A stretch of DNA of 58,298 nucleotides from an uncultured bacterium (GTDB lineage: Bacteria > Patescibacteriota > Minisyncoccia > SW-4-49-11): contig CALMJI010000024.1 of NCBI GenBank assembly GCA_937864235.1, positions 1 to 58,298 on the forward strand, read 5' to 3'. A program made the translations under genes and the position numbers. Within the stretch, counting starts at the first letter, position 1, and each line of letters starts with the position of its first letter. The notes beneath the pieces were generated by a model. It worked only from the letters and a program-made list of their open reading frames with translations. It had not been told where the DNA came from and ran no database searches. Shown piece by piece: positions 1-58,298 of this stretch.

Positions 1-417
1 CCTCTGGGTTATTCTGTCTCCCTTTGGAGGGAGTCCCCGCAGGGGGAGGGTGGATATTAGTATTTTATAATATGACTGCATAAGATTTATAGATTAGACT
101 CTATCCACCCCCGTCTTGCAGACTTCCCCCTCCGAAGGGGGACAAAATGCTTATAGGGCAAGTAAATATAACCTGTCCTCCTCTGGGTTATTCTGTCTCC
201 CTTTGGAGGGAGTCCCCGCAGGGGGAGGGTGGATTGAGTTAAATTCCCCTCTTGAGGGGTGCCGTCGTTTAGACGGTGGGGTGGAGGTGTTTTTGTGTTA
301 TTTATAAATACTTTATTTCCACCCCGTCAGGCAAGCCTGCCACCCCTCAAGAGGGGAATTTTAGGACAAAATACAGGCGACTGAGAGGTCTCACCCTCCT
401 AAAAAAATATAGGAGGG
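1..417. repeat. Cluster of GC-rich palindromic REP/BIME-like repeats
   Basis: Exact 55-bp direct repeat 1-55 = 180-234; inverted unit 102-146; inverted pair 242-287 / 318-360 (aattcccctcttgaggggtg...ggggtgga); second-family unit 372-400; hairpin 394-417. Confidence 0.85.
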
Positions 418-460
418 ACAAAGGCCATATGAGGTTTTATAAAAAGTTTGCTTATATTCA

Positions 461-489
461 TTGACTAGACTTTGACAAAAGAGTATACT
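461..489 (+). promoter_or_regulatory. Sigma70-type promoter for hsdR
   Basis: TTGACT-N17-TATACT. Confidence 0.55.
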
Positions 490-537
490 TTATACATATC
501 TTACTTCTATAATATATAAAAATTTTCTATATAACTT

Positions 538-3201
538 ATGAATGAAGCCGAGACAAGAGCTGAGCTAATTGACCCGCAACTTACATCTCAAGGTTGGGGT
601 ATTGTGGAGGGTTCTCGTGTTTTGCGAGAATATCATATTACGGATGGGAAAATTCAAGCTAATGGAGTACGAGGGGCTCGGCTCAAGGCGGATTATGTTT
701 TGGAGTATAAGGGAGTAAAGTTAGCTATTATTGAGGCTAAAAGTTCAGAATATCCTGTAGGTGAAGGGGTACAACAAGCTAAGGATTATGCTAATAAATT
801 ATCTCTCAAGATGACTTATGCTACTAATGGCCGAGAGATTTATCAGATTGATATTCTCTCAGGTGTGGAGGAATTAGTCTCTAGATATCTTAGTCCTGAT
901 GAATTGTGGAATATAATTTTTGAAGAGCAAAATCTCTGGAGAGATAAGTTCAATAGTATTCCTTTTGAAGATAAGGGTGGTACTTGGCAACCGAGATATT
1001 ATCAGGAAATTGCGGTGAATAGAGTGCTTGAGGCGATTGCAGATAATGATGATAGAATTCTTTTGACTTTGGCTACGGGGACGGGGAAGACGGCTATTGC
1101 TTTTCAGATTGCTTGGAAATTATATCAGACGAGGTGGAATCTGCAGGGGGATGGTGCTCGGCGACCTAGAATTTTATTCTTAGCGGATAGGAATATTTTG
1201 GCTAGTCAGGCTTTTAATGCTTTTTCTGCTTTCCCTGAGGATGCCCTTATACGAATTGACCCCAAGGAAATTCGCAAAAAAGGTGGTGTGCCTAAAAATG
1301 GAAGTATTTTCTTTACTATTTTCCAAACCTTTATGAGCGGGGGTTCGACAAGCTCACCCACCACAATGAATGAAGATAAAAGTGTTATATTTGATGAAAT
1401 AGGAATTAATGATACGGCGAATGGATTTATGTATATTTTACAATGCAGTGATGAAAGTTTTTATACTGGAAGTACTTATAATTTAAGTAAAAGATTACAA
1501 CAGCATAAAAATGGAGAGGGGGCTGAGTATACTAAATTGCATTTACCAGTTAAATTAGTTTACTATGAAACTTTTACAACAATTAATTTAGCATTTGAAA
1601 GAGAAAAGCAAATACAAAAATGGAGTAAAAAAAAGAAAATTGCACTTATTAAAGGTGATATTACTTCATTAAAATCTCTATCAAAAAAAATTGTCCCTGA
1701 GCCTGTCGAAGGGTATTTTGGTGATTATCCTGCGGATTATTTTGATTTTATTATTATTGATGAATGTCATCGTGGTGGAGCTAATGATGAAGGGAATTGG
1801 CGAGCGATTTTGGAATATTTTTCTCCAGCGGTGCAACTTGGATTGACGGCTACTCCAAAGCGAGAGGTGAATGCGGATACTTATCGGTATTTTGGGGAGC
1901 CTGTTTATACTTATTCTCTCAAAGAGGGGATTAATGATGGGTTTTTGACTCCATTTAGGGTGAAGAGAATCCAAACTACTCTTGATGATTATGTGTATAC
2001 TTCTGATGATGAAATTGTAGAGGGTGAAATAGAGGAAGGGAAGAGATATATAGAGGAGGATTTTAATCGAGTTATTGAAATCAAAGCCCGTGAAGAATAT
2101 CGGGTCAGTAAATTTATGGAGCTTATTGATCAGGACCAAAAAACTATTGTATTTTGTGCCAATCAAGAGCATGCGGCTGCTGTCAGAGATTTGATTAATC
2201 AACAAAAAACAAGTACTAATCCTAATTATTGTGTGAGAGTGACGGCTAATGATGGGGTTATAGGAGAGCAATATCTGAAAGATTTTCAAGATAATGAGAA
2301 AACTATCCCGACTATTTTGACTACTTCCCAAAAGCTGTCTACGGGTGTGGATGCTCGTAATATTCGGAATATTGTTTTGATGCGACCGATTAAGTCAATG
2401 ATTGAATTTAAGCAAATTATTGGTAGAGGGACTAGGCTTTTTGATGGAAAAGACTTCTTTACTATTTATGATTTTGTGGATGCTTATCAACTATTCTTGG
2501 ATCCTACTTGGGATGGAGAGCCTATAGAACCTGAAACACCACAATCTCAACCATACCAACCTATTAACACCAGTGATACTCCTAAAATAGGGGAAAATGC
2601 TCAGGAGTCTAAATTGGTAAAGCAGAAAATTAAAATTAAATTGAGAGATGGCAAAGAGAGAGAAATTCAATCTATGGTATCTACTTCATTTTGGGATGCT
2701 AATGGTAGACCAGTTTCTGCGGAAGAATTTATGCATAGCTTATTTGGAGAATTGCCTAAATTATTAGGTACAGAGGAGGAATTAAGAAGTGTTTGGAGTA
2801 GTCCTATTACGCGTAAAAAATTCCTACAAAAGCTTGATGAGGCTGGATTTAGTCGAGATAAATTAAAAACATTACAACAATTAGTGGATGCTGAGAATAG
2901 TGATCTATTTGATGTTTTGGAATATGTCTTTAATGGTGATACCAAACCAATTCCAAGAAGAATCAGGGTGGAGCAATCTAGACAAAATATCTTGGAAGAT
3001 CTAACAGAACCACAAAGACAATTTATTAACTTTGTATTGGATAAATATATACAATCTGGATTTGAAGAATTGGATCAGAGTAAATTACCTATTTTATTAC
3101 AAAATAAATTCCAAACTATAGAAGATGGTCTACAATTATTAGGATCTGAGGATACTATTACAGAGTTATTTGTTGGATTCCAAAAATATTTGTATAAATA
3201 G
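538..3201 (+). CDS. hsdR: Type I restriction enzyme R subunit (EcoEI/EcoAI-like) with in-frame GIY-YIG insertion
   Basis: Nuclease motif ADYVL..IIEAK, PRYYQ, Walker A LATGTGKT, DECH, TATP, QIIGRGTR, EcoEI-like C-terminus; about 124 extra residues between FMSG and YFGDYP. Confidence 0.9.
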   Translation: MNEAETRAELIDPQLTSQGWGIVEGSRVLREYHITDGKIQANGVRGARLKADYVLEYKGVKLAIIEAKSSEYPVGEGVQQAKDYANKLSLKMTYATNGREIYQIDILSGVEELVSRYLSPDELWNIIFEEQNLWRDKFNSIPFEDKGGTWQPRYYQEIAVNRVLEAIADNDDRILLTLATGTGKTAIAFQIAWKLYQTRWNLQGDGARRPRILFLADRNILASQAFNAFSAFPEDALIRIDPKEIRKKGGVPKNGSIFFTIFQTFMSGGSTSSPTTMNEDKSVIFDEIGINDTANGFMYILQCSDESFYTGSTYNLSKRLQQHKNGEGAEYTKLHLPVKLVYYETFTTINLAFEREKQIQKWSKKKKIALIKGDITSLKSLSKKIVPEPVEGYFGDYPADYFDFIIIDECHRGGANDEGNWRAILEYFSPAVQLGLTATPKREVNADTYRYFGEPVYTYSLKEGINDGFLTPFRVKRIQTTLDDYVYTSDDEIVEGEIEEGKRYIEEDFNRVIEIKAREEYRVSKFMELIDQDQKTIVFCANQEHAAAVRDLINQQKTSTNPNYCVRVTANDGVIGEQYLKDFQDNEKTIPTILTTSQKLSTGVDARNIRNIVLMRPIKSMIEFKQIIGRGTRLFDGKDFFTIYDFVDAYQLFLDPTWDGEPIEPETPQSQPYQPINTSDTPKIGENAQESKLVKQKIKIKLRDGKEREIQSMVSTSFWDANGRPVSAEEFMHSLFGELPKLLGTEEELRSVWSSPITRKKFLQKLDEAGFSRDKLKTLQQLVDAENSDLFDVLEYVFNGDTKPIPRRIRVEQSRQNILEDLTEPQRQFINFVLDKYIQSGFEELDQSKLPILLQNKFQTIEDGLQLLGSEDTITELFVGFQKYLYK
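1342..1713 (+). mobile_element. In-frame GIY-YIG endonuclease cassette flanked by inverted REP-like repeats
   Basis: MYILQC..FYTG..NL.KRL.QH..G...T......LVY.E......A..REKQIQ (UPF0213/YhbQ-like GIY-YIG); own ATG at 1366; ttcgacaagctca 1344-1356 vs tgagcctgtcgaa 1698-1710 (12/13 inverted match). Confidence 0.8.
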
Positions 3202-3317
3202 AGATAAATAATATAGAGATCAGCCCTCCCGCTACTTAATTTATCAGTCACACATCAAACTATACATTAAAATCAAAATATGCTATTTTATATGTATATT
3301 AGGATAACTTTTATAAT

Positions 3318-3707
3318 ATGAAAATAGATATCATTACTCAAACTCAAGCTAATACAGATTACCGTAAGGTTATTGCTACGGGGGCGGATAGTCAATTAGT
3401 TTTGATGAATTTGCAACCGGGAGATGATGTGGGGGAGGAAGTTTATGGTGAAGTTGATCAAATTACTGTAGTGGTAGATGGTAGTGGTAGATTAGAAATG
3501 CCGGGAGAAAATGGTCCTATTGAGGTTGGAGATTGTATATTTGCACCAGCCGGAGTGAGGCATAATATTATCAATGACTCAGAGGGAGAGCTAAAATTAT
3601 ATACCATTTATGCTCCTCCAGAGTATGAACCTGGTTCAGTACAAGCAGAGGATGACTCTAATCTGGAAGATGATATAGATGAGGATTTGGATAATTTTGA
3701 TGAATAA
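3318..3707 (+). CDS. Cupin domain protein with acidic tail
   Basis: YRKVIATG..SQLVLM.L.PG..VGEEV..VDQ and PAG.RHNIIN..LKLYTIY.PP pattern of small bacterial cupins. Confidence 0.8.
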   Translation: MKIDIITQTQANTDYRKVIATGADSQLVLMNLQPGDDVGEEVYGEVDQITVVVDGSGRLEMPGENGPIEVGDCIFAPAGVRHNIINDSEGELKLYTIYAPPEYEPGSVQAEDDSNLEDDIDEDLDNFDE

Positions 3708-3710
3708 ACT

Positions 3711-4370
3711 ATGAGAATACTTATCATAGAAGATGAGGTGGATATTGCGGACACTCTCAAGATATATCTTGAAAAGCAGGGTTATGCGGTGGATGTAAAG
3801 TATGATGGGAATGCTGGTTTTTCGGCTCTGAAGCTAAATCAATATGATTGTTGTCTGTTGGATTTAAATTTACCTGGTAAGGATGGTATGCAGGTTATTA
3901 ATGATATCAGAGAATCTGGTAATATTGTGCCAGTGATTATGCTTACGGCTAGGTCTCAGATTTATGATAAATTAGATGGCTTCAAGCATGGGGCGGATGA
4001 TTATATGACTAAGCCTTTCCATTTGGCTGAGGTTGTAGCTAGAATCGAGGCTGTGATTAGGAGATTTTCGGATAATAAAAGTCATAGTCTCTATCTGGAG
4101 GATTATGAAATTATCCCAACTCAAAATAGAGTTATAAAAGGGGATAAGATGATTGATTTATCGACTAAGGAGATGCGACTTTTGGAGTATTTGGTGAGGA
4201 ATCAGAATCGTATTATTCCTGCTGAGGAGTTGTTAGAGCATGTTTGGGATGATTCGGTGGATCTTTTTTCGGATACTGTCAAAACCCATATTAAGACTCT
4301 TAGAAAGAAGATAGATCCTAATAAAAAAATTATAAAAACAGTCAAAGGTAAGGGGTATGGCATATTATAA
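3711..4370 (+). CDS. OmpR/PhoB-family response regulator
   Basis: IIEDE, LLDLNLPG, GADDYMTKPF receiver plus winged-helix output (VKTHIKTLRKKI, TVKGKGY). Confidence 0.92.
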   Translation: MRILIIEDEVDIADTLKIYLEKQGYAVDVKYDGNAGFSALKLNQYDCCLLDLNLPGKDGMQVINDIRESGNIVPVIMLTARSQIYDKLDGFKHGADDYMTKPFHLAEVVARIEAVIRRFSDNKSHSLYLEDYEIIPTQNRVIKGDKMIDLSTKEMRLLEYLVRNQNRIIPAEELLEHVWDDSVDLFSDTVKTHIKTLRKKIDPNKKIIKTVKGKGYGIL

Positions 4371-4455
4371 ATACCTTCACATTGTTTTCACCTAATATCA
4401 TCTATAGTATTTATAGAATCATCAAATGATTCTGTATTAACTAAGAGGAAACAAT

Positions 4456-4617
4456 ATGAGATACCAGAAACATTTTGTCCAAAATAAAGTAAGGGTACTC
4501 GGTGGCACTCATAGTAGAGCAATACTAGGTGCTCAAAGACAAGTCCTAGGTCATCACATTACCCATAAAAAAGACGGAGCTCAAAGAGTTTGGAGAGGCA
4601 AACCTAGCCAATACTAG
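4456..4617 (+). CDS. Unlisted 53-aa basic His/Arg-rich small protein
   Basis: AAGAGG SD-like motif upstream of ATG 4456; MRYQKHFVQNKVRVLGGTHSRAILGAQRQVLGHHITHKKDGAQRVWRGKPSQY; TAG 4615-4617. Confidence 0.6.
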   Translation: MRYQKHFVQNKVRVLGGTHSRAILGAQRQVLGHHITHKKDGAQRVWRGKPSQY

Positions 4618-4725
4618 ATATAATTTATTGCAATCAATCTAAGCCAACAACATAGCTCTTTATCTACACATAGTAATTAATCCAATATCTTATAATAAGA
4701 TAAATACTCTCCTTAGTGGGGAGTC

Positions 4726-4758
4726 GAAAATAGGGAAAGTCTCACTTTCTCTATTTTC
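4726..4758. terminator. Intrinsic terminator-like hairpin
   Basis: gaaaatagggaaagt-ctc-actttctctattttc, 15-bp stem with G-U pairs. Confidence 0.6.
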
Positions 4759-4777
4759 TATGTTATAATCTGTATAT

Positions 4778-5923
4778 ATGCTGAAATATATTCATACTTT
4801 ACAATTTAGACTGACTATGTATTATACAGGTCTTTTTGTATTATTGAGTTTGATTATAATTATTACTTTGAATTTGTTGGCAGTCAGGTATTATGATAGG
4901 ACTGCTTTAGGTATAGATGGGTTGTCTCAGTATAATTCGGTTTTTTCTGAATTGAGAGATAGCCAATTTCCTCAGGATAAATTTATTGAGGTTATTAGAG
5001 ATATTAGACAAAGTGATTTAGCTACAATTAGAAGAAGTTCATTTTTTATTTTTGCTATTTTGGTGGCTTTGTCTTTGGTAGGAGGGAATGCTATTTCAGC
5101 TCAGGTCTTAAGTCCAATTAAGGATATAAATAGACAGATTAAGGCTATACAGGCCGAATCAATGGATAAAATTTCATATCCACATATTGATGAGGAATTG
5201 CAAGAGTTAATCTCATCTATTAATGAAATGCTTTTGAGATTAGGTAAAAGTTTCCGTTCGCAGAGAGAGTTTATAGAATATGCTTCTCATGAACTAAAGA
5301 CTCCTCTTTCTGTTATGATGGCTAAAACCGACTTAATGTTGACTGATTCTAAATTAAGTAAGAATAATATACAGCTAATACAAGAAATTCAGCATAAAAT
5401 TGACTATTTGAATGATTTGATTAATGATTTATCTTTATTGTCTCTATCCAAAGAGCATTTACAATTTGAATCTGTGAGTATACAGTCTATTTTGGATACT
5501 ATTATTAATAATATAACGAATAAGGCTAAAGAAAAAAATATTAATATTATTCTAAAAGGACATAATTTAGATAAAAAAATAGAGTTAGTCCCAATTCTAA
5601 TTACTCAAGCGGTTGAGAATATTATAGAAAATGCTATCAAATATTCTAAAGATGGTAGTGAAATTGAGGTGGAGACCAAAATCCATAAAAAATTCTTTAC
5701 TATGTATATCAGGGATACGGGTATTGGGATACCGGAGCATTTGATACATAGAATTTTTGATAAATTTTATAGGGTGGATAGCTCTAGGTCCAAGCATACT
5801 GGGGGGAGAGGATTAGGACTTACTTTGACTAAGGCTATTATAGAATTACATAATGGCACAATTCAGGTGCAATCAGAAGAAGGTGTCGGAACTGTATTTA
5901 CATTACATATTCCAATAGGATAA
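4778..5923 (+). CDS. Membrane sensor histidine kinase (HAMP-HisKA-HATPase)
   Basis: Two TM segments, H-box ASHELKTP, ENAIKYS, DTGIGI, FYRVD, GRGLGL. Confidence 0.92.
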   Translation: MLKYIHTLQFRLTMYYTGLFVLLSLIIIITLNLLAVRYYDRTALGIDGLSQYNSVFSELRDSQFPQDKFIEVIRDIRQSDLATIRRSSFFIFAILVALSLVGGNAISAQVLSPIKDINRQIKAIQAESMDKISYPHIDEELQELISSINEMLLRLGKSFRSQREFIEYASHELKTPLSVMMAKTDLMLTDSKLSKNNIQLIQEIQHKIDYLNDLINDLSLLSLSKEHLQFESVSIQSILDTIINNITNKAKEKNINIILKGHNLDKKIELVPILITQAVENIIENAIKYSKDGSEIEVETKIHKKFFTMYIRDTGIGIPEHLIHRIFDKFYRVDSSRSKHTGGRGLGLTLTKAIIELHNGTIQVQSEEGVGTVFTLHIPIG

Positions 5924-6739
5924 TTATTTTGTCTTTAATAATTTGATTATAAGTATTACAAAAAAAATTATAGCATTAAATGTAACAATCGTAGCTCCGG
6001 TAGGGATATTAAATATAAATGATATTATTATTCCAATCAAGATACTAATCAGGGCAAAAACTACTGCAAACAGCATTGTATTCTGAAAGCTTTTGGCGAG
6101 CTGTAAACTGGAACTGGCTGGTAATATAATTAAAGCTGAGACTAGGAGAGCTCCGGCTAATTTTATACTCATAAGTACGGTAAGAGCAGTGATAATGGAG
6201 AATAATATATCTAATATAGTCACCGGAATACCACTAATCTTGGCCTGTTCGGGGTTAAATGAAATAGCCATAAATTCCTGATAGAATAATATTATAACAG
6301 ATAAAATTATAATAGATCCAATGATTACAAATAGTAATTCCTGTTGAGTAATGGATAATATATTTCCAAACAAATAGCTAAATATATCTATATTAAATCC
6401 AGTTGAGATACTAGATAAAATAACTCCCGTAGCAAGCCCTAGAGAGGCTAGAATCCCAATAATGGCATCTCCCTCAATAATATGTTTACGAGTCAGAGCA
6501 TATATGATGAGAGAGGCAATGATGACCAAGGGTATGGCAGTTACTAATGGGTAAAATCCAAAAACGATCCCTATTGCAATAGCTCCAAAACTAATATGGG
6601 CAAGTCCATCTCCGATTAAAGACATTTTTCTTAAGACCAAAAAAACTCCCATTACAGCACATACAATGCCTAAAAATAAGCCAGCTATAATGGCTCTCTC
6701 GACAAATTGATACTGTAATATATTAATCAGATTATTCAT
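5924..6739 (-). CDS. znuB: Zn/Mn ABC transporter permease (ZnuB-like)
   Basis: GVFLVLRKMSLIGDGLAH, YLFGNIL, GALLVSALII. Confidence 0.88.
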   Translation of the reverse strand: MNNLINILQYQFVERAIIAGLFLGIVCAVMGVFLVLRKMSLIGDGLAHISFGAIAIGIVFGFYPLVTAIPLVIIASLIIYALTRKHIIEGDAIIGILASLGLATGVILSSISTGFNIDIFSYLFGNILSITQQELLFVIIGSIIILSVIILFYQEFMAISFNPEQAKISGIPVTILDILFSIITALTVLMSIKLAGALLVSALIILPASSSLQLAKSFQNTMLFAVVFALISILIGIIISFIFNIPTGATIVTFNAIIFFVILIIKLLKTK

Positions 6740-7481
6740 GTTGATGACAAATCAAATGTTTGGCTTCTTCTCCAAAGTAACTGCTCATTTTATCAGAATT
6801 ACAGATTTCACTAAACTTTCCCCAAAAAATCACCTTGGTGTCCAGTAGGAGTAGCTTTTTGGCATAAGTACCTATATCGCTGGTATCATGGGTTATTAAG
6901 ATAATAGCTACTCCTTGTTTGTGTAATTTGGTAATTTGTTGGTAAAACACTTGTCTAATCTCTGGATCAAGAGCGTTAGTAGGTTCATCCAAGATTAATA
7001 CTTTGGGTTCTGAGACAAGAGCTTTGGCTAACCATACTCTTTGCCTTTGCCCTCCAGATAAATCATGAATTGAAGTTTTGGCTAAATCAATAATCTCTAA
7101 TTCGGTGAGAATATCGTTTACTCTCTGTAGGGATTGTTTATCCAAAATTCTTGGGAATTTGAGAGAAGATATTAGTCCCAATGCTACTATTTCCTTTACG
7201 GTAGCTGGGAATTGATGAGAATATTGATTCAGTGATTGTGGTAAATATCCAATATAATTCCAATTTTTGAATTTATTGAGAGGTTTGTCCCATAAATTAA
7301 TCTCTCCTGTATAATTATTGAGATTGAGTAAGGTTTTGATTAGAGTGGATTTCCCGGCTCCATTGGGCCCTGCAATGCCAATAAAATCATCCTGATAAAT
7401 ATCAAGGCTAATATCGTCTAAGACTTTAATAGAATTAAAATCTACGGATAAATTACGGATAGATATAATTGGATTTTTCAT
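6732..7481 (-). CDS. znuC: Zn/Mn ABC transporter ATPase (ZnuC-like)
   Basis: GPNGAGKST, LSGGQRQR, LDEP, THD, C-terminal CHQH. Confidence 0.88.
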   Translation of the reverse strand: MKNPIISIRNLSVDFNSIKVLDDISLDIYQDDFIGIAGPNGAGKSTLIKTLLNLNNYTGEINLWDKPLNKFKNWNYIGYLPQSLNQYSHQFPATVKEIVALGLISSLKFPRILDKQSLQRVNDILTELEIIDLAKTSIHDLSGGQRQRVWLAKALVSEPKVLILDEPTNALDPEIRQVFYQQITKLHKQGVAIILITHDTSDIGTYAKKLLLLDTKVIFWGKFSEICNSDKMSSYFGEEAKHLICHQHE

Positions 7482-7501
7482 ACTATAAATTATTATAGCA
7501 C

Positions 7502-8500
7502 TTATTTACATTCAAGACCAATACTTAGGTTCTCAAGATTTTTTCTCATTATATCTACAAAGCTAGTTTTAGCTTGGAATTGTTCGGAACTTATATTATG
7601 AGCTCCATTTAATTCAAGAACTGGTACTCCAGTTTCGGAGGATATAGTGTTGGCTATTCTTGGTTCCACTAATTCTTCACTGAATATAGCTTTGGCTTTA
7701 GTTTCTCTTACTTTTTGTACCAATTTAGCTATATCTTGAGCCGAGGTGTCACTATTGGGGCTCAATTCTTCTGTGGTTACATATTCTAGGTTGTATTTGC
7801 GAGCTAGATATTCAAAAGTTCTATGCCCAGCTTGAAGTATGGTTTTATTAGTACATTTACTAAGAGTATTACTATAATCAGTGTCTAGCTGTTCTAAAGC
7901 AGTAACTATATTATTCTTATTTTGGTCCAAATTATTATTATCTACTATATTTAATTCAGATATAGCTTTTGAGATAGTATTAGTAGCAATAATAGTATTA
8001 TTAAAGTCTAACCAGAAATGAGGATCTAGATTAGAGCCAGATTTATTTTCTTTTTTCTCGTCTTCGTGCCCGTGTTCATCGTCATGTGAATGATCATCTG
8101 TGCTTTCTATCAAATTAATTCCATCGCTAGCATTAATCACTTTTACGGATTCTGGAATATTAGCTACAATACTAGCAACCCAAGGCTCCATCACATCTCC
8201 ACTATATATAAACACATCGGCTTCTTGAATTTTAATAATATCTTGAGGAGTTGGCTCAAAAGCATGAGGCTCTACTCCAGGAGGTAGTAATAATGACACT
8301 TCAGCATTTTCTCCCACTAATTGACTTGTAATATCATAAAATGGAAAAAGGGTAGTGACTATAATAGGTTTTATTATTTCCTGCTTAGCTTCTTGAGTAT
8401 TAGCTGTGTTATTCTGCGAATTTGGTCTGGTGGCAAATACTATAGCTGCCACTCCTAGAGCTAAGAGGACGATAATTAATAATAATCTTGATGCTTTCAT
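7502..8500 (-). CDS. znuA: Zn ABC transporter substrate-binding protein (ZnuA/AdcA-like)
   Basis: N-terminal signal/anchor, EPHAFEP, His-rich loop DDHSHDDEHGHED, DPHFWL, GHRTF. Confidence 0.9.
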   Translation of the reverse strand: MKASRLLLIIVLLALGVAAIVFATRPNSQNNTANTQEAKQEIIKPIIVTTLFPFYDITSQLVGENAEVSLLLPPGVEPHAFEPTPQDIIKIQEADVFIYSGDVMEPWVASIVANIPESVKVINASDGINLIESTDDHSHDDEHGHEDEKKENKSGSNLDPHFWLDFNNTIIATNTISKAISELNIVDNNNLDQNKNNIVTALEQLDTDYSNTLSKCTNKTILQAGHRTFEYLARKYNLEYVTTEELSPNSDTSAQDIAKLVQKVRETKAKAIFSEELVEPRIANTISSETGVPVLELNGAHNISSEQFQAKTSFVDIMRKNLENLSIGLECK

Positions 8501-8543
8501 ATTAAAATCTTAATTAGTAATGTATAAAAATATATTACACTAT

Positions 8544-8560
8544 TTGCAAATAATTTGCAA
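8544..8560. promoter_or_regulatory. Fur/Zur-family-like operator candidate
   Basis: Perfect 8-1-8 palindrome TTGCAAAT-A-ATTTGCAA upstream of znuA. Confidence 0.5.
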
Positions 8561-8593
8561 TAAAAAATAAAATTATATGTTATAATAAAATAT

Positions 8594-9232
8594 ATGATTA
8601 CATTTATTCGTAGATTTATAGGTATCGTATTGATAGGTGGAATTGTTTTTGTCACCTATACGAATGCTACTATTAACCATAACCCTAAACTATTTATCTT
8701 CGATGATGTAGATAAAATCGGAGAGCATAAAGTGGGATTGGTTTTAGGTACTAGTGAAAAGACTGTAGGAGGTAGAGCTAATCCTTTTTTTGTAAATAGA
8801 ATTGAGGCAGCGACCAAACTTTATCAGGCGGGTAAAATTAAAAAAATTCTAGTAAGTGGAGATAATGCAGAAGTCTCTTATAATGAGCCTAAAGCAATGC
8901 AAATAGCTCTGCTAGCTAAAGGTATCCCAAAAGAAGACATTGTGCTAGACTATGCTGGATTTAGAACTCTTGACTCTGTGATTAGAGCGCGGGATGTATT
9001 TGGGCAGAATGACTTAATTATTATTTCTCAAGAATTTCATATCAAAAGAGCAGTTTATATAGCCCGAACTCTTGGTATAGATGCACAGGGTTTTGTAGCA
9101 GATGGAGTCTCCATGACATTCAATGCCAGAACCCAAGTCAGAGAAATTCTAGCCCGAACCCAAGCTTGGACTGATGTCCATATTCTGAATCGCCAACCTA
9201 AATTTTTAGGAGAGAAAGAGGAAATTATATAA
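8594..9232 (+). CDS. sanA: SanA/ElyC/YdcF (DUF218) envelope protein
   Basis: N-terminal TM, LVLG, LVSGDN....YNEP..M, DYAGFRTLDS..RA, SQ.FH..RA. Confidence 0.85.
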   Translation: MITFIRRFIGIVLIGGIVFVTYTNATINHNPKLFIFDDVDKIGEHKVGLVLGTSEKTVGGRANPFFVNRIEAATKLYQAGKIKKILVSGDNAEVSYNEPKAMQIALLAKGIPKEDIVLDYAGFRTLDSVIRARDVFGQNDLIIISQEFHIKRAVYIARTLGIDAQGFVADGVSMTFNARTQVREILARTQAWTDVHILNRQPKFLGEKEEII

Positions 9233-9265
9233 AAAGAGAGGTGTTAGTATTACACCTCTCTTTTT
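9231..9265. terminator. Bidirectional intrinsic terminator (sanA/rpmB)
   Basis: aaaaagagaggtgt-N7-acacctctcttttt. Confidence 0.85.
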
Positions 9266-9279
9266 ATATATACTAAATA

Positions 9280-9480
9280 TTAAGCTGACAGACTCTTGTT
9301 AATAGTACGAATACAAGTAGTGCAGGCTTTGACTTTAGTTCCATCTGGTAGGGTAAAGGGTTGTACATTTACTTTTTGGGTATGCTTACTTGTTGGGTTA
9401 TAGTTACCTCGCAATAGTTTTCGCTTAGTAACAAGCATAGATTTCTTGGCACAAATTGGTAATTCACATCGTCTAGACAT
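9280..9480 (-). CDS. rpmB: 50S ribosomal protein L28 (Cys-containing form)
   Basis: MSRRCELPIC..RKLLRGNYNPT..Q..N.Q..KVKACTTCIRT; true start ATG at 9480, not the longer ORF start at 9642. Confidence 0.8.
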   Translation of the reverse strand: MSRRCELPICAKKSMLVTKRKLLRGNYNPTSKHTQKVNVQPFTLPDGTKVKACTTCIRTINKSLSA

Positions 9481-9570
9481 AGTATAAAACTTAACAGTAT
9501 TATTGAGATTAATTACAATATATGTTATTATTATACCTGTTAGATAGATAAAAGTCAACTCATATAGTTT

Positions 9571-10194
9571 ATGGATGCTACTCTGGTTATATTTCAAATT
9601 ATTATATTGGTATTTGCGGTGATTATTCACGAAGTTTCTCATGGAGTGGTGGCTCTGTCTTTGGGGGATCCGACGGCGAAATTATCTGGTAGATTAACTC
9701 TCAATCCTATTCCGCATATAGATATTTATGGCTCTATTATACTTCCCCTTTTGATGGGACTAGCTAGTGGGGGAGCTTTCGTATTCGGATATGCTAAGCC
9801 AGTGCCATTCAATCCCTATTTATTAAAAGACCAAAAATGGGCTCCAGCTTTAGTAGCTTTAGCGGGACCCGCCTCCAATCTAGTACTGGCAATTTTATTA
9901 GGAATATTCTATAGAATAGCTACAATATTTACAGATATCCCAGCTGAGGTCGGACAATTGTTTATAATAGCTGTGGTCATTAATATTGTATTGGCGGTAT
10001 TTAATTCCGTGCCTATTCCTCCCTTGGATGGCTCCAAGATTATAGCTCCGCTATTACCAGATAAATTTTTGAGAAGTGAATTTTATGCTGTGCTAGAGCA
10101 ACAAGGTATGTGGATTGTACTTATATTTGTTTTATTTGGCTTTGGATTGATTAGTCCTGTTATTTATGGGCTTGCTAATCTGATTTTAGGTTAA
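9571..10194 (+). CDS. Site-2 protease family (M50) membrane metalloprotease
   Basis: HEVSH, TLNPIPH, AGPASN, FNSVPIPPLDG. Confidence 0.9.
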   Translation: MDATLVIFQIIILVFAVIIHEVSHGVVALSLGDPTAKLSGRLTLNPIPHIDIYGSIILPLLMGLASGGAFVFGYAKPVPFNPYLLKDQKWAPALVALAGPASNLVLAILLGIFYRIATIFTDIPAEVGQLFIIAVVINIVLAVFNSVPIPPLDGSKIIAPLLPDKFLRSEFYAVLEQQGMWIVLIFVLFGFGLISPVIYGLANLILG

Positions 10195-10197
10195 TTT

Positions 10198-10476
10198 ATG
10201 GAGCATCTAAAATTAATTGTCTCAGGTCGAGTGCAAATGGTGCGATTTAGAGTATTTGTAGTAAAGTTAGCTAATGAATTTAGTATTATTGGTACTGTGG
10301 AAAATTTACCAGATGGTACAGTAAGAGTAGAAGCTTGGGGAGAAAAAAATCAATTACAAGTCTTTAGAGACAAGGTAAAAATAGGGTCTCGTCTCTCAAG
10401 AGTTGACAATGTAGCTGAGGTTTGGGATAATAAAGACTATATTGATGAGAAAAGAGAGTTCAGAATAATACATTAA
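10198..10476 (+). CDS. acyP: Acylphosphatase
   Basis: SGRVQMVRFR, G.VENLPDGTV.VEA.G. Confidence 0.85.
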   Translation: MEHLKLIVSGRVQMVRFRVFVVKLANEFSIIGTVENLPDGTVRVEAWGEKNQLQVFRDKVKIGSRLSRVDNVAEVWDNKDYIDEKREFRIIH

Positions 10477-10481
10477 AATAT

Positions 10482-10931
10482 ATGCAAATACTTTTAACTT
10501 CAAATGTAGATAAAGTTGGTAGAAAAGGAGAAATAGTAACTGTGTCCGAAGGTTATGGTAGGAACTTTATCTTAAAAAAGAAATTAGGAATAATACCTAC
10601 CGCTCAAGATATGGCTAAGTATAAAGCTAATCAGTCCAAGCAACAAAAAGTATCTCAGGAAAGAATATCAAGTTTACAGAACTTACAAACTAAATTAGAA
10701 GACTACGAATTGATCTTAAACGTTAAGGCTAATGAAGAAGGGCATTTATTTGGAGCTATTAAGGAGACAGATATTCTAGAGCCCTTAAATAGAGAATTTG
10801 GGCAACTCTTAGACAAATCAATGATCAAAATTACAAGTCCAATCAAAGAGTTAGGGCAATACACAATAGATATTCAACTCACCTCTACTATTAAAACTAA
10901 GATTATACTCTATGTCAAGTCGGAAAAATAA
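10482..10931 (+). CDS. rplI: 50S ribosomal protein L9
   Basis: G.KGEIV.VSEGYGRNF, G.LFGAI, PIKELG. Confidence 0.93.
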   Translation: MQILLTSNVDKVGRKGEIVTVSEGYGRNFILKKKLGIIPTAQDMAKYKANQSKQQKVSQERISSLQNLQTKLEDYELILNVKANEEGHLFGAIKETDILEPLNREFGQLLDKSMIKITSPIKELGQYTIDIQLTSTIKTKIILYVKSEK

Positions 10932-12567
10932 TAAAACTAAGAAAATCAATCCTAAATATATTTTTGTAGTTGGTGGAGTTATGTCCGGAGTTGGGAAGGG
11001 TATTACAACATCTTCCATTGCTTTGATTCTTCAATCCCGAGGTTTCAAAGTAACTGCGGTCAAAATTGATCCTTATGTGAATGTTGATGCTGGTACTATG
11101 AATCCACTAGAGCATGGAGAGACTTTTGTTTTGGCTGATGGACTAGAATGTGATCAGGATATGGGAAATTATGAGAGATTTCTAAATACTGAGCTTACTC
11201 GTACTAATTATATGACTACTGGATCAGTCTATCAGTCTGTGATAGAGCAAGAAAGAGCTCTCAAATTTGGTGGTAAATGTGTGAGTGTAGTACCTCATAT
11301 CCCAAATGAAGTAACAGAGAGAATCAAAAATGCCCAAGCTACTCATAATGCAGATATTACAATTATTGAAATTGGAGGTACGGCTGGTGAATATGAGAAT
11401 TTATTGTTCTTGGAGGCAGCTAGACTTTTGAAGTTAGAAAATCCAGCTGATGTTTTATTTGTCTTGGTTAGTTATTTGCCAATTCCAAGTAAAATTGGAG
11501 AGATGAAAACCAAACCAACCCAACATGCCTCTAGATTGCTAAATAGTGCTGGAATTCAAGCCGATATGATAGTAGCAAGGTCAAGCCATCCTCTTGATGA
11601 GGTTAGAAAACAAAAGTTATCTACTATGTGTAATATAGCTGTAGATGATGTAATCTCAGCTCCAGATGTAGATAGTATTTATCATGTACCGATTAATTTT
11701 GAAATAGATAATCTTTCGACTAAGATTTTGAAGAAATTAGACTTAAGACCAAAGAAAAGAGACCTCAAAGAATGGACTAGTTTTACTCAAAAGATAGATG
11801 GTTCCACTAAAGAACTCAAAATTGGAATAGTCGGTAAATATTTTAATAGTGGCAATTTTGTATTGAGTGATGCTTATATTTCAGTAATTGAGGCTATCAA
11901 ACATGCTAGTTATTTTTATAAGCAAAAACCAATCATAGATTGGATAGATAGCTCGGAATTTGAAACAGACTCCAAAAAATTAACGAATCTCAAACAATAT
12001 GCAGGGATTATAATTCCAGGAGGTTTTGGGGAGCGAGGAGTAGAAGGTAAGCTCAAGGCTATCCAATATGTCAGAGAAAATAAAATTCCATATTTAGGAC
12101 TATGCTACGGAATGCAATTAGCAGTAGTTGAATTTGCTCGTAATGTAGCTAAGATAAAGAATGCCCATACTACCGAGATTGATGATAAAACAGAAAATCC
12201 AGTCATTACTACAATGGAAGGTCAGGATATTAATATTAAAGACGGAGTAATGGGAGGAACAATGCGACTAGGTGAGTACAGTTGTGAAATAACACCTAAA
12301 ACCTTAACTCGTAAATTATATAATTTAGCTCAAATCCAAGAAAGACATAGGCATCGTTATGAAGTTAATAATCAATATAGAGAAGAGTTAGAAAAAGCAG
12401 GCCTTACTATAGCAGGTATTAATCAGGACAATAACTTAGTCGAGATAATAGAATTATCCAATCATCCATTTTTCATCGCTACTCAATTTCACCCAGAATT
12501 AATATCACATCCACTCAATCCACATCCTCTATTTAAAGGATTCATAAAGGCTTGTCAGAAGAGGTGA
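10912..12567 (+). CDS. pyrG: CTP synthase
   Basis: GGVMSGVGKG, KIDPYVNVDAGTMNP.EHGE, KTKPTQH, GLCYGMQ, ERHRHRYEVN, QFHPE. Confidence 0.97.
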   Translation: MSSRKNNKTKKINPKYIFVVGGVMSGVGKGITTSSIALILQSRGFKVTAVKIDPYVNVDAGTMNPLEHGETFVLADGLECDQDMGNYERFLNTELTRTNYMTTGSVYQSVIEQERALKFGGKCVSVVPHIPNEVTERIKNAQATHNADITIIEIGGTAGEYENLLFLEAARLLKLENPADVLFVLVSYLPIPSKIGEMKTKPTQHASRLLNSAGIQADMIVARSSHPLDEVRKQKLSTMCNIAVDDVISAPDVDSIYHVPINFEIDNLSTKILKKLDLRPKKRDLKEWTSFTQKIDGSTKELKIGIVGKYFNSGNFVLSDAYISVIEAIKHASYFYKQKPIIDWIDSSEFETDSKKLTNLKQYAGIIIPGGFGERGVEGKLKAIQYVRENKIPYLGLCYGMQLAVVEFARNVAKIKNAHTTEIDDKTENPVITTMEGQDINIKDGVMGGTMRLGEYSCEITPKTLTRKLYNLAQIQERHRHRYEVNNQYREELEKAGLTIAGINQDNNLVEIIELSNHPFFIATQFHPELISHPLNPHPLFKGFIKACQKR

Positions 12568-12678
12568 TATATATATCCGGATTACACACATTTACCTAAT
12601 CTCATAAATACACTTCACAAAATGATATATTTATGCTACAATTTATTTTGATTATATAATTTATAGGGAATAGAGAAT

Positions 12679-13104
12679 ATGAGTAAGCCAATTAAATCAG
12701 TAGTTAAGCTGCAAGTTAAAGGAGGTCAAGCTAATCCAGCTCCACCAGTTGGAACCGCTTTAGGGCCCCATGGAATCAAGTTACAAGAGTTTTGTATCAA
12801 GTTCAATGATGCCACTAGAGATCAAATGGGAGAAGTTGTACCAGTAGAGGTTACAATTTATGATGATAGAAGCTTTGATTTTGTTCTCAAAATCTCCCCT
12901 GTCTCAGCTCTTATCAAAAAAGAGTTGAAATTAGCTAAAGGTTCAGCCACTCCTAATAAGGCAAAAGTTGGGAAATTGACCAAAGCTCAAGTCACAGCTA
13001 TTGCTGAGAAAAAACTACCAGATTTGAATGCCTTCAATCTAGAAGCTGCTATGAAAATAGTAGAGGGGACAGCCCGTTCAATGGGTATAGAAATAACAGA
13101 GTAG
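12679..13104 (+). CDS. rplK: 50S ribosomal protein L11
   Basis: GGQANPAPPVGTALG, KLPDLNA, GTARSMG. Confidence 0.97.
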   Translation: MSKPIKSVVKLQVKGGQANPAPPVGTALGPHGIKLQEFCIKFNDATRDQMGEVVPVEVTIYDDRSFDFVLKISPVSALIKKELKLAKGSATPNKAKVGKLTKAQVTAIAEKKLPDLNAFNLEAAMKIVEGTARSMGIEITE

Positions 13105-13154
13105 GAGAGTATTATTTTTATAATATTCGTTAGCACTACATAATTAGAATTATT

Positions 13155-13835
13155 ATGAGATCCAAATCATATCGCAACATTTTAGAAAAAGTAGACCGTA
13201 CCAAAGTATATCCACTAACAGAAGGAATTGAATTAGTTCTTAGTCTTTCTAGAGCAAAATTTACTGAAAGTGTGGATGTGCATATAAAAGCTAATCTAAA
13301 AGGTACCAAAGGACCACAATCAGTCAGGGGAGCTATTATATTCAATAAACCAGTAGCTAAAGGTAAAACAGTTTTAGTATTGACAGAAGATGAAGCTAAA
13401 TTAAAACAAGCTCAAGTAGCTGGAGCAGATAGAGTTGGAGGTAAGGAAATAATTGATGAGATTAAGCAAGCTGGAGGTATTGACTATGATATAATTATTG
13501 CCACCACTGATTTTATGAGATTTGTAGCTCCTGTAGCTAAAATTCTAGGACCCAAAGGTTTAATGCCATCTCCTAAAAATGGTACAGTCACCGATGATGT
13601 AGAGAGAGTAGTAAAAGAATTCAAAGCTGGTAAAGCAGAGTTTAGAATGGATAAAACAGGTGTAATCCATCAAGCTGTTGGAAATGTTACTTTCACTATT
13701 GAGGAATTAGAAAAAAATATCCGAGACTTTGTGGCTGAAGTACAAAAGCATCAACCAGAAAAAGTCAAGGGAGAATTTGTAAAGAATATTTATATTTCTC
13801 TTACCCAAAGTCCATCTATTAAAGTTAAATTATAG
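13155..13835 (+). CDS. rplA: 50S ribosomal protein L1
   Basis: KFTESVD, LGPKGLMPSPK.GTVT, FRMDKTG. Confidence 0.96.
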   Translation: MRSKSYRNILEKVDRTKVYPLTEGIELVLSLSRAKFTESVDVHIKANLKGTKGPQSVRGAIIFNKPVAKGKTVLVLTEDEAKLKQAQVAGADRVGGKEIIDEIKQAGGIDYDIIIATTDFMRFVAPVAKILGPKGLMPSPKNGTVTDDVERVVKEFKAGKAEFRMDKTGVIHQAVGNVTFTIEELEKNIRDFVAEVQKHQPEKVKGEFVKNIYISLTQSPSIKVKL

Positions 13836-13856
13836 TTTTCAATTATAATTTGAATC

Positions 13857-13893
13857 ATACAAAAAAGAGTCTATTATAGGCTCTTTTTTGTAT
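13857..13893 (+). terminator. Intrinsic terminator after rplA
   Basis: atacaaaaaagagtcta-tta-taggctcttttttgtat. Confidence 0.85.
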
Positions 13894-13972
13894 ATTGGGG
13901 ATAACTCTATAATTTGTATAATTTTAGAAAGTATGTAATATAGTATATTTGGGAAGTATGCGGGGTGATTAT

Positions 13973-13981
13973 TGTGGATAA
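13973..13981 (-). promoter_or_regulatory. DnaA box upstream of nrdA
   Basis: TGTGGATAA (= TTATCCACA on the minus strand); one-mismatch copy TGGGGATAA at 13896-13904. Confidence 0.5.
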
Positions 13982-14036
13982 CCATTGGTTAAAAATTTTT
14001 TAGAAATAGTCTATAGTGTCTAAATTAGGCTTTTTT

Positions 14037-14052
14037 ATACTATATATAGTAT
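14037..14052. promoter_or_regulatory. NrdR box
   Basis: Perfect palindrome ATACTATATATAGTAT matching acaCwAtATaTwGtgt, just upstream of TTGTAT-N17-TATAAT (14058-14086); weaker box near 14004-14019. Confidence 0.65.
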
Positions 14053-14130
14053 AAAAGTTGTATATCTAGAATAATTCTGATATAATAATTTTACCGCTCA
14101 TAATAATAGATAAATATAATATATACTGAT

Positions 14131-17007
14131 ATGGCAGTCACACAAATCACCAAAAGAGATGGGTCATTAGTACCTTTCAATCAAGCTAAAATTTGGAAAG
14201 CAATTAGTAAGGCTTTCTTGGATGTAAAACAAAATTTTACTGCTGAGGAGGCAAAGCAAGTAGATGGAGTTACAGAGTCTGTGGTACAAGCTTTAGATGA
14301 ACAATTCATAGATAATTATCCTACAGTTGAAATCGTACAGGATATTGTAGAGAAGAAATTAATGGAGAGAGGATTCTATGATATTGCTAAGGGATATATT
14401 TTATATCGCAAAGCTCATGATGATGCACGAAGAGAAGAGCAGGCTAAATTAGAGGGTGCTCATCCTACTCTCAAAGTTCGTAAGGCTTCAGGAGAAGTGG
14501 TATCCTTTAATCGCTACAATATAACTAAAACTATATCATATCATATCAAAGGTTTAGAAAATGACATTGATATGAATCTAATTATATCAGGTATTGAGAA
14601 TAGTATTTATGATGGGATGACTACTAAGGAAATTTCTCAAATTATGATTATGACAGTCAGGTCATATATTGACAGAGACCCCGCGTACTCAGTATTAGCG
14701 GCTAGACTATTATTGAATACTATTTATGAAAATGTTATTAGTGAAGATTTGGATTATGAGAATTTAGATATCTTATATAAAAATTCTTTTGTAAATAATG
14801 TTAAATCTGCGGTAGCAGCTGGTCTTTTGAGCCAAGATATGCTTGATTATAATCTAGAATGGTTAGCTAGTAAAATTAAGCCAGAAAGAGATGATTTATT
14901 CAAATTCTTAGGGATTCAGACTTTATATGATAGATACTTTATCAAGGACCCTATTACCAAAAAAATGTTTGATACTCCACAGGGATTTTGGATGAGAGTT
15001 GCTATGGGATTAGCTTTAGTTGAAAAACCAGAGGTAAGAGAGCAGAAAGCGGTTGACTTTTATGAAATTATGTCTCAGATGTATTTTGTGCCATCCACTC
15101 CAACTTTATTTCATGCAGGAACCAATCATCCGCAATTATCTTCTTGTTATTTAAATACGGTTGAGGATGATTTAAGCCATATCTTTAAAGTAATCGGAGA
15201 TAATGCACAGATGTCAAAATGGTCTGGTGGAATTGGAACAGATTTTACTAATCTTAGAGGAATTGGTGCTTTGATTAAGGGAACTGGTGTTGAGAGTCAA
15301 GGTATCGTGCCTTTCTTGAAGATTGCCAATGACACTACTGCTGCTATTAATCGTAGTGGTAAAAGACGAGGAGCCGCTGTGGTATATTTGGAGACTTGGC
15401 ATATAGATGTTGAAGATTTCTTGGAATTAAGGAAGAATACAGGGGATGAAAGGAGAAGAACTCATGATATGAATACTGCTAACTGGATTCCAGATTTATT
15501 TATGGAAAGAGTTAGACAAGACGGAGATTGGACATTATTCTCTCCGGATGAGACTCCAGATTTGCATCATATTTATGGACAGGAATTCAATACAGCCTAT
15601 AAAAATTATGAAAGGCTAGCTGATGAGGGTAAAATTCGATTATTCAAAAGAATGAAGGCTAAGGATCTATGGAGAAAAATGATTACTATGCTTTATGAGA
15701 CAGGACATCCTTGGATTACTTTCAAAGATCCATCTAATATCCGCTCTCCTCAGGATCATACTGGAGTAATCCATAATTCTAATCTTTGTACAGAAATTAC
15801 TCTTAATAATTCAGCTGATGAAACTGCAGTTTGTAATCTAGGGTCTCTGAATCTAAAATATTTTGTAAAAAATGGAACCTTTGACCAAGAGTTAGTCTCA
15901 AGAGTAGTGCCAATTGCTATTAGAATGTTAGATAATGTAGTTGATATTAATTTTTATCCTACTAAAGAGGGAGAAGTTTCCAATAAAAGACATCGTCCAA
16001 TTGGACTTGGAATTATGGGATATCATGATGCTTTATATCAATTAGATATTAATTTTGACTCTGAGCAAGCGGTAGAGTTTGCTGACTCATCTATGGAGGT
16101 AATTTCATATTATGCTATTTTAGCTTCTAGTAAATTAGCTCAAGAGAAAGGTGCTTATGAGAGTTTCAAAGGTTCTAAATGGGATAGAGGCTTATTGCCA
16201 ATAGATACTATTCAGCTTTTGGAACAAGCTCGCGAAATGCAAATCCCAGTAGATAGAACAGAACGATTAGATTGGTCAGTAGTCAGAGAGTCAATCAAAA
16301 AATATGGTATGAGAAATTCCAATACTATGGCCGTGGCTCCTACAGCTACCATATCTAATATTGTGGTATCTATACCATCTATTGAGCCAATTTACAAAAA
16401 TCTTTATGTAAAATCTAATCAAGCAGGAGATTTCACAGTTATCAACTCTTATTTGATTGAAGATTTGAAAAAAATTGGACTTTGGACCTCAGCTATTGCC
16501 GATAAGATAAAGTACTTCGATGGATCCATTTCTCAGATTACTGAAATTCCAGCCAATCTGAGAGAAAAATACAAAGAAGTTTTTGAAATTGACCCAAAAT
16601 GGTTAGTCAAAGCTGCAGCCTATAGAGGAAAATGGATGGACCAAAGCCAATCACTTAATATCTTTTATCGAGGGGTATCTGGAAAGGAAATTGCAGATGT
16701 TTATATGTATGCTTGGGAAATGGGAGTTAAGACCACTTATTATCTAAGAACCTTGGCTATTTCACAGGTAGAAAAAGCTACTGTCAATGTCAATCAGTTT
16801 GGAACTACTCACAGAAGAGATTTTAGTCAAAGCTCAGTTAATGCTAGCTCAGATAATTCTATGAATGCTGTGAGCTCTCAGCCGATGGAGGTTAAAGTAA
16901 CAGAACCTGCACAGACTTATCAAGTGACAGAAAATTTACCTTCCCAACCACCAAAATCTAATATTTTTGCGGTGATAGAAGGGCAAATCTGTGAATCTTG
17001 TCAATAA
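14131..17007 (+). CDS. nrdA: Class Ia ribonucleotide reductase alpha subunit with two ATP-cones
   Basis: KRDG ATP-cone plus second cone (VRKASG), PSTPTLF, LSSCYL, SNLCTEI, VCNLGS, TTYYLR, C-terminal CESC. Confidence 0.96.
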   Translation: MAVTQITKRDGSLVPFNQAKIWKAISKAFLDVKQNFTAEEAKQVDGVTESVVQALDEQFIDNYPTVEIVQDIVEKKLMERGFYDIAKGYILYRKAHDDARREEQAKLEGAHPTLKVRKASGEVVSFNRYNITKTISYHIKGLENDIDMNLIISGIENSIYDGMTTKEISQIMIMTVRSYIDRDPAYSVLAARLLLNTIYENVISEDLDYENLDILYKNSFVNNVKSAVAAGLLSQDMLDYNLEWLASKIKPERDDLFKFLGIQTLYDRYFIKDPITKKMFDTPQGFWMRVAMGLALVEKPEVREQKAVDFYEIMSQMYFVPSTPTLFHAGTNHPQLSSCYLNTVEDDLSHIFKVIGDNAQMSKWSGGIGTDFTNLRGIGALIKGTGVESQGIVPFLKIANDTTAAINRSGKRRGAAVVYLETWHIDVEDFLELRKNTGDERRRTHDMNTANWIPDLFMERVRQDGDWTLFSPDETPDLHHIYGQEFNTAYKNYERLADEGKIRLFKRMKAKDLWRKMITMLYETGHPWITFKDPSNIRSPQDHTGVIHNSNLCTEITLNNSADETAVCNLGSLNLKYFVKNGTFDQELVSRVVPIAIRMLDNVVDINFYPTKEGEVSNKRHRPIGLGIMGYHDALYQLDINFDSEQAVEFADSSMEVISYYAILASSKLAQEKGAYESFKGSKWDRGLLPIDTIQLLEQAREMQIPVDRTERLDWSVVRESIKKYGMRNSNTMAVAPTATISNIVVSIPSIEPIYKNLYVKSNQAGDFTVINSYLIEDLKKIGLWTSAIADKIKYFDGSISQITEIPANLREKYKEVFEIDPKWLVKAAAYRGKWMDQSQSLNIFYRGVSGKEIADVYMYAWEMGVKTTYYLRTLAISQVEKATVNVNQFGTTHRRDFSQSSVNASSDNSMNAVSSQPMEVKVTEPAQTYQVTENLPSQPPKSNIFAVIEGQICESCQ

Positions 17008-17034
17008 AATTATTAAACTATAAACACTATTAGT

Positions 17035-18069
17035 ATGCCTATTACACAAACAAATCAAAGAGTTAATATTAATGATAGGAGAGTTATCAATGGTAAAGAT
17101 GCTGATGTGGTACAGCTACATCCAATGAAACATACTTTTGCTTGGGATGCTTATTTGACTGGGAACGCCAATCACTGGCTCCCAACTGAGATTGGAATGC
17201 AAATTGATGTAGAGCAGTGGAAGTCAAATAATATTTTGACTGAAGATGAGAGAATTGCTTTCAAAACTGTGTTGGGATTTTTTACTACAGCTGATTCTCT
17301 AGCAGCTAATAATTTAGTTTTAGCAACTTATAAGCATATTACTTCTCCAGAAATTAGAATGTATCTTTTGAGGCAAGCTTATGAAGAGGCTATTCATACT
17401 CAGGCTTATCAATATATTGTCGAAAGTTTAGGATTAGATGGTAGTGAAATCTTTAATATGTATCGTGAAGTTGAGAGTATTTATAATAAGGCATCATTCT
17501 TCTTATCATTTAATGAAGGGATTTTTGACCCTAATTTTAAAACAGGAACCTTTGCTTCTGACCAAAAATTCTTAGAGAATCTTTGTGTATTTTCATTAAT
17601 TGTGGAAGGAATTTTCTTTTATAGTTCCTTTGCTGTGATTTTTGGATTTCAGAGACAAAATAAAATGCCTGGCAGTGCGGAGCAAATTCAATACATTATG
17701 AGAGATGAGTCTAGCCATCTTAATTTTGGGGCTGATATGATTAATGCTATCAAACAAGAGCAGCCAGAACTATGGACAGAAGAATTTCAAGCTCATATTA
17801 CTAATTTGATCAAAGAGGCCGTGGGGCTTGAATATGAATTCGCTACTACTTGTTTCCCAAGAGGAATTATGGGTATTTCTCAAGATGGATTTAGACGATA
17901 TATTGAATATATTGCCGATAGAAGATTACAAAGAGTAGGGTTGCCAATTGTGTATGGAACTGAAAATCCATTTACTTGGATGTCAGAATCAGTTGATTTG
18001 GCTAAAGAGAAAAATTTCTTTGAGACTAGAGTTATTGAATACCAAACTGGAGGAACTCTTGATTGGTAA
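17035..18069 (+). CDS. nrdB: Class Ia ribonucleotide reductase beta subunit
   Basis: FFTTADS (Asp ligand), EEAIHTQAY (radical Tyr kept), VEGIFFY, RDESSH, NFFETRVIEY. Confidence 0.95.
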   Translation: MPITQTNQRVNINDRRVINGKDADVVQLHPMKHTFAWDAYLTGNANHWLPTEIGMQIDVEQWKSNNILTEDERIAFKTVLGFFTTADSLAANNLVLATYKHITSPEIRMYLLRQAYEEAIHTQAYQYIVESLGLDGSEIFNMYREVESIYNKASFFLSFNEGIFDPNFKTGTFASDQKFLENLCVFSLIVEGIFFYSSFAVIFGFQRQNKMPGSAEQIQYIMRDESSHLNFGADMINAIKQEQPELWTEEFQAHITNLIKEAVGLEYEFATTCFPRGIMGISQDGFRRYIEYIADRRLQRVGLPIVYGTENPFTWMSESVDLAKEKNFFETRVIEYQTGGTLDW

Positions 18070-18256
18070 ATAGAATTGCAACCGTCATATTGTTATAACA
18101 TAACTATTTGCAAAAGTATTTATTTTATAGTAGACTATGACGGTTGTTTTGTATATCATAAAATAATGTTCTTGGCAATGTGACTTTCATTTTATTATTA
18201 GATGGAAATCAGTTTGCCGGGAACATTGTTTTTATCCTGGCAGGAGTCCGATTACT

Positions 18257-18646
18257 ATGACACTTCAAGGAATGATTACAAGAGAAACTGCAGCAGACTT
18301 CGGTATATCAACATCAACAACCTGTCACACTAATACCAATCCTGAAATTGGGCAGTGGTGTAAAGTAATTGATGAAGCAATTTTTACTAATAATTTATTA
18401 TCTGAAAGATATCAATTAGAAGTTAGCAAGGGGTGGGACTTTGTTAGAGTAAACCTTAGGACTAGGAATAGTTGGATTTTGATAAAAACCTTAATTATAA
18501 TCAATATAAAATCTTCAAATAAGGTAAAAGAAATACTAATAATAATCAATGAATCCAATCAATTTACGGGTACAAATAAAGGTATGGCAGATGAATGTAT
18601 AAATAAAGCTGTATTTAATTTTCTTAGAGATTATAGCTATAAGTAG
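18257..18646 (+). CDS. Hypothetical protein
   Basis: 129-aa ORF with AGGAG upstream and a hairpin plus T-run at 18661-18693; no recognisable motif. Confidence 0.5.
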   Translation: MTLQGMITRETAADFGISTSTTCHTNTNPEIGQWCKVIDEAIFTNNLLSERYQLEVSKGWDFVRVNLRTRNSWILIKTLIIINIKSSNKVKEILIIINESNQFTGTNKGMADECINKAVFNFLRDYSYK

Positions 18647-18732
18647 GCTACATCATTTACAATCCGTAACTTCAAAGAAGATGCGGATTTTTTATTTTTT
18701 ATGTTATAATCAATATAAGATAAACTTTAATT

Positions 18733-21700
18733 ATGTCAGACTATATAAAAGCATATCAATCATTAAATTTACAACAAAAGCAAGCGGTAGATACTTTATT
18801 AGGACCGGTGATGGTAGTAGCAGGTCCTGGTTCTGGTAAAACTCAACTTCTGTCTCTCAGAGTAGCTAATATTCTGCATACTCAAGATGTTGAGCCTGAG
18901 AATATTATTTGTCTTACATTTACCGATGCGGCTGCTTATAATATGAGACAAAGATTGGCTTCTTTTATTGGCAAGCAGGCTTATAAAGTTAATATTCATA
19001 CTTTTCATAGTTTTGGACAGGCTTTATTAAAAGATTATACAGAGTATACAGCAGGTATTGAAAGAATAGCTATTGATGATGTATTTATAGCTGAAATTAT
19101 TGGAGACATTATAGCTAAATTACCATATAATCATATTCTGATTCCCAAAGGTTCAGACAGGAGTAAATTAATTCGGAATATAGCTAAAAGTATTAATTAT
19201 CTCAAACAGGCAGGTCTCACTCCAGCTGAATATGAGAAAATTTTAGAGCAGAATCAATTAGAATATCAGCAAATTATTCCAATTATACAGGAAATCAGTA
19301 ATATTTCTCTTAGGGGTAATAAAGAGAGATTAGATAAATTGAATCAAATCCGTACTTTAGCTTTATCTATTCCGGATTTAGATACCAATAACTATTTCAA
19401 ATCTTATGGTAATAGTTTTAAAAAATCTCTTCTAGAAGCTTTAGAGGAGGCTGAGTCATTAGATAATAAATATACTCCTATTTCTAAATGGAAAGATACT
19501 TATCTGATTAAAGGTAAAGATGGACAAAAGACTTTGATAGATGCAGAAAGATTAGATAAACAAAAAGCTATTGCTAATATTTATCGGGAATATCAAGCTT
19601 ATTTGGATGAGAATCAGCTTTTAGATTTCTCAGATATGTTATTGAATGCTCTTAGTTTACTCAAAGAAAATGAGGGTCTTAGAGATAAATTACAAAACAA
19701 ATATCAATTTATATTGGTTGATGAGTTCCAGGATACTAATGAGGCTCAAATGCAATTAGTTTTGAGTCTGGTAGGAGATAATCCAGAACCTAATATATTA
19801 GTAGTGGGGGACGACGATCAAGCGGTATATGGATTTCAAGGAGCAGATGTGTCTCATATGTTATCTTTTCAAAATAAATTTCCAACTGCCCAATTAATTG
19901 TACTTACTAAAAATTATCGCTCAAGACAAGAAATTTTGGATATTGCTAGAAATGTTATTATTCAAGGTAAAGATAGATTAGAAAATAGAATTGAAGTTTT
20001 AGAAAAAACTTTAGAGTCAGAAAAATTAAGACAAGATGGGGATTTGGCTTATTATGAATTTCAAAATCAAGCTCAAGAATATACTTGGATTGCAAATCAG
20101 ATAGAGGAATATCGCAAACAGCAAAAAGATTTATCAGAAATTGCCATAATTGCTCGTAACCATAAATCTCTGGAGGCAATAGTGCCATTTTTGTCAGAAT
20201 ATGACCTGCCTATTGATTATGACAAACAATACAATTTATTGAATGAGACTATAATTCATCAAGTAGTGGTGATGTTACAATTTGTTTATTCATTAACTCC
20301 AAGTCAGTCTCCTCGTAATGATTTATTACCTGAGATTTTGAGCTATTCATTTTGGGGTATAGATACATTGACTATATGGCAATTTTTTCAAAAAAGAGAT
20401 TATAAACAGACATATATTGAAAGGTTATATACATCAGAATATTCTACTTTGCAAGAAATAGGTCAATTATTTTTGAATTTAGCAATTTTATCTGAATATG
20501 AAACAATTGCAGTTATTATTTTCAAACTCATAGGCTCGATAGATATTAGCACAAATACTAATTCTAAATTCCATAATTATTATTTTGGTAATGATGCTTT
20601 TGATACAGACCAAAATACCTATATTGCCAATTTAGCTAAAGTAGAAGCTTTTATTCATAGTATCACTTCTTATAAAAAAGGTAAAAGAATTACTTTATTA
20701 GATGGACTTAATACAATTAAAGCTTATCAGAATCAGGGAGGTATGATGGTGAATTTATCTCTCAATAGTGGACAGAATACAGTCAAGTTGATGACAGCTC
20801 ATAAAGTGAAAGGACTAGAATTTGAAACAGTATTCGTGATAGGAGCTTATGCTCAAGGGTGGAGTAAAAAAGGTCCGTCTTTCCCATATCCATTCCCAGT
20901 TAATTTACCTATTGTCCCAAGACAGGATTCCGAAGACGACTTTCTGAGATTATTATTTGTAGCATTAACTCGTTCTAAGGTCAATCTATTTATTACCAGT
21001 CATTTATATGATGAAAAAGGGAAGGAAAGAGTGGCTTTACCATATATAGAGTTTTTACAACCAAAGCCAGCTCCTAAGATAGATGAAAGAGTTTTAACTC
21101 AAGGTATATTGAAGTCTATACAACCAGAATCTCTACATTCACAAGAAATATCTTTTTTGGAGGGAATAGTTCAGAATTACAAATTAAGTGCTTCACATAT
21201 TAATAAATTTTTAGATTTAGAATATGGAGGACCGCTTAGTGTATTAGAATCAGTTTTATTGAGATTCCCATCTATTGCTACTCCAGCTATGACTTATGGA
21301 AATATTCTCCATAAGGTGTTAAATTATATTTCTATACAAATTCAATTTAGCAAAGAATTCCCAGATTTAGATGATTTAGTAAATTTTGCAATCAAATCAC
21401 TATATCAAGAAAAGTTAAGTTTAGAAGATACGGATTTGGTTTTAAATAAAATCAAAGACAATTTACCCCAATTAATACAAGCCAAGCAAGATGAGTTTTT
21501 TACCCCACATCAATCAGAATATAATTTGGGACAGTTATTTTTGGAATTTGAAGGTGTACCTTTGACTGGAGTCATTGACAGGGTAGAAGAGCATTCTACG
21601 CATTATACTGTAGTTGATTTTAAAACTGGTACTTCAATTTTAAGTTGGGATAATAAGGTTAAGGCTAATAAATTAGAATCTTTCAAAAGACAATTATATT

Positions 21701-21966
21701 TTTATGCTTTCTTGCTCAAAGTAGCGGGACAATATCAGGATAAATCTATAAAGGGTAGAATTGATTTTTTGGAGCCGACTATAGAGGGTGAATTTATCTC
21801 ACTTGATTTAGTAATTACAGATAAAGATATTGATTATATTGCTAATTTGGTACAGATTATATATCATAAAATATTAAGTTTAGATTTTCCTGATATTTCA
21901 ATTTATAAACAAAATAATCAGGATACCAATGATTTTATACAAGATTTATTAGATAATAAGATATAA
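18733..21966 (+). CDS. UvrD/AddA-like SF1 helicase with C-terminal PD-(D/E)xK nuclease
   Basis: AGPGSGKT, VDEFQD, VGDDDQ, NYRS, KGLEF, LFVALTR; C-terminal GVIDRVE...VVDFKTG and QL.FY. Confidence 0.9.
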   Translation: MSDYIKAYQSLNLQQKQAVDTLLGPVMVVAGPGSGKTQLLSLRVANILHTQDVEPENIICLTFTDAAAYNMRQRLASFIGKQAYKVNIHTFHSFGQALLKDYTEYTAGIERIAIDDVFIAEIIGDIIAKLPYNHILIPKGSDRSKLIRNIAKSINYLKQAGLTPAEYEKILEQNQLEYQQIIPIIQEISNISLRGNKERLDKLNQIRTLALSIPDLDTNNYFKSYGNSFKKSLLEALEEAESLDNKYTPISKWKDTYLIKGKDGQKTLIDAERLDKQKAIANIYREYQAYLDENQLLDFSDMLLNALSLLKENEGLRDKLQNKYQFILVDEFQDTNEAQMQLVLSLVGDNPEPNILVVGDDDQAVYGFQGADVSHMLSFQNKFPTAQLIVLTKNYRSRQEILDIARNVIIQGKDRLENRIEVLEKTLESEKLRQDGDLAYYEFQNQAQEYTWIANQIEEYRKQQKDLSEIAIIARNHKSLEAIVPFLSEYDLPIDYDKQYNLLNETIIHQVVVMLQFVYSLTPSQSPRNDLLPEILSYSFWGIDTLTIWQFFQKRDYKQTYIERLYTSEYSTLQEIGQLFLNLAILSEYETIAVIIFKLIGSIDISTNTNSKFHNYYFGNDAFDTDQNTYIANLAKVEAFIHSITSYKKGKRITLLDGLNTIKAYQNQGGMMVNLSLNSGQNTVKLMTAHKVKGLEFETVFVIGAYAQGWSKKGPSFPYPFPVNLPIVPRQDSEDDFLRLLFVALTRSKVNLFITSHLYDEKGKERVALPYIEFLQPKPAPKIDERVLTQGILKSIQPESLHSQEISFLEGIVQNYKLSASHINKFLDLEYGGPLSVLESVLLRFPSIATPAMTYGNILHKVLNYISIQIQFSKEFPDLDDLVNFAIKSLYQEKLSLEDTDLVLNKIKDNLPQLIQAKQDEFFTPHQSEYNLGQLFLEFEGVPLTGVIDRVEEHSTHYTVVDFKTGTSILSWDNKVKANKLESFKRQLYFYAFLLKVAGQYQDKSIKGRIDFLEPTIEGEFISLDLVITDKDIDYIANLVQIIYHKILSLDFPDISIYKQNNQDTNDFIQDLLDNKI

Positions 21967-21970
21967 TATA

Positions 21971-23110
21971 ATGAGAATAGGCATAGATGCAAGATTTTTT
22001 GGTACTAGCGGCAAGGGTTTAGGTCGCTATACTCAAAAGTTAGTAGAAGAGTTAGAGCACATTGATCATAATAATCAATATTATATTTTTCTAAATAAAC
22101 ATAATTTTGATGAATATCAGCCTAAAAACCCAAATTTTCATAAAGTTTTAGCTAGTATTCCATGGTATTCTTGGCAAGAACAAATTATATTCCCTAATAT
22201 TCTCAAAAAATATAAATTAGATTTAGTTCACTTTTTACATTTTAATGTTCCAATTTTATACAGAAAACCATATGTTGTGACTATTCATGATTTGATTTTG
22301 TTAGAATATCCTACCCGCAAAGCATCTAGATTAAACTCTCTAATGTATACCATCAAAAATTTAGCCTATAGATTGGTTATTATGAATGCTATTCATACAG
22401 CCCAAAAAGTAATTGCTATTTCAAAATATACCAAAAAATCTATTCAAAAACATTTTCATATCCAAGATAATAAAATGGCAATGATTTATGAGGGGGTAGA
22501 TTTAGAGAGATTTAATCCATTGAATGCTAAAGAGTTTGATTTCAAAAAATTCAATCTAAAAAAAGACAAATATATTTTATATGTGGGTAATGTATATCCT
22601 CACAAGAATATAGATAGGTTAATAGAAGTCTTTGCTGCAATCAAGCAAAAACAAAATATAGATGCAGATTTAAAATTAGTTTTAGTGGGTAAAAAAGATT
22701 ATTTTTTTGAGAATATTATTAGCCAAGTTAAGACTTTGAATTTAGAGAAGTCAGTTGTATTTCCAGGTTATGTGGCAGATGAAGAGTTGATATCATTATA
22801 TGAGAATAGTTTATTTTATGTATTCCCATCTCTATATGAAGGTTTTGGACTGCCTCCTCTAGAGGCTATTGCTCTGGGAGCCCCTATTGTGATTTCTAAT
22901 GCCACTTGTTTGCCAGAAATTTTTGGAGAGCATATAGAATATTTTGACCCAAAATCTAAAGATGATATGGAAGAGGTATTATATTCTTTTATAAGAGATA
23001 AAGATAAAAGAGAATTACAGAAAACATATCATCAGATTATTTTGAATACATATTCTTGGTCAGATATGGCGGAAAAGACAAAAAAATTGTATAATAAAAA
23101 TAAGATATAA
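21971..23110 (+). CDS. GT4 (GT-B) glycosyltransferase
   Basis: MRIGIDAR, VVTIHDL, HKN, FPSLYEGFGLPPLEA. Confidence 0.92.
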   Translation: MRIGIDARFFGTSGKGLGRYTQKLVEELEHIDHNNQYYIFLNKHNFDEYQPKNPNFHKVLASIPWYSWQEQIIFPNILKKYKLDLVHFLHFNVPILYRKPYVVTIHDLILLEYPTRKASRLNSLMYTIKNLAYRLVIMNAIHTAQKVIAISKYTKKSIQKHFHIQDNKMAMIYEGVDLERFNPLNAKEFDFKKFNLKKDKYILYVGNVYPHKNIDRLIEVFAAIKQKQNIDADLKLVLVGKKDYFFENIISQVKTLNLEKSVVFPGYVADEELISLYENSLFYVFPSLYEGFGLPPLEAIALGAPIVISNATCLPEIFGEHIEYFDPKSKDDMEEVLYSFIRDKDKRELQKTYHQIILNTYSWSDMAEKTKKLYNKNKI

Positions 23111-23119
23111 AATTTTTAT

Positions 23120-25429
23120 ATGAGGCAAAAAAACTCACGAATTCTAGATTTGAGAAAGCCTCAATCTGAATTGAGAGAAAATAAAGAAATCCAAAAAGAA
23201 CATATAAAATTAGCTAATGACTTGGGAGAATTAGCTGACTTTAATATACCTCTTATAGGCGAAGAGGAAAATATTAAAAATAATCTTGATAATATTAATA
23301 TAGAGTTTGATATTACTTTAGATACAGCTATATCACAAGATAATATAATAGAGTTTGATAAGTCTCCAGTTTATCAAAAACCAATCAGAATAGATTTTAT
23401 CCCTACCTCAGCTAAAAGGTATAATTATAATAGGTATAGAATCTTTAATCAGATTAAACAATTATTTACAATTAATAGCCAGACATTATATGCGGCTAGG
23501 GCTTCGATGGGTGTATTTATATCATTATGCCTTATAATGGATATGAGTATCCCATCACTTAGAATGGTTAATAGTGGACTTCGGGTTAAAGATAATTTGC
23601 TTTTGCAGGCATCGGCTAGTGAAAGTTTATTAAAGAGTACTAATAAAGATAATTTTAATACATTGTCAACTTCACTTAGTGAAATATCCAAAGGACTGGA
23701 CCAAAGTTCCGAGGATATAGCTTCTATACAAGGTAATCTTAATATATTATTGTCTACTTTACCAGGATTGTCTATGATACAAAATGGTAGTGATTTAACA
23801 GCTAATGTGGCAGAGGTCATATCTATTACAGGAGAATTGACACAAGCAATCGAGCCATTTATATCTCAAGAAATTAACCCTTTTGACAATACCAAGCAAA
23901 TTACTTTAGTTGATGGAATAAAGCAGATTAAAGATTTAAATCAAAAATTAGTCCCAATTTTAGATAAATTACATTCTAGTCTTGGTGAATTACCAATTAA
24001 TTTTGTACCTGGATATAGAGGTGATGTTCTACAACAATTATACCAAGATATTCCCAAATTAAAGCAAGCTATTATCAGTTCTGATCCGTATATAGATATA
24101 TTTTTAAATTTTGTAGGTAGTGATATTGTTAAAAGATATGTTCTTATATTCCAAAATAATCAAGAATTAAGAGCTACAGGGGGTTTTATTGGTAGCTTTG
24201 GTATGATGAATATTGATAGAGGAGTCGTAAAAAAATTAGATATTAAAGAAATTTATAATCCAGATGGACAGTTGTCACAAAATATTTTAGCCCCCTTACC
24301 ATTACAAGAATTAACAGCTCGTTGGTATCTTAGAGATTCTAATTGGTTCCCAGATTTCCCAACTAGTGCTCAAAAAATCATTTCATTTTATGAAAAAACT
24401 GGTGGAGCCACTCCAGATGGAATTATATCACTAACTCCTACAGTGATAGAAAGATTACTGCTAATAACCGGTCCTATTACCTTGGATGAATACGGAGTGA
24501 CTATTAATGCAGATAATTTTGTTAAAATAACACAATATCAAACAGGGGTAGCTTATGATAGGGTTGAAAATAAGCCGAAGCAATTCATAGCAGATTTAGC
24601 TCCTATTTTAATTAATAAATTATTATCCTCAGATGCTAGTCAATATCAAAAAATCTTAGAAGCTCTTAATAATTCATTTCAAGAAAAGCAAATATTATTA
24701 TATTTTTTAGATCCAAATTTACAAAATACGGTAAATAAATATAATCTAGGTGGGCAGTTGTACGATGCCCCAAAAGATTATTTGTCCATAGTACATAGTA
24801 ATATTGGTGGATATAAGACAGACGGCGTGATGCAGGAAAATCTGAATATATCAACCAAAATACAAGATAATGGAAAAGTGAATAATAAAGTTATCGTCAC
24901 TAGAGAGCATAAAGGTGGAAATACAGAATTTGAATGGTGGAATCAGGATAATATTAATTATATGAGAACTTATATACCCAAAGGCTCTAGAATATTGAAT
25001 ATAAGTGGGTATGCAGACAAGCAAGAAAAATTAGATACTCAGGGTATCGCAGGTTATAATCAAGATCCAGATTTAAAAGCAATAAAAGATAGCTTAATAC
25101 ATAATGAAGATTGGGACATTGATATTTTTGAGGAAAGTGGTAAATTGGTTATAGGTGGTTGGGTACTAACTAAACCTGGAGATACTAGTCAGATTGTGAT
25201 AGAATATGAATTGCCATTTGAGTTAAATTCTTATGATATTTATTCTTTGATACTACAAAAACAGTCTGGTACTTTAGGAATAAAATATCAATATAATCTA
25301 GAATTACCTAAGAACAAAAAATCTATCTGGAAACAGTCTTCTTTTGATTTAGAAAATACTGAAATAGGCTATAAAGTAACAGATGATATATTAAGAACGG
25401 ATGAATACATAGGTATACAAATTAAGTAG
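23120..25429 (+). CDS. DUF4012-domain membrane-anchored protein
   Basis: YVLIFQNNQELRATGGFIGS, RDSNWFPDFP, HSN.GGYK pattern; one TM near residue 130. Confidence 0.75.
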   Translation: MRQKNSRILDLRKPQSELRENKEIQKEHIKLANDLGELADFNIPLIGEEENIKNNLDNINIEFDITLDTAISQDNIIEFDKSPVYQKPIRIDFIPTSAKRYNYNRYRIFNQIKQLFTINSQTLYAARASMGVFISLCLIMDMSIPSLRMVNSGLRVKDNLLLQASASESLLKSTNKDNFNTLSTSLSEISKGLDQSSEDIASIQGNLNILLSTLPGLSMIQNGSDLTANVAEVISITGELTQAIEPFISQEINPFDNTKQITLVDGIKQIKDLNQKLVPILDKLHSSLGELPINFVPGYRGDVLQQLYQDIPKLKQAIISSDPYIDIFLNFVGSDIVKRYVLIFQNNQELRATGGFIGSFGMMNIDRGVVKKLDIKEIYNPDGQLSQNILAPLPLQELTARWYLRDSNWFPDFPTSAQKIISFYEKTGGATPDGIISLTPTVIERLLLITGPITLDEYGVTINADNFVKITQYQTGVAYDRVENKPKQFIADLAPILINKLLSSDASQYQKILEALNNSFQEKQILLYFLDPNLQNTVNKYNLGGQLYDAPKDYLSIVHSNIGGYKTDGVMQENLNISTKIQDNGKVNNKVIVTREHKGGNTEFEWWNQDNINYMRTYIPKGSRILNISGYADKQEKLDTQGIAGYNQDPDLKAIKDSLIHNEDWDIDIFEESGKLVIGGWVLTKPGDTSQIVIEYELPFELNSYDIYSLILQKQSGTLGIKYQYNLELPKNKKSIWKQSSFDLENTEIGYKVTDDILRTDEYIGIQIK

Positions 25430-25434
25430 AAAAT

Positions 25435-26373
25435 ATGAATATACAAGAAAATATAACTCTGGGAACTTTATCAACCTTCAAAATAGGAGGTAAAGCTAAA
25501 TATGTAATTTTTGCCGAGAGCAATGATGATATTATTTCAGCTTTGAGATTTGCACAAGAAAAAAGTCTACCAGTCGGTATTATTGGTGCTGGTTGTAATT
25601 TATTGATATCGGATGATGATATAAATGGTTTAGTTATCAAGATGAATACAAGAAATATAGATGTTAACCATACACATTTATTTGCAGAAGCAGGGGTTTC
25701 TCTGGCAGCTCTTACAGCTTTTGGACATAAGAATAATTTAACTGGACTTGAATGGGCTCCATCTGTTCCATCCAGTGTGGGGGGCGCAATTAGAGGTAAT
25801 GCTGGAGCTTTTGGAGGAGAAACTAAAGATAGATTAAAGCAAGTTAGAGTATACAGAAATGGACAAATTATAGATGTTGATGCTACAGACATAGGTTTTC
25901 ATTATAGATATAGTGGATTTAAAGCTGAGAATAATAAAGACATTATTTTAGGCGGATTATTCGAACTAGAATTTGGGGATGTAGCTGAGGGTCAGAAACA
26001 AGTCAGAGATAATATTGTCAGAAAAAATCAAAATCAGCCAGTTGGAGTAGCTTGTTCAGGTTGTATATTCAAAAATTATGAAGGGACCATTAATTCATCA
26101 TTGATAGATAAATTCCCAGAATTAGAGAACTTTATTGCAAAGGGAATAATCCCAAGTGGGTATTTGATAGAAAAATCAGGCTTAAAAGGTATGAGCTCAG
26201 GTAATATACGAGTGAGCGACAAACATGCCAACTATATGGTCAATACTGGAGATGGTAAGTTTGAGGATGTAATTAATCTGATTCAAATAGTTAAGGATAA
26301 AGTATTACAAGAGTTTGGAGTTAATATAGAAGAAGAAGTAGTCTATTTACATAAACAAATGAAAATAATATAA
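25435..26373 (+). CDS. murB: UDP-N-acetylenolpyruvoylglucosamine reductase
   Basis: STFKIGG.A, G.GCNLL, GGAIRGNAGAFG, F.YR.S, GCIFKN, KHANYMVN. Confidence 0.93.
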   Translation: MNIQENITLGTLSTFKIGGKAKYVIFAESNDDIISALRFAQEKSLPVGIIGAGCNLLISDDDINGLVIKMNTRNIDVNHTHLFAEAGVSLAALTAFGHKNNLTGLEWAPSVPSSVGGAIRGNAGAFGGETKDRLKQVRVYRNGQIIDVDATDIGFHYRYSGFKAENNKDIILGGLFELEFGDVAEGQKQVRDNIVRKNQNQPVGVACSGCIFKNYEGTINSSLIDKFPELENFIAKGIIPSGYLIEKSGLKGMSSGNIRVSDKHANYMVNTGDGKFEDVINLIQIVKDKVLQEFGVNIEEEVVYLHKQMKII

Positions 26374-26381
26374 AAATTTTT

Positions 26382-27083
26382 ATGATTAATTATACTCCAT
26401 TAATTGTCACCATAATCTTGTCATATATACCTAGTTTTGCTTGGTTAGGTTTTGTGCTATCCCAAGATGTACATCCAGAAAAATCTACAGATATAGCTAA
26501 AGCCTTCATACTAGGAAGTTTTTTAGCTGTTCCAATAGTTATATTTGCAGTCTGGGGTAGGGAAGTTTTGGATATATTATTAATCACAATACCAGATACC
26601 TTGTCTAAATTTATTTTTGGAGCTGTAGCTGAGGAAATATTTAAAGGAGCTTTCGTTTATTGGTTTGCCATTAGTACGAGTCGATGGGATGAACCAATAG
26701 ATACTTTTGTTTATGCTGCTACCTTGGCATTGGGATTCGCAGGAATTGAAAATTTAGCCTATGTACTCCAGTATTATAAAGATAATTTTGAGGCAATACA
26801 GCAATTATTAGTCTTAAGGGCCTTTACATCTCTGCTTATACATATTATCTCTAGCTTCTTATTTACATATGGGCTAGTTCTATATTTTAAATATAATCAT
26901 AAAATTAATGGAATTTGGTTAGCTTTAGCTGGAATTATATTTCATGGGCTATGGAATTTAGTAATTGGGCTTTCTAATGGTACAGGGGGAGCTATAATAG
27001 TAGGATTTTATTTTATAATATGTATACCTATATTCGTCGGAATGGTATTTACTATTAAACATTTAAGGCTAAAGTCTAGATAA
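26382..27083 (+). CDS. PrsW-family intramembrane metalloprotease
   Basis: AEEIFK, LGFAGIEN, FHGLWN, multiple TMs. Confidence 0.85.
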   Translation: MINYTPLIVTIILSYIPSFAWLGFVLSQDVHPEKSTDIAKAFILGSFLAVPIVIFAVWGREVLDILLITIPDTLSKFIFGAVAEEIFKGAFVYWFAISTSRWDEPIDTFVYAATLALGFAGIENLAYVLQYYKDNFEAIQQLLVLRAFTSLLIHIISSFLFTYGLVLYFKYNHKINGIWLALAGIIFHGLWNLVIGLSNGTGGAIIVGFYFIICIPIFVGMVFTIKHLRLKSR

Positions 27084-27175
27084 TAATATACTTCTCAACA
27101 AAACCCTTGCTTTTTTTATAATATTTGGTATAATTATATTAATGCAATAGTTTATATAACAATTCATTTAAAATT

Positions 27176-27694
27176 ATGTCTAGTATTTTAAGAAAATTAA
27201 CAGGAGCTGTAGATTTTGAAGAACAACCAGTAATAGAAGAAGACATCCAAGATGACTTGAGAAGTAGATTTTCTGATGTATCAGACTCAGAATCTAACTC
27301 TATAGATGAATATGTTGCTGATACAAAGATTTCTACTCAAGCTACATTTCAAACTGATGATGAGTTAGTAGAAGGTGCACTTACTATTGATGTTTATCAA
27401 ACCGATAATGACATTGTGATTGTATCTACCATTGCTGGGGTTACAGCTAAAGATTTAGATGTATCTATAACTAATGATATGGTTACTATCTCTGGAGCAA
27501 GAAAGAATCCAGTAAAGGTAAAGCAAGAAAATTATTTCTATCAAGAATGTTATTGGGGACCATTTTCTCGTTCAGTAATTTTACCAATTGATGTAGATGC
27601 TGAGAAGTCAGCTGCTGAGCTAAAAGACGGAGTTTTGACAATTACTTTACCAAAATCAGAAAAAGTTAAGATTAAGAAAATTCCTATCAAATAA
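27176..27694 (+). CDS. Hsp20/alpha-crystallin small heat-shock protein
   Basis: IDVYQT, ECYWGPFSRS..LP, LKDGVL.ITLPK; acidic N-terminal arm. Confidence 0.9.
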   Translation: MSSILRKLTGAVDFEEQPVIEEDIQDDLRSRFSDVSDSESNSIDEYVADTKISTQATFQTDDELVEGALTIDVYQTDNDIVIVSTIAGVTAKDLDVSITNDMVTISGARKNPVKVKQENYFYQECYWGPFSRSVILPIDVDAEKSAAELKDGVLTITLPKSEKVKIKKIPIK

Positions 27695-27707
27695 TCATAA
27701 CTTTTGT

Positions 27708-27738
27708 AAAACACCTACCCTCAAAAAGTAGGTGTTTT
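27708..27738 (+). terminator. Intrinsic terminator after hsp20
   Basis: aaaacacctac-N9-gtaggtgtttt. Confidence 0.8.
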
Positions 27739-27748
27739 TATTTTGCTA

Positions 27749-27777
27749 TTGACTAGAGTTTCAATTTAATATATAAT
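27749..27777 (+). promoter_or_regulatory. Sigma70 promoter of rplJL
   Basis: TTGACT-N17-TATAAT. Confidence 0.75.
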
Positions 27778-27792
27778 TAATGTAAAGCTATA

Positions 27793-27893
27793 AGCCAGAG
27801 ACCATAAGCGGTGTTTACACAGAAGTCTTATGTAGGCAAATCAGTAGAATAATTTCTACATTTGTAATGTCTCGGCTAAAGGTCGAGCTTTTT
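27793..27893 (+). promoter_or_regulatory. L10 leader-like RNA with overlapping terminator
   Basis: agcc.gagac / gtctcggct closing stem, ataag/cttat, caaat/atttg and gtaga/tctac arms; alternative hairpin ctcggc-taaag-gtcgag followed by ctttttg. Confidence 0.6.
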
Positions 27894-27918
27894 GTTAAAT
27901 TATATAGATAATACTATT

Positions 27919-28443
27919 ATGGCGTTAACAAAATCACGCAAAAGAGAAATGTTGCAAGAGTTGCAAAACACAATTTCTTCAGCTCAGGGTATGGTCTTTA
28001 CTGATTTCCAAGGTTCAAGTGTTTCTTCATTACAAGCTCTTAGAACAAAATTAAGAGCAGAAGGTGCTAGCTATAAAGTAGTTAAAAAAACTTTATTCAA
28101 TAAAGCTTTGCAAAATACAGGAGTAAATTTATCCTTATCAGATCAATTACCAGGAAATTTAGGTGTTGTATTCGCTAATGATCCGGTCTTTGGGGCTAAA
28201 GTAATTAGTGAATTTGCAAAATCAGCTCCTAAAAATACCTTTACTTTGGTTGGAGGATTATTGGATGGTCAATATCTTGTGGCTGAGCAAGTAAGTACAC
28301 TTGCTAAATTACCTTCTAAGGAACAACTACAGGCACAAGTAGTAGGAACTCTCGCAGCTCCTATGACTCAATTCTTGCAGGTAACCTCAGGAGTAGCTCG
28401 TGGTCTCGTAACTGTTTTATCAGCTTATAGAGACACCAAATAA
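27919..28443 (+). CDS. rplJ: 50S ribosomal protein L10
   Basis: MALTKSRK.., YKVVKKTLF, LAKLPSKEQL; ATG at 27919. Confidence 0.93.
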   Translation: MALTKSRKREMLQELQNTISSAQGMVFTDFQGSSVSSLQALRTKLRAEGASYKVVKKTLFNKALQNTGVNLSLSDQLPGNLGVVFANDPVFGAKVISEFAKSAPKNTFTLVGGLLDGQYLVAEQVSTLAKLPSKEQLQAQVVGTLAAPMTQFLQVTSGVARGLVTVLSAYRDTK

Positions 28444-28462
28444 TTAAGTTAAGTATAATCAT

Positions 28463-28861
28463 ATGTCAGAAGAATTCGTAGTACCAGAAAAATTTGAAAA
28501 GATTGTTGATGAAATCAAGAATCTTAGTGTTATTGAACTATCTGAGCTTGTAAAAGTTCTAGAAGAAGTTCTAGGTGTATCAGCTGCAGCTCCAGTAGCA
28601 GTAGGTGTAGCAGCTCCAGTAGCAGGAGATGCTCCAGCTGCAGAAGAGAAATCTACTTTCGATGTTATCATTGAAGATGCTGGAAGTTCTAAAATTCAAG
28701 TTATAAAAGTAGTTAAAGAAGCTACTGGACTTGGATTAAAAGAAGCTAAAGATATCGTAGATGGAGCTCCTAAAGCTGTAAAAGAAGGAGTTTCAAAGGC
28801 AGATGCTGATGAACTCAAGACCAAATTACAAGAAGCTGGAGCAACAGTTGTAGTTAAATAA
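28463..28861 (+). CDS. rplL: 50S ribosomal protein L7/L12
   Basis: [11 protein letters not shown], Ala-rich hinge, [15 protein letters not shown]. Confidence 0.97.
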
Positions 28862-28883
28862 CTTATAGCTTTACTCTATATCG

Positions 28884-28913
28884 CAAAAGCCCTCATTCAA
28901 CTGAGGGTTTTTG
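28884..28913 (+). terminator. Intrinsic terminator after rplL
   Basis: caaaagccctca-ttcaac-tgagggtttttg followed by a T run. Confidence 0.85.
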
Positions 28914-28959
28914 TTTTTTATATGATATAATAATTATATATTAAATTTATTAACAAATT

Positions 28960-29559
28960 ATGAAGAAGGGACTATATCTAGGTATAGATGCAGAATTTAC
29001 AGGGCAACATCCACATAAAAATGCTTTGATTGAGCTGGCAATGATTGTGCTAGATAAGGATCTAAAAGAAATTGCGCATTATCAGACTTTGGTTCAAGTG
29101 CCTGAGGGTTTTGAAATTACTGATGAGGCAATGCGGATTAATAAATTAGATTTGGCTAAGGTAGAGAGTGAGGGAGTTTCATATGAACAATTAGTCAAAC
29201 AAATTACGAAATTTGTAAAAAAACATTTTGAAGATAAACCAATTCTATTTGCTCATTTTATTACAATGGATTTTGCTTATCTTAATTATATTTTTGGTAG
29301 TGTAGATAAAGATAAGTTGTTTTGGAAGGAGCTAATAGGCCATAATGTAATTGATACTAAAGTCCTAGCTAATACTATTAACTTATTACAAGTGAACAAG
29401 GGCAAAGAACCAATATTCAAATCAACTTCTTTATCCAACCCTGGGGGGCTGACAGACACTTTGGGTGTTACAGATTATGAAGCTCATACAGCTCTTGGTG
29501 ATATTAGGGCTACTAAAGAAGTTATGATCAAATTATTGGATATTTTGGATACAGTGTAG
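28960..29559 (+). CDS. DEDDh (DnaQ-like) 3'-5' exonuclease
   Basis: GIDAEFTG, AH...MDF, HTALGDI. Confidence 0.82.
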   Translation: MKKGLYLGIDAEFTGQHPHKNALIELAMIVLDKDLKEIAHYQTLVQVPEGFEITDEAMRINKLDLAKVESEGVSYEQLVKQITKFVKKHFEDKPILFAHFITMDFAYLNYIFGSVDKDKLFWKELIGHNVIDTKVLANTINLLQVNKGKEPIFKSTSLSNPGGLTDTLGVTDYEAHTALGDIRATKEVMIKLLDILDTV

Positions 29560-29591
29560 TATAATATAGTTATAAATTAACTTTTAATACT

Positions 29592-30164
29592 ATGGCTTAT
29601 ATAGAAAAATCTTTCAATATACCTAATAATACTGGACTATCTGAGACACAGATCCAGTTACATCTTGGCCTATATGCTGGATATGTCAAGAATACTAATA
29701 TTTTATTAGATAAAATCAATGCTCTGAAAAGTGGAGAAGATGCAGTGGTTGTATCAGAATTACAAAGACGACTAGGTTTTGAATTCGATGGAATGAGATT
29801 GCACGAATACTATTTTTCACAATTATCTGAAGGAGCTCAGGCTCTCGATATGGATTCCAAGCTGGGACAATTAATTACAACTCAATTTGGATCCTTTGAT
29901 AATTATATTGCTGATTTGAAGCGAATTGCCAGCACCAGAGGAATTGGTTGGGTGATTACTTATTATGATGCTGAAAATAACTCTCTAATCAATGTTTGGG
30001 TAGCTGATCATGAACTTGGACATCTAGCTGGGCTACCAATTGTATTTGTAATTGATTTATGGGAGCATGCCTTTATGGTAGATTATGCTCCAGCTACCAA
30101 GGCTGATTATGTCTCTACTTATCTATCAGCTATTAACTGGGAAGTTGTAGCAAAAAGAATATAA
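29592..30164 (+). CDS. Fe/Mn superoxide dismutase family protein
   Basis: LHLGLY.GYV, LHEYYF, DLWEHAF..DY. Confidence 0.85.
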   Translation: MAYIEKSFNIPNNTGLSETQIQLHLGLYAGYVKNTNILLDKINALKSGEDAVVVSELQRRLGFEFDGMRLHEYYFSQLSEGAQALDMDSKLGQLITTQFGSFDNYIADLKRIASTRGIGWVITYYDAENNSLINVWVADHELGHLAGLPIVFVIDLWEHAFMVDYAPATKADYVSTYLSAINWEVVAKRI

Positions 30165-30184
30165 ACTAAAAATTTTAGTAGATT

Positions 30185-32218
30185 ATGAACACTAATCCAC
30201 TGGTAGACTTAGATTTTAATACTCCAGAAGGTTTTATCCCTTTTGGGGAAATCCAAACATCTCATTATATTGAGGCTATTCAACATCATATAAGTATTGC
30301 CAAGAATAAAATTAAGGCTATTGAAGAATTATCAACTCCAAATTTTGAGAATACAATTGAAGCTTTGGAATATGCCACCTATGAGGTACAATATATTCAT
30401 ATTATGGCTGAGAATTTGAATTTCGCCGATACTAATCCAGAGTTGCAAGAGGTGGCTTTAAGGCTAGGTGAGATTACTACAAACTTTTGGAATGATATTT
30501 CTCTCAATAATAAACTTTTTTCACAAGTCAAGCAAGTCTATCAGAATAAGGAGAATCTAAATTTATCCACTCCTGAGCAAAAAACTTTATTAGAGGAGAC
30601 TTATTCTTTTTTTACTAGAAACGGAGCCTTATTAGATGAGCAACAAAAGCAAAAGTTACGAAAAATTGATCTACAATTATCTAATTTGTCGCAAAAATTT
30701 GGACAAAATGTCCTAGCGGAGAATAATAATTATAAATTAGTAATTACAGATAAGTCAGATTTGGCAGGAATTCCTGAGTCAATTATCAATCAATATCAGA
30801 GCAAAGATAATCCTAATGAGTGGATAGTGGATTTGTCCTACCCTTCTTACATTCCTTTTATGCAATATGCTCAGAATAGGAATTTGAGAAAAGAATTATT
30901 CCAAGCCTATAATACCAGAGGAGCTCAGGGGAATGAATACGACAATAGAGAAATTTTAAAACAAATTGCTACTCTAAGGAAAGAAAGAGCTCAATTATTA
31001 GGTTATGAGACTCATGCTGATTATGTCTTAGAAAAAAGAATGCTATCATATCCAAGCAAAGTAGAGGCTTTATTAGATCAATTATTAGAGAAAGCACTAG
31101 ACCAAGCTAAATTAGAAATTGCCGATGTAGCTCTGATTGCTAGCTCAGAAATAGATGAGCTAAGAGCTTATGATTATGCCTATTATGCCAATAAAGTTAA
31201 GCAAACTAAATATCAATTTGATGAAGAGAGAATTAGACAATATTTTCCATTAAGTCAAGTTCTAAAAGGATTATTCAATATAGCTAAAGAGTTATACGGG
31301 TTACAATTTATCTTGAGACCAGATATTCCTGGTTATAATAGGGAAGTAGAAGTTTATGAAGTGCAAGAAGCCAATGGTGAACATATTGGAACACTTTATC
31401 TTGACTTTTATCCAAGGGCAGGTAAAAAATCTGGAGCCTGGATGACAGAATTTAGATTAGCTCATATTAGAGATAACAAAACTTATACTCCACATATATC
31501 ACTAGTACTAAATTTTACTAGACCACAAGGTGAGACTCCAGCTCTGTTGACTTTGCAGGAAGTTTTGACCTTATTTCATGAATTTGGACATGGATTGCAT
31601 GGACTTCTAGGTAAGGGGAAGTATTCATCTCTTAATGGGACTAATGTCTACTGGGATTTTGTCGAATTACCATCACAATTGATGGAGAACTGGGTATATG
31701 AGCCGGAGATACTAGCTAGTATAGCCAAACATTGGCAAACAGGCGAGCCTCTATCAAGTCAGGATATAGAGATTATTCAGGCTGTATCATCCTTTCATGA
31801 AGCAGCAGCTACTGTGAGACAAATTAGATTTGGGAAATTAGATTTAGCTTGGCATTATAATACTAGAGAATTTAGTCCATTGGATGTGAATACTCTGGAA
31901 GAGGAAATCAATCAAAGCACAGCTCTATTCCCAGCTGAGGATGGAGTCTTGCTTAGTTCCTCCTTTACTCATATTTTTGATGGAGGCTATTCAGCTGGAT
32001 ATTATAGCTATAAATATTCCGAATTATTAGATGCCGATGCCTTTGAATATTTCTTATCTCAAGGTAAAGTCTTAGATTCTACCATAGGAGCAAAATTCAG
32101 AGAACATATACTATCCAAAGGCGGATCCGAACATCCAATGACTTTATATAAAAGATTTCGAGGTCAAGAACCAAGTATGGATGCTCTCTTAAGACGCTTA
32201 GCTAAGTCAACTAAGTAG
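30185..32218 (+). CDS. M3-family metallopeptidase (Dcp/oligopeptidase A-like)
   Basis: FHEFGH, WDFVELPSQLMENW, SFTHIF.GGYSAGYYSYK. Confidence 0.93.
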   Translation: MNTNPLVDLDFNTPEGFIPFGEIQTSHYIEAIQHHISIAKNKIKAIEELSTPNFENTIEALEYATYEVQYIHIMAENLNFADTNPELQEVALRLGEITTNFWNDISLNNKLFSQVKQVYQNKENLNLSTPEQKTLLEETYSFFTRNGALLDEQQKQKLRKIDLQLSNLSQKFGQNVLAENNNYKLVITDKSDLAGIPESIINQYQSKDNPNEWIVDLSYPSYIPFMQYAQNRNLRKELFQAYNTRGAQGNEYDNREILKQIATLRKERAQLLGYETHADYVLEKRMLSYPSKVEALLDQLLEKALDQAKLEIADVALIASSEIDELRAYDYAYYANKVKQTKYQFDEERIRQYFPLSQVLKGLFNIAKELYGLQFILRPDIPGYNREVEVYEVQEANGEHIGTLYLDFYPRAGKKSGAWMTEFRLAHIRDNKTYTPHISLVLNFTRPQGETPALLTLQEVLTLFHEFGHGLHGLLGKGKYSSLNGTNVYWDFVELPSQLMENWVYEPEILASIAKHWQTGEPLSSQDIEIIQAVSSFHEAAATVRQIRFGKLDLAWHYNTREFSPLDVNTLEEEINQSTALFPAEDGVLLSSSFTHIFDGGYSAGYYSYKYSELLDADAFEYFLSQGKVLDSTIGAKFREHILSKGGSEHPMTLYKRFRGQEPSMDALLRRLAKSTK

Positions 32219-32275
32219 ATTAATTAAAACTTTGCCTCTCATATATTGTTTGGGTGTGGTAGTTCTTTTGTATTA

Positions 32276-32331
32276 GTAGGAGTGACTTTTCAGTCGCCCC
32301 TACGAAAAAATGTAGGGATAAACACTCTACA
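32276..32331. repeat. GTAG-type REP-like palindrome
   Basis: gtaggagtgacttttcagtcgcccctac, then hairpin atgtagggataaacactctacat. Confidence 0.6.
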
Positions 32332-32357
32332 TTACGAAAAAAAAGTTGGCAATTTAC

Positions 32358-32927
32358 CTACCTCAACACAGCAAAATATAATAATACTCCCCACAATCCA
32401 AACCACAAGGCTAAGCTAATAGCCCAAGTATTAAAGGATTTAATGGGGAATTGGATAAATCCTTGTCTGCGATTAATGTCAACCAAAGTAGCAGAAGCAA
32501 GAGTGGCTGAGACACAAGATAAAATACACCAAGGACAAACCGCTCCAATTTCAAAAAAGGCCAGATAAGTCCAGACATATGATATTATTACCGCTGGTAT
32601 GGTGATTGACAGAGCAATTAGCATAAAAGCTTTGGATAATTTTTTATGAGTAAGTAAATATAATACAGTCAACCAAGCCATAGGCCAGCCCATTAAGCCA
32701 AGCCAAGAATTCGGAAAGCCAAACATAGTGGCATATTGACTATTCATTACCTTACCACAGTCAATCCAAGCATTTATACTACAACCAGGAGTATAAAGAG
32801 GATTATTAAGAATCATAAACTTTTCATAACTAATTGTAAAAGCCGCCCAAAAGCCCGTTATTGAAAATAGTAATAGGATTATAGTATAAGGATAATTATT
32901 TTTTAGGTTAGTTATAATATTTTTCAC
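32358..32927 (-). CDS. VKOR-family disulfide-formation membrane protein
   Basis: CSINAWIDC, S..A.MFG.PN..LG, CPWC, 5 TMs. Confidence 0.85.
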   Translation of the reverse strand: MKNIITNLKNNYPYTIILLLFSITGFWAAFTISYEKFMILNNPLYTPGCSINAWIDCGKVMNSQYATMFGFPNSWLGLMGWPMAWLTVLYLLTHKKLSKAFMLIALSITIPAVIISYVWTYLAFFEIGAVCPWCILSCVSATLASATLVDINRRQGFIQFPIKSFNTWAISLALWFGLWGVLLYFAVLR

Positions 32928-33055
32928 AATAGTATGTTATTTAGATATATTTCTATTATAGCCTATAGTATTGTTTATAACAAGACAAAAGCTTGAAAAA
33001 AAGTCGTTTTAATGCTATAATTGATAACATTACTATTGATAAACAAGTATAATTT

Positions 33056-34324
33056 ATGAAAATTACGAAAAAAGATTTACCTAAGTCACAGGTAGAGTTG
33101 ACTATACAGATTGAACAGGACGAGATGGTAAAATATATTGACCAGACAACAGCTAGATTGGCTAAGAAAATTATCGTTCCTGGGTTTAGAAAAGGGGAGG
33201 CTCCCAAAGAGTTAGTAGCTAAGCAAATTCATCCTACTGATTTATTGAATGAAACATTCGAATATGCTATCAATGAGTCTTATAAAAAAGCAATTGAACA
33301 AGAAAATATATCTCCATTAGCTAGCCCAGAGATCAAATTATCAGAAGAAGCTTCTCAAGATAATCTAGAATATACCGCTATTATTAGTATAATGCCAGAG
33401 ATAAAACTACCGGATTATAAAAAATTAGTAGCTAAAATCACTAAAGAAGACGAAGATATTACTGACAAAGATGTAGAAGAAGCCAAAAAATATTTGCAAA
33501 AATCTCGTGGTACTCAGAATATAGTAGATCGAGCAGCTCAAAAAGGAGATACTGTCAGTCTAGATTATTTCTTGACAGTAGATAAAAAAGAGTTTGATAA
33601 ATCTGAGAAAATGCCAGTTGAGATCGGAGCTGATAAATTCATACCTGGTTTTGAAGATGAGGTAATTGGACTTAAGGCTGGAGATAAAAAAGAATTTGAT
33701 ATCAAATTCCCAGATGAGTATCATAATAAGGATATAGCTGGTAAAATGGGACATTTTGCCATTACAGTTAATGATGTGCAAGAAGTTGTTCTCCCAGATT
33801 GGAATGATGATTTTGCCAAAGTTTTAAGTAATGGGGAGAAAACTATTGCTGACTTGGAAGCTAGCTTAAAAGAAGGTCTTATTGCTGAGAGAAAAAATGA
33901 AATCCAGACTAATTATACCCAGGCTGTAGTAGATGCAATATTAGCTAAAATTAAAGTAGAATTACCAGATGTTTTGGTAATCTCAGAGAGAGATAAGTTA
34001 ATTCAGGAGATGGAGCAGAGAGCTTTATATTCAGGACATACTCTTGATGATGCTCTGGATCAGGCTGGTAAAACCAGAGAAAAGTTACTAGAAGAGGCAA
34101 TACCACAAGCTGAATCTAGAGTAAAATTAATGTTATTGCTAAGAGCTATTGCCGAGGAACAGAATTTCGAAGTAGATGAGAAAGAGGTAGAGCATAGAAT
34201 TCATCATATTTTGGAGAGATATTCTGATAAGGATAAGAAAAATATTGATATGGAGAGATTGAATCTTATAGTTAAATCTGAAATCACAGATAAGATGGCT
34301 TTGGATTATCTTGGTAATTTGTAA
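33056..34324 (+). CDS. tig: Trigger factor
   Basis: VPGFRKGEAP, FIPGFEDEV.G, F.IKFPDEY; promoter TTGAAA-N17-TATAAT at 32993-33021. Confidence 0.95.
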   Translation: MKITKKDLPKSQVELTIQIEQDEMVKYIDQTTARLAKKIIVPGFRKGEAPKELVAKQIHPTDLLNETFEYAINESYKKAIEQENISPLASPEIKLSEEASQDNLEYTAIISIMPEIKLPDYKKLVAKITKEDEDITDKDVEEAKKYLQKSRGTQNIVDRAAQKGDTVSLDYFLTVDKKEFDKSEKMPVEIGADKFIPGFEDEVIGLKAGDKKEFDIKFPDEYHNKDIAGKMGHFAITVNDVQEVVLPDWNDDFAKVLSNGEKTIADLEASLKEGLIAERKNEIQTNYTQAVVDAILAKIKVELPDVLVISERDKLIQEMEQRALYSGHTLDDALDQAGKTREKLLEEAIPQAESRVKLMLLLRAIAEEQNFEVDEKEVEHRIHHILERYSDKDKKNIDMERLNLIVKSEITDKMALDYLGNL

Positions 34325-34378
34325 TTTTAGAATAAAGTACTAGTACGGTAGAAAGGAGGACAGTTGATTCAAGCTTTT

Positions 34379-34541
34379 TGTCTCCCTTTGGAGGGAGTCC
34401 CCGTAGGAGGAAGGTGGATTAAACTTTGTAACTTGTATTTTTCTCCTCCTTCGGAGGGGGAATCCTGAAAGTCTGAGAAAGGGGGACAGAAGATAAAAAA
34501 GACAAAAACTGAAATACGGGCGACTGAAAGGTCGCCCCTAC
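34379..34541. repeat. REP-like repeat cluster
   Basis: tgtctccctttggagggagtccccgtaggaggaaggtggatt (near-identical to 15-55), second unit 34441-34488, GTAG-type unit 34515-34541. Confidence 0.8.
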
Positions 34542-34644
34542 GAATAGAAGATGGCATAACTCGCAACTTATCTACGATCTAGCAATCTAGTACAACATTT
34601 ATTTTACAAATAGTCAAATATTGTATATAATATAAAAACAGTAA

Positions 34645-34718
34645 GCGCGTATAGCTCAGTTGGTTAGAGCGCATCCTTGACGTGGATGAGGTCAATGGTT
34701 CGAATCCATTTATGCGCA
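34645..34718 (+). tRNA. tRNA-Val(GAC)
   Basis: GCGCGTA/TATGCGC acceptor, CATCC-TTGACGT-GGATG anticodon arm, AATGG-TTCGAAT-CCATT T arm; CCA not encoded; promoter TTTACA-N17-TATAAT at 34603-34631. Confidence 0.95.
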
Positions 34719-34720
34719 CT

Positions 34721-36151
34721 ATGAAAAATATAATACCAAATCTTAGTCTATCTATTCAGATAGGTTTATTAATTGGAGCTTTGTTAGGCTCTTTTTTTGT
34801 TTTACAATCGGTTTGGGTCATAGCAACTATTCCTTTTGTAATTATAATATATTGGCTATATAGGGATATTAGATTATTAATGTTAATTTCCTTTACGGTT
34901 TCTATGATTGTCTTTGGCTACTATATCAATCATATTATTGCTCATTATAATCGAATTCAGATCAATATCCCGAAGAAATTGGAAAATACTAGTATAATTA
35001 TTGAATCTAGTGCAAAGGTACAAAAATTGGGTTATCAATATAAAGTTTACATCCCAGAATATAAGGCTAGAGCTTTTATGACTATTGATAATCAAAATTT
35101 GGAATACGGGAATAAATTAGAAATTAATGCTAAAACTTCTATTCCTGAGGAAATTGGTATTAGAAGATTTTTATTAGGAAAAAATATACATATTTATATG
35201 ATAGTATCTAAATATCAGATATTAGATTCAATTCAATGCCAGTTACAATGCCAAGTCATCAAGTCAATTGCCAGTCTTCGGAATATAATTCTAGTTAGAA
35301 TTGATGAGGCTTATCCAAATCAGGTAGGTGAGTTTTTGAAAGGCATTCTGATTGGTTATACGGATACATTACCGGCAGATATTAAGGATTCTTTTAAGAG
35401 AACTGGAGTTAGTCATATATTGGCAGTATCAGGTTATAATATGGCTATTATTGTGATGTTAGTCTATCAGCAACTGATTAATAGACAAGTGTCTCGTCCA
35501 ATTTCCTTTTGGGTGACTATTATAGTTATGATTCTGTTTACTATTTTGACTGGAGCTGAGGCTTCTATTATGAGAGCTGGAATTTTTGCCGCACTTATAT
35601 TGGGAGCAGAACAGATTCAGAGATATGTAGGAGGTATAAGACCATTAATATTATGTGCTACTATTTTGGTTATAATCAATCCTTTTTATATAGCTTATGA
35701 TATAGGATTTCAGCTTTCTTTTTTGGCAGTAATTGGACTTCTTATTTATGGACAAATTTTTAAAACTTATACTGAAGGTATTCCTAGTTTAGGGTTTTTA
35801 CCAATGATAGGGGAGACTTTTTTTGCTCAACTTCTGGTATTGCCAATTTTAATTTATTATTTTGGCCAGATTTCTATTATTTCAATTTTGGCTAATATTC
35901 TGATTGTCCCTATTATTCCTTTGGCTATGGCTTGGGGTAGTATTACTAGCCTATTTTTGAATTTGTCAATTTTTACTTATCCTTTGGTTGTTATAATACA
36001 ATTAGTATTAAGTGTGAATCAATACTTAGCTAATATTAGTTGGGCTAGTATAAATACACCCAAAATATCCGAATTTATGGTAATATTAATATATATTATA
36101 TTTGCCTTATTGTATTTTTGGTATAAAAATTCTAAGAAATATGAAAATTAA
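34721..36151 (+). CDS. comEC: ComEC/Rec2 competence channel (OB plus membrane domain)
   Basis: TGVSHILAVSGYN, TGAEASIMRA, DIGFQLSFLA; start moved to ATG 34721 because 34682 lies inside the tRNA. Confidence 0.9.
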   Translation: MKNIIPNLSLSIQIGLLIGALLGSFFVLQSVWVIATIPFVIIIYWLYRDIRLLMLISFTVSMIVFGYYINHIIAHYNRIQINIPKKLENTSIIIESSAKVQKLGYQYKVYIPEYKARAFMTIDNQNLEYGNKLEINAKTSIPEEIGIRRFLLGKNIHIYMIVSKYQILDSIQCQLQCQVIKSIASLRNIILVRIDEAYPNQVGEFLKGILIGYTDTLPADIKDSFKRTGVSHILAVSGYNMAIIVMLVYQQLINRQVSRPISFWVTIIVMILFTILTGAEASIMRAGIFAALILGAEQIQRYVGGIRPLILCATILVIINPFYIAYDIGFQLSFLAVIGLLIYGQIFKTYTEGIPSLGFLPMIGETFFAQLLVLPILIYYFGQISIISILANILIVPIIPLAMAWGSITSLFLNLSIFTYPLVVIIQLVLSVNQYLANISWASINTPKISEFMVILIYIIFALLYFWYKNSKKYEN

Positions 36152-36968
36152 AATTATAATATTTATCATTAGTTTCATAATATTCATAGCTGGATATAGA
36201 GAGTATAATCTTTTATTTAATTCAAAAGATAAAATTACTTTTCTCAATGTAGGGCAGGGAGATTCTAGTTTGATTACTTCCAAAAGAGGGCATAGAATTA
36301 TTGTAGATTGTGGACCAAATTCCAAAATCACTGACCAATTAGAGTCAAAATTAGGTTTTTGGGCTCGTCGTATTGATATGATTATAATCACACACGGAGA
36401 CAAAGACCATTATGGAGGATGTCGAGATATAATTGAGAAATATAAAGTTGGCAAGGTGATGATTAATGGAGTTTTTGACTCCAAAAATCAAGATTATAAG
36501 TCATTATTGGAATTGATTCAAGCTAAGGAAATTCAGATTTTACCATCAATAAAAGACACCTATATTACTCTTGGGGATAGTATAGAATTGCATTTACTCA
36601 ATCCACAAAACAATCTCTGGGAGCAGGATATTCGAGATGATAACTCAGAGTCAATAGTTATGTTATTAAGAAGTGCTAAGAATAGTATTTTATTGACCGG
36701 AGATGCGGATGAGGCTACAGAAGGCAAAATTTTATCACAATACCCTCAATTAGATGTGAATATACTCAAGGCCGGACATCATGGAAGCAAAACTTCAACT
36801 TCAGATAAATTATTAGATGCCATCACTCCTCAACAAGTAATTATATCAGCAGGAGCAAACAATTCTTATAATCATCCACATCCAGATATTATAAATAAAA
36901 TCAAAAAAAGGAATATAAGAATTCAGGAAGTTAAAAACTATATGACAGGTATTGACATTTTGTTATAA
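36141..36968 (+). CDS. ComEC-type metallo-beta-lactamase-fold nuclease (separate gene)
   Basis: FLNVGQGDS, THGDKDH.GG, LTGDA, AGHHGS, YNHP; N-terminal TM. Confidence 0.88.
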   Translation: MKIKIIIFIISFIIFIAGYREYNLLFNSKDKITFLNVGQGDSSLITSKRGHRIIVDCGPNSKITDQLESKLGFWARRIDMIIITHGDKDHYGGCRDIIEKYKVGKVMINGVFDSKNQDYKSLLELIQAKEIQILPSIKDTYITLGDSIELHLLNPQNNLWEQDIRDDNSESIVMLLRSAKNSILLTGDADEATEGKILSQYPQLDVNILKAGHHGSKTSTSDKLLDAITPQQVIISAGANNSYNHPHPDIINKIKKRNIRIQEVKNYMTGIDILL

Positions 36969-37012
36969 ATATAGTACTATGATAAAACTTGTTAACATTT
37001 TATTTTAATTAT

Positions 37013-37777
37013 ATGGAAGAACAATTATTACTAAAACTCCGCTCTCTAGGTTTCTCAGATAAAGAATCTAAGGTTTATTTGGCCTCACTTAAATTAGGTT
37101 CTGCTCCAATTCAAAAAATCGCTAAATTAGCCAATGTTAATCGAGCTACTACTTATGTTGTGGTACAAGGATTTATGGACCGAAGCCTTATGAGCTCTTA
37201 TACTAAGGGTAAAAAGAGATTATTCACTCCAGAGTCTCCTGATAAAATTTCAGCTATAATTAAAGCTTATAAAGTCAAAATAGAGGCTAAAGAGAATACT
37301 ATTAATGAAATTTTACCAGCTTTAAGTGATTTATATGATACTACTCAAGGTGGTAAAAGACCTCAAGTCAAATTCTATGAAGGTAAATCAGGTCTTAATG
37401 CAGTCAGAGAGGAAGTCTTGAAAACCAAGTCTAAGGAGGCTTTTAGTATTTTTAATTTAGATTCTCTGGAAGGGGTTTTTACGGCGGAGGAAAGAGCAGC
37501 TTTTACCAAAAAGCGAATTACTAAAAAAGTAAGTACACATTCTATTTATTCCTCCAGTAAGGGAGATATTCTGACAGATTCTAAATTAGATAGAAGTTTA
37601 TATAAATATATTGATAAGTCAAAATATAATTCTCCAATTGATATTACTGTCTTTGATGATAATTTAGCTATTACTTCATTTAAAGAGCCTATGATGTCAG
37701 TAATTATACAAAATGAATCAATCGCTAATGCTATTAGGCAAATTTTAACTTTAGTCGAAAAATCAGATACTAAATAA
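37013..37777 (+). CDS. TrmB-family transcriptional regulator
   Basis: LGFSDKESKVYLASL..G......IAK.A.VNR.TTY wHTH, KFYEG..G, PLD-like C-terminus; promoter TTGACA-N17-TACTAT at 36952-36980. Confidence 0.82.
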   Translation: MEEQLLLKLRSLGFSDKESKVYLASLKLGSAPIQKIAKLANVNRATTYVVVQGFMDRSLMSSYTKGKKRLFTPESPDKISAIIKAYKVKIEAKENTINEILPALSDLYDTTQGGKRPQVKFYEGKSGLNAVREEVLKTKSKEAFSIFNLDSLEGVFTAEERAAFTKKRITKKVSTHSIYSSSKGDILTDSKLDRSLYKYIDKSKYNSPIDITVFDDNLAITSFKEPMMSVIIQNESIANAIRQILTLVEKSDTK

Positions 37778-37888
37778 AAAGTCGAGAGCCGAAATAACAT
37801 AGTTATTCGGCTCCAAGTTGGGGGGTTTAATTGTAGAGGCATCAGTTCGACATTTTGAACTCCTACCCTAAGCGGGTATAGGGTTAAC
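37776..37888 (-). ncRNA. Candidate ~110-nt small RNA
   Basis: TTGACA-N17-TATCTT with TG at 37923-37895 on the minus strand, two internal hairpins, then hairpin plus U-run. Confidence 0.35.
37786..37813. terminator. Terminator hairpin after the TrmB-like gene
   Basis: gagccgaaataac-ata-gttattcggctc with an A-run on its left (U-run for the minus strand). Confidence 0.7.
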
Positions 37889-37981
37889 AACTATAAGATA
37901 ACATAAAAATTGAATCTTGTCAAATTTTTGTACGAGATGAGGTTATCGTCGACAAAAGGGATTATATACATTACTAGTAAT

Positions 37982-38108
37982 TGTCCTCCTTTGGAGGAGG
38001 TGGTCACTGTCGTATTTATACGGGAGTGGCCGGAGGTGGTGGATTGAGTTCTAGTTTATGTTTTGTCCACCCTCCCCCTACGGGTACTCCCTCCTAAGGG
38101 AGACAAAA
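37982..38108. repeat. Inverted pair of REP-like repeats
   Basis: tgtcctcctttggaggagg...ggaggtggtggattgag and tccaccctccccctacgggtactccctcctaagggagacaaaa (reverse complement of the family consensus). Confidence 0.8.
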
Positions 38109-38212
38109 TTAAGAACTCTTTTTATAACTATATAAACTACGATAAAGTATCACCTCACAACTCACAACTTGTCTACGATGTATCTCATCTTATTCAATTT
38201 TTTGTAAGAAAT

Positions 38213-38244
38213 CTAAAAGGAGAGACATTTGTCTCTCCTTTTAG
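38213..38244 (-). terminator. Intrinsic terminator after rplT
   Basis: ctaaaaggagagac-attt-gtctctccttttag, perfect 14-bp stem. Confidence 0.8.
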
Positions 38245-38257
38245 GTTAGTAATAATA

Positions 38258-38599
38258 CTATTTAGTGGACTCTACAATATGAGTAAAAACTTGTGGTTTA
38301 TATTCAGCTAAATAAGCTAAACTCTTTCTATCAAGCTCTACATTAGCTTTATTGAGATTATTAATCAGTCTGCTATAGGCAACTCCATTAGCTCGGCTAG
38401 CAGCATTAATTTTGGTTTGCCATAATACTCGCTTATCTCGCTTTTTATTCCGTCTATCTCGATAAGTATAGCTCCAAGCATGCAATAAGGCTTCTTTAGC
38501 AGCTCTAAAGTTAGTTTTTCTTCGCCATTGAAAACCTTTTGCATATTGCAATAGATTTTTTCTTCTTTTACTTGCGGTTACTCCTCGTTTAATTCTCAT
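38258..38599 (-). CDS. rplT: 50S ribosomal protein L20
   Basis: MRIKRG, AKGF, YRDRRNKKR..R.LW..KINAA, DRK.LA. Confidence 0.96.
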   Translation of the reverse strand: MRIKRGVTASKRRKNLLQYAKGFQWRRKTNFRAAKEALLHAWSYTYRDRRNKKRDKRVLWQTKINAASRANGVAYSRLINNLNKANVELDRKSLAYLAEYKPQVFTHIVESTK

Positions 38600-38616
38600 A
38601 ATATCGTCTTAAATTC

Positions 38617-38808
38617 TTATTGATTCAATACTCTCTTAAGTTTCTTGATTGAGGTATCAATAATCTGAGTCTTTCTTTTGGATCTTCTAGAATCTCCAGA
38701 TTGCTTAGCTAAAAAGTGATTTTGAGCTACTTTTCTAGCTATCACTTTGTCAGTTTTGGTCAAAGTAATTCTTTTGGATAATGATTTACGAGTCTTGAGC
38801 TTAGGCAT
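38617..38808 (-). CDS. rpmI: 50S ribosomal protein L35
   Basis: MPKLKTRKS..KRI..T.T.K, H...KQ; between infC and rplT. Confidence 0.9.
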   Translation of the reverse strand: MPKLKTRKSLSKRITLTKTDKVIARKVAQNHFLAKQSGDSRRSKRKTQIIDTSIKKLKRVLNQ

Positions 38809-38861
38809 ATATTCAGATTATAAATTAAATTCTCAATTTGATGATATAGATTTTAGCATAA

Positions 38862-39395
38862 TTAAATCTTTTTTGCAAGTATTACACTAAATCCTTGAGG
38901 AGATTTTTTTAATTCTTGTTCTAGACGGATATTTTCAGGTAAATTATTGAGTATATTTCGCATTTTTATCCCAGCTTGTTCAGCAAAGGCTTTTTCTCTA
39001 CCTCTTAGGTACATATCTAATTTTACTTTATGTCCTTGATCTAAAAACTTATATGTCTGCTTTAACTTCACTTCTAAATCATGAGGTTCAATCTTGAAGC
39101 CAATTCTGAGGGCTTTCAATTCTACTTTCTTTTGCTTGGCTTTATGTAGTCTTTGTTGTTTGGATTGAGTATATAAGAATTTACCATAATTCATAATCTT
39201 ACATACTGGAGGTTTACTATCTGGAGCTATTTCTACTAAATCTAATTCAGCTTCTTTGGCTTGTTTTAAGGCTTCTTGTAAACTCACTACTCCTATCATT
39301 TTACCAGTAGCATCTACGAGTCTCACCTCTGGGCTAGTAATATTATTGTTAATTCTTTGATTTGTTTTTGATGAGGGCTTGGCTTGTTGTGACAT
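38862..39395 (-). CDS. infC: Translation initiation factor IF-3
   Basis: RIN..I...EVRLVD, LDLVEI.P...PPVCKIMNYGKF, I..HDL.VK, RGRE. Confidence 0.95.
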   Translation of the reverse strand: MSQQAKPSSKTNQRINNNITSPEVRLVDATGKMIGVVSLQEALKQAKEAELDLVEIAPDSKPPVCKIMNYGKFLYTQSKQQRLHKAKQKKVELKALRIGFKIEPHDLEVKLKQTYKFLDQGHKVKLDMYLRGREKAFAEQAGIKMRNILNNLPENIRLEQELKKSPQGFSVILAKKI

Positions 39396-39421
39396 TTAGT
39401 GATAAATTATTAATAATTTTG

Positions 39422-39812
39422 TGGAGATGATGGGAATTGAACCCATGTATAGCTCAGTATCAGTATACAATTACTTAGAGAAATAGGAAATTGCTTGTGA
39501 GTGTAATATATGCTTAATTAATTTCCAAAGATAGCATATAGCAGAGCCACAAAAAAGTTTTGAATAATATACTTTGTGGGCGAATACTATTCTATCAACA
39601 TATATATGACACCAAAATTCTTTTATGTTGACTCAAAGATTTTGATGGCAGTTGCTAAATTAAATAATTAGGCTACTGCGTAACCGAACCCGCTATAGGA
39701 TCGGTTTGCAAAAGGTTTTGCATTTAGGTTTGTCTTGTCTTTGGTCTCGTGACTGACATACGAGTTCTCATTGTATATAGATGCAAATGAACTAGCAAAG
39801 CGAAACATCCCC
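39422..39812 (-). ncRNA. ssrA: tmRNA
   Basis: GGGGATG/CATCTCC acceptor with G3.U70, ATGGG-TTCAATT-CCCAT T arm, pk1 (CTCGT/ACGAG, TGTC/GACA), tag frame ending in two stops, adjacent smpB. Confidence 0.92.
39668..39721 (-). other. tmRNA tag reading frame AKPFANRSYSGFGYAVA*
   Basis: TAAAT-GCA resume context after pk1; hydrophobic YAVA end, TAA TAA. Confidence 0.8.
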
Positions 39813-39820
39813 GTTTAGAG

Positions 39821-40264
39821 TTATTTGATTCGCAGTATTCTCTGTATAGATCTTTGTTCTTCTCTACTTCGAATACTCTGGCGTTTATCAATCTTTTTCT
39901 TACCTTTTGCAAGGACAAGTTCTAGTTTGATAAGGCCATGACTTAAGTATAGCTTAATTGGTATAATTGTCAAGCCTGAAGCGGATTTTTTTGCAATCAA
40001 AGAATCTATTTCAGATCTTTTTAATAAAATTTTACGAGGACGATCAGTTTCATATTTAGTATCAATGTGATTTTGATAATGTGGAATATTACAATTTATC
40101 AAAAATAATTCATTTTCCCTAATTGTAATATAGGCCCCTTTGAGGCTAGCTCTACCTAATTTTACAGATTTGACCTCATTACCTATTAGTTGAATCCCAG
40201 CTTGATATGTATCAATTATAGTATAATCAAAACTAGCTCGTATATTATTGGTAAGTATTTTCAT
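39821..40264 (-). CDS. smpB: SsrA-binding protein
   Basis: A.FDY.I..TYQAGI.L.G.EVKS, R.RKILL...EI, KGKK..DKR; ATG at 40264. Confidence 0.95.
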   Translation of the reverse strand: MKILTNNIRASFDYTIIDTYQAGIQLIGNEVKSVKLGRASLKGAYITIRENELFLINCNIPHYQNHIDTKYETDRPRKILLKRSEIDSLIAKKSASGLTIIPIKLYLSHGLIKLELVLAKGKKKIDKRQSIRSREEQRSIQRILRIK

Positions 40265-40352
40265 AGCTTTATATATAAGATATATCATTATAGCATAAAT
40301 ATAGATTAATATGCTATAATGGTATTAAGAATATAAATTTATCAATTCAGAT

Positions 40353-41450
40353 ATGAGGTTATTCATTAATGGATATTTTTTGGCAAAACCCAAAACTGGT
40401 ATGGGACAATATCTATTGCAGATTTTATTGCATCAAAAATGGCCATTAGAGATTGTAATTTTAATTCCAGAATATCTTAGAGATGATACTAAAAATTTAG
40501 ATAAATCTATTAGAAAAAATATAAAATATATCCCAATCTGGTATCATAGAAATGATTTGATGGCTCAGATGATTTGGGAGAAATATATCTTTCCACGAGA
40601 AGTAAAAACTCAGAAGGCAGATATTGTCTGGAGTCCCCATCCTACAATTTCATATATTCCGAATATATATCATATTATGACGGTGCATGATGTAATATAT
40701 TGGAAATTCCCAGAATATATCCCTAATTGGAAGGTAAGATTATATGTTAAGTTATTAGAAAAATCTATTACTAGGGTTAGTCAAGTTATTACTATATCTA
40801 AATTCTCTGCTAAGGAAATAGAAGCTGTTTTTGGTGTACCGTCTCAAGATATTCCAATTATTACACCAGCCTCTCCTAGATTTAATACTAATAAAATTAA
40901 CCCAATCACAAATGGAAAATATATTTTTTATGAAGGTGGATTGGATATTAGAAAAAATGTTCCAAAATTAATTGAGGCCTTTAGTCTAATTGATAATAAA
41001 TATCCTGAATTGACACTGTATATTGCTGGTAATTATTTCAAAAGCCATCTTATCCCCGATATACCAGCTTTGATTGGTAAATATAATTTGCAAGATAAAG
41101 TCAAGTTAATAGGCTATATATCAGATGAAGATATGATTAGATATATCAAATATGCTGAGGCTTTAGTATACCCCTCATTGTATGAAGGTTTTGGTATACC
41201 AATTCTAGAAGGTTTTGGTTTAGGAACTCCAGTTATTACTTCTAACATAGGTGCAATGAAGGAGATTGGGGCAGAAGCTGTAGTAGCAATTAATCCGAAT
41301 TCAGCCAAATCAATAGCTAAAGGTATGGAGAATGTTCTAAATGATGATTTATTAAGACAATCTATTGTTCATAAAGGTTTGGAGAGATTACAAGATTTTG
41401 ATTGGGATAAAAGTGCCTTGCAATTAGAAGTATTATTCCATATCAAATAA
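40353..41450 (+). CDS. GT4 (GT-B) glycosyltransferase
   Basis: TGMGQY, MTVHDV, RKNV, YPSLYEGFGIPILEG. Confidence 0.9.
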   Translation: MRLFINGYFLAKPKTGMGQYLLQILLHQKWPLEIVILIPEYLRDDTKNLDKSIRKNIKYIPIWYHRNDLMAQMIWEKYIFPREVKTQKADIVWSPHPTISYIPNIYHIMTVHDVIYWKFPEYIPNWKVRLYVKLLEKSITRVSQVITISKFSAKEIEAVFGVPSQDIPIITPASPRFNTNKINPITNGKYIFYEGGLDIRKNVPKLIEAFSLIDNKYPELTLYIAGNYFKSHLIPDIPALIGKYNLQDKVKLIGYISDEDMIRYIKYAEALVYPSLYEGFGIPILEGFGLGTPVITSNIGAMKEIGAEAVVAINPNSAKSIAKGMENVLNDDLLRQSIVHKGLERLQDFDWDKSALQLEVLFHIK

Positions 41451-41527
41451 TATTGATAGTATAAATTTTCTTTTGACTTTTTTGGTAGAATAGGGTATAT
41501 TATAAGAAATTATTGAATAGTAATAAT

Positions 41528-42712
41528 ATGGCAAGAATTAATCCGGAAATAGAGACATTTGCAAAAATTAAGGTAGTGGGAGTTGGTGGAGCCGGTGGAA
41601 ATGCATTAAAGCGAATGATTGACTCAGATATTAAGGGAGTAGAATTCGTAGCTGTCAATACAGATGCTCAGGATTTACATCATTCTCAAGCAGAACACAA
41701 GGTACACTTGGGTAAAAATTTGACTCGTGGACTCGGGGCTGGTATGAATCCAGAAGTTGGTAGGAAGTCAGCTGAGGAAAGTAAAGAAGAGGTCTATCAA
41801 GCGGTAAATGGGTCTCATATGATATTCATTACTGCTGGTATGGGTGGAGGCACAGGTTCAGGAGCTTCTCCTGTAATTGCTCAGGCAGCTAAAGAAAGTG
41901 GTGCATTGACTGTGGCTGTCGTGACAAAGCCATTTATGTTCGAGGGAATTCAGCGAAAAAGAATAGCTGAGGCAGCTTTTGAGGAGCTAAAGAAAAATGT
42001 AGACACAATTATTACTATTCCAAACGATAAAATTCTAAATATCATTGATAGAAATACTCCGGTTCTTGAAGCTTTTTCTATGATTGATGATGTCCTGAGG
42101 CAAGGTGTACAGGGTATTTCTGATTTGATTACCACCCCGGGACTTGTTAATGTGGATTTTGCTGATGTAAGTGCTATTATGAAAAATGCGGGCTCAGCTC
42201 TTATGGGAATTGGAAGTGCTACAGGAGAGAATAGGGCAGTTACAGCAGCTAAAATTGCTATTAATAGTCCATTATTAGATATATCTATAAAAGGAGCAAA
42301 GGGAGTTTTGTTCAATGTTACTGGAGGTAAAGATTTATCAATGGCAGAGATTAATGATGCCGCTAATGTAATTATAGAATCTATTGATCCAGATGCACAG
42401 GTAATATTCGGAGCTGTAATAAATGACAAGATTACCGAAGGAGAAGTACAAGTCACAGTGATTGCAACTGGATTTGATGATAAAAATCCAAAACCCATTA
42501 GTAAAGAGATAGACAAAGACCCAGTACAAGAGCCAACCTTAGAAGAATTACAAAAGAGAGTTGATGAAGAAAAATCGAAAAGACAATCTGAAGAGGCAAG
42601 ACAGCAAGAAGTAGAATCCAAAAAGGATGAATTCATTAGGAATGTAGAATCAGATCCGGAAGATGCCTTTGAGTTACCAGCTTTTATAAGGAATAAATTA
42701 AATAAAAAGTAA
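41528..42712 (+). CDS. ftsZ: Cell division protein FtsZ
   Basis: GVGGAGGN, GGGTG, NVDFADV, C-terminal ELPAFIR; promoter TTGACT-N17-TATATT at 41473-41501. Confidence 0.98.
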   Translation: MARINPEIETFAKIKVVGVGGAGGNALKRMIDSDIKGVEFVAVNTDAQDLHHSQAEHKVHLGKNLTRGLGAGMNPEVGRKSAEESKEEVYQAVNGSHMIFITAGMGGGTGSGASPVIAQAAKESGALTVAVVTKPFMFEGIQRKRIAEAAFEELKKNVDTIITIPNDKILNIIDRNTPVLEAFSMIDDVLRQGVQGISDLITTPGLVNVDFADVSAIMKNAGSALMGIGSATGENRAVTAAKIAINSPLLDISIKGAKGVLFNVTGGKDLSMAEINDAANVIIESIDPDAQVIFGAVINDKITEGEVQVTVIATGFDDKNPKPISKEIDKDPVQEPTLEELQKRVDEEKSKRQSEEARQQEVESKKDEFIRNVESDPEDAFELPAFIRNKLNKK

Positions 42713-42723
42713 GTGTTCATTTT

Positions 42724-43263
42724 GTAGGGGAGGAGGTATACAATTACAAATTATAAATTTTGTCCACACCCACCCTATGTGCACCCTCGCCAGCGAGGGA
42801 TAATAATACTTGTCCTCCCTTGGGGGAGGTGTCACCATAGGTGACGGAGGAGGACTGAGATTTTTACTAAGACTTTTAGTCTCCCTTAGGAGTAAGTCCC
42901 CGAAATAGACTGAAAGTCTGGGAAAAGGGAATTAATCACCCTAATTAGGAAGGCAGCGAGGAGCTATAGCTCCGAGTGTCGGAAACCGAGGGTGTCCGAG
43001 ACGGGGTTTTAGGGGGATTAATGGAAATGTTTATTTTTCCCGTGGAGGAAGGTTGGCCAAACCTGTGAGGTTTCACAGGAGTAAATCCCATTTACGACGG
43101 ATGGGGTGGAGTATTCTGCAGCTTTAGTTTTCTGTGTCCTCCTTCGGAGGAGGTGCCCCGAAGGGGTGGAGGTGGATTGAGATAAAAACTAAATTCTATC
43201 CACCCCGCCCTACGGGCACCCCTCAAGAGGGGAATTTAAGGGACTGAAAGGTCTCGCCCCTAC
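42724..43263. repeat. Mosaic cluster of REP-like and mini-inverted-repeat elements
   Basis: Family units at about 42763-42800, 42811-42856, 43135-43178 and 43198-43236; terminal-inverted-repeat element 42931-43022; GTAG-type unit 43241-43263. Confidence 0.8.
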
Positions 43264-43338
43264 AATTCATAATTCATAATCACAATTTCCTCACATCTTG
43301 CCAAAATAGCTAAAATTATGTATAATATATACAAAATT

Positions 43339-43413
43339 GGCCACATCGTCTAGCCCGGTCTAGGACATCCCCCTCTCACGGGGAAAACAGGGGTTCGAAT
43401 CCCCTTGCGGCTA
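43339..43413 (+). tRNA. tRNA-Glu(CTC)
   Basis: GGCCACA/TGCGGCT acceptor (G1.U72, A5/C68 mismatch), TCCCC-CTCTCAC-GGGGA anticodon arm, AGGGG-TTCGAAT-CCCCT T arm; promoter TTGCCA-N17-TATAAT at 43298-43326. Confidence 0.92.
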
Positions 43414-43418
43414 CTGTT

Positions 43419-43582
43419 TTAATTTAGATGCAAAGAGAGATACAGTGTATCTCTCGTGGGGATGAGAAGGCCGGAGCTTGTGTGAGTTTGTGCGAAGCAC
43501 AAGGCGAACACCGCGAGGCGGGGTAGCGAGAATTTTCCGTCAGGAAAATTACTTGTGACCGAATCCCCTTGCGGCTACTGTT
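43419..43582. mobile_element. tRNA-3'-anchored mini element (att-like duplication)
   Basis: 23-bp direct repeat cgaatccccttgcggctactgtt at 43396-43418 and 43560-43582 around 141 bp of hairpin-rich non-coding DNA. Confidence 0.7.
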
Positions 43583-43601
43583 ACCACCCCCATTCTTAAT
43601 T

Positions 43602-44885
43602 TTATTTTGGTAATTTATCCCTTAGTTTCCTGTGATATGTTACTGCAAATCTATGAGCTTCGTCTCTGACTTGTTGTAAAATTTGTAAAGGTTTAGCACT
43701 TTTTGGTAATAAAATAGGCTTATCCCTATCTGGTATATAGATTTCTTCTAATCTTTTGGCTAGAGATATAATTGGAATAGACTTAAATTCAATATTACCT
43801 TTTTGCTGAACTTTTATTACTGTGGATAACTGACCTTTGCCTCCATCAATTAATATCAAATCTGGGATAGGCCAATCTTTTCTCTTGAATCTACGAGTCA
43901 GAGCTTGGTTTAAGTTATAAAAATCATCTCCACCTTCTGGAGGTAGTTGAATTCTGAATTTTCTATATTGGTCTTTAGCTGGTTTGGCATTTTCAAAAAC
44001 TACCATAGATACCACCGCCTTATCTCCATGAAAATGGGAGGAATCATAGCCTTCAATTCTTTTAGGTAGTTTATCTAATTTGAGTAAACTTTGTAATTCC
44101 TCTAGATATTTATGTTTGTAGCTTTTGCTAGTTTGAATTATACCCTTGTGCAGAGAGACTTTTTCTAATGCTTCAATCTGATGCTTGATTTCTAGAGCCT
44201 GTTCAAATTTTTGTAGCTTAGCATAACTTTGCATTTGAATATGTAGTTTTTTGAGTATACTTTTGGATTTTCCCTTCATAATATCTATGATGGTATTGAG
44301 ATTTTCTCTATAGCTGATTTTGTCTATATTCTTTATGCAAGGTGCATCACATTTGCCTAGTTTATAATAAATACAAGGTGTTTTTGGCATTGTTTTACAA
44401 GATCGGTAGGGGAAATGTCGTCTGAGAATTTTGAGAGTTTTCCTGAGAGATTCCCCACTTATAAATGGTCCTAAATATTCTAATTTATCGGGATTTTTGT
44501 CAATATAAGTTTTATGAGCAACAAAAATTCTAGGAAAATTTTCTTTAGTCCAGACTAGATAAGAATAGCTTTTATCATCTTTTAACAGTACATTGTATTT
44601 GGGATTATATTTTTTGATCAAATTTGATTCCAAAATCAAAGCCTCAATTTCACCATCACAGGGTTTGATTTCTATATTAACCACTTCTCTTACCATTGCT
44701 CTTTTGGCGGAGTTGAGAGAGTTATTAGCTCTAAAATAGCTACTTACTCTGTTTTTTAGGTTAACGGCCTTGCCAATATATATAATATCTCCATTAGAGT
44801 TCAAAAACATATATACCCCAGATATTGTTGGTATATCCTTGATTAGTAAAGATATATTATTTTGCTCCTCCAAAAAGTTATCCAC
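43602..44885 (-). CDS. uvrC: Excinuclease ABC subunit C (no C-terminal HhH)
   Basis: GVY...IYIGKA.NL..RV.SYF, P.YN..LKDDKSY, IEGYD.SH, LIDGGKGQL, RDEAHRFA. Confidence 0.93.
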   Translation of the reverse strand: MDNFLEEQNNISLLIKDIPTISGVYMFLNSNGDIIYIGKAVNLKNRVSSYFRANNSLNSAKRAMVREVVNIEIKPCDGEIEALILESNLIKKYNPKYNVLLKDDKSYSYLVWTKENFPRIFVAHKTYIDKNPDKLEYLGPFISGESLRKTLKILRRHFPYRSCKTMPKTPCIYYKLGKCDAPCIKNIDKISYRENLNTIIDIMKGKSKSILKKLHIQMQSYAKLQKFEQALEIKHQIEALEKVSLHKGIIQTSKSYKHKYLEELQSLLKLDKLPKRIEGYDSSHFHGDKAVVSMVVFENAKPAKDQYRKFRIQLPPEGGDDFYNLNQALTRRFKRKDWPIPDLILIDGGKGQLSTVIKVQQKGNIEFKSIPIISLAKRLEEIYIPDRDKPILLPKSAKPLQILQQVRDEAHRFAVTYHRKLRDKLPK

Positions 44886-44960
44886 TTATTTATAAAATTA
44901 TAATTATATGTTATAATAATATCATATACTAATATGAATACATATATTAAATAAATTTTT

Positions 44961-45437
44961 ATGGCTACAACATTAAAAAGGAGTTTATATAAATCAACAG
45001 AGTTCAGAGTATTTACTGGGGTCTCATCTGGTATTGCTGATTATATTAATACTAAGCATAATCTTATTCGGCTTTTATTCATATTATTAACCTTAGCCAG
45101 TGGAATGGGTTTAGTTCTTTATATAACTTTATCTATATTATTGCCAACAGAGGATGAAATTATAGAACAAGAGGATAGAGAATTTTATTATAATGTTACA
45201 CATGGTGGGTTAAAGGAAGAGGATATGATATCAGTTGCTCAATACTCTGATATGATAGATAAATTAGCTTCTAAACAAAATATAGTGGCTTTGATTATCA
45301 TATTTATAGGTATGTTTTTTTTACAATTTAGACTTACTCCATGGGAATTAATCCCAGAGGGATGGAGATATCCAGCTATTGTGATCACAATTGGACTAGG
45401 CTTCCTTTTGAAAAGTGTAACTCAAAAAAAATCATAA
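44961..45437 (+). CDS. PspC-domain membrane protein
   Basis: LYKS...RVFTGV.SGIADY.......IRL.F......G.G..LYI...ILLP; extra C-terminal TMs. Confidence 0.8.
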   Translation: MATTLKRSLYKSTEFRVFTGVSSGIADYINTKHNLIRLLFILLTLASGMGLVLYITLSILLPTEDEIIEQEDREFYYNVTHGGLKEEDMISVAQYSDMIDKLASKQNIVALIIIFIGMFFLQFRLTPWELIPEGWRYPAIVITIGLGFLLKSVTQKKS

Positions 45438-45446
45438 AATATTTAT

Positions 45447-46472
45447 ATGTATAATGTAATTATAGACAATAATTTAGAAGAAGAGTCATCCAAAAATCGT
45501 ATTATAAAGTTTAATTTTGGTAAAATATACTTATTTTTATTAATATTTAGCTTTGCCTTTATTTATTTTTACTCAGTTTATCAAGATGGATATTTAACTA
45601 TTTTAATCCCATACAGAGTTTTATGGTCAATAGCTATAATTGTGATAGGAATATCAATGTTGAGAATTAAGAATACAGGGGCATTTAGTCTGGCATTTTT
45701 TATTACAACTTTATCAGTAGGCATTACTATTACCTCAATCTTTGCATATTCATCTAATATACAAGATAATATTAATACAAGCATCATTCCAATTAACGAT
45801 GCTAAAGAGCTTGCTTTTGATATAAACTTTGCCTCTACTCAGGCTAAAATAAGTTCTGAGGAAAGCAATATATTCAAAGGTGATTTTAGCTCAAATTATG
45901 ATACTTTAATTTCTAGTAATTATATGAATGAAAATCAAGTAGAGAGTATCAAACTAGAACAAAATAGTATTCCACCTGGAATTGGAGCTTATACAAAAAG
46001 TGCCAATATGGTATTACCTACTAGTATTCCTACAGAATTAAAACTTAATTCAAATTTATCTAGCCTTGATATTAATTTTAACAATATAAAATTAAAGTCA
46101 GGATATATAAAACTTAATAATTCTGTATTTGATATGATTATTAAAGATATAAATTTAAATGAGGATGTGGTTTTGGATATAAGTTCTAATTTAAGTAGAT
46201 TAAATATTATAATTTCAAAGGATATTCCTATTATAATTTCCAATTCATCAAGTTTGAGCCAAACTGAGTTTATAGGAGTTAATAAGAGTGATGGGAGCTC
46301 TAATGTATATCAAACTTTAGTTCAAGAAAGTATTCCAGATCAGGCCTCTTTTTCTGATGAAATTGCTGAAGAAGACACTAGTATAGAACCAAAAAAAGAA
46401 ATTAAGGAAAGTAAAAAATTAATTATTAATCTTAAATCTACTTTATCAAGTATTAAAATAACACAAAAATAA
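45447..46472 (+). CDS. Membrane protein with Asn/Ser/Ile-rich beta-type C-terminal domain (LiaF/Toastrack-like candidate)
   Basis: Three N-terminal TMs, then repetitive beta-strand-like segments; follows the PspC gene. Confidence 0.5.
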   Translation: MYNVIIDNNLEEESSKNRIIKFNFGKIYLFLLIFSFAFIYFYSVYQDGYLTILIPYRVLWSIAIIVIGISMLRIKNTGAFSLAFFITTLSVGITITSIFAYSSNIQDNINTSIIPINDAKELAFDINFASTQAKISSEESNIFKGDFSSNYDTLISSNYMNENQVESIKLEQNSIPPGIGAYTKSANMVLPTSIPTELKLNSNLSSLDINFNNIKLKSGYIKLNNSVFDMIIKDINLNEDVVLDISSNLSRLNIIISKDIPIIISNSSSLSQTEFIGVNKSDGSSNVYQTLVQESIPDQASFSDEIAEEDTSIEPKKEIKESKKLIINLKSTLSSIKITQK

Positions 46473-46473
46473 T

Positions 46474-46869
46474 ATGATTATTGAGACAGCTGAATATAAT
46501 GTAAAGCTAATCACAATTTTTATTAAATGGTATTTTTTTGAGATGCCTATAAAAATTATAAAACAACTATATAAATATCTTATAGTTATTACTAAAATAT
46601 ACTCATTTATATTTTTATTAAAAACTTTTTTTTCTCCTTGGAAAAATCAATCTTATGCATATCCGGACAAGGGATTTGATATCAATAAGATATTAGAGGT
46701 TTGGACATCTAATATGGTGGCTAGGGTAGTAGGAGCTTTTGTTAGATTTTTTACTATTTTGACTGGTATAGTTGTCTTGCTAATAGTAATAGCTTTAGGT
46801 TTATTAATTTTATTTTTATGGCTTACTTATCCCGTATTGTTTTTTATATTAATTATCCCTAGTTTTTAA
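46474..46869 (+). CDS. Small membrane protein coupled to the Clp-like ATPase gene
   Basis: KTFFSPWK and N.VARVVGAFVR motifs, C-terminal TMs; 4 nt before the ATPase gene. Confidence 0.65.
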   Translation: MIIETAEYNVKLITIFIKWYFFEMPIKIIKQLYKYLIVITKIYSFIFLLKTFFSPWKNQSYAYPDKGFDINKILEVWTSNMVARVVGAFVRFFTILTGIVVLLIVIALGLLILFLWLTYPVLFFILIIPSF

Positions 46870-46873
46870 TAAT

Positions 46874-49330
46874 ATGAAATATTTTTACTCAATATATCAT
46901 ACCAGAACTTTTCTTAGCAATATATTAGATAAATTTCTTTTTAACTTTTTTAGCTATCTAGTATGGATTTTATTTATTATATTAGCCTTAGGTATTGGTT
47001 ATATAACTGGTAATTATACACTTACAGCTCTACTTATAGCAACTAGTATATATGTGTATATTGTTGCTTATTTGTTTATAATATTAAAACTAAGGTCAGA
47101 TGAAGATGAATTTATTTTAGCCAATAATTATGCAGAGATAGTTGATTATGATACTGCTCAGCATTTGGTTAGATATTTCCCTAAAAATCTTACATATGTT
47201 CAACTTATACGGGCTATTAGTAAAAGCACAAGAGGCAAAACCATACTTGCATATATGGGGCTCGAGGCAGATACCTTTTATACTAAAATTAAAGATTTGG
47301 GATTAGATCAAAATTCTAATTTAATCTCAATAGAAGAATTATTAGAAAGTGCTAATAATTTGAGAATAAATTGGGAGGAAAAAAGAATAGGAGCACATAT
47401 ACTATTATATGTTATATTTCAACAAGAGCAGGAAAATATATTTTATACCCTATTAGATCAATTAGATTTATCCAAAGAAGACTTTTTACAAATTGTATCT
47501 TGGGAGGCTTTATATCATAGTAATAGTAAGACTATTCCGACCTTTAGCCCAGAAGGTATATATAAAGACTTTGGATCATTGGGGAGGTCTTGGACTATTG
47601 GCTATACTAATGATTTGGATAGAATTACTGATGATATTACTGAGTCTATAGTGCATCGAGACCCTCATAAAGTTATTATACATCAAGATATATTGAGACG
47701 AGTATTGACTAATTTGTCTAATTCTAATAGGCATAATATTTTATTATTGGGTAATATAGGTGTGGGTAAGAGCTCTCTTATTGAAAATTTAGCCTATACC
47801 ATCAGGCAGTATCAGATAGAAAAGAATAAAAATCTTAGTCGGGTTTTGAAGCTGAATACCACTGATTTGATATCTGGGACTCCAGAGGCAGCTCAATATT
47901 TACTTAAAGCTCTAAATTATGCAGAAAAATCAGGTAATATAATTTTAGTTATTGAAAATATATCAGAATTATTTTTATCAGCAAATGATGAGATTAGAAA
48001 TATCATAGTAAAATTTTTGAATTCTAAGATTATTAATGTGATTGGTATTGATAATCCAGAAGGGTATCATAGTGGGGTGAAAAGTTTTCCTGTTATAGAC
48101 AGTTTGTTTGAGGATATTACAGTGGAAGACGCCTCTCAAGAAGATACAATGTATGTTCTAATGATGACATCTTTTGATTTATATAAAACTTATAATAAAT
48201 ACATCACCTATCAATCACTAAGAGCGGTGATGAATTTTTCAGAGAGATATATTAGTAAGGGGGGACTCCCAGGAAAGGCTGTAGAAATATTATCTGATGC
48301 TGTTAATCAAGCTAATATAGAAGGTAGCCCATTTGTACTCGAGAGTCATATTAGGACTGTTGTCTCAGAGAGGGCTAACATTAATGTAAACACTTTACAA
48401 AATACCGAAAAAGATGCATTGCTATCATTAGAAGAAAAATTACAAGCTGAAATTAAAGGTCAGCCAGAGGGGCTGACTGCTCTTGTCAATGCACTAAAGA
48501 GAGCACAATTGGATGTAAAGGCTAGAGATAAACCAATAGGTACATTTCTTTTTTTGGGGCCTACTGGAGTTGGAAAAACAGAGACCGCTAAGGCTTTGGC
48601 TAAACATTATTTTGGGTCCAGTGATAGAATGATTCGACTAGATATGAATGAGTTTGGTAGTGAAGACTCTGTATATGGTATTTTAGGTTCGCCAGCAGGA
48701 GAAGATAATCTTTTTCAAGAAGGATTTTTGACCAAAAGAATACAAGACAAACCATTTTCATTGATATTATTAGATGAAATTGAGAAAGCTCATAAGCAGG
48801 TTTTGAATATATTTTTGCAAATTTTAGATGAGGGATTTTTGACAGATAATAGAGGAATTAGAACAGACTTTAGAAATTCTATTATTATTGCTACATCTAA
48901 TGCGGGTGCTTTATTCTTAAGAGAATTTATTCGTACTCATTCAGAATTTGATAAAGTTGCATTCAAGAAAGAATTAATAGATACCATTATCAAAGGTAAA
49001 GAGTTCGCTCCAGAGTTTATTAATAGATTCACAGATGTTATAGTATATTATCCATTAGATATAGATACAGTAAGTGAAATAGCTTCCAAAATAATTGAAG
49101 GTATGGTCAATAGCTTTGATGAGGAAAGGGGAGTAAAATTAGAGATAGATAATGATGCTATTAGATATCTTGCAGAACAAGGTTATAATCCAGACTTTGG
49201 AGCTCGTGAGTTAGAAAGAACAATTTCTTCAATTTTAGAGACTTATTTGGCTGATTATATGCTGATACATTCTGTGAAAAGAGGAGATATGATAAGAGTT
49301 ACATTAAAAGATATTGTAGATAAAAATTAA
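46874..49330 (+). CDS. Membrane-anchored Clp/Hsp100-like AAA+ ATPase with degenerate D1
   Basis: Two N-terminal TMs; D1 GNIGVGKS with IENI Walker B; D2 GPTGVGKT, LLDEIEKAH, PEFINRF, GAREL. Confidence 0.85.
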   Translation: MKYFYSIYHTRTFLSNILDKFLFNFFSYLVWILFIILALGIGYITGNYTLTALLIATSIYVYIVAYLFIILKLRSDEDEFILANNYAEIVDYDTAQHLVRYFPKNLTYVQLIRAISKSTRGKTILAYMGLEADTFYTKIKDLGLDQNSNLISIEELLESANNLRINWEEKRIGAHILLYVIFQQEQENIFYTLLDQLDLSKEDFLQIVSWEALYHSNSKTIPTFSPEGIYKDFGSLGRSWTIGYTNDLDRITDDITESIVHRDPHKVIIHQDILRRVLTNLSNSNRHNILLLGNIGVGKSSLIENLAYTIRQYQIEKNKNLSRVLKLNTTDLISGTPEAAQYLLKALNYAEKSGNIILVIENISELFLSANDEIRNIIVKFLNSKIINVIGIDNPEGYHSGVKSFPVIDSLFEDITVEDASQEDTMYVLMMTSFDLYKTYNKYITYQSLRAVMNFSERYISKGGLPGKAVEILSDAVNQANIEGSPFVLESHIRTVVSERANINVNTLQNTEKDALLSLEEKLQAEIKGQPEGLTALVNALKRAQLDVKARDKPIGTFLFLGPTGVGKTETAKALAKHYFGSSDRMIRLDMNEFGSEDSVYGILGSPAGEDNLFQEGFLTKRIQDKPFSLILLDEIEKAHKQVLNIFLQILDEGFLTDNRGIRTDFRNSIIIATSNAGALFLREFIRTHSEFDKVAFKKELIDTIIKGKEFAPEFINRFTDVIVYYPLDIDTVSEIASKIIEGMVNSFDEERGVKLEIDNDAIRYLAEQGYNPDFGARELERTISSILETYLADYMLIHSVKRGDMIRVTLKDIVDKN

Positions 49331-49376
49331 ATGCTAAGCTTGAAAAAATGTTAATTCTATGCTATAATATATAGAT

Positions 49377-50102
49377 ATGGAGAGTAGAAAAGAACAATTT
49401 TTGGAGTATGTAATTCTGGATTATATCGATACTGCCCAACCAGTATCATCATTTACTATACAAAAAAAATATCAATTACCTTATTCTAGTGCTACAATTA
49501 GAAATGAGTTAGCTGAGCTTGAGGAAGATGGTTATTTGACTCAAGTTCATACTTCTTCTGGAAGAATACCTACAGACAAAGGTTATAGATATTATGTCAA
49601 TAGACTTCTTGGCAGGCAAGAAATTTTACGCCAATATGCTTCTGTGACTCATAAATTACTGAATGATATGAATAAGATGAATGAACTTCATCTTAAGTTA
49701 AAGAAACTTTTATTATCATTTGCTAATGAGTCAGGTAATGTAGCTATGGGTAAATTGTCATCAGATTTAATATTCGAGGAGGGTGTCTCTAATTTCTTAA
49801 CACAGCCAAGATTTTCATCGGTAGAATTTATTAGAACAGCACTAGAAGATTTGGAAGAAATAAAATCTCATATTGATGAAATTAGTCAAGATGTAAGTCA
49901 GGGTAGCTATAAATTATATATCGGAGAGGAAAGCCCGCATACATCTATGCATAAATATGCTGTTATTGTGGGTAAGTTTTCAATTGATTCAGATGATGGT
50001 ACAATAGTTGTAGTAGGGCCAAAGGGTATGCAGTATGCAAAGAATATAGCTCTAGTGGAATATATGCTTAATAGTAATAATAATTATGAAGAAGAAAGAT
50101 AA
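49377..50102 (+). CDS. hrcA: Heat-inducible transcription repressor HrcA (short form)
   Basis: Y..TAQPVSS, SSATIRNELA.LE..GYL.Q.HTSSGRIPTDKGYRYYV, GPK.M.Y. Confidence 0.92.
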   Translation: MESRKEQFLEYVILDYIDTAQPVSSFTIQKKYQLPYSSATIRNELAELEEDGYLTQVHTSSGRIPTDKGYRYYVNRLLGRQEILRQYASVTHKLLNDMNKMNELHLKLKKLLLSFANESGNVAMGKLSSDLIFEEGVSNFLTQPRFSSVEFIRTALEDLEEIKSHIDEISQDVSQGSYKLYIGEESPHTSMHKYAVIVGKFSIDSDDGTIVVVGPKGMQYAKNIALVEYMLNSNNNYEEER

Positions 50103-50601
50103 TCAAACCGAAGAAGTACAGAGTAAATCTAATGATAACATAGATTTTGAACAATTAATTGAGCAGATAAAGGAGGAGTCAGCTTATAATTTAGCTGGTT
50201 GGCAAAGAGCTCAAGCAGATTATCAAAATTTAAGAAAAGAGTCAGAGCAAGCTAGAATAGATAGTATCAAGTTATCAAATAAAGCTTTAATTGAAAATTT
50301 AATTCCAGTTTTTGATAATTTCGCTATAGCTACAAAACATTTACCCGAAGATTTACAAAATAATAATTGGGTACAGGGTATAGTCTATATCTATAAACAA
50401 TTACAAGATATTCTAATAGCCGAGGGAGTTGAAATTATTAATCCTATGGGTGAAATTTTTGATCCTAATATACATGAAGCAGTAGAAACTGTGGAAGCAG
50501 AAGACTCAGAGAAGCAGAATATGATTATAGATGTATTACAAGTAGGGTATAAATTAAATGGTGTTTTAATTCGTTCTGCTCGCGTTAAGGTATCATCCTA
50601 A
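50086..50601 (+). CDS. grpE: Nucleotide exchange factor GrpE
   Basis: RAQADYQN.RK, L.PV.DNF, FDP..HEAV, GYKLNG.LIR.ARVKV. Confidence 0.95.
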   Translation: MKKKDNQTEEVQSKSNDNIDFEQLIEQIKEESAYNLAGWQRAQADYQNLRKESEQARIDSIKLSNKALIENLIPVFDNFAIATKHLPEDLQNNNWVQGIVYIYKQLQDILIAEGVEIINPMGEIFDPNIHEAVETVEAEDSEKQNMIIDVLQVGYKLNGVLIRSARVKVSS

Positions 50602-50603
50602 AC

Positions 50604-51662
50604 ATGGAATTGTCTGATATATGGTTGTATATTGGAATTCTTAATATAGTTTATTTTGTCACATTTCTGATATTCAAAATTTTGCTTAAACAAAAATGGA
50701 TAAAATACATTTTTGAAAATAAATTTAGAGATAGAGATATTCATAGTGAAGTGAAGCCTAAAATAGGTGGGTTAGTGATTATCCCTAGCTTTATTATAAT
50801 AGTAATTCTTTTGGTTTTATTCGGCTTATTACCTTGGCAAAATGAGTTTTTGGGTCTTTTGATGGGTGCTCTAGCTATTCTAACTTATGGTTATATAGAC
50901 GAAAAGCTAGATTTGCATTGGAGTATTCAGTTTATTTGGCAGTTTGGAATCGCAGCTATTGTAATTTGGTCTGGAGTAGGTATTCAAGCTATTAACTTGC
51001 CTAATGGGGAATTATGGTTTATAGATATTTATAAATTGGGGGGTATTGTTTTTCCACAAGATATAATTACCTTATTATGGATTGTGGGGCTTATGAATGT
51101 TGTGAATTGGTTAGATGGAATTGATGGATTAGCTGGAGGAGTTGGAGTTGTTGGCTTTCTCACGCTATTTATATTATCTTTGACTTTATTTGTAAATCAG
51201 CCTCATATTGCCTTAATTTCTATTATATTAGTAGGTTTATACTTGGCATTTTTGATATTTAATTGGTATCCATCTAAGATTTTTTTGGGTACTTATGGTA
51301 GTATGTTTTTGGGATATATGTTAGCAGTTTTAGCTTTGATTAGTGGAGGTAAAATAGCTACATCAGCTTTGGTCTTAGCCTTTCCCATTATAGATGCTAT
51401 TGTAGTTATTACCCAGAGAATTTGGAATAAAAAATCTATTTTTGAAGCAGATAATAGGCATTTTCACCATAAATTACTACAAGCTGGTATGAGTCAACAA
51501 GTAGCTGTTTTTATTATGTATTTTATTAGTATATTTTTTGGTGTATCAGCTCTTATTTTAGAAACTAGAGGAAAAGTAATCGTATTTTTATTAGGAATGT
51601 TTGTTTTGATTGTAGTTTCAATTTTCATAGCTAAAGTTATTGTAAAAGATAATAAATTATGA
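50604..51662 (+). CDS. MraY/WecA/TagO-family polyprenyl-phosphate sugar-1-phosphate transferase
   Basis: PKIGG, N..NWLDGIDGL, FNWYP.KIFLG, D.RH.HH.L; multiple TMs. Confidence 0.87.
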   Translation: MELSDIWLYIGILNIVYFVTFLIFKILLKQKWIKYIFENKFRDRDIHSEVKPKIGGLVIIPSFIIIVILLVLFGLLPWQNEFLGLLMGALAILTYGYIDEKLDLHWSIQFIWQFGIAAIVIWSGVGIQAINLPNGELWFIDIYKLGGIVFPQDIITLLWIVGLMNVVNWLDGIDGLAGGVGVVGFLTLFILSLTLFVNQPHIALISIILVGLYLAFLIFNWYPSKIFLGTYGSMFLGYMLAVLALISGGKIATSALVLAFPIIDAIVVITQRIWNKKSIFEADNRHFHHKLLQAGMSQQVAVFIMYFISIFFGVSALILETRGKVIVFLLGMFVLIVVSIFIAKVIVKDNKL

Positions 51663-51694
51663 TAATATAGTCTTATATAATTTACAAAATAAAT

Positions 51695-52237
51695 ATGTTA
51701 TATAAAAGGGGTTATAGTGTGATAGAAGTGTTGTTAGCAGGTTCTATTTTAGCTTTAGCTATATCAGGAATAGTAGCATCTATGCTCATAGCTCAGAGAA
51801 ATAATCAAGCTAGCATTGCTCAGAGTCAGGCTCTAGCTATGGCTCAGGAGGGGATTATAGCATTAAAATCAATTAGAGATAGAGATTATTCTCTTTTGGA
51901 GAATGTTGATGGTGCTGCTCTTAAGTTTGAAAATGGTCAATGGTTAATCATAGGCTTACCATCTCCTAATGACGATAAATTAGATAATCCAGCTAGAACT
52001 CGCAGAGTTAAAATTGAAAATGATATAATCCCAGATGCCAAAAAAGTAACGGTGAAGGTAGAATATCAGATTAATCCTGAGGGTTATACCTCTAGTTTAG
52101 ATTTATCCGAGACATTGATTAATATGTCAAAAAAACCTACAGGAGTAACTGCTGAGAGTAAGAATTATAGATTGATTGATGATAGCCTCGGAGATATAAG
52201 AGATAATAATTTAAATCAAACAATCCTATCACAATAA
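51695..52237 (+). CDS. Type IV pilin-like (minor) protein
   Basis: Class III signal KRG|YSVIE plus hydrophobic helix. Confidence 0.8.
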   Translation: MLYKRGYSVIEVLLAGSILALAISGIVASMLIAQRNNQASIAQSQALAMAQEGIIALKSIRDRDYSLLENVDGAALKFENGQWLIIGLPSPNDDKLDNPARTRRVKIENDIIPDAKKVTVKVEYQINPEGYTSSLDLSETLINMSKKPTGVTAESKNYRLIDDSLGDIRDNNLNQTILSQ

Positions 52238-52680
52238 TGAATAAAAAAGCATTCACATTATTAGAAGTTTTATTAGTAATTGCTTTAATAAGTATTTTAT
52301 TTGTAATCTCTGTTGTAATGATTAATCCAAACAAACAATTAGGAAATATTAATGATGCTAGTAGGAGGTCAGATGTATTTGCTATTTACAATGCAATTAA
52401 TCAATATAGAGATGCTAACTCCGGTAATTTGCCAGATGGAATTAATAATACTCCTAAATCTATTTGTAAACCAGATTGTCTTTCTGATTCTGATAAAATA
52501 GATATTAGTGAAGAAATAGAACCATATATTGCATTTGGGAATATTCCGGTAGATCCAAAGCAAGACGAATCAGAAGATATTACTGGATATACTGTTTATG
52601 TGACTACCGAAGGCCGGGTGGTAGTAGCAGCCCCCATAGCGGAGATGGAGAACGGTACTACAATTAATACTTTAGAATAA
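52237..52680 (+). CDS. Type IV pilin
   Basis: KKA|FTLLEVLLVIALI, D..RRSD, C...C, PVDP. Confidence 0.88.
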   Translation: MNKKAFTLLEVLLVIALISILFVISVVMINPNKQLGNINDASRRSDVFAIYNAINQYRDANSGNLPDGINNTPKSICKPDCLSDSDKIDISEEIEPYIAFGNIPVDPKQDESEDITGYTVYVTTEGRVVVAAPIAEMENGTTINTLE

Positions 52681-52684
52681 AAAT

Positions 52685-54283
52685 ATGAATAAAAAATCTA
52701 CACCTTTAATCAATGCAGTGATGTTTAGAGTTTTTACAGCATTAGTTTTATTATTTACAACTATATTATATATAATTATCTTAGGACTAGCTTATTTACA
52801 GTATACAGGTGGTATAGATATTATATATACTGATGCAGCAACACATTTATTAATTGTTGTAGTAATAGTACTTTTCGTAATTGGATGGTTTTTTTCATAT
52901 ACATTATATATAGGAATAATTAAGCCAGTTTACGAGACATTAAATATTATCTCAGAAAGTATATCTAAATTAATCATTAAGGATTCCATAGATAAAGAAC
53001 AAATTATATATTTGAATGAATTTGTTAATAATTCATTATCTCAGCTTAATAAATCATCATTGACGAATAAAATTAATTTATCATTGAGCACAGAAAGTTA
53101 TCTCAAAAAGTTAAGTGAGTTAATTAGACAGAATGAAGAGCTTACCAATTCTCAGCAAGAGTTAGCTGAATTAGTAGAAAAGTTAGAAGATCAACAAAAA
53201 CTATTAGAATTAGAGAAAGCTAAAACGAATGCTATTATTGATTCAATTCCAAATGGTTTATTGGTAACTAGTAAAGATGGAAATATATTCTTAGTGAATA
53301 AAGAACTGGAAAATTTATTAGGATTAGAACTAGATGATGTATTAGGTAAATTTATATATAATATTTTGCCAGATATACATCTCAATAAAGAATTAGTAAA
53401 AAGAGATAATGAAGAAGCCTTTAATATTAATGCAAATTATAGGTATGCAAGTTTTTTTAATTATAAATCAAAAGATCAAAAAAAGAATATGATTTTAGAG
53501 AATACATCCAATCCTATTATTTTAAACGATGACATATTGGGGTCTGTATTTATATTAAGAGATACAACCCAGGAGCGCGCAACTGAGAGAGCCCAGAAAG
53601 AGTTTGTTTCACTTGCCTCTCATCAATTGAGAACTCCAATTACTTCTATTAAGTGGAATTCTGAGATTATTTTATCTAATAGTGAGATTGCTGAAGAAGT
53701 GAAGCTAGCTGCTAGTGATATATATAAAGAAGGAACTAGGATGGAAAAGTTAGTAAATTCACTCTTAAACCTATCTAGAATAGATTTAGGAAAAATTAAA
53801 TTTAATACTCAGGAAATATATTTGGATAAATATATAAAAGATCTATCAAGAACATTACAATCTGAAATGAATTTAAAAAATTTATCCTTTGAGACAGATA
53901 TATTATTTAAGAATTCAATTAATAATGATCCTGTATATTTAGATATAATTATTACCAATATATTATATAATGCTATCAAATATACTAATCCAAATGGTGT
54001 AATAAAACTTAAAGCAGATATAATACCAGATACAGAAAAAATTCTTATTACAATTTCTGATACAGGCATTGGGATCCCTCAATCTCAACAATCACAGATC
54101 TTTAGTAGATTATTTAGAGCAGATAATGCTAAGAACTGTCAGCCTGATGGAAATGGCTTGGGACTATATGTGGTCAAGAAGTTAATCGAGTTGATGAAAG
54201 GTAATGTTTGGTTTGAGTCCCGAGAAAATCAGGGAACTACTTTCTTCATAGAGTTACCAATTGCTATCAATGCCGAAGTATGA
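52685..54283 (+). CDS. PAS-containing sensor histidine kinase
   Basis: Two TMs, coiled coil, PAS (IIDSIPNGLLV..DG.I..VN), ASHQLRTP, NAIKYT, DTGIGI, G.GLGL. Confidence 0.92.
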   Translation: MNKKSTPLINAVMFRVFTALVLLFTTILYIIILGLAYLQYTGGIDIIYTDAATHLLIVVVIVLFVIGWFFSYTLYIGIIKPVYETLNIISESISKLIIKDSIDKEQIIYLNEFVNNSLSQLNKSSLTNKINLSLSTESYLKKLSELIRQNEELTNSQQELAELVEKLEDQQKLLELEKAKTNAIIDSIPNGLLVTSKDGNIFLVNKELENLLGLELDDVLGKFIYNILPDIHLNKELVKRDNEEAFNINANYRYASFFNYKSKDQKKNMILENTSNPIILNDDILGSVFILRDTTQERATERAQKEFVSLASHQLRTPITSIKWNSEIILSNSEIAEEVKLAASDIYKEGTRMEKLVNSLLNLSRIDLGKIKFNTQEIYLDKYIKDLSRTLQSEMNLKNLSFETDILFKNSINNDPVYLDIIITNILYNAIKYTNPNGVIKLKADIIPDTEKILITISDTGIGIPQSQQSQIFSRLFRADNAKNCQPDGNGLGLYVVKKLIELMKGNVWFESRENQGTTFFIELPIAINAEV

Positions 54284-54309
54284 TATAATTGTTTTATATA
54301 TCAAAATTT

Positions 54310-54675
54310 ATGTCTTATAAAGTTTTAATTATAGAAGATGAGCCAGCTATAGCTAGAGTTTTAGATTTAAAACTAAAGCAAATTGGTATAGAAACAGAGG
54401 TAGCTAATGATGGTAGTTTAGCTTTAGATATAATTAACAAAGATGACTTTGATTGTATTTTATTGGATTTAATACTACCAGGAGCTGATGGATTTACAAT
54501 ATTGGAGGCTATTAGAAAAAAAAGCCAAACCACTAAAGTAATAATTATGACTAATTTAGGACAATCTGAAGATAGGGCTCGTGTAGAGAAATTAGGCATA
54601 ACTGCATACTATGTAAAATCAGAAGTCCCTATTAGCCAATTAGCAGAATCAGTAAAGCAAATACTAATGACATAG
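54310..54675 (+). CDS. Single-domain (CheY-like) response regulator
   Basis: IIEDE, LLDLILPG.DG, IMTN, YYVK; no output domain. Confidence 0.9.
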   Translation: MSYKVLIIEDEPAIARVLDLKLKQIGIETEVANDGSLALDIINKDDFDCILLDLILPGADGFTILEAIRKKSQTTKVIIMTNLGQSEDRARVEKLGITAYYVKSEVPISQLAESVKQILMT

Positions 54676-54723
54676 ATTATAGTATATGGTATAATTAAAA
54701 ATATTAAAATTAAATAAACATAT

Positions 54724-56457
54724 ATGGACCCAAAAGAAATATTAAATCTATTAGTAAATACACAATATATAACCTCAGAAGATTCTAAATTAGCACTCTC
54801 TAGTACTAATGATGACCCAGCTATAGCTATAGATTATTTGGTACAGAATAACATTATTACCTATGATATTATTGGACAGGCTTTAGCAGAAAGTTGGGGT
54901 GTGGCATATTTTGATTTAAACACTTTCATTCCGTCTAAAGATGATGTCATTAAAATCCCTGAATCAGTAGCCAAAGAGTTAAGGTTAGTATATTTTAAAG
55001 ATTTACCAGAGAAAATTCAAATTGCATCAGACAATCCAGTTGTGCTTCAAGGTAATGCCAAATTAATTATAAAAAGAGAAGAAAAATCAGGATTCATAGG
55101 GGGGAAAAAAGAAATAACAGAAGAAAAAGATTTAGAACAAGAGCTAATAAAACTATTCCAGAAACCAATTGAATTTGGCTATTCTCTTACACAAGATATT
55201 GATAGGTCTCTATTAAGCTATAAAGCACCTCTATCATCTAGATTTATATCTATTATGGATAAATTTGATACTGTTGCTCCAGAGATAGTGGAAGAAATTA
55301 TAGAAGAAGCTTTAGAAGAAAGTGTCTCAGATATTCACTTTGAGCCACAATATAATAAAAGTGTCAGAATTAGATTTAGGGTAGATGGAATTTTGCAAGA
55401 AGTAGGATCTATACCATTTGCTTATTATGAAAATATACTAAATTTAATTAAAGTAAATTCTCAACTAAGAACGGATGAACATTTTATTCCACAGGATGGA
55501 GCTATTCGTTTCCAAAAAAATAATTCTGTTACAGATGTTCGTGTATCTATCTTACCAACTGTATATGGAGAAAAAATTGCACTCAGAGTTCTTACTAATT
55601 CATTGTCTAATATTACTCTAGATACATTGGGACTAAATGAAAAAAATATCAAAATCTTGAGAAAGGCATCCCAAAAACCATTTGGTATGGTATTGGTAAC
55701 AGGACCAACTGGATCAGGAAAATCAACTACCCTTTATTCTATTCTAAAAACTGTCAATGATGAAGGTAGAAATATTACAACTATTGAGGATCCAGTCGAA
55801 TATAAAATTGAAGGTGTGAATCATATTCAAGTTAATAAAGAGACAGATTTGTCATTTGCTCGAGGATTAAGGTCAATTTTACGTCAGGACCCTAATATTA
55901 TCTTAGTAGGAGAGATTCGAGATGATGAAACTGCTCAAATTGCTATAAATGCCGCTTTGACAGGGCATCTATTGTTCTCAACTGTTCACGCCAATGATGG
56001 AGAAAGTACTCTACCAAGACTTTTGAATATGGATATTGACCCATTTTTGTTATCTACAACATTACAACTTATTGTTGCTCAGAGATTAGTTCGTAAAATT
56101 TGTCCAGCCTGTGTTTATACTTATTCAGTTAATAGAAATGAGTTGGAGGAAACAGTAGGAGAGTCTTTAGAAAGATTTTTCCCTGAAGAAAAATTAACAT
56201 TATATCGAGGTAAAGGATGTGCTAATTGTGGGTTTACAGGGTATAAAGGAAGAAGTGGAATTTATCAGCTTATAGAGATGTCAGAGGAGTTAAGAGAATT
56301 AGTTCTACATAAACCAAACTCAGATATTATAGCAAAAATTTCTCGTAAACAAGGTTCATTATCTCTATTTGAAGATGGAATAGAAAAAGTAAAAATAGGA
56401 GTGACAACACTTGATGAAGTAATGAGAGTAGCCCAAATACCAGAAGAATATAATTAA
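54724..56457 (+). CDS. pilB: Type IV pilus/T2SS assembly ATPase (PilB/GspE)
   Basis: SDIHFEP, RFRVDG, GPTGSGKSTT, TIEDPVEY, LRQDP..I.VGEIRD, TGHL..ST.H, CPAC..CANC. Confidence 0.93.
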   Translation: MDPKEILNLLVNTQYITSEDSKLALSSTNDDPAIAIDYLVQNNIITYDIIGQALAESWGVAYFDLNTFIPSKDDVIKIPESVAKELRLVYFKDLPEKIQIASDNPVVLQGNAKLIIKREEKSGFIGGKKEITEEKDLEQELIKLFQKPIEFGYSLTQDIDRSLLSYKAPLSSRFISIMDKFDTVAPEIVEEIIEEALEESVSDIHFEPQYNKSVRIRFRVDGILQEVGSIPFAYYENILNLIKVNSQLRTDEHFIPQDGAIRFQKNNSVTDVRVSILPTVYGEKIALRVLTNSLSNITLDTLGLNEKNIKILRKASQKPFGMVLVTGPTGSGKSTTLYSILKTVNDEGRNITTIEDPVEYKIEGVNHIQVNKETDLSFARGLRSILRQDPNIILVGEIRDDETAQIAINAALTGHLLFSTVHANDGESTLPRLLNMDIDPFLLSTTLQLIVAQRLVRKICPACVYTYSVNRNELEETVGESLERFFPEEKLTLYRGKGCANCGFTGYKGRSGIYQLIEMSEELRELVLHKPNSDIIAKISRKQGSLSLFEDGIEKVKIGVTTLDEVMRVAQIPEEYN

Positions 56458-56462
56458 AATAT

Positions 56463-57743
56463 ATGTTTTTTAATAAAAAAAATAAATCTAATACAGTGGC
56501 TAATAATAATTTAAATACAGTAGCAAAACCGTATACTAACTCCGATTATCAACAATTAGGTCAAGCTGTTTCTACTGATAATAGCCAAGATAATATGAAT
56601 CAATCTGTTTTTACTGAAATCGAGCAATTATATTCGCAACAGCCCTTTAAGAATCAAGCATCAGTTAGAACTAAAGTAAAGCGAGGTAGTAGTAAGGTTA
56701 CTAAAGCTAAAAAAACTTTTTTGGATAATTTAGCTTTATTAGTAAGTTCTGGAATGGGGGTCAATACTTCCCTTCGTATATTACATAAAAATACACAAGA
56801 TAAGGCTTTAAAGAAAATATTATATTCTATGCTTAGCAGTGTGGAAAGTGGTAGTAGCCTATCTCAAGCCATGCAAGACCATAACTTTTTACCAGACTTT
56901 TTAATATCTTTAATCAGAATTGGAGAGGAATCTGGGAATTTAGCAGATAAAATTAAAAGGACAGTTATATCTCTAGATAAAGACCAAAGAAGAAGAGCAC
57001 AACTAAGGTCAGCATTGTTTTATCCAGTTTTTGTGCTTACTTTGGTTATTGTATTAGGAATAGTAGTCTCAACATTTATATTGCCAAGAATAGGCCAAGT
57101 TTTTTCTAATATGAATGTCAAATTACCAGTAATGACAAAAATATTAATTCAAGTAGGAGAGTTTATGTCCAAGTACTGGTATATTATTATCCCTTTAATA
57201 TTGGGTACATTAGTTCTATCTATATTATTACTTTTTGTATTCCCAGCCACAAGAAAATCTGGACAATGGTTGTTGTTCCATTTGCCAGTATTCAATGATT
57301 TGATAGTCAAGACTGAAGTATCTAGATTTGCATATAATTTAGCAATGTTATTAAATTCAGGTATTCCAATAACAAAAGCATTATTATCATTATCCAAAAT
57401 ACATGATTATTATATGTATAAAAATTACACACAATTTTTAGCTAATTATATTCAGAGTGGTAAAAGCTTTCATAATATATTTGATGTTAATAAGAAAAAA
57501 ACTAACTCTATTTTACCTTTTGCAGCTCAGGAAATTATTACAGCAGGGGAGGAGTCAGGTAAATTACCAGAAGTTCTGGAACAATTAGGAGAGCGATATG
57601 AACAAGAATCAGAGCAAATTGCCAAGAATATTGCAGTTCTATTAGAGCCTGCTCTATTAATAGTAGTCTGGATAGGAGTTGTATTCCTAGCTGTAGCCAT
57701 ATTACTTCCGATTTATAGTCTTGTTGGTAATTTTCAAATATAA
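56463..57743 (+). CDS. pilC: Type IV pilus/T2SS platform protein (PilC/GspF)
   Basis: IGEESG.L, YP.FV, LP, AGEESGKL, LEP, PIY; three TMs. Confidence 0.92.
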   Translation: MFFNKKNKSNTVANNNLNTVAKPYTNSDYQQLGQAVSTDNSQDNMNQSVFTEIEQLYSQQPFKNQASVRTKVKRGSSKVTKAKKTFLDNLALLVSSGMGVNTSLRILHKNTQDKALKKILYSMLSSVESGSSLSQAMQDHNFLPDFLISLIRIGEESGNLADKIKRTVISLDKDQRRRAQLRSALFYPVFVLTLVIVLGIVVSTFILPRIGQVFSNMNVKLPVMTKILIQVGEFMSKYWYIIIPLILGTLVLSILLLFVFPATRKSGQWLLFHLPVFNDLIVKTEVSRFAYNLAMLLNSGIPITKALLSLSKIHDYYMYKNYTQFLANYIQSGKSFHNIFDVNKKKTNSILPFAAQEIITAGEESGKLPEVLEQLGERYEQESEQIAKNIAVLLEPALLIVVWIGVVFLAVAILLPIYSLVGNFQI

Positions 57744-57745
57744 AT

Positions 57746-58298
57746 ATGAAAGCGAAATATAAAGGTTTTACACTAATAGAAATAACCCTGGTAATGGTTT
57801 TAATATCTATTTTAATTGCCATTACCACTACCTTAGTATCCAATGTAATAGCCCGTAATGATGTTGGGTCTGCCCATGAATCTCTCTATAATGCTCTCTT
57901 GAGAGCCCAACAATTGTCCAAAAATCAATATAAAGATTCTCAGTGGAGAGTATGTCTAGACAATATAAATAAGCAATATACCATCACTTCAGGAACTTGT
58001 AGTGATCCCACTAATGCTGAGATAATCAAAATGTCCTCTAATATTACAATCAGCTCCACAACACAAACTATATTATTCAAATCAATTAGTGGAGAATTAG
58101 AAAATACATCTAGCTCTATTACAATAACCTTGACTGGTGGTGGAGTAAGTAAATCTATTATCATTAATAAAAAAGGTATTTTATCTAAAAGCCCTACAGC
58201 TGAAGAAATTGCCGCTGCTATGCCCCCACTAACTGTAACCTCCTGTACATATGCAGATAAAAAAATAAGTATATCTTATACATCAGGAGAAGTAGGAT
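57746..58298 (+). CDS. Type IV pilin/pseudopilin (runs off the window end; not in the ORF track)
   Basis: ATG 57746 MKAKYKG|FTLIEITLVMVLI, open to the window edge. Confidence 0.85.
   Translation, partial: MKAKYKGFTLIEITLVMVLISILIAITTTLVSNVIARNDVGSAHESLYNALLRAQQLSKNQYKDSQWRVCLDNINKQYTITSGTCSDPTNAEIIKMSSNITISSTTQTILFKSISGELENTSSSITITLTGGGVSKSIIINKKGILSKSPTAEEIAAAMPPLTVTSCTYADKKISISYTSGEVG

Follow-up and report, generated by a model that had tools for sequence, protein, structure and literature searches.

A hairpin-bounded GIY-YIG nuclease cassette, a candidate homing-type element, in frame within the motor of a type I restriction subunit

Homing nucleases are thought to persist in essential or conserved genes only inside self-splicing introns or inteins. 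How, then, does a nuclease domain come to sit in the motor of a restriction enzyme with neither of them? The question is raised by hsdR (538..3201) in a 58,298-nt stretch of DNA from an uncultured bacterium; the whole stretch is referred to here as the window, and all of the features described lie on its + strand. Within this gene, a 372-nt segment (1342-1713) contributes 124 in-frame codons between FMSG and YFGDYP, just before the DECH box. Taken together, the evidence makes it probable that the segment is a mobile homing-type element, a GIY-YIG gene bounded by inverted hairpin repeats that spreads by gene conversion. Such an element would reach the same result as an intron or intein by being stop-free and translatable, its DNA hairpin ends doubling as protein linkers.

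The host gene and the inserted domain

hsdR encodes 887 aa in a single unbroken ORF that includes the cassette (ORF list, Pfam and NCBIfam). The protein is a type IB (EcoAI/FtnUII family) restriction subunit (NCBIfam NF046051, 784 bits with a cut-off of 550) with the Pfam layout HSDR_N, ResIII split by GIY-YIG, Helicase_C, and EcoEI_R_C. The motor motifs GTGKT, DECH, TATP, and QxxGRGTR are all present, together with the EcoEI_R_C tail (Pfam; alignments A1 and A4). The host PD-(D/E)xK nuclease motif, D52 ... E66-A-K68 (691..741), is intact; residues D52, E66, and K68 are invariant in HsdR alignments A1 and A4, as is D408-E-C-H411 of helicase motif II (the DECH box, 1759..1770), which lies 12 codons past the cassette. 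On the parent contig (L001), hsdM-ORF6N-hsdS is located directly upstream of hsdR, outside the window, and the hsdM-hsdS-hsdR operon is complete. Accessory genes within the hsd operon differ from strain to strain.

The inserted domain is a GIY-YIG nuclease of the Slx1/UPF0213-like type (1423..1686; aa 296-383), whose match to Pfam PF01541 spans aa 296-367 of HsdR (E 1e-16). Its closest solved structures by phmmer are PDB 1ZG2 (E 1e-12) and 1YWL (E 2e-10), both UPF0213 proteins. The AlphaFold model of the domain has a pLDDT of 79-96 throughout and >90 over the core, and its best Foldseek matches are the UPF0213 structures 1ZG2 and 1YWL and Slx1 7CQ3 (rmsd 2.0 Å). The catalytic residues (Y, Y, R, H, and E) are all intact here and invariant in alignment A3, and 103 of 105 insert-bearing homologues retain them; two inserts, P0103 and P0107, have a degenerate active site. 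An earlier reading of this DNA, made from its letters alone, had proposed an in-frame GIY-YIG domain with an intact core in the HsdR motor. The Pfam match and the continuous ORF (538-3201) bear this out, and degeneracy of the core is ruled out. The site of the cassette is a surface loop of HsdR RecA-like domain 1 that follows the FFTIFQTF strand and precedes the DECH box. The full-length HsdR model is modest (pTM 0.42) and serves for its pattern of domain versus linker confidence, not for domain packing. The insert also differs from its host in composition, with a GC3 of 12.7% versus 24-33% for the host gene. No second GIY-YIG was found in the window.

The sequence-only reading had further given the domain its own ATG. 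An in-frame ATG does exist at 1366-1368; however, it is not conserved (Met in P0001-P0004 only), and no Shine-Dalgarno-like sequence is seen upstream of it. This ATG is no evidence that the domain is translated separately.

Were the segment an intein or a self-splicing intron, it would be absent from the mature protein, and were it an assembly chimera, from the real genome. What speaks for such a reading is just that homing nucleases are generally expected to travel in elements of this sort, and several findings render it scarcely tenable. Pfam places GIY-YIG alone in the insert and detects neither a HINT nor an intein domain, and the C-terminal junction, between VEG and Y, has neither His-Asn nor a Cys/Ser/Thr at +1. 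An Rfam search over positions 1-3400 at E <= 1 returns sub-threshold noise and no intron. A search with the nuclease core alone, and thus independent of frame, locates the cassette in hsdR at this site in 24 of 80 genome loci from 6 phyla, and all 18 of the complete cases are one continuous ORF through both junctions. These results agree with the earlier claim that the insertion involves no intein or intron. A chimeric assembly is likewise ruled out, since a protein identical to the window HsdR is present on 12 contigs, and the insert is found in diverged alleles of six further metagenome or genome assemblies.

The hairpin ends

The left end of the cassette, GGG-TTCGACAAGCTCA-CCC (1341..1359), is a minimal hairpin with a 3-bp stem and a conserved 13-nt loop, and is translated G-STSS-P. 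The right end, CCC-TGAGCCTGTCGAA-GGG (1695..1713), is the left-end hairpin in inverted orientation, translated P-EPVE-G. The right 13-nt arm (1698-1710) is the reverse complement of the left one (1344-1356) with one mismatch, and no further copy is present in the window when <=1 mismatch is allowed. Inverted-repeat ends that are unique in the window and read as linkers had been described before, and this part of the description stands; the ends are not, however, merely halves of a long inverted repeat, since each is a hairpin with a 13-nt loop. In the structure model, the end-encoded residues 267-280 and 383-392 have a pLDDT <50, consistent with the idea that the hairpins encode flexible linkers. 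Immediately at the left junction lies a run of five G (1339..1343), which the junction alignment reveals to be 6 G in allele L086 and 7 G in allele L087, where the frame is shifted.

Three observations indicate that the hairpin is under selection at the DNA level. The stem varies between genomes (GGG/CCC, GCC/GGC, GAC/GTC, and others) yet remains complementary, that is, it covaries. Variation in the 13-mer is confined to two positions, 5 and 8 (A/G), where each change alters the amino acid, and its third-codon positions are invariant. Finally, the hairpins cluster round the nuclease: of 113 hairpin units, 88 have a GIY-YIG core no more than 700 nt away (p = 6e-45). Folding itself is weak. The left-end hairpin has an energy of -2.3 kcal/mol, and the window hairpins, with stems of just 3 bp, fold no better than shuffled sequence. 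Hairpin-rich loci have no match to an Rfam family.

The same hairpins also cluster round free-standing homologous GIY-YIG genes (90-130 aa), which are multi-locus and repeat-associated, in keeping with the earlier statement that small GIY-YIG genes travel with such palindromes. In addition, hairpins without a nuclease occur in frame in three HsdR loops, and solo hairpin pairs, including P0258 and P0259, occupy the cassette site.

Spread between hsdR alleles and across phyla

Alignment of HsdR homologues, suggested earlier as the way to find empty-site alleles, does yield them (e.g. L090 and L092). In empty relatives the loop has 4-9 residues, typically xxDGxPxP, and the short loop described earlier for EcoEI-like HsdR is thus confirmed. 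The empty-site sequence (L090, L002) lies around ...TTTATGACGGGT...TACTTTGGAGAT.... The loop DNA of empty sites was also considered as a decayed hairpin; the similarity is too weak.

Six distinct insert-bearing alleles (the window, L084, L085, L086/L088, L087, and L089) were compared. Nucleotide divergence in the host gene is 10-14% (mean 11.1% upstream and 10.4% downstream of the insert) versus 0-1.3% (mean 0.7%) in the insert, about 15x lower. Synonymous changes number 1-2 per 124 insert codons versus roughly 30% of flank codons; the contrast between insert and host has a Fisher p of 4e-18 for one allele pair, and a trough in variable sites along hsdR coincides with the insert. The nearest allele to that of the window is empty (L090, 6.0%), and every insert-bearing allele is at least 10.9% away; similarly, L085 and L089 have the empty L092 as their nearest allele. 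Insert-bearing alleles are thus interspersed with empty ones that keep the ancestral 9-aa loop. These sequence comparisons strongly support a recent horizontal movement of the cassette between diverged hsdR alleles. The other insert nearest to the window cassette is P0121, with an amino-acid identity of only 74%, indicating that the donor lineage is unsampled.

Upstream of the cassette the low-divergence tract ends within about 6 nt, and downstream it ends somewhere from +21 to +59 nt. In the window, the host codons YFGDYPA (1714..1734) form a downstream co-conversion tract that moved along with the cassette and has 4 differences from the nearest empty allele, L090; past 1734 the window is identical to L090 for >100 nt, where other insert-bearing alleles differ. 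Relative to the empty allele, 44 nt are replaced and target-site duplication is absent, which rules against a DNA transposon or insertion sequence. The earlier proposal of a selfish repeat-plus-nuclease cassette thus gains from the divergence between insert and host, the interspersed empty alleles, and a weak correlation between the two histories (see below), but its clean insertion has to be given up: the loop and a few flanking codons are replaced.

A passive history would account for some of this. An old insertion may have been shuffled between hsdR alleles by ordinary homologous recombination, the nuclease and hairpins being uninvolved. Ordinary recombination is indeed indicated at this locus because hsdR alleles are mosaic (P0001 and P0005 are 98.9% identical in the N-terminal part versus 92.9% in the C-terminal part), and the strain-variable accessory genes inside the operon fit such a history as well. 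It is nonetheless improbable, given that in several independent host backgrounds the low-divergence tract matches the cassette boundaries to between a few and ~60 nt, that both the active site of the nuclease and the DNA of the hairpins stay conserved from phylum to phylum, and that the hairpins are concentrated round the nuclease gene.

More than 100 HsdR clusters, which span at least seven phyla, carry this cassette at this same site. Across 105 insert-bearing clusters, host identity and insert identity are weakly correlated (r = 0.40), and in some cluster pairs the hosts are 94% identical and the inserts 53%. Homologues that routinely carry the domain without flanking repeats would have told a different story; the domain is common at this site, always with the repeats and patchily, and thus the sequence-only reading survives on this point. 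Outside hsdR, the window cassette was not found: metagenome contigs scanned for an exact 29-mer yielded 3 matches, all of them in hsdR. IMG/VR viral contigs contain no relatives, and plasmids have distant YazA-type matches only (42-48% identity).

Such breadth is also what might be seen if the domain had been domesticated as a second nuclease, giving HsdR a useful extra activity, e.g. the cutting of single-stranded or hairpin-bearing invading DNA. The near-identical inserts of diverged alleles would then record a beneficial module swept along by positive selection and recombination instead of drive. Retention in >100 HsdR clusters of many phyla fits this view, as does the preservation of Y-Y-R-H-E in 103 of 105 inserts (98%), which is equally expected of a host function. 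So do the in-frame fusion in 18/18 complete genome loci, the invariant host PD-(D/E)xK and helicase motifs, the complete hsdM-hsdS-hsdR operon, and the finding that hairpin-marked DNA transforms less readily where Ssn nucleases act (PMC11893778). Domestication in place of drive is unlikely, however. Close alleles, at 6% nt divergence, lack the cassette; very different inserts reside in very similar hosts; nucleases with a degenerate active site, and solo hairpin pairs without a nuclease, are found at the same site; free-standing homologues behave as multi-locus, repeat-associated genes; and such an insertion was judged in 2006 to be probably irrelevant to function (PMC1564403). A domesticated two-nuclease translocase may co-exist with mobility.

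A proposed homing cycle and its relation to known systems

As a mobile homing-type element, the cassette would bring along neither a promoter nor a start or stop codon, and neither an intron nor an intein. It would be translated within HsdR, which presumably remains functional, and the hairpin ends would form flexible linkers. In gene conversion between hsdR alleles, the recipient would exchange its 9-aa loop, along with about 20-60 nt next to it, for the donor cassette. The embedded nuclease may trigger this conversion through cuts in empty alleles or in solo hairpin pairs; alternatively, it may nick ssDNA beside its own hairpins, as the published Ssn nucleases do. Since enzymes of the Ssn type recognise their own hairpins, not empty sites, classical homing specificity should not be assumed. 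GIY-YIG enzymes are hydrolytic and cannot themselves carry out strand transfer. Solo hairpin pairs (P0258, P0259) and degenerate nucleases (P0103, P0107) are expected as decay products of a homing cycle. That the nuclease drives the spread, and that restriction gains any benefit, are suggestions drawn from these patterns.

A broader and more tentative possibility is that the cassette represents a previously unrecognised class of mobile element: hairpin-bounded GIY-YIG cassettes in which an Ssn-like nuclease promotes its own conversion, with a preference for type I restriction genes (hsdR, and hsdS as read-through fusions). Introns and inteins would be dispensable for such a class, since translation of the entire element yields a domain that the host protein tolerates, with linkers encoded by the ends. 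If it exists, it might reshape restriction, e.g. by adding ssDNA or hairpin cleavage or through phase-variable inactivation at the junctional G run. In uncultivated Patescibacteria, as in many other phyla, the element may modify the barriers that restriction sets up. In practical terms, the locus offers a natural domain-insertion-tolerant site in an SF2 motor and a set of paired nuclease and hairpin specificities. A literature search for in-frame GIY-YIG homing in hsdR found no paper, and one for the 13-mer found no discussion, its matches being unrelated; the hairpin ends, phylum breadth, and homing-like dynamics of HsdR::GIY-YIG appear to be undescribed so far.

The insertion itself has a precedent. 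HsdR of Methylococcus capsulatus, MCA0838, contains an inserted Slx1-like GIY-YIG domain, which was inferred to be very recent and possibly irrelevant to function (Dunin-Horkawicz, Feder and Bujnicki 2006, PMC1564403). Like the present case it is a GIY-YIG in HsdR, and a Methylococcales HsdR (L016) does have the cassette at the present site. MCA0838 was given as a single 'unique' case at 'position ~800' without units, which may or may not coincide with the site here, nt 805 of the gene; the report is without flanking hairpins, population evidence of mobility, phylum breadth, or solo hairpin insertions (PMC1564403).

The hairpins have a counterpart in Ssn, small single-domain GIY-YIG genes with hairpin repeats (NTS/SRM) on both sides and dispersed in the genome (Chenal et al. 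2025, PMC11893778). Ssn nucleases cut ssDNA beside the flanking hairpin repeats, and their repeat-gene-repeat architecture was likened by the authors to a mobile element (PMC11893778). Free-standing relatives of the present domain have a repeat-gene-repeat architecture too. Here, however, a long conserved 13-nt loop is combined with a variable stem, whereas Ssn repeats have a conserved stem and a 3-5 nt loop, and the Ssn SRM pattern HGTCWY..RNCYNB has zero matches in the window. The closest solved structures here are UPF0213 proteins (CDD cd10456, with cd10448 for the Ssn family) and Slx1, and a stand-alone protein of <=150 aa there contrasts with a domain embedded in frame in an 887-aa HsdR here. 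The cassette thereby joins the HsdR::GIY-YIG oddity of 2006 with the 2025 finding that small GIY-YIG nucleases recognise flanking ssDNA hairpins, and it provides evidence from natural populations for a mobile repeat-nuclease-repeat unit, whose mobility the Ssn authors could only propose.

Rickettsia palindromic elements (RPE) are reportedly also found as in-frame insertions in protein-coding genes. Both there and here, palindromic repeats are tolerated as in-frame surface-loop peptides, and the solo hairpin pairs of three HsdR loops are alike in this respect. Unlike the gene-less RPEs, the present repeats bracket a nuclease gene and are concentrated round it, not genome-wide. Clustering of hairpins at the gene of a nuclease presumed to act on their ssDNA form is shared with REP/BIME and RAYT and with IS200/IS605 (discussed in PMC11893778). 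The enzyme here is a GIY-YIG hydrolase and not an HUH/Y1 transposase like those of RAYT and IS200/IS605, and thus no covalent strand-transfer chemistry is expected.

A further parallel, in behavior, is with homing endonuclease genes such as that of I-TevI (PMC3943268). In both, a fixed site lies beside a highly conserved catalytic motif of the host gene, occupancy is patchy among close alleles, the history of the insert is decoupled from that of the host, and there are short co-conversion tracts and decayed copies. Unlike those genes, the present cassette has no element for RNA or protein splicing, and the nuclease is predicted to stay in the mature host protein, where it consists of a bare catalytic domain of about 90 aa with no recognisable DNA-binding domain, bounded by conserved, transposon-like hairpin ends.

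The nuclease cassette and its host gene

The hsdR open reading frame (ORF call, 538-3201, + strand) encodes an 887-aa protein in which Pfam recognizes HSDR_N, a split ResIII/SWI2_SNF2 motor, Helicase_C, and EcoEI_R_C, and which NCBIfam assigns to the EcoAI/FtnUII-family type I R subunits (784 bits, cut-off 550). On the parent contig (L001), hsdM, an ORF6N gene, and hsdS lie directly upstream of hsdR, which makes the type IB system complete. At 90% identity or more, a CTP synthase on the same contig groups with those of Candidatus Elulimicrobium humile and of a Parcubacteria MAG, placing the organism among the Patescibacteria. Among the operons compared (L001, L002, L084, L085, L086, L091, and L092), the genes between hsdM and hsdR vary by strain (ORF6N, KAP NTPase, Fic, SLFN/AlbA_2, DUF8370/8371), and the system occurs in at least two chromosomal contexts; thus, the operon behaves as a variable defence island. 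The hsdR alleles are also mosaic: two of the closest homologues, P0001 and P0005, are 98.9% identical in the N-terminal part and 92.9% in the C-terminal part, so recombination break-points exist elsewhere in hsdR too. The hsdS-hsdR spacer (1-537) carries a distinct GC-rich dispersed repeat, whose 55-nt unit is present in exact copies at 1-55 and 180-234 and in a partial inverted copy at 93-119, and the window holds two further diverged copies at 34393-34419 and 38065-38091. In the spacer, an AT-rich core is also enclosed by a perfect 21-nt inverted repeat (241-261/341-361), and the spacer hairpins give three weak, sub-threshold matches to Rfam Whalefall-1 (22.7 bits vs 37).

The GIY-YIG insert (1342-1713, 124 codons, + strand) sits between FMSG and YFGDYP, and the DECH box (1759-1770, + strand) follows 12 codons past it. 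The cassette opens with GGG-TTCGACAAGCTCA-CCC (1341-1359, + strand) and closes with CCC-TGAGCCTGTCGAA-GGG (1695-1713, + strand). The 13-mers of these ends are reverse complements of each other with one mismatch and, as the sequence-only reading had it, the motif is confined to them: no further copy at ≤1 mismatch is present in the 58-kb window. The insert is richer in AT than the host gene (GC3 12.7% vs 24-33%). At the DNA level, the window and L002, an empty allele with the short loop, match at ~97% identity on both sides of the site, the left side ending in ...TTTATGA and the right side starting with TATCCT; in between, 389 nt in the window stand in for 44 nt of L002, and the junctions show no target-site duplication. 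In the insert-bearing allele L087, the G run at the left junction (~4744, equivalent to window 1339-1343) has 7 G rather than 5-6, shifting the frame exactly at the cassette start, through either a sequencing error in the homopolymer or a slippage-type inactivation of hsdR.

The GIY-YIG domain (Pfam E 1e-16) spans residues 296-367 of HsdR, and its closest solved structures are the UPF0213 proteins BH0048 (1ZG2, E 1e-12) and EF2693 (1YWL). An AlphaFold model of the insert has a core pLDDT >90, and its top Foldseek neighbors are, in order, 1ZG2, 1YWL, and Slx1 (7CQ3, rmsd 2.0 Å). In the full-length model, which is of only moderate quality (pTM 0.42) and is used here for the confidence of domain and linkers, the domain has pLDDT 79-91. 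The hairpin-encoded peptides (residues 267-280 and 383-392) score under 50, a value that would suit flexible linkers between two adjacent strands of RecA-like domain 1. Alignment bears out the earlier impression of an intact active site: Tyr, Tyr, Arg, His, and Glu are kept in the window insert and in 103 of 105 insert-bearing homologues, with Arg and/or His missing in P0103 and P0107.

The insert is neither an intein nor an intron, in agreement with the sequence-only reading. Pfam sees GIY-YIG alone within it, its C-terminal junction (VEG followed by Y) lacks intein residues, and Rfam gives no intron match at E ≤ 1. A chimeric assembly is rejected as well, given the identical protein on 12 contigs and the insert in diverged alleles of six other assemblies. 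The proposed internal start, ATG at 1366, is present, yet is limited to the four closest alleles.

Filled and empty hsdR alleles

The best homologue matches comprise 887-aa proteins that carry the insert (four, 91-100% identity), 772-aa proteins that lack it (eight, 88-94%), and more than 100 clusters at 61-69% identity with GIY-YIG at exactly the same position. In empty alleles, the position is taken by a short loop, typically xxDGxPxP, and the breadth of this loop across the HsdR family marks it as ancestral. Among the insert-bearing alleles compared (window, L084, L085, L086 [= L088], L087, and L089), divergence is 10-14% in the host gene (means of 11.1% upstream and 10.4% downstream) vs 0-1.3% (mean 0.7%) in the 372-nt insert, and synonymous changes affect ~30% of host codons vs 1-2 in the insert. 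Window and L084 differ at 2/372 insert positions and 299/2292 host positions (Fisher p = 4e-18), and the trough in the variable-site plot falls at the insert.

The insert-bearing alleles do not cluster as one group. The window allele is nearest to the empty L090 (6.0% at the nucleotide level) and is at least 10.9% from every other insert-bearing allele; L085 and L089 are nearest to the empty L092; and the closest proteins, P0001-P0012, repeat this interspersed pattern. Near-identical inserts in diverged hosts, with filled alleles nearest to empty ones, thus indicate that the same cassette entered several already diverged hsdR backgrounds, and the allele alignments point to very short gene-conversion tracts as the route: in the window lineage, L090-type sequence resumes no more than ~6 nt upstream and, on the downstream side, between +21 and +59 nt. 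Loss alone cannot account for the pattern, because an anciently shared insert would match the host divergence. Purely passive recombination might also move the cassette, but the repeated match between converted tracts and the cassette's boundaries makes this less likely.

Hairpin units and breadth across phyla

When genomes were searched with only the nuclease core as query, 80 loci at 59-77% identity emerged. In 24 of these, the cassette lies in hsdR at the same site, in Bacteroidota, Verrucomicrobiota, Planctomycetota (Scalindua), Nitrospirota, Pseudomonadota (Methylococcales), and Chloroflexota, and all 18 complete cases form one continuous ORF. The remaining loci are mostly free-standing genes of ~95-190 aa; viral contigs gave no relatives and plasmids distant ones only. 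Host identity is only weakly correlated with insert identity across the 105 insert-bearing clusters (r = 0.40), and P0067 and P0088 have hosts 94% identical and inserts 53% identical.

At free-standing genes, the hairpin unit consists of a 6-9 bp stem of variable sequence and the conserved 13-mer as loop; such units fold at -8 to -10 kcal/mol (z -4 to -5), occur in both orientations, and often cluster on both sides of the gene. Within hsdR, the stems are 3-5 bp and still complementary, the window's two hairpins being marginal (-1.9 and -2.3 kcal/mol, not better than shuffles). Stem sequences differ by genome (GGG/CCC, GCC/GGC, GAC/GTC, TGG/CCA, and others), hence the junction peptide variants GSTSSP/PSTSSG and VPEPVEG/VGELAEP/VAEPVEA. 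Variation in the 13-mer is limited to positions 5 and 8 (A/G), both amino-acid-changing, with third-codon positions invariant, so that the constraint is on the nucleic acid rather than the peptide. The 80 loci hold 113 units at ≤1 mismatch, and the 700-nt surroundings of the nuclease core, a zone covering 17% of the sequence, contain 88 of them (p = 6e-45).

Hairpin pairs also occur without the nuclease at the same HsdR site, in P0258 (MSG-TSTSSVNDTVAEPVEA-YFG), P0259, and P0294. In at least 8 genomes, solo units or pairs also stand in frame in two further surface loops of HsdR, one preceding WRDKF and one preceding RRPRILF, and are read in several frames (STSS, RQAH, EPVE, ELVE). In L004, L009, L010, L013, L014, L017, L019, and L050, these extra-loop units lie ~300 and ~550 nt upstream of the nuclease core, and the 13-nt-loop hairpins are concentrated in hsdR rather than the flanking 10 kb. 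Beside the nuclease, arm-derived peptides stand in tandem in P0109, P0101, P0063, P0104, and P0113 (for example, KVAEPVEA x4, KSVPDLD x5, SSPTATEA x3); thus, arms expand locally with the frame kept. In three loci, a stop-free, Pfam-confirmed nuclease ORF continues via a repeat-derived linker into HsdS (L063 5980-7737), adenosine deaminase (L032 5956-7428), or RlaP nucleotidyltransferase (L067 5981-7153). These are either putative fusion proteins or missing stops upstream of independently started genes.

Mobility and known repeat-nuclease systems

The cassette is mobile, and as the driver we infer its own nuclease. Most economically, the cassette is read as a homing-type element: its nuclease, made as part of HsdR, would trigger conversion of alleles that are empty or hold a solo hairpin pair, perhaps by cutting ssDNA beside the hairpins. 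GIY-YIG could also be a useful second nuclease for restriction, a role compatible with mobility. The finding is relevant to the study of restriction systems as well as of mobile elements and homing nucleases.

A literature search found no paper on in-frame homing in hsdR and nothing on the 13-mer, and no Rfam family matched the 13-nt-loop hairpin. One HsdR with an inserted Slx1-like GIY-YIG, MCA0838, has been described together with a close homologue lacking it, and its authors proposed that the insertion was recent and might be irrelevant (Dunin-Horkawicz et al. 2006, PMC1564403). Hairpin repeats (NTS/SRM) flank the small GIY-YIG Ssn nucleases, which cut adjacent ssDNA, and this repeat-gene-repeat arrangement was noted to resemble a mobile element (Chenal et al. 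2025, PMC11893778). The SRM pattern given in that study has no match in the window, and the hairpin here is of a different design from the NTS/SRM of Ssn.

Follow-up and report, generated by a model that had tools for sequence, protein, structure and literature searches.

The stretch of DNA analysed here, which we call the window, is 58,298 nucleotides long (GCA_937864235.1 CALMJI010000024.1:1-58298). It has a GC content of 32% and carries housekeeping genes of a Parcubacteria/Paceibacteria bacterium, from a lineage within the ultra-small bacteria of the Candidate Phyla Radiation (CPR). The closest homologues of its UvrC are named 'Candidatus Parcubacteria/Paceibacterota', and the matching GTDB genomes are metagenome-assembled lake 'Candidatus Paceibacteria'. 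Between ftsZ (41513-42712, plus strand) and a short uvrC gene (43602-44885, minus strand) lies a GC-rich (about 47%) non-coding gap of 890 bp, which holds a tRNA-Glu unit. The promoter of this transcription unit is of the sigma-70 type and lies on the plus strand (TTGCCA, 17 nt, TATAAT; 43298-43326); it agrees with the consensus in 11 of 12 positions. The tRNA-Glu(CUC) gene itself is found on the same strand at 43339-43413, as identified by ARAGORN and with a score of 54.4 bits against the Rfam tRNA model. It does not encode CCA, its acceptor stem contains an A5.C68 mismatch, and the same gene is present in all Glu-type relatives carrying the element described below.

The 3' end of the tRNA gene is duplicated. 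The sequence CGAATCCCCTTGCGGCTACTGTT occurs at 43396-43418 and again at 43560-43582, both on the plus strand, as an exact repeat of 23 nt (100% identity) with a spacing of 164 nt; at a probability of about 4^-23 per placement for an exact 23-mer to recur within 164 bp, chance can be disregarded. Copy 1 starts at C56 of the T-loop and runs through the T-stem 3' strand, the acceptor 3' strand and the discriminator to end 5 nt into the trailer. Copy 2 has the same tRNA-Glu 3' part and 5 nt, with the T-stem 3' strand at 43563-43568, the acceptor 3' strand at 43570-43576 and the discriminator at 43577. The genome reads CTG after 43577, 3' of GTGACCGAATCCCCTTGCGGCTA, and CCA is not templated here either.

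The features between the two copies are all on the plus strand. A trailer segment resembling an acceptor 5' strand (UAG.UGCAA, 43425-43433) pairs with 43569-43577 in the minimum free energy (MFE) fold of the unit, and the resulting acceptor-like stem is weak, with one mismatch and one G.U pair. It is followed by hairpin 1 (43435-43455), an inverted repeat of 9 bp with the loop AGU whose arms are complementary in 10 of 10 positions. The sequence GGGGATGAGAA at 43458-43468 begins with GGGGAT, which is complementary to ATCCCC at 43563-43568; the segment 43458-43463 thus mimics the T-stem 5' strand and is the 5' strand of a helix that we denote P1. A junction GAGAAG (43464-43469), of which GAA is invariant across units, leads into arm A (43470-43519), an irregular hairpin composed of P2 to P5. 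The internal loops of this arm are rich in GA, and its apical stem (43486-43505) is variable, with many compensatory forms. Arm B (43522-43560) is a long hairpin with an invariant CGUCAG around its loop, and its basal pair employs C56 of repeat copy 2. Both arms are found in the consensus fold as well as in the MFE folds. An earlier note, made from this DNA alone, had described the 23-bp direct repeat from the T-loop to past the discriminator and three hairpins (43435-43455, 43488-43502 and 43522-43560); the repeat is indeed exact and the hairpins are present, with compensatory changes in relatives.

The region is non-coding. The interior has no ORF, and no ORF is conserved across units in any of the frames. 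The only recurrent start, AUGAGAA, opens a peptide of 7, 11, 21 or 32 aa or none at all, and insertions or deletions of 1 nt are confined to loops or to the end of the closing helix. On the plus strand between the tRNA and the unit neither a second promoter nor a terminator was found. The same tRNA promoter as at 43298-43326 stands 5' of the tRNA in L007, L011, L012, L018 and L019, and in relatives the series of units is closed by a second copy of hairpin 1 and a T-run, which resemble a terminator. As judged from this layout of promoter and terminator, the unit is probably co-transcribed with the tRNA.

Corresponding loci of relatives were found with UvrC homologues as anchors. In relatives with a UvrC of 75-91% identity (L007/L009, L011, L012, L014) the interior is kept after tRNA-Glu(CUC), and a Glu-type interior was also found in four GTDB species (L018-L021). 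The GTDB genome scan used an exact-match pattern including the Glu-specific GGGG, and the four species are therefore a lower bound for the Glu type only; any genome-wide census from exact-match scans is likewise a lower bound. Across species in which UvrC has diverged to 75% identity the interior is conserved at approximately 85-100%, and the GC-rich spacer 5' of the tRNA is not conserved, being absent from L011 and L012.

The number of units varies. The window has one unit, L018 and L019 have two in tandem, and L014 and L024 have at least two, their contigs stopping inside the array; the units are about 165 bp long and the arrays have a period of about 166 bp. A break in or beside the unit is also seen in several assemblies of the window's own strain, and the breaks of these genomes at the tRNA-Glu locus are explained by the repeated unit. 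In L016, with a UvrC of 64% identity, tRNA-Glu(CUC) is followed by an ordinary terminator only. A unit-free allele was also found in a strain about 91% identical (one run), where the tRNA, the trailer, hairpin 1 and a T-run are left and position 43456 is joined to 43601. Between units the length of the exact repeat varies (19-59 bp), and in L011, L012 and L026 the repeat reaches through the trailer and hairpin 1. The trailer part of the repeat varies between species and is identical in both copies of one genome, which indicates concerted evolution by recombination between the copies. For the same reason, duplication and gene conversion fit the repeat better than attP x attB recombination does.

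The same core is found behind other tRNA genes. A scan of metagenome contigs with a pattern covering only the core gave ten loci, with tRNA identities assigned by ARAGORN: four are of the Glu type and the rest are of Ser, Gly and Gln types. A core of about 95 nt is common to the Glu, Ser(UGA), Ser(GCU), Gly(UCC) and Gln(CUG) units. In every case it ends with ...T(T/G)GTGAC followed by the 3' part of the cognate tRNA from C56, and in every case it is preceded by the Watson-Crick complement of the 3' strand of the cognate T-stem. This mimic and its target are GGGGAT and ATCCCC in the window and the Glu-type loci, GAGGAT and ATCCTC behind tRNA-Ser(UGA) (L023), AGGGATT and AATCCCT behind tRNA-Ser(GCU) (L025), GAGGGAT and ATCCCTC behind tRNA-Gly(UCC) (L026, L027 and L030), and CAGGG and CCCTG behind tRNA-Gln(CUG) (L029). 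The inverted T-arm mimic pointed out in the earlier note is accordingly real, GGGG, GAGG or AGGG standing opposite CCCC, CCTC or CCCT and changing with the tRNA, and the same interior, which it had proposed to look for at other tRNAs, exists there with each tRNA's own 3' end as the repeat. Once G.U pairs are counted as well, the tRNA types are poorly told apart by the T-stem mimic.

Upstream of hairpin 1 there is usually a second complement, 5-7 nt long, of the cognate acceptor 3' strand (AGCTGCA in L007, GAAGTG in the Ser-UGA, GAGAGA in the Ser-GCU, GGGTA in the Gly and GAATG in the Gln units); it is weak or absent in the Glu variants L019 and L020. The Gln and Ser-GCU units have hairpin 1 and a GAGAGA tract in common, and the common hairpin suggests that one of these units was derived from the other. 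At least four additional tRNA-like 3' ends follow the core at contig ends from DNA and RNA runs. Other tRNA genes on the same contigs, namely tRNA-Val in the window and tRNA-Pro, tRNA-Trp and tRNA-Thr elsewhere, have no unit, and a covariance-model search of the collected loci gave no extra or divergent copies, for instance none at the tRNA-Val of the window.

A consensus structure was computed with RNAalifold from 18 units. In this structure P1 closes a three-way junction of arms A and B. It contains 39 pairs, 99.4% of the 702 cells are paired, and 12 pairs are changed on both sides. The covariation score is 0.184 compared with 0.082 in shuffled alignments, none of 500 shuffles scoring as high, and the covariation thus supports the fold. 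When the partner strand was slid by 1-3 columns as a control, merely 39-51% of the cells were paired. The P1 helix is 98.1% paired, shows both-side changes in 3 of its 6 pairs and varies with the tRNA type. Arm B has 16 pairs (99.7% paired), with compensatory changes in three of them and two invariant G.U pairs. Positions 43471 and 43518 covary: 7 sequences have C-G here and 11 have U-A. Variants of the apical stem of arm A include UGUGC/GCACA, UGCGC/GCGCA and UCCCU/AGGGA, and hairpin 1 occurs in the compensatory forms GAGAGATAC/GTATCTCTC, GAAAGATAT/ATATCTTTC and GGGAGATAT/ATATCTCCC.

Folding of single sequences gave the same picture. The unit at 43415-43577 has an MFE of -62.2 kcal/mol (z = -4.41), and none of 200 shuffled sequences was as stable; its fold contains the hairpin at 43488-43502 and the long stem at 43522-43560. 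The closing T-stem mimic and the core arms are found in the MFE folds of 11 of 13 units, and the acceptor-like stem also forms in 10 of these 11. A composite of an acceptor-like and a T-like stem ending at the discriminator is thus predicted in the window unit and in most others. The mimic pairs with the downstream copy of the repeat in these folds, and the tRNA stays intact. For all of 14 cores the fold of the sense strand is more stable than that of the antisense strand, by 9-19 kcal/mol. Two G.U pairs are invariant and a third is kept in 17 of the 18 units, and from the kept G.U pairs together with the difference in stability it follows that the fold belongs to the strand in sense with the tRNA.

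A search of the whole window against Rfam at gathering thresholds returned the tRNA only, and the same holds for the region at E <=1 or <=10. The best match below threshold was c-di-GMP-I-GGC, with 12.7 bits compared with a threshold of 59. Small self-cleaving ribozymes (hammerhead, hairpin and others) gave no covariance-model match. Short motifs recalling the hammerhead (GAUGAG), the hairpin ribozyme (AGAA, GAACAC, AUUAC), the CR-I motif of RNase P (GAGAAAGUC) and SRP RNA had been considered; none has support from an Rfam model, and they were dropped because they are unconserved in the Ser-GCU and Gln variants or lie in ordinary helices. A pairing of GGCCGGA with the acceptor strand as an H-type pseudoknot was also rejected, as this tract is kept across tRNA types and pairs inside arm A. 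A full-text search of the literature found no description of such an element in CPR bacteria.

Pfam models of integrases, transposases and reverse transcriptases matched none of the 20 ORFs of the window that were scanned, a set that leaves about 20 others of at least 100 aa, and no such enzyme was found in the roughly 21 kb around the element for which precomputed Pfam annotation exists. A co-occurring integrase, which the earlier note had proposed to identify, was thus not found in the annotated part of the window. The core pattern had 0 matches in viral contigs (IMG/VR), and blastn against 50,697 phage genomes gave no match. Three matches of a looser pattern in viral contigs were regarded as chance, as they match no model and are not accompanied by a tRNA.

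In four DNA runs the k-mer depth of the core is 2- to 45-fold higher than that of its flanks. The core is also found in assembled metatranscriptome contigs, which show its presence and not the ends of an RNA. Its excess depth is about 38-fold in RNA runs and up to about 45-fold in DNA runs; since the excess in RNA is matched in DNA, it stems from the many copies present in the community and carries no information on the level of expression. One metatranscriptome contig of 160 nt is circularly permuted. A joint expected from excision is absent from the contigs of the four DNA runs, in which assembly drops rare variants.

The unit is conserved, structured, strand-specific, modular and variable in copy number. 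We think it probable, though by no means certain, that the interior and repeat copy 2 constitute a non-coding gene for a structured passenger RNA, carried on the tRNA-Glu(CUC) unit, trimmed by tRNA enzymes and amplified or lost by recombination. The earlier note had left the choice between a tRNA-targeting element and a co-transcribed RNA able to pair with the precursor; the latter is favoured here, and no evidence was found for integration by a tyrosine integrase with the repeats as attL and attR.

The processing and the cellular role of the passenger RNA are what we infer. The sense-strand RNA would fold into a tRNA-like frame, in which pairing of the trailer segment with the second copy of the acceptor 3' strand would give a short acceptor-like stem, followed by hairpin 1. 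GGGGAU and the duplicated AUCCCC would form P1 as a mimic of the T-stem, with the T-loop replaced by the three-way junction of about 95 nt. Transcription would be driven by the tRNA promoter, and enzymes that mature tRNA would excise the passenger RNA from the precursor, because the 3' end of the unit copies the top half of the tRNA, i.e. acceptor and T-arm. The cut at the discriminator could be made by RNase Z or some other enzyme acting on 3' ends; RNase P might act at the acceptor-like stem, and CCA might be added. By analogy with the RtT RNA of E. coli, repeat copy 2 would be the 3' end of the passenger RNA. If the mimic is recognised by these enzymes, the duplicated tRNA 3' segment would be a functional part of the RNA and not an att scar. 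The direct repeat would at the same time drive unequal recombination and gene conversion, which would produce the tandem arrays, the repeats identical within a genome and the unit-free alleles. The RNA may act as a decoy or regulator for a factor binding the top half of tRNA, or it may be a selfish rider.

The main rival to the passenger RNA is a non-autonomous mobile element about 165 bp long, of the kind of a CIME (gene-less and mobilizable in cis) or a MITE (a miniature transposon), which would insert at the T-loop by means of a recombinase or reverse transcriptase supplied in trans. Its conserved fold would be a recognition structure (RNA or ssDNA), and the tRNA mimicry would be a targeting device. 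The junction lies in the universal T-loop sequence, which suggests recombination or template switching at this place, and it is this junction together with the hairpin 1 common to the Gln and Ser-GCU units that keeps such an element under consideration. It would account for a core found at at least five tRNA genes, always joined at C56 and with tRNA-specific flanks, for the tandem units, for the relatives without a unit (L016 and the strain about 91% identical), for the many copies of the core in lake metagenomes and for Gln and Ser-GCU units that look derived one from the other. The circularly permuted 160-nt contig could be added to these points, but a tandem array explains it equally well. 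Against mobility stand the lack of a recombinase or reverse transcriptase in the 20 ORFs scanned and the roughly 21 kb annotated, of copies in viral contigs or phage genomes and of an excision joint in the contigs of the DNA runs. Furthermore, a repeat of 19-59 bp with a trailer varying between species is neither a fixed core site nor a target-site duplication. On this balance we consider a mobile element of this kind unlikely.

A mobile RNA gene would satisfy both readings. In its most developed form, this would be a self-retargeting family of modular RNAs, in which the core is set into copied T-arm and acceptor sequence of the host tRNA and spreads at the T-loop, with RtT as a distant immobilised relative. 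Such a family would use the promoter and the processing enzymes of the host tRNA, and its spread would be mediated by RNA or by recombination. Its core could be a new protein-binding or catalytic RNA presented on a natural tRNA scaffold. We offer this joint proposal tentatively and would sooner expect it to fail than to hold.

A cis-acting element in the 3' trailer, controlling maturation, stability or termination of the tRNA precursor, was also considered; the T-stem mimic might for example compete with the tRNA's own T-stem 5' strand. As the repeats are identical, the mimic is equally complementary to the genuine tRNA copy. The unit moreover lies in the transcription unit of the tRNA with no internal promoter, hairpin 1 and the T-run terminate the arrays of relatives, and Rfam types RtT as Cis-reg. 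However, the core of about 95 nt is near-identical across five tRNAs, which argues for an autonomous function, and tandem amplification favours the same. In the MFE folds the mimic has the downstream copy as its partner and the tRNA is undisturbed, and most tRNAs of the same contigs have no unit. A purely cis-acting role therefore appears improbable to us.

Two functionless origins were also weighed, the scar left by a deleted prophage or island and a tandem copy of the tRNA gene that has decayed. In their favour, the classic integrase signature is a direct repeat of a tRNA 3' end, and the segment 5' of repeat copy 2 is about 46% identical by eye (not significant) to the 5' part of the tRNA. 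Such origins can hardly be taken seriously when the interior is conserved at approximately 85-100% while UvrC has diverged to 75%, contains 12 compensatory pairs, recurs behind other tRNAs and has no match in phage collections, and when no uniform decay would spare 23 nt at 100% identity beside unrelated sequence. The prophage scar in particular is refuted by conservation and covariation, in agreement with the earlier note, which had thought the interior too structured for one; an interior that is unique, unconserved and homologous to the end of an island, which would have spoken against that note, is not what we found. The decayed second tRNA copy was dropped on the ground of the adjoining identical 23-mer.

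What is found in Paceibacteria is a modular family of tRNA-capped structured RNAs of the RtT kind. That an RtT-type architecture, built around another core with strong covariation, is present in streamlined CPR genomes with their scarce non-coding DNA means that the tRNA-capped design is general and under selection and is not an enterobacterial oddity. The comparative data set, with its structure, invariant nucleotides and tRNA-specific adaptor helices, makes the function testable and provides a concrete candidate for RNA genes that piggyback on tRNA and may be mobile. It is also a warning for annotation: not every duplicated 3' end of a tRNA should be taken for an att site.

Three groups of known systems can be compared with the unit. 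Duplicated tRNA 3' ends are the classic signature of insertion mediated by an integrase (attL/attR), and the T-loop was reportedly described by Williams in 2002 as one of the integrase sublocations. Integrative elements and CIMEs resemble the unit in the direct repeat of the tRNA 3' end from the T-loop, in a gene-less interior, in tandem copies and in a presence that varies among relatives. They differ in several respects. The interior of the unit is 141 bp and not kilobases, the annotated part of the window contains no recombinase, and no phage or plasmid counterpart is found. There is no core-type half-site beside the right-hand repeat, the TTGTGAC just to its left being no imitation of a core-type site. 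The length of the repeat is variable with a trailer part that differs between species, and the interior is a covarying, strand-specific fold.

Viral TLS and the mascRNA of MALAT1 are tRNA-like signals for processing or 3' ends, and 3'ETS-leuZ is an sRNA from a tRNA trailer. As far as can be said from general knowledge, these systems and the unit have in common that a non-tRNA RNA ends with a mimic of the acceptor and T-arm; recruitment of tRNA-processing enzymes would be expected for the unit as well, and so, by analogy, would an origin from a tRNA precursor. They are free-standing mimics, whereas the unit has a literal copy of the neighbouring tRNA, and we know of none among them in which a conserved three-way junction takes the position of the T-loop.

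The closest parallel is found in E. coli, where repeats carrying a tRNA 3' end have been known 3' of tyrT since the late 1970s and RtT RNA since 1991. To our knowledge RtT goes with tRNA-Tyr only, compared with at least five tRNA species for the CPR core. The sequence of E. coli K-12 contains three units of 178 bp after tyrV. Each of them ends with AATCCTTCCCCCACCACCA, the last 19 nt of tRNA-Tyr, beginning within the T-loop, and contains GGGGAAGGAT-GAGAAG, in which GAGAAG comes after a stretch complementary to the T-stem and to the first acceptor pairs. The closing helix of the K-12 RtT is GGGGAAGGAU/AUCCUUCCCC, again followed by GAGAAG, and the K-12 annotation of rttR is an RNA ending at a tRNA-like CCA. 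The passage of PMC3318445 that cites Bosl & Kersten (1991) gives rttR as one repeat unit of the tyrT operon. The consensus of Rfam RtT (RF00391), an entry typed as Cis-reg, has exactly such a closing helix, and its four K-12 copies score 133-137 bits. Searched against 43400-43600, this model (gathering threshold 45 bits) gave no match even at E <=10. The covariance model of the CPR unit, in turn, aligns over its full length and in register with the three distal RtT repeats, with about 11 bits only (E about 0.02-0.04 in 1.6 kb).

The differences between the two concern the interior and the details of the frame. Core sequence and arms of RtT are unlike those of the CPR core, and the acceptor and T mimics form one continuous helix in E. 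coli, whereas hairpin 1 stands between them in the CPR unit. The tRNA segment starts at A58 in E. coli and at C56 in the CPR unit, and CCA is encoded in the former but not in the latter. The tpr ORF of E. coli starts at the AUG of AUGAGAAG, whereas the CPR unit has no conserved ORF. The likenesses concern the plan of the whole. Both units directly follow a tRNA gene, share its strand and belong to its transcription unit; both occur in tandem and end with the tRNA's own 3' segment from the T-loop; and in both this segment pairs with an upstream complement of T-stem and acceptor. The closing helix encloses a branched GC-rich structure in either case and is directly followed by AUGAGAA(G), so that GAUGAGAA is found in both. 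The architecture is common to the CPR unit and RtT; homology between them, as judged by sequence comparison, is no more than a possibility. In the CPR bacteria this RtT-like design is a module standing behind at least five different tRNAs.

The tRNA-Glu(CUC) gene behind which the structured unit lies carries an A5.C68 mismatch (window positions 43343 and 43408) and a G1.U72 pair in its acceptor stem in all unit-carrying relatives. At the same tRNA of L016, a relative without the unit, position 5/68 is a perfect U5-A68 pair.

Other arrangements of the unit were found among the assembled sequencing runs. A contig of run X2, from a strain about 91% identical, has hairpin 1 (43435-43455 in the window) joined straight to CTTTTTTTTAC and the uvrC end, the joint running from 43456 to 43601. 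This allele consists of the tRNA, its trailer, hairpin 1 and a T-run, and has neither the core nor the second repeat. The metatranscriptome of run X3 contains a 160-nt contig whose order is circularly permuted against that of the window (at 43479-43567): 43531-43567, then 72 nt, then 43479-43529. Either a tandem array or a circular molecule could be its source, the contigs fitting both alike.

Hairpin 1 is nearly identical (AAAGCCAAT...TTGGCTTT) in the units behind tRNA-Ser(GCU) (L025) and tRNA-Gln(CUG) (L029), and these two units also have a GAGAGA(A) tract in common. On these sequence likenesses, it is suggested that one of the two arose from the other and was later refitted to its new tRNA. 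In multi-unit arrays the final tRNA-end copy can be degenerate, as in CCCCCTGCTGCTA at 4446-4470 of the tRNA-Glu locus L019 and CGAATCTCC at about 290-300 of L024, a contig with at least two tandem units; the terminal units of arrays may be under relaxed selection.

GC-rich nested hairpin repeats are clustered at window 42731-43260 and 1-430, within a genome of 32% GC, and another cluster is found in the relative L020, downstream of its unit. The clusters have several modules in common, among them CCCTCAAGAGGGGAATTT, CTATCCACCCC and GTCCTCC...GGAGGAC. The L020 cluster, of about 150 bp, is an insertion that parts repeat copy 2 from the terminal hairpin 1. In two other relatives (L011 and L012) the spacer upstream of the tRNA, which holds the repeats at 42731-43260 in the window, is free of them. 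Depth in the DNA runs at window 43192-43233 is about 5-10-fold higher than in the flanks. The clusters look like multi-copy mobile palindromic repeats; a match to the Rfam family whalefall-1 at 42810-42855 was below threshold (20.5 bits versus 37).

The neighbouring UvrC (43602-44885, minus strand) is a short form of 427 aa without the C-terminal helix-hairpin-helix domains found in the roughly 600-aa UvrC of most bacteria, and close relatives likewise have a UvrC of 410-430 aa. The window also encodes, at 538-3201 on the plus strand, an 887-aa helicase of the ResIII/EcoEI-R type with a GIY-YIG nuclease domain embedded between the helicase motifs.

At the tyrT/tyrV locus of E. coli K-12 (L032), Rfam places a fourth RtT copy in the tyrT-tyrV spacer (1464-1595). 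The AUG of the 'protamine-like' tpr ORF annotated in E. coli is that of the conserved RNA motif GGAUGAGAAG, and this coincidence of sequence raises doubt as to whether tpr is a real gene.
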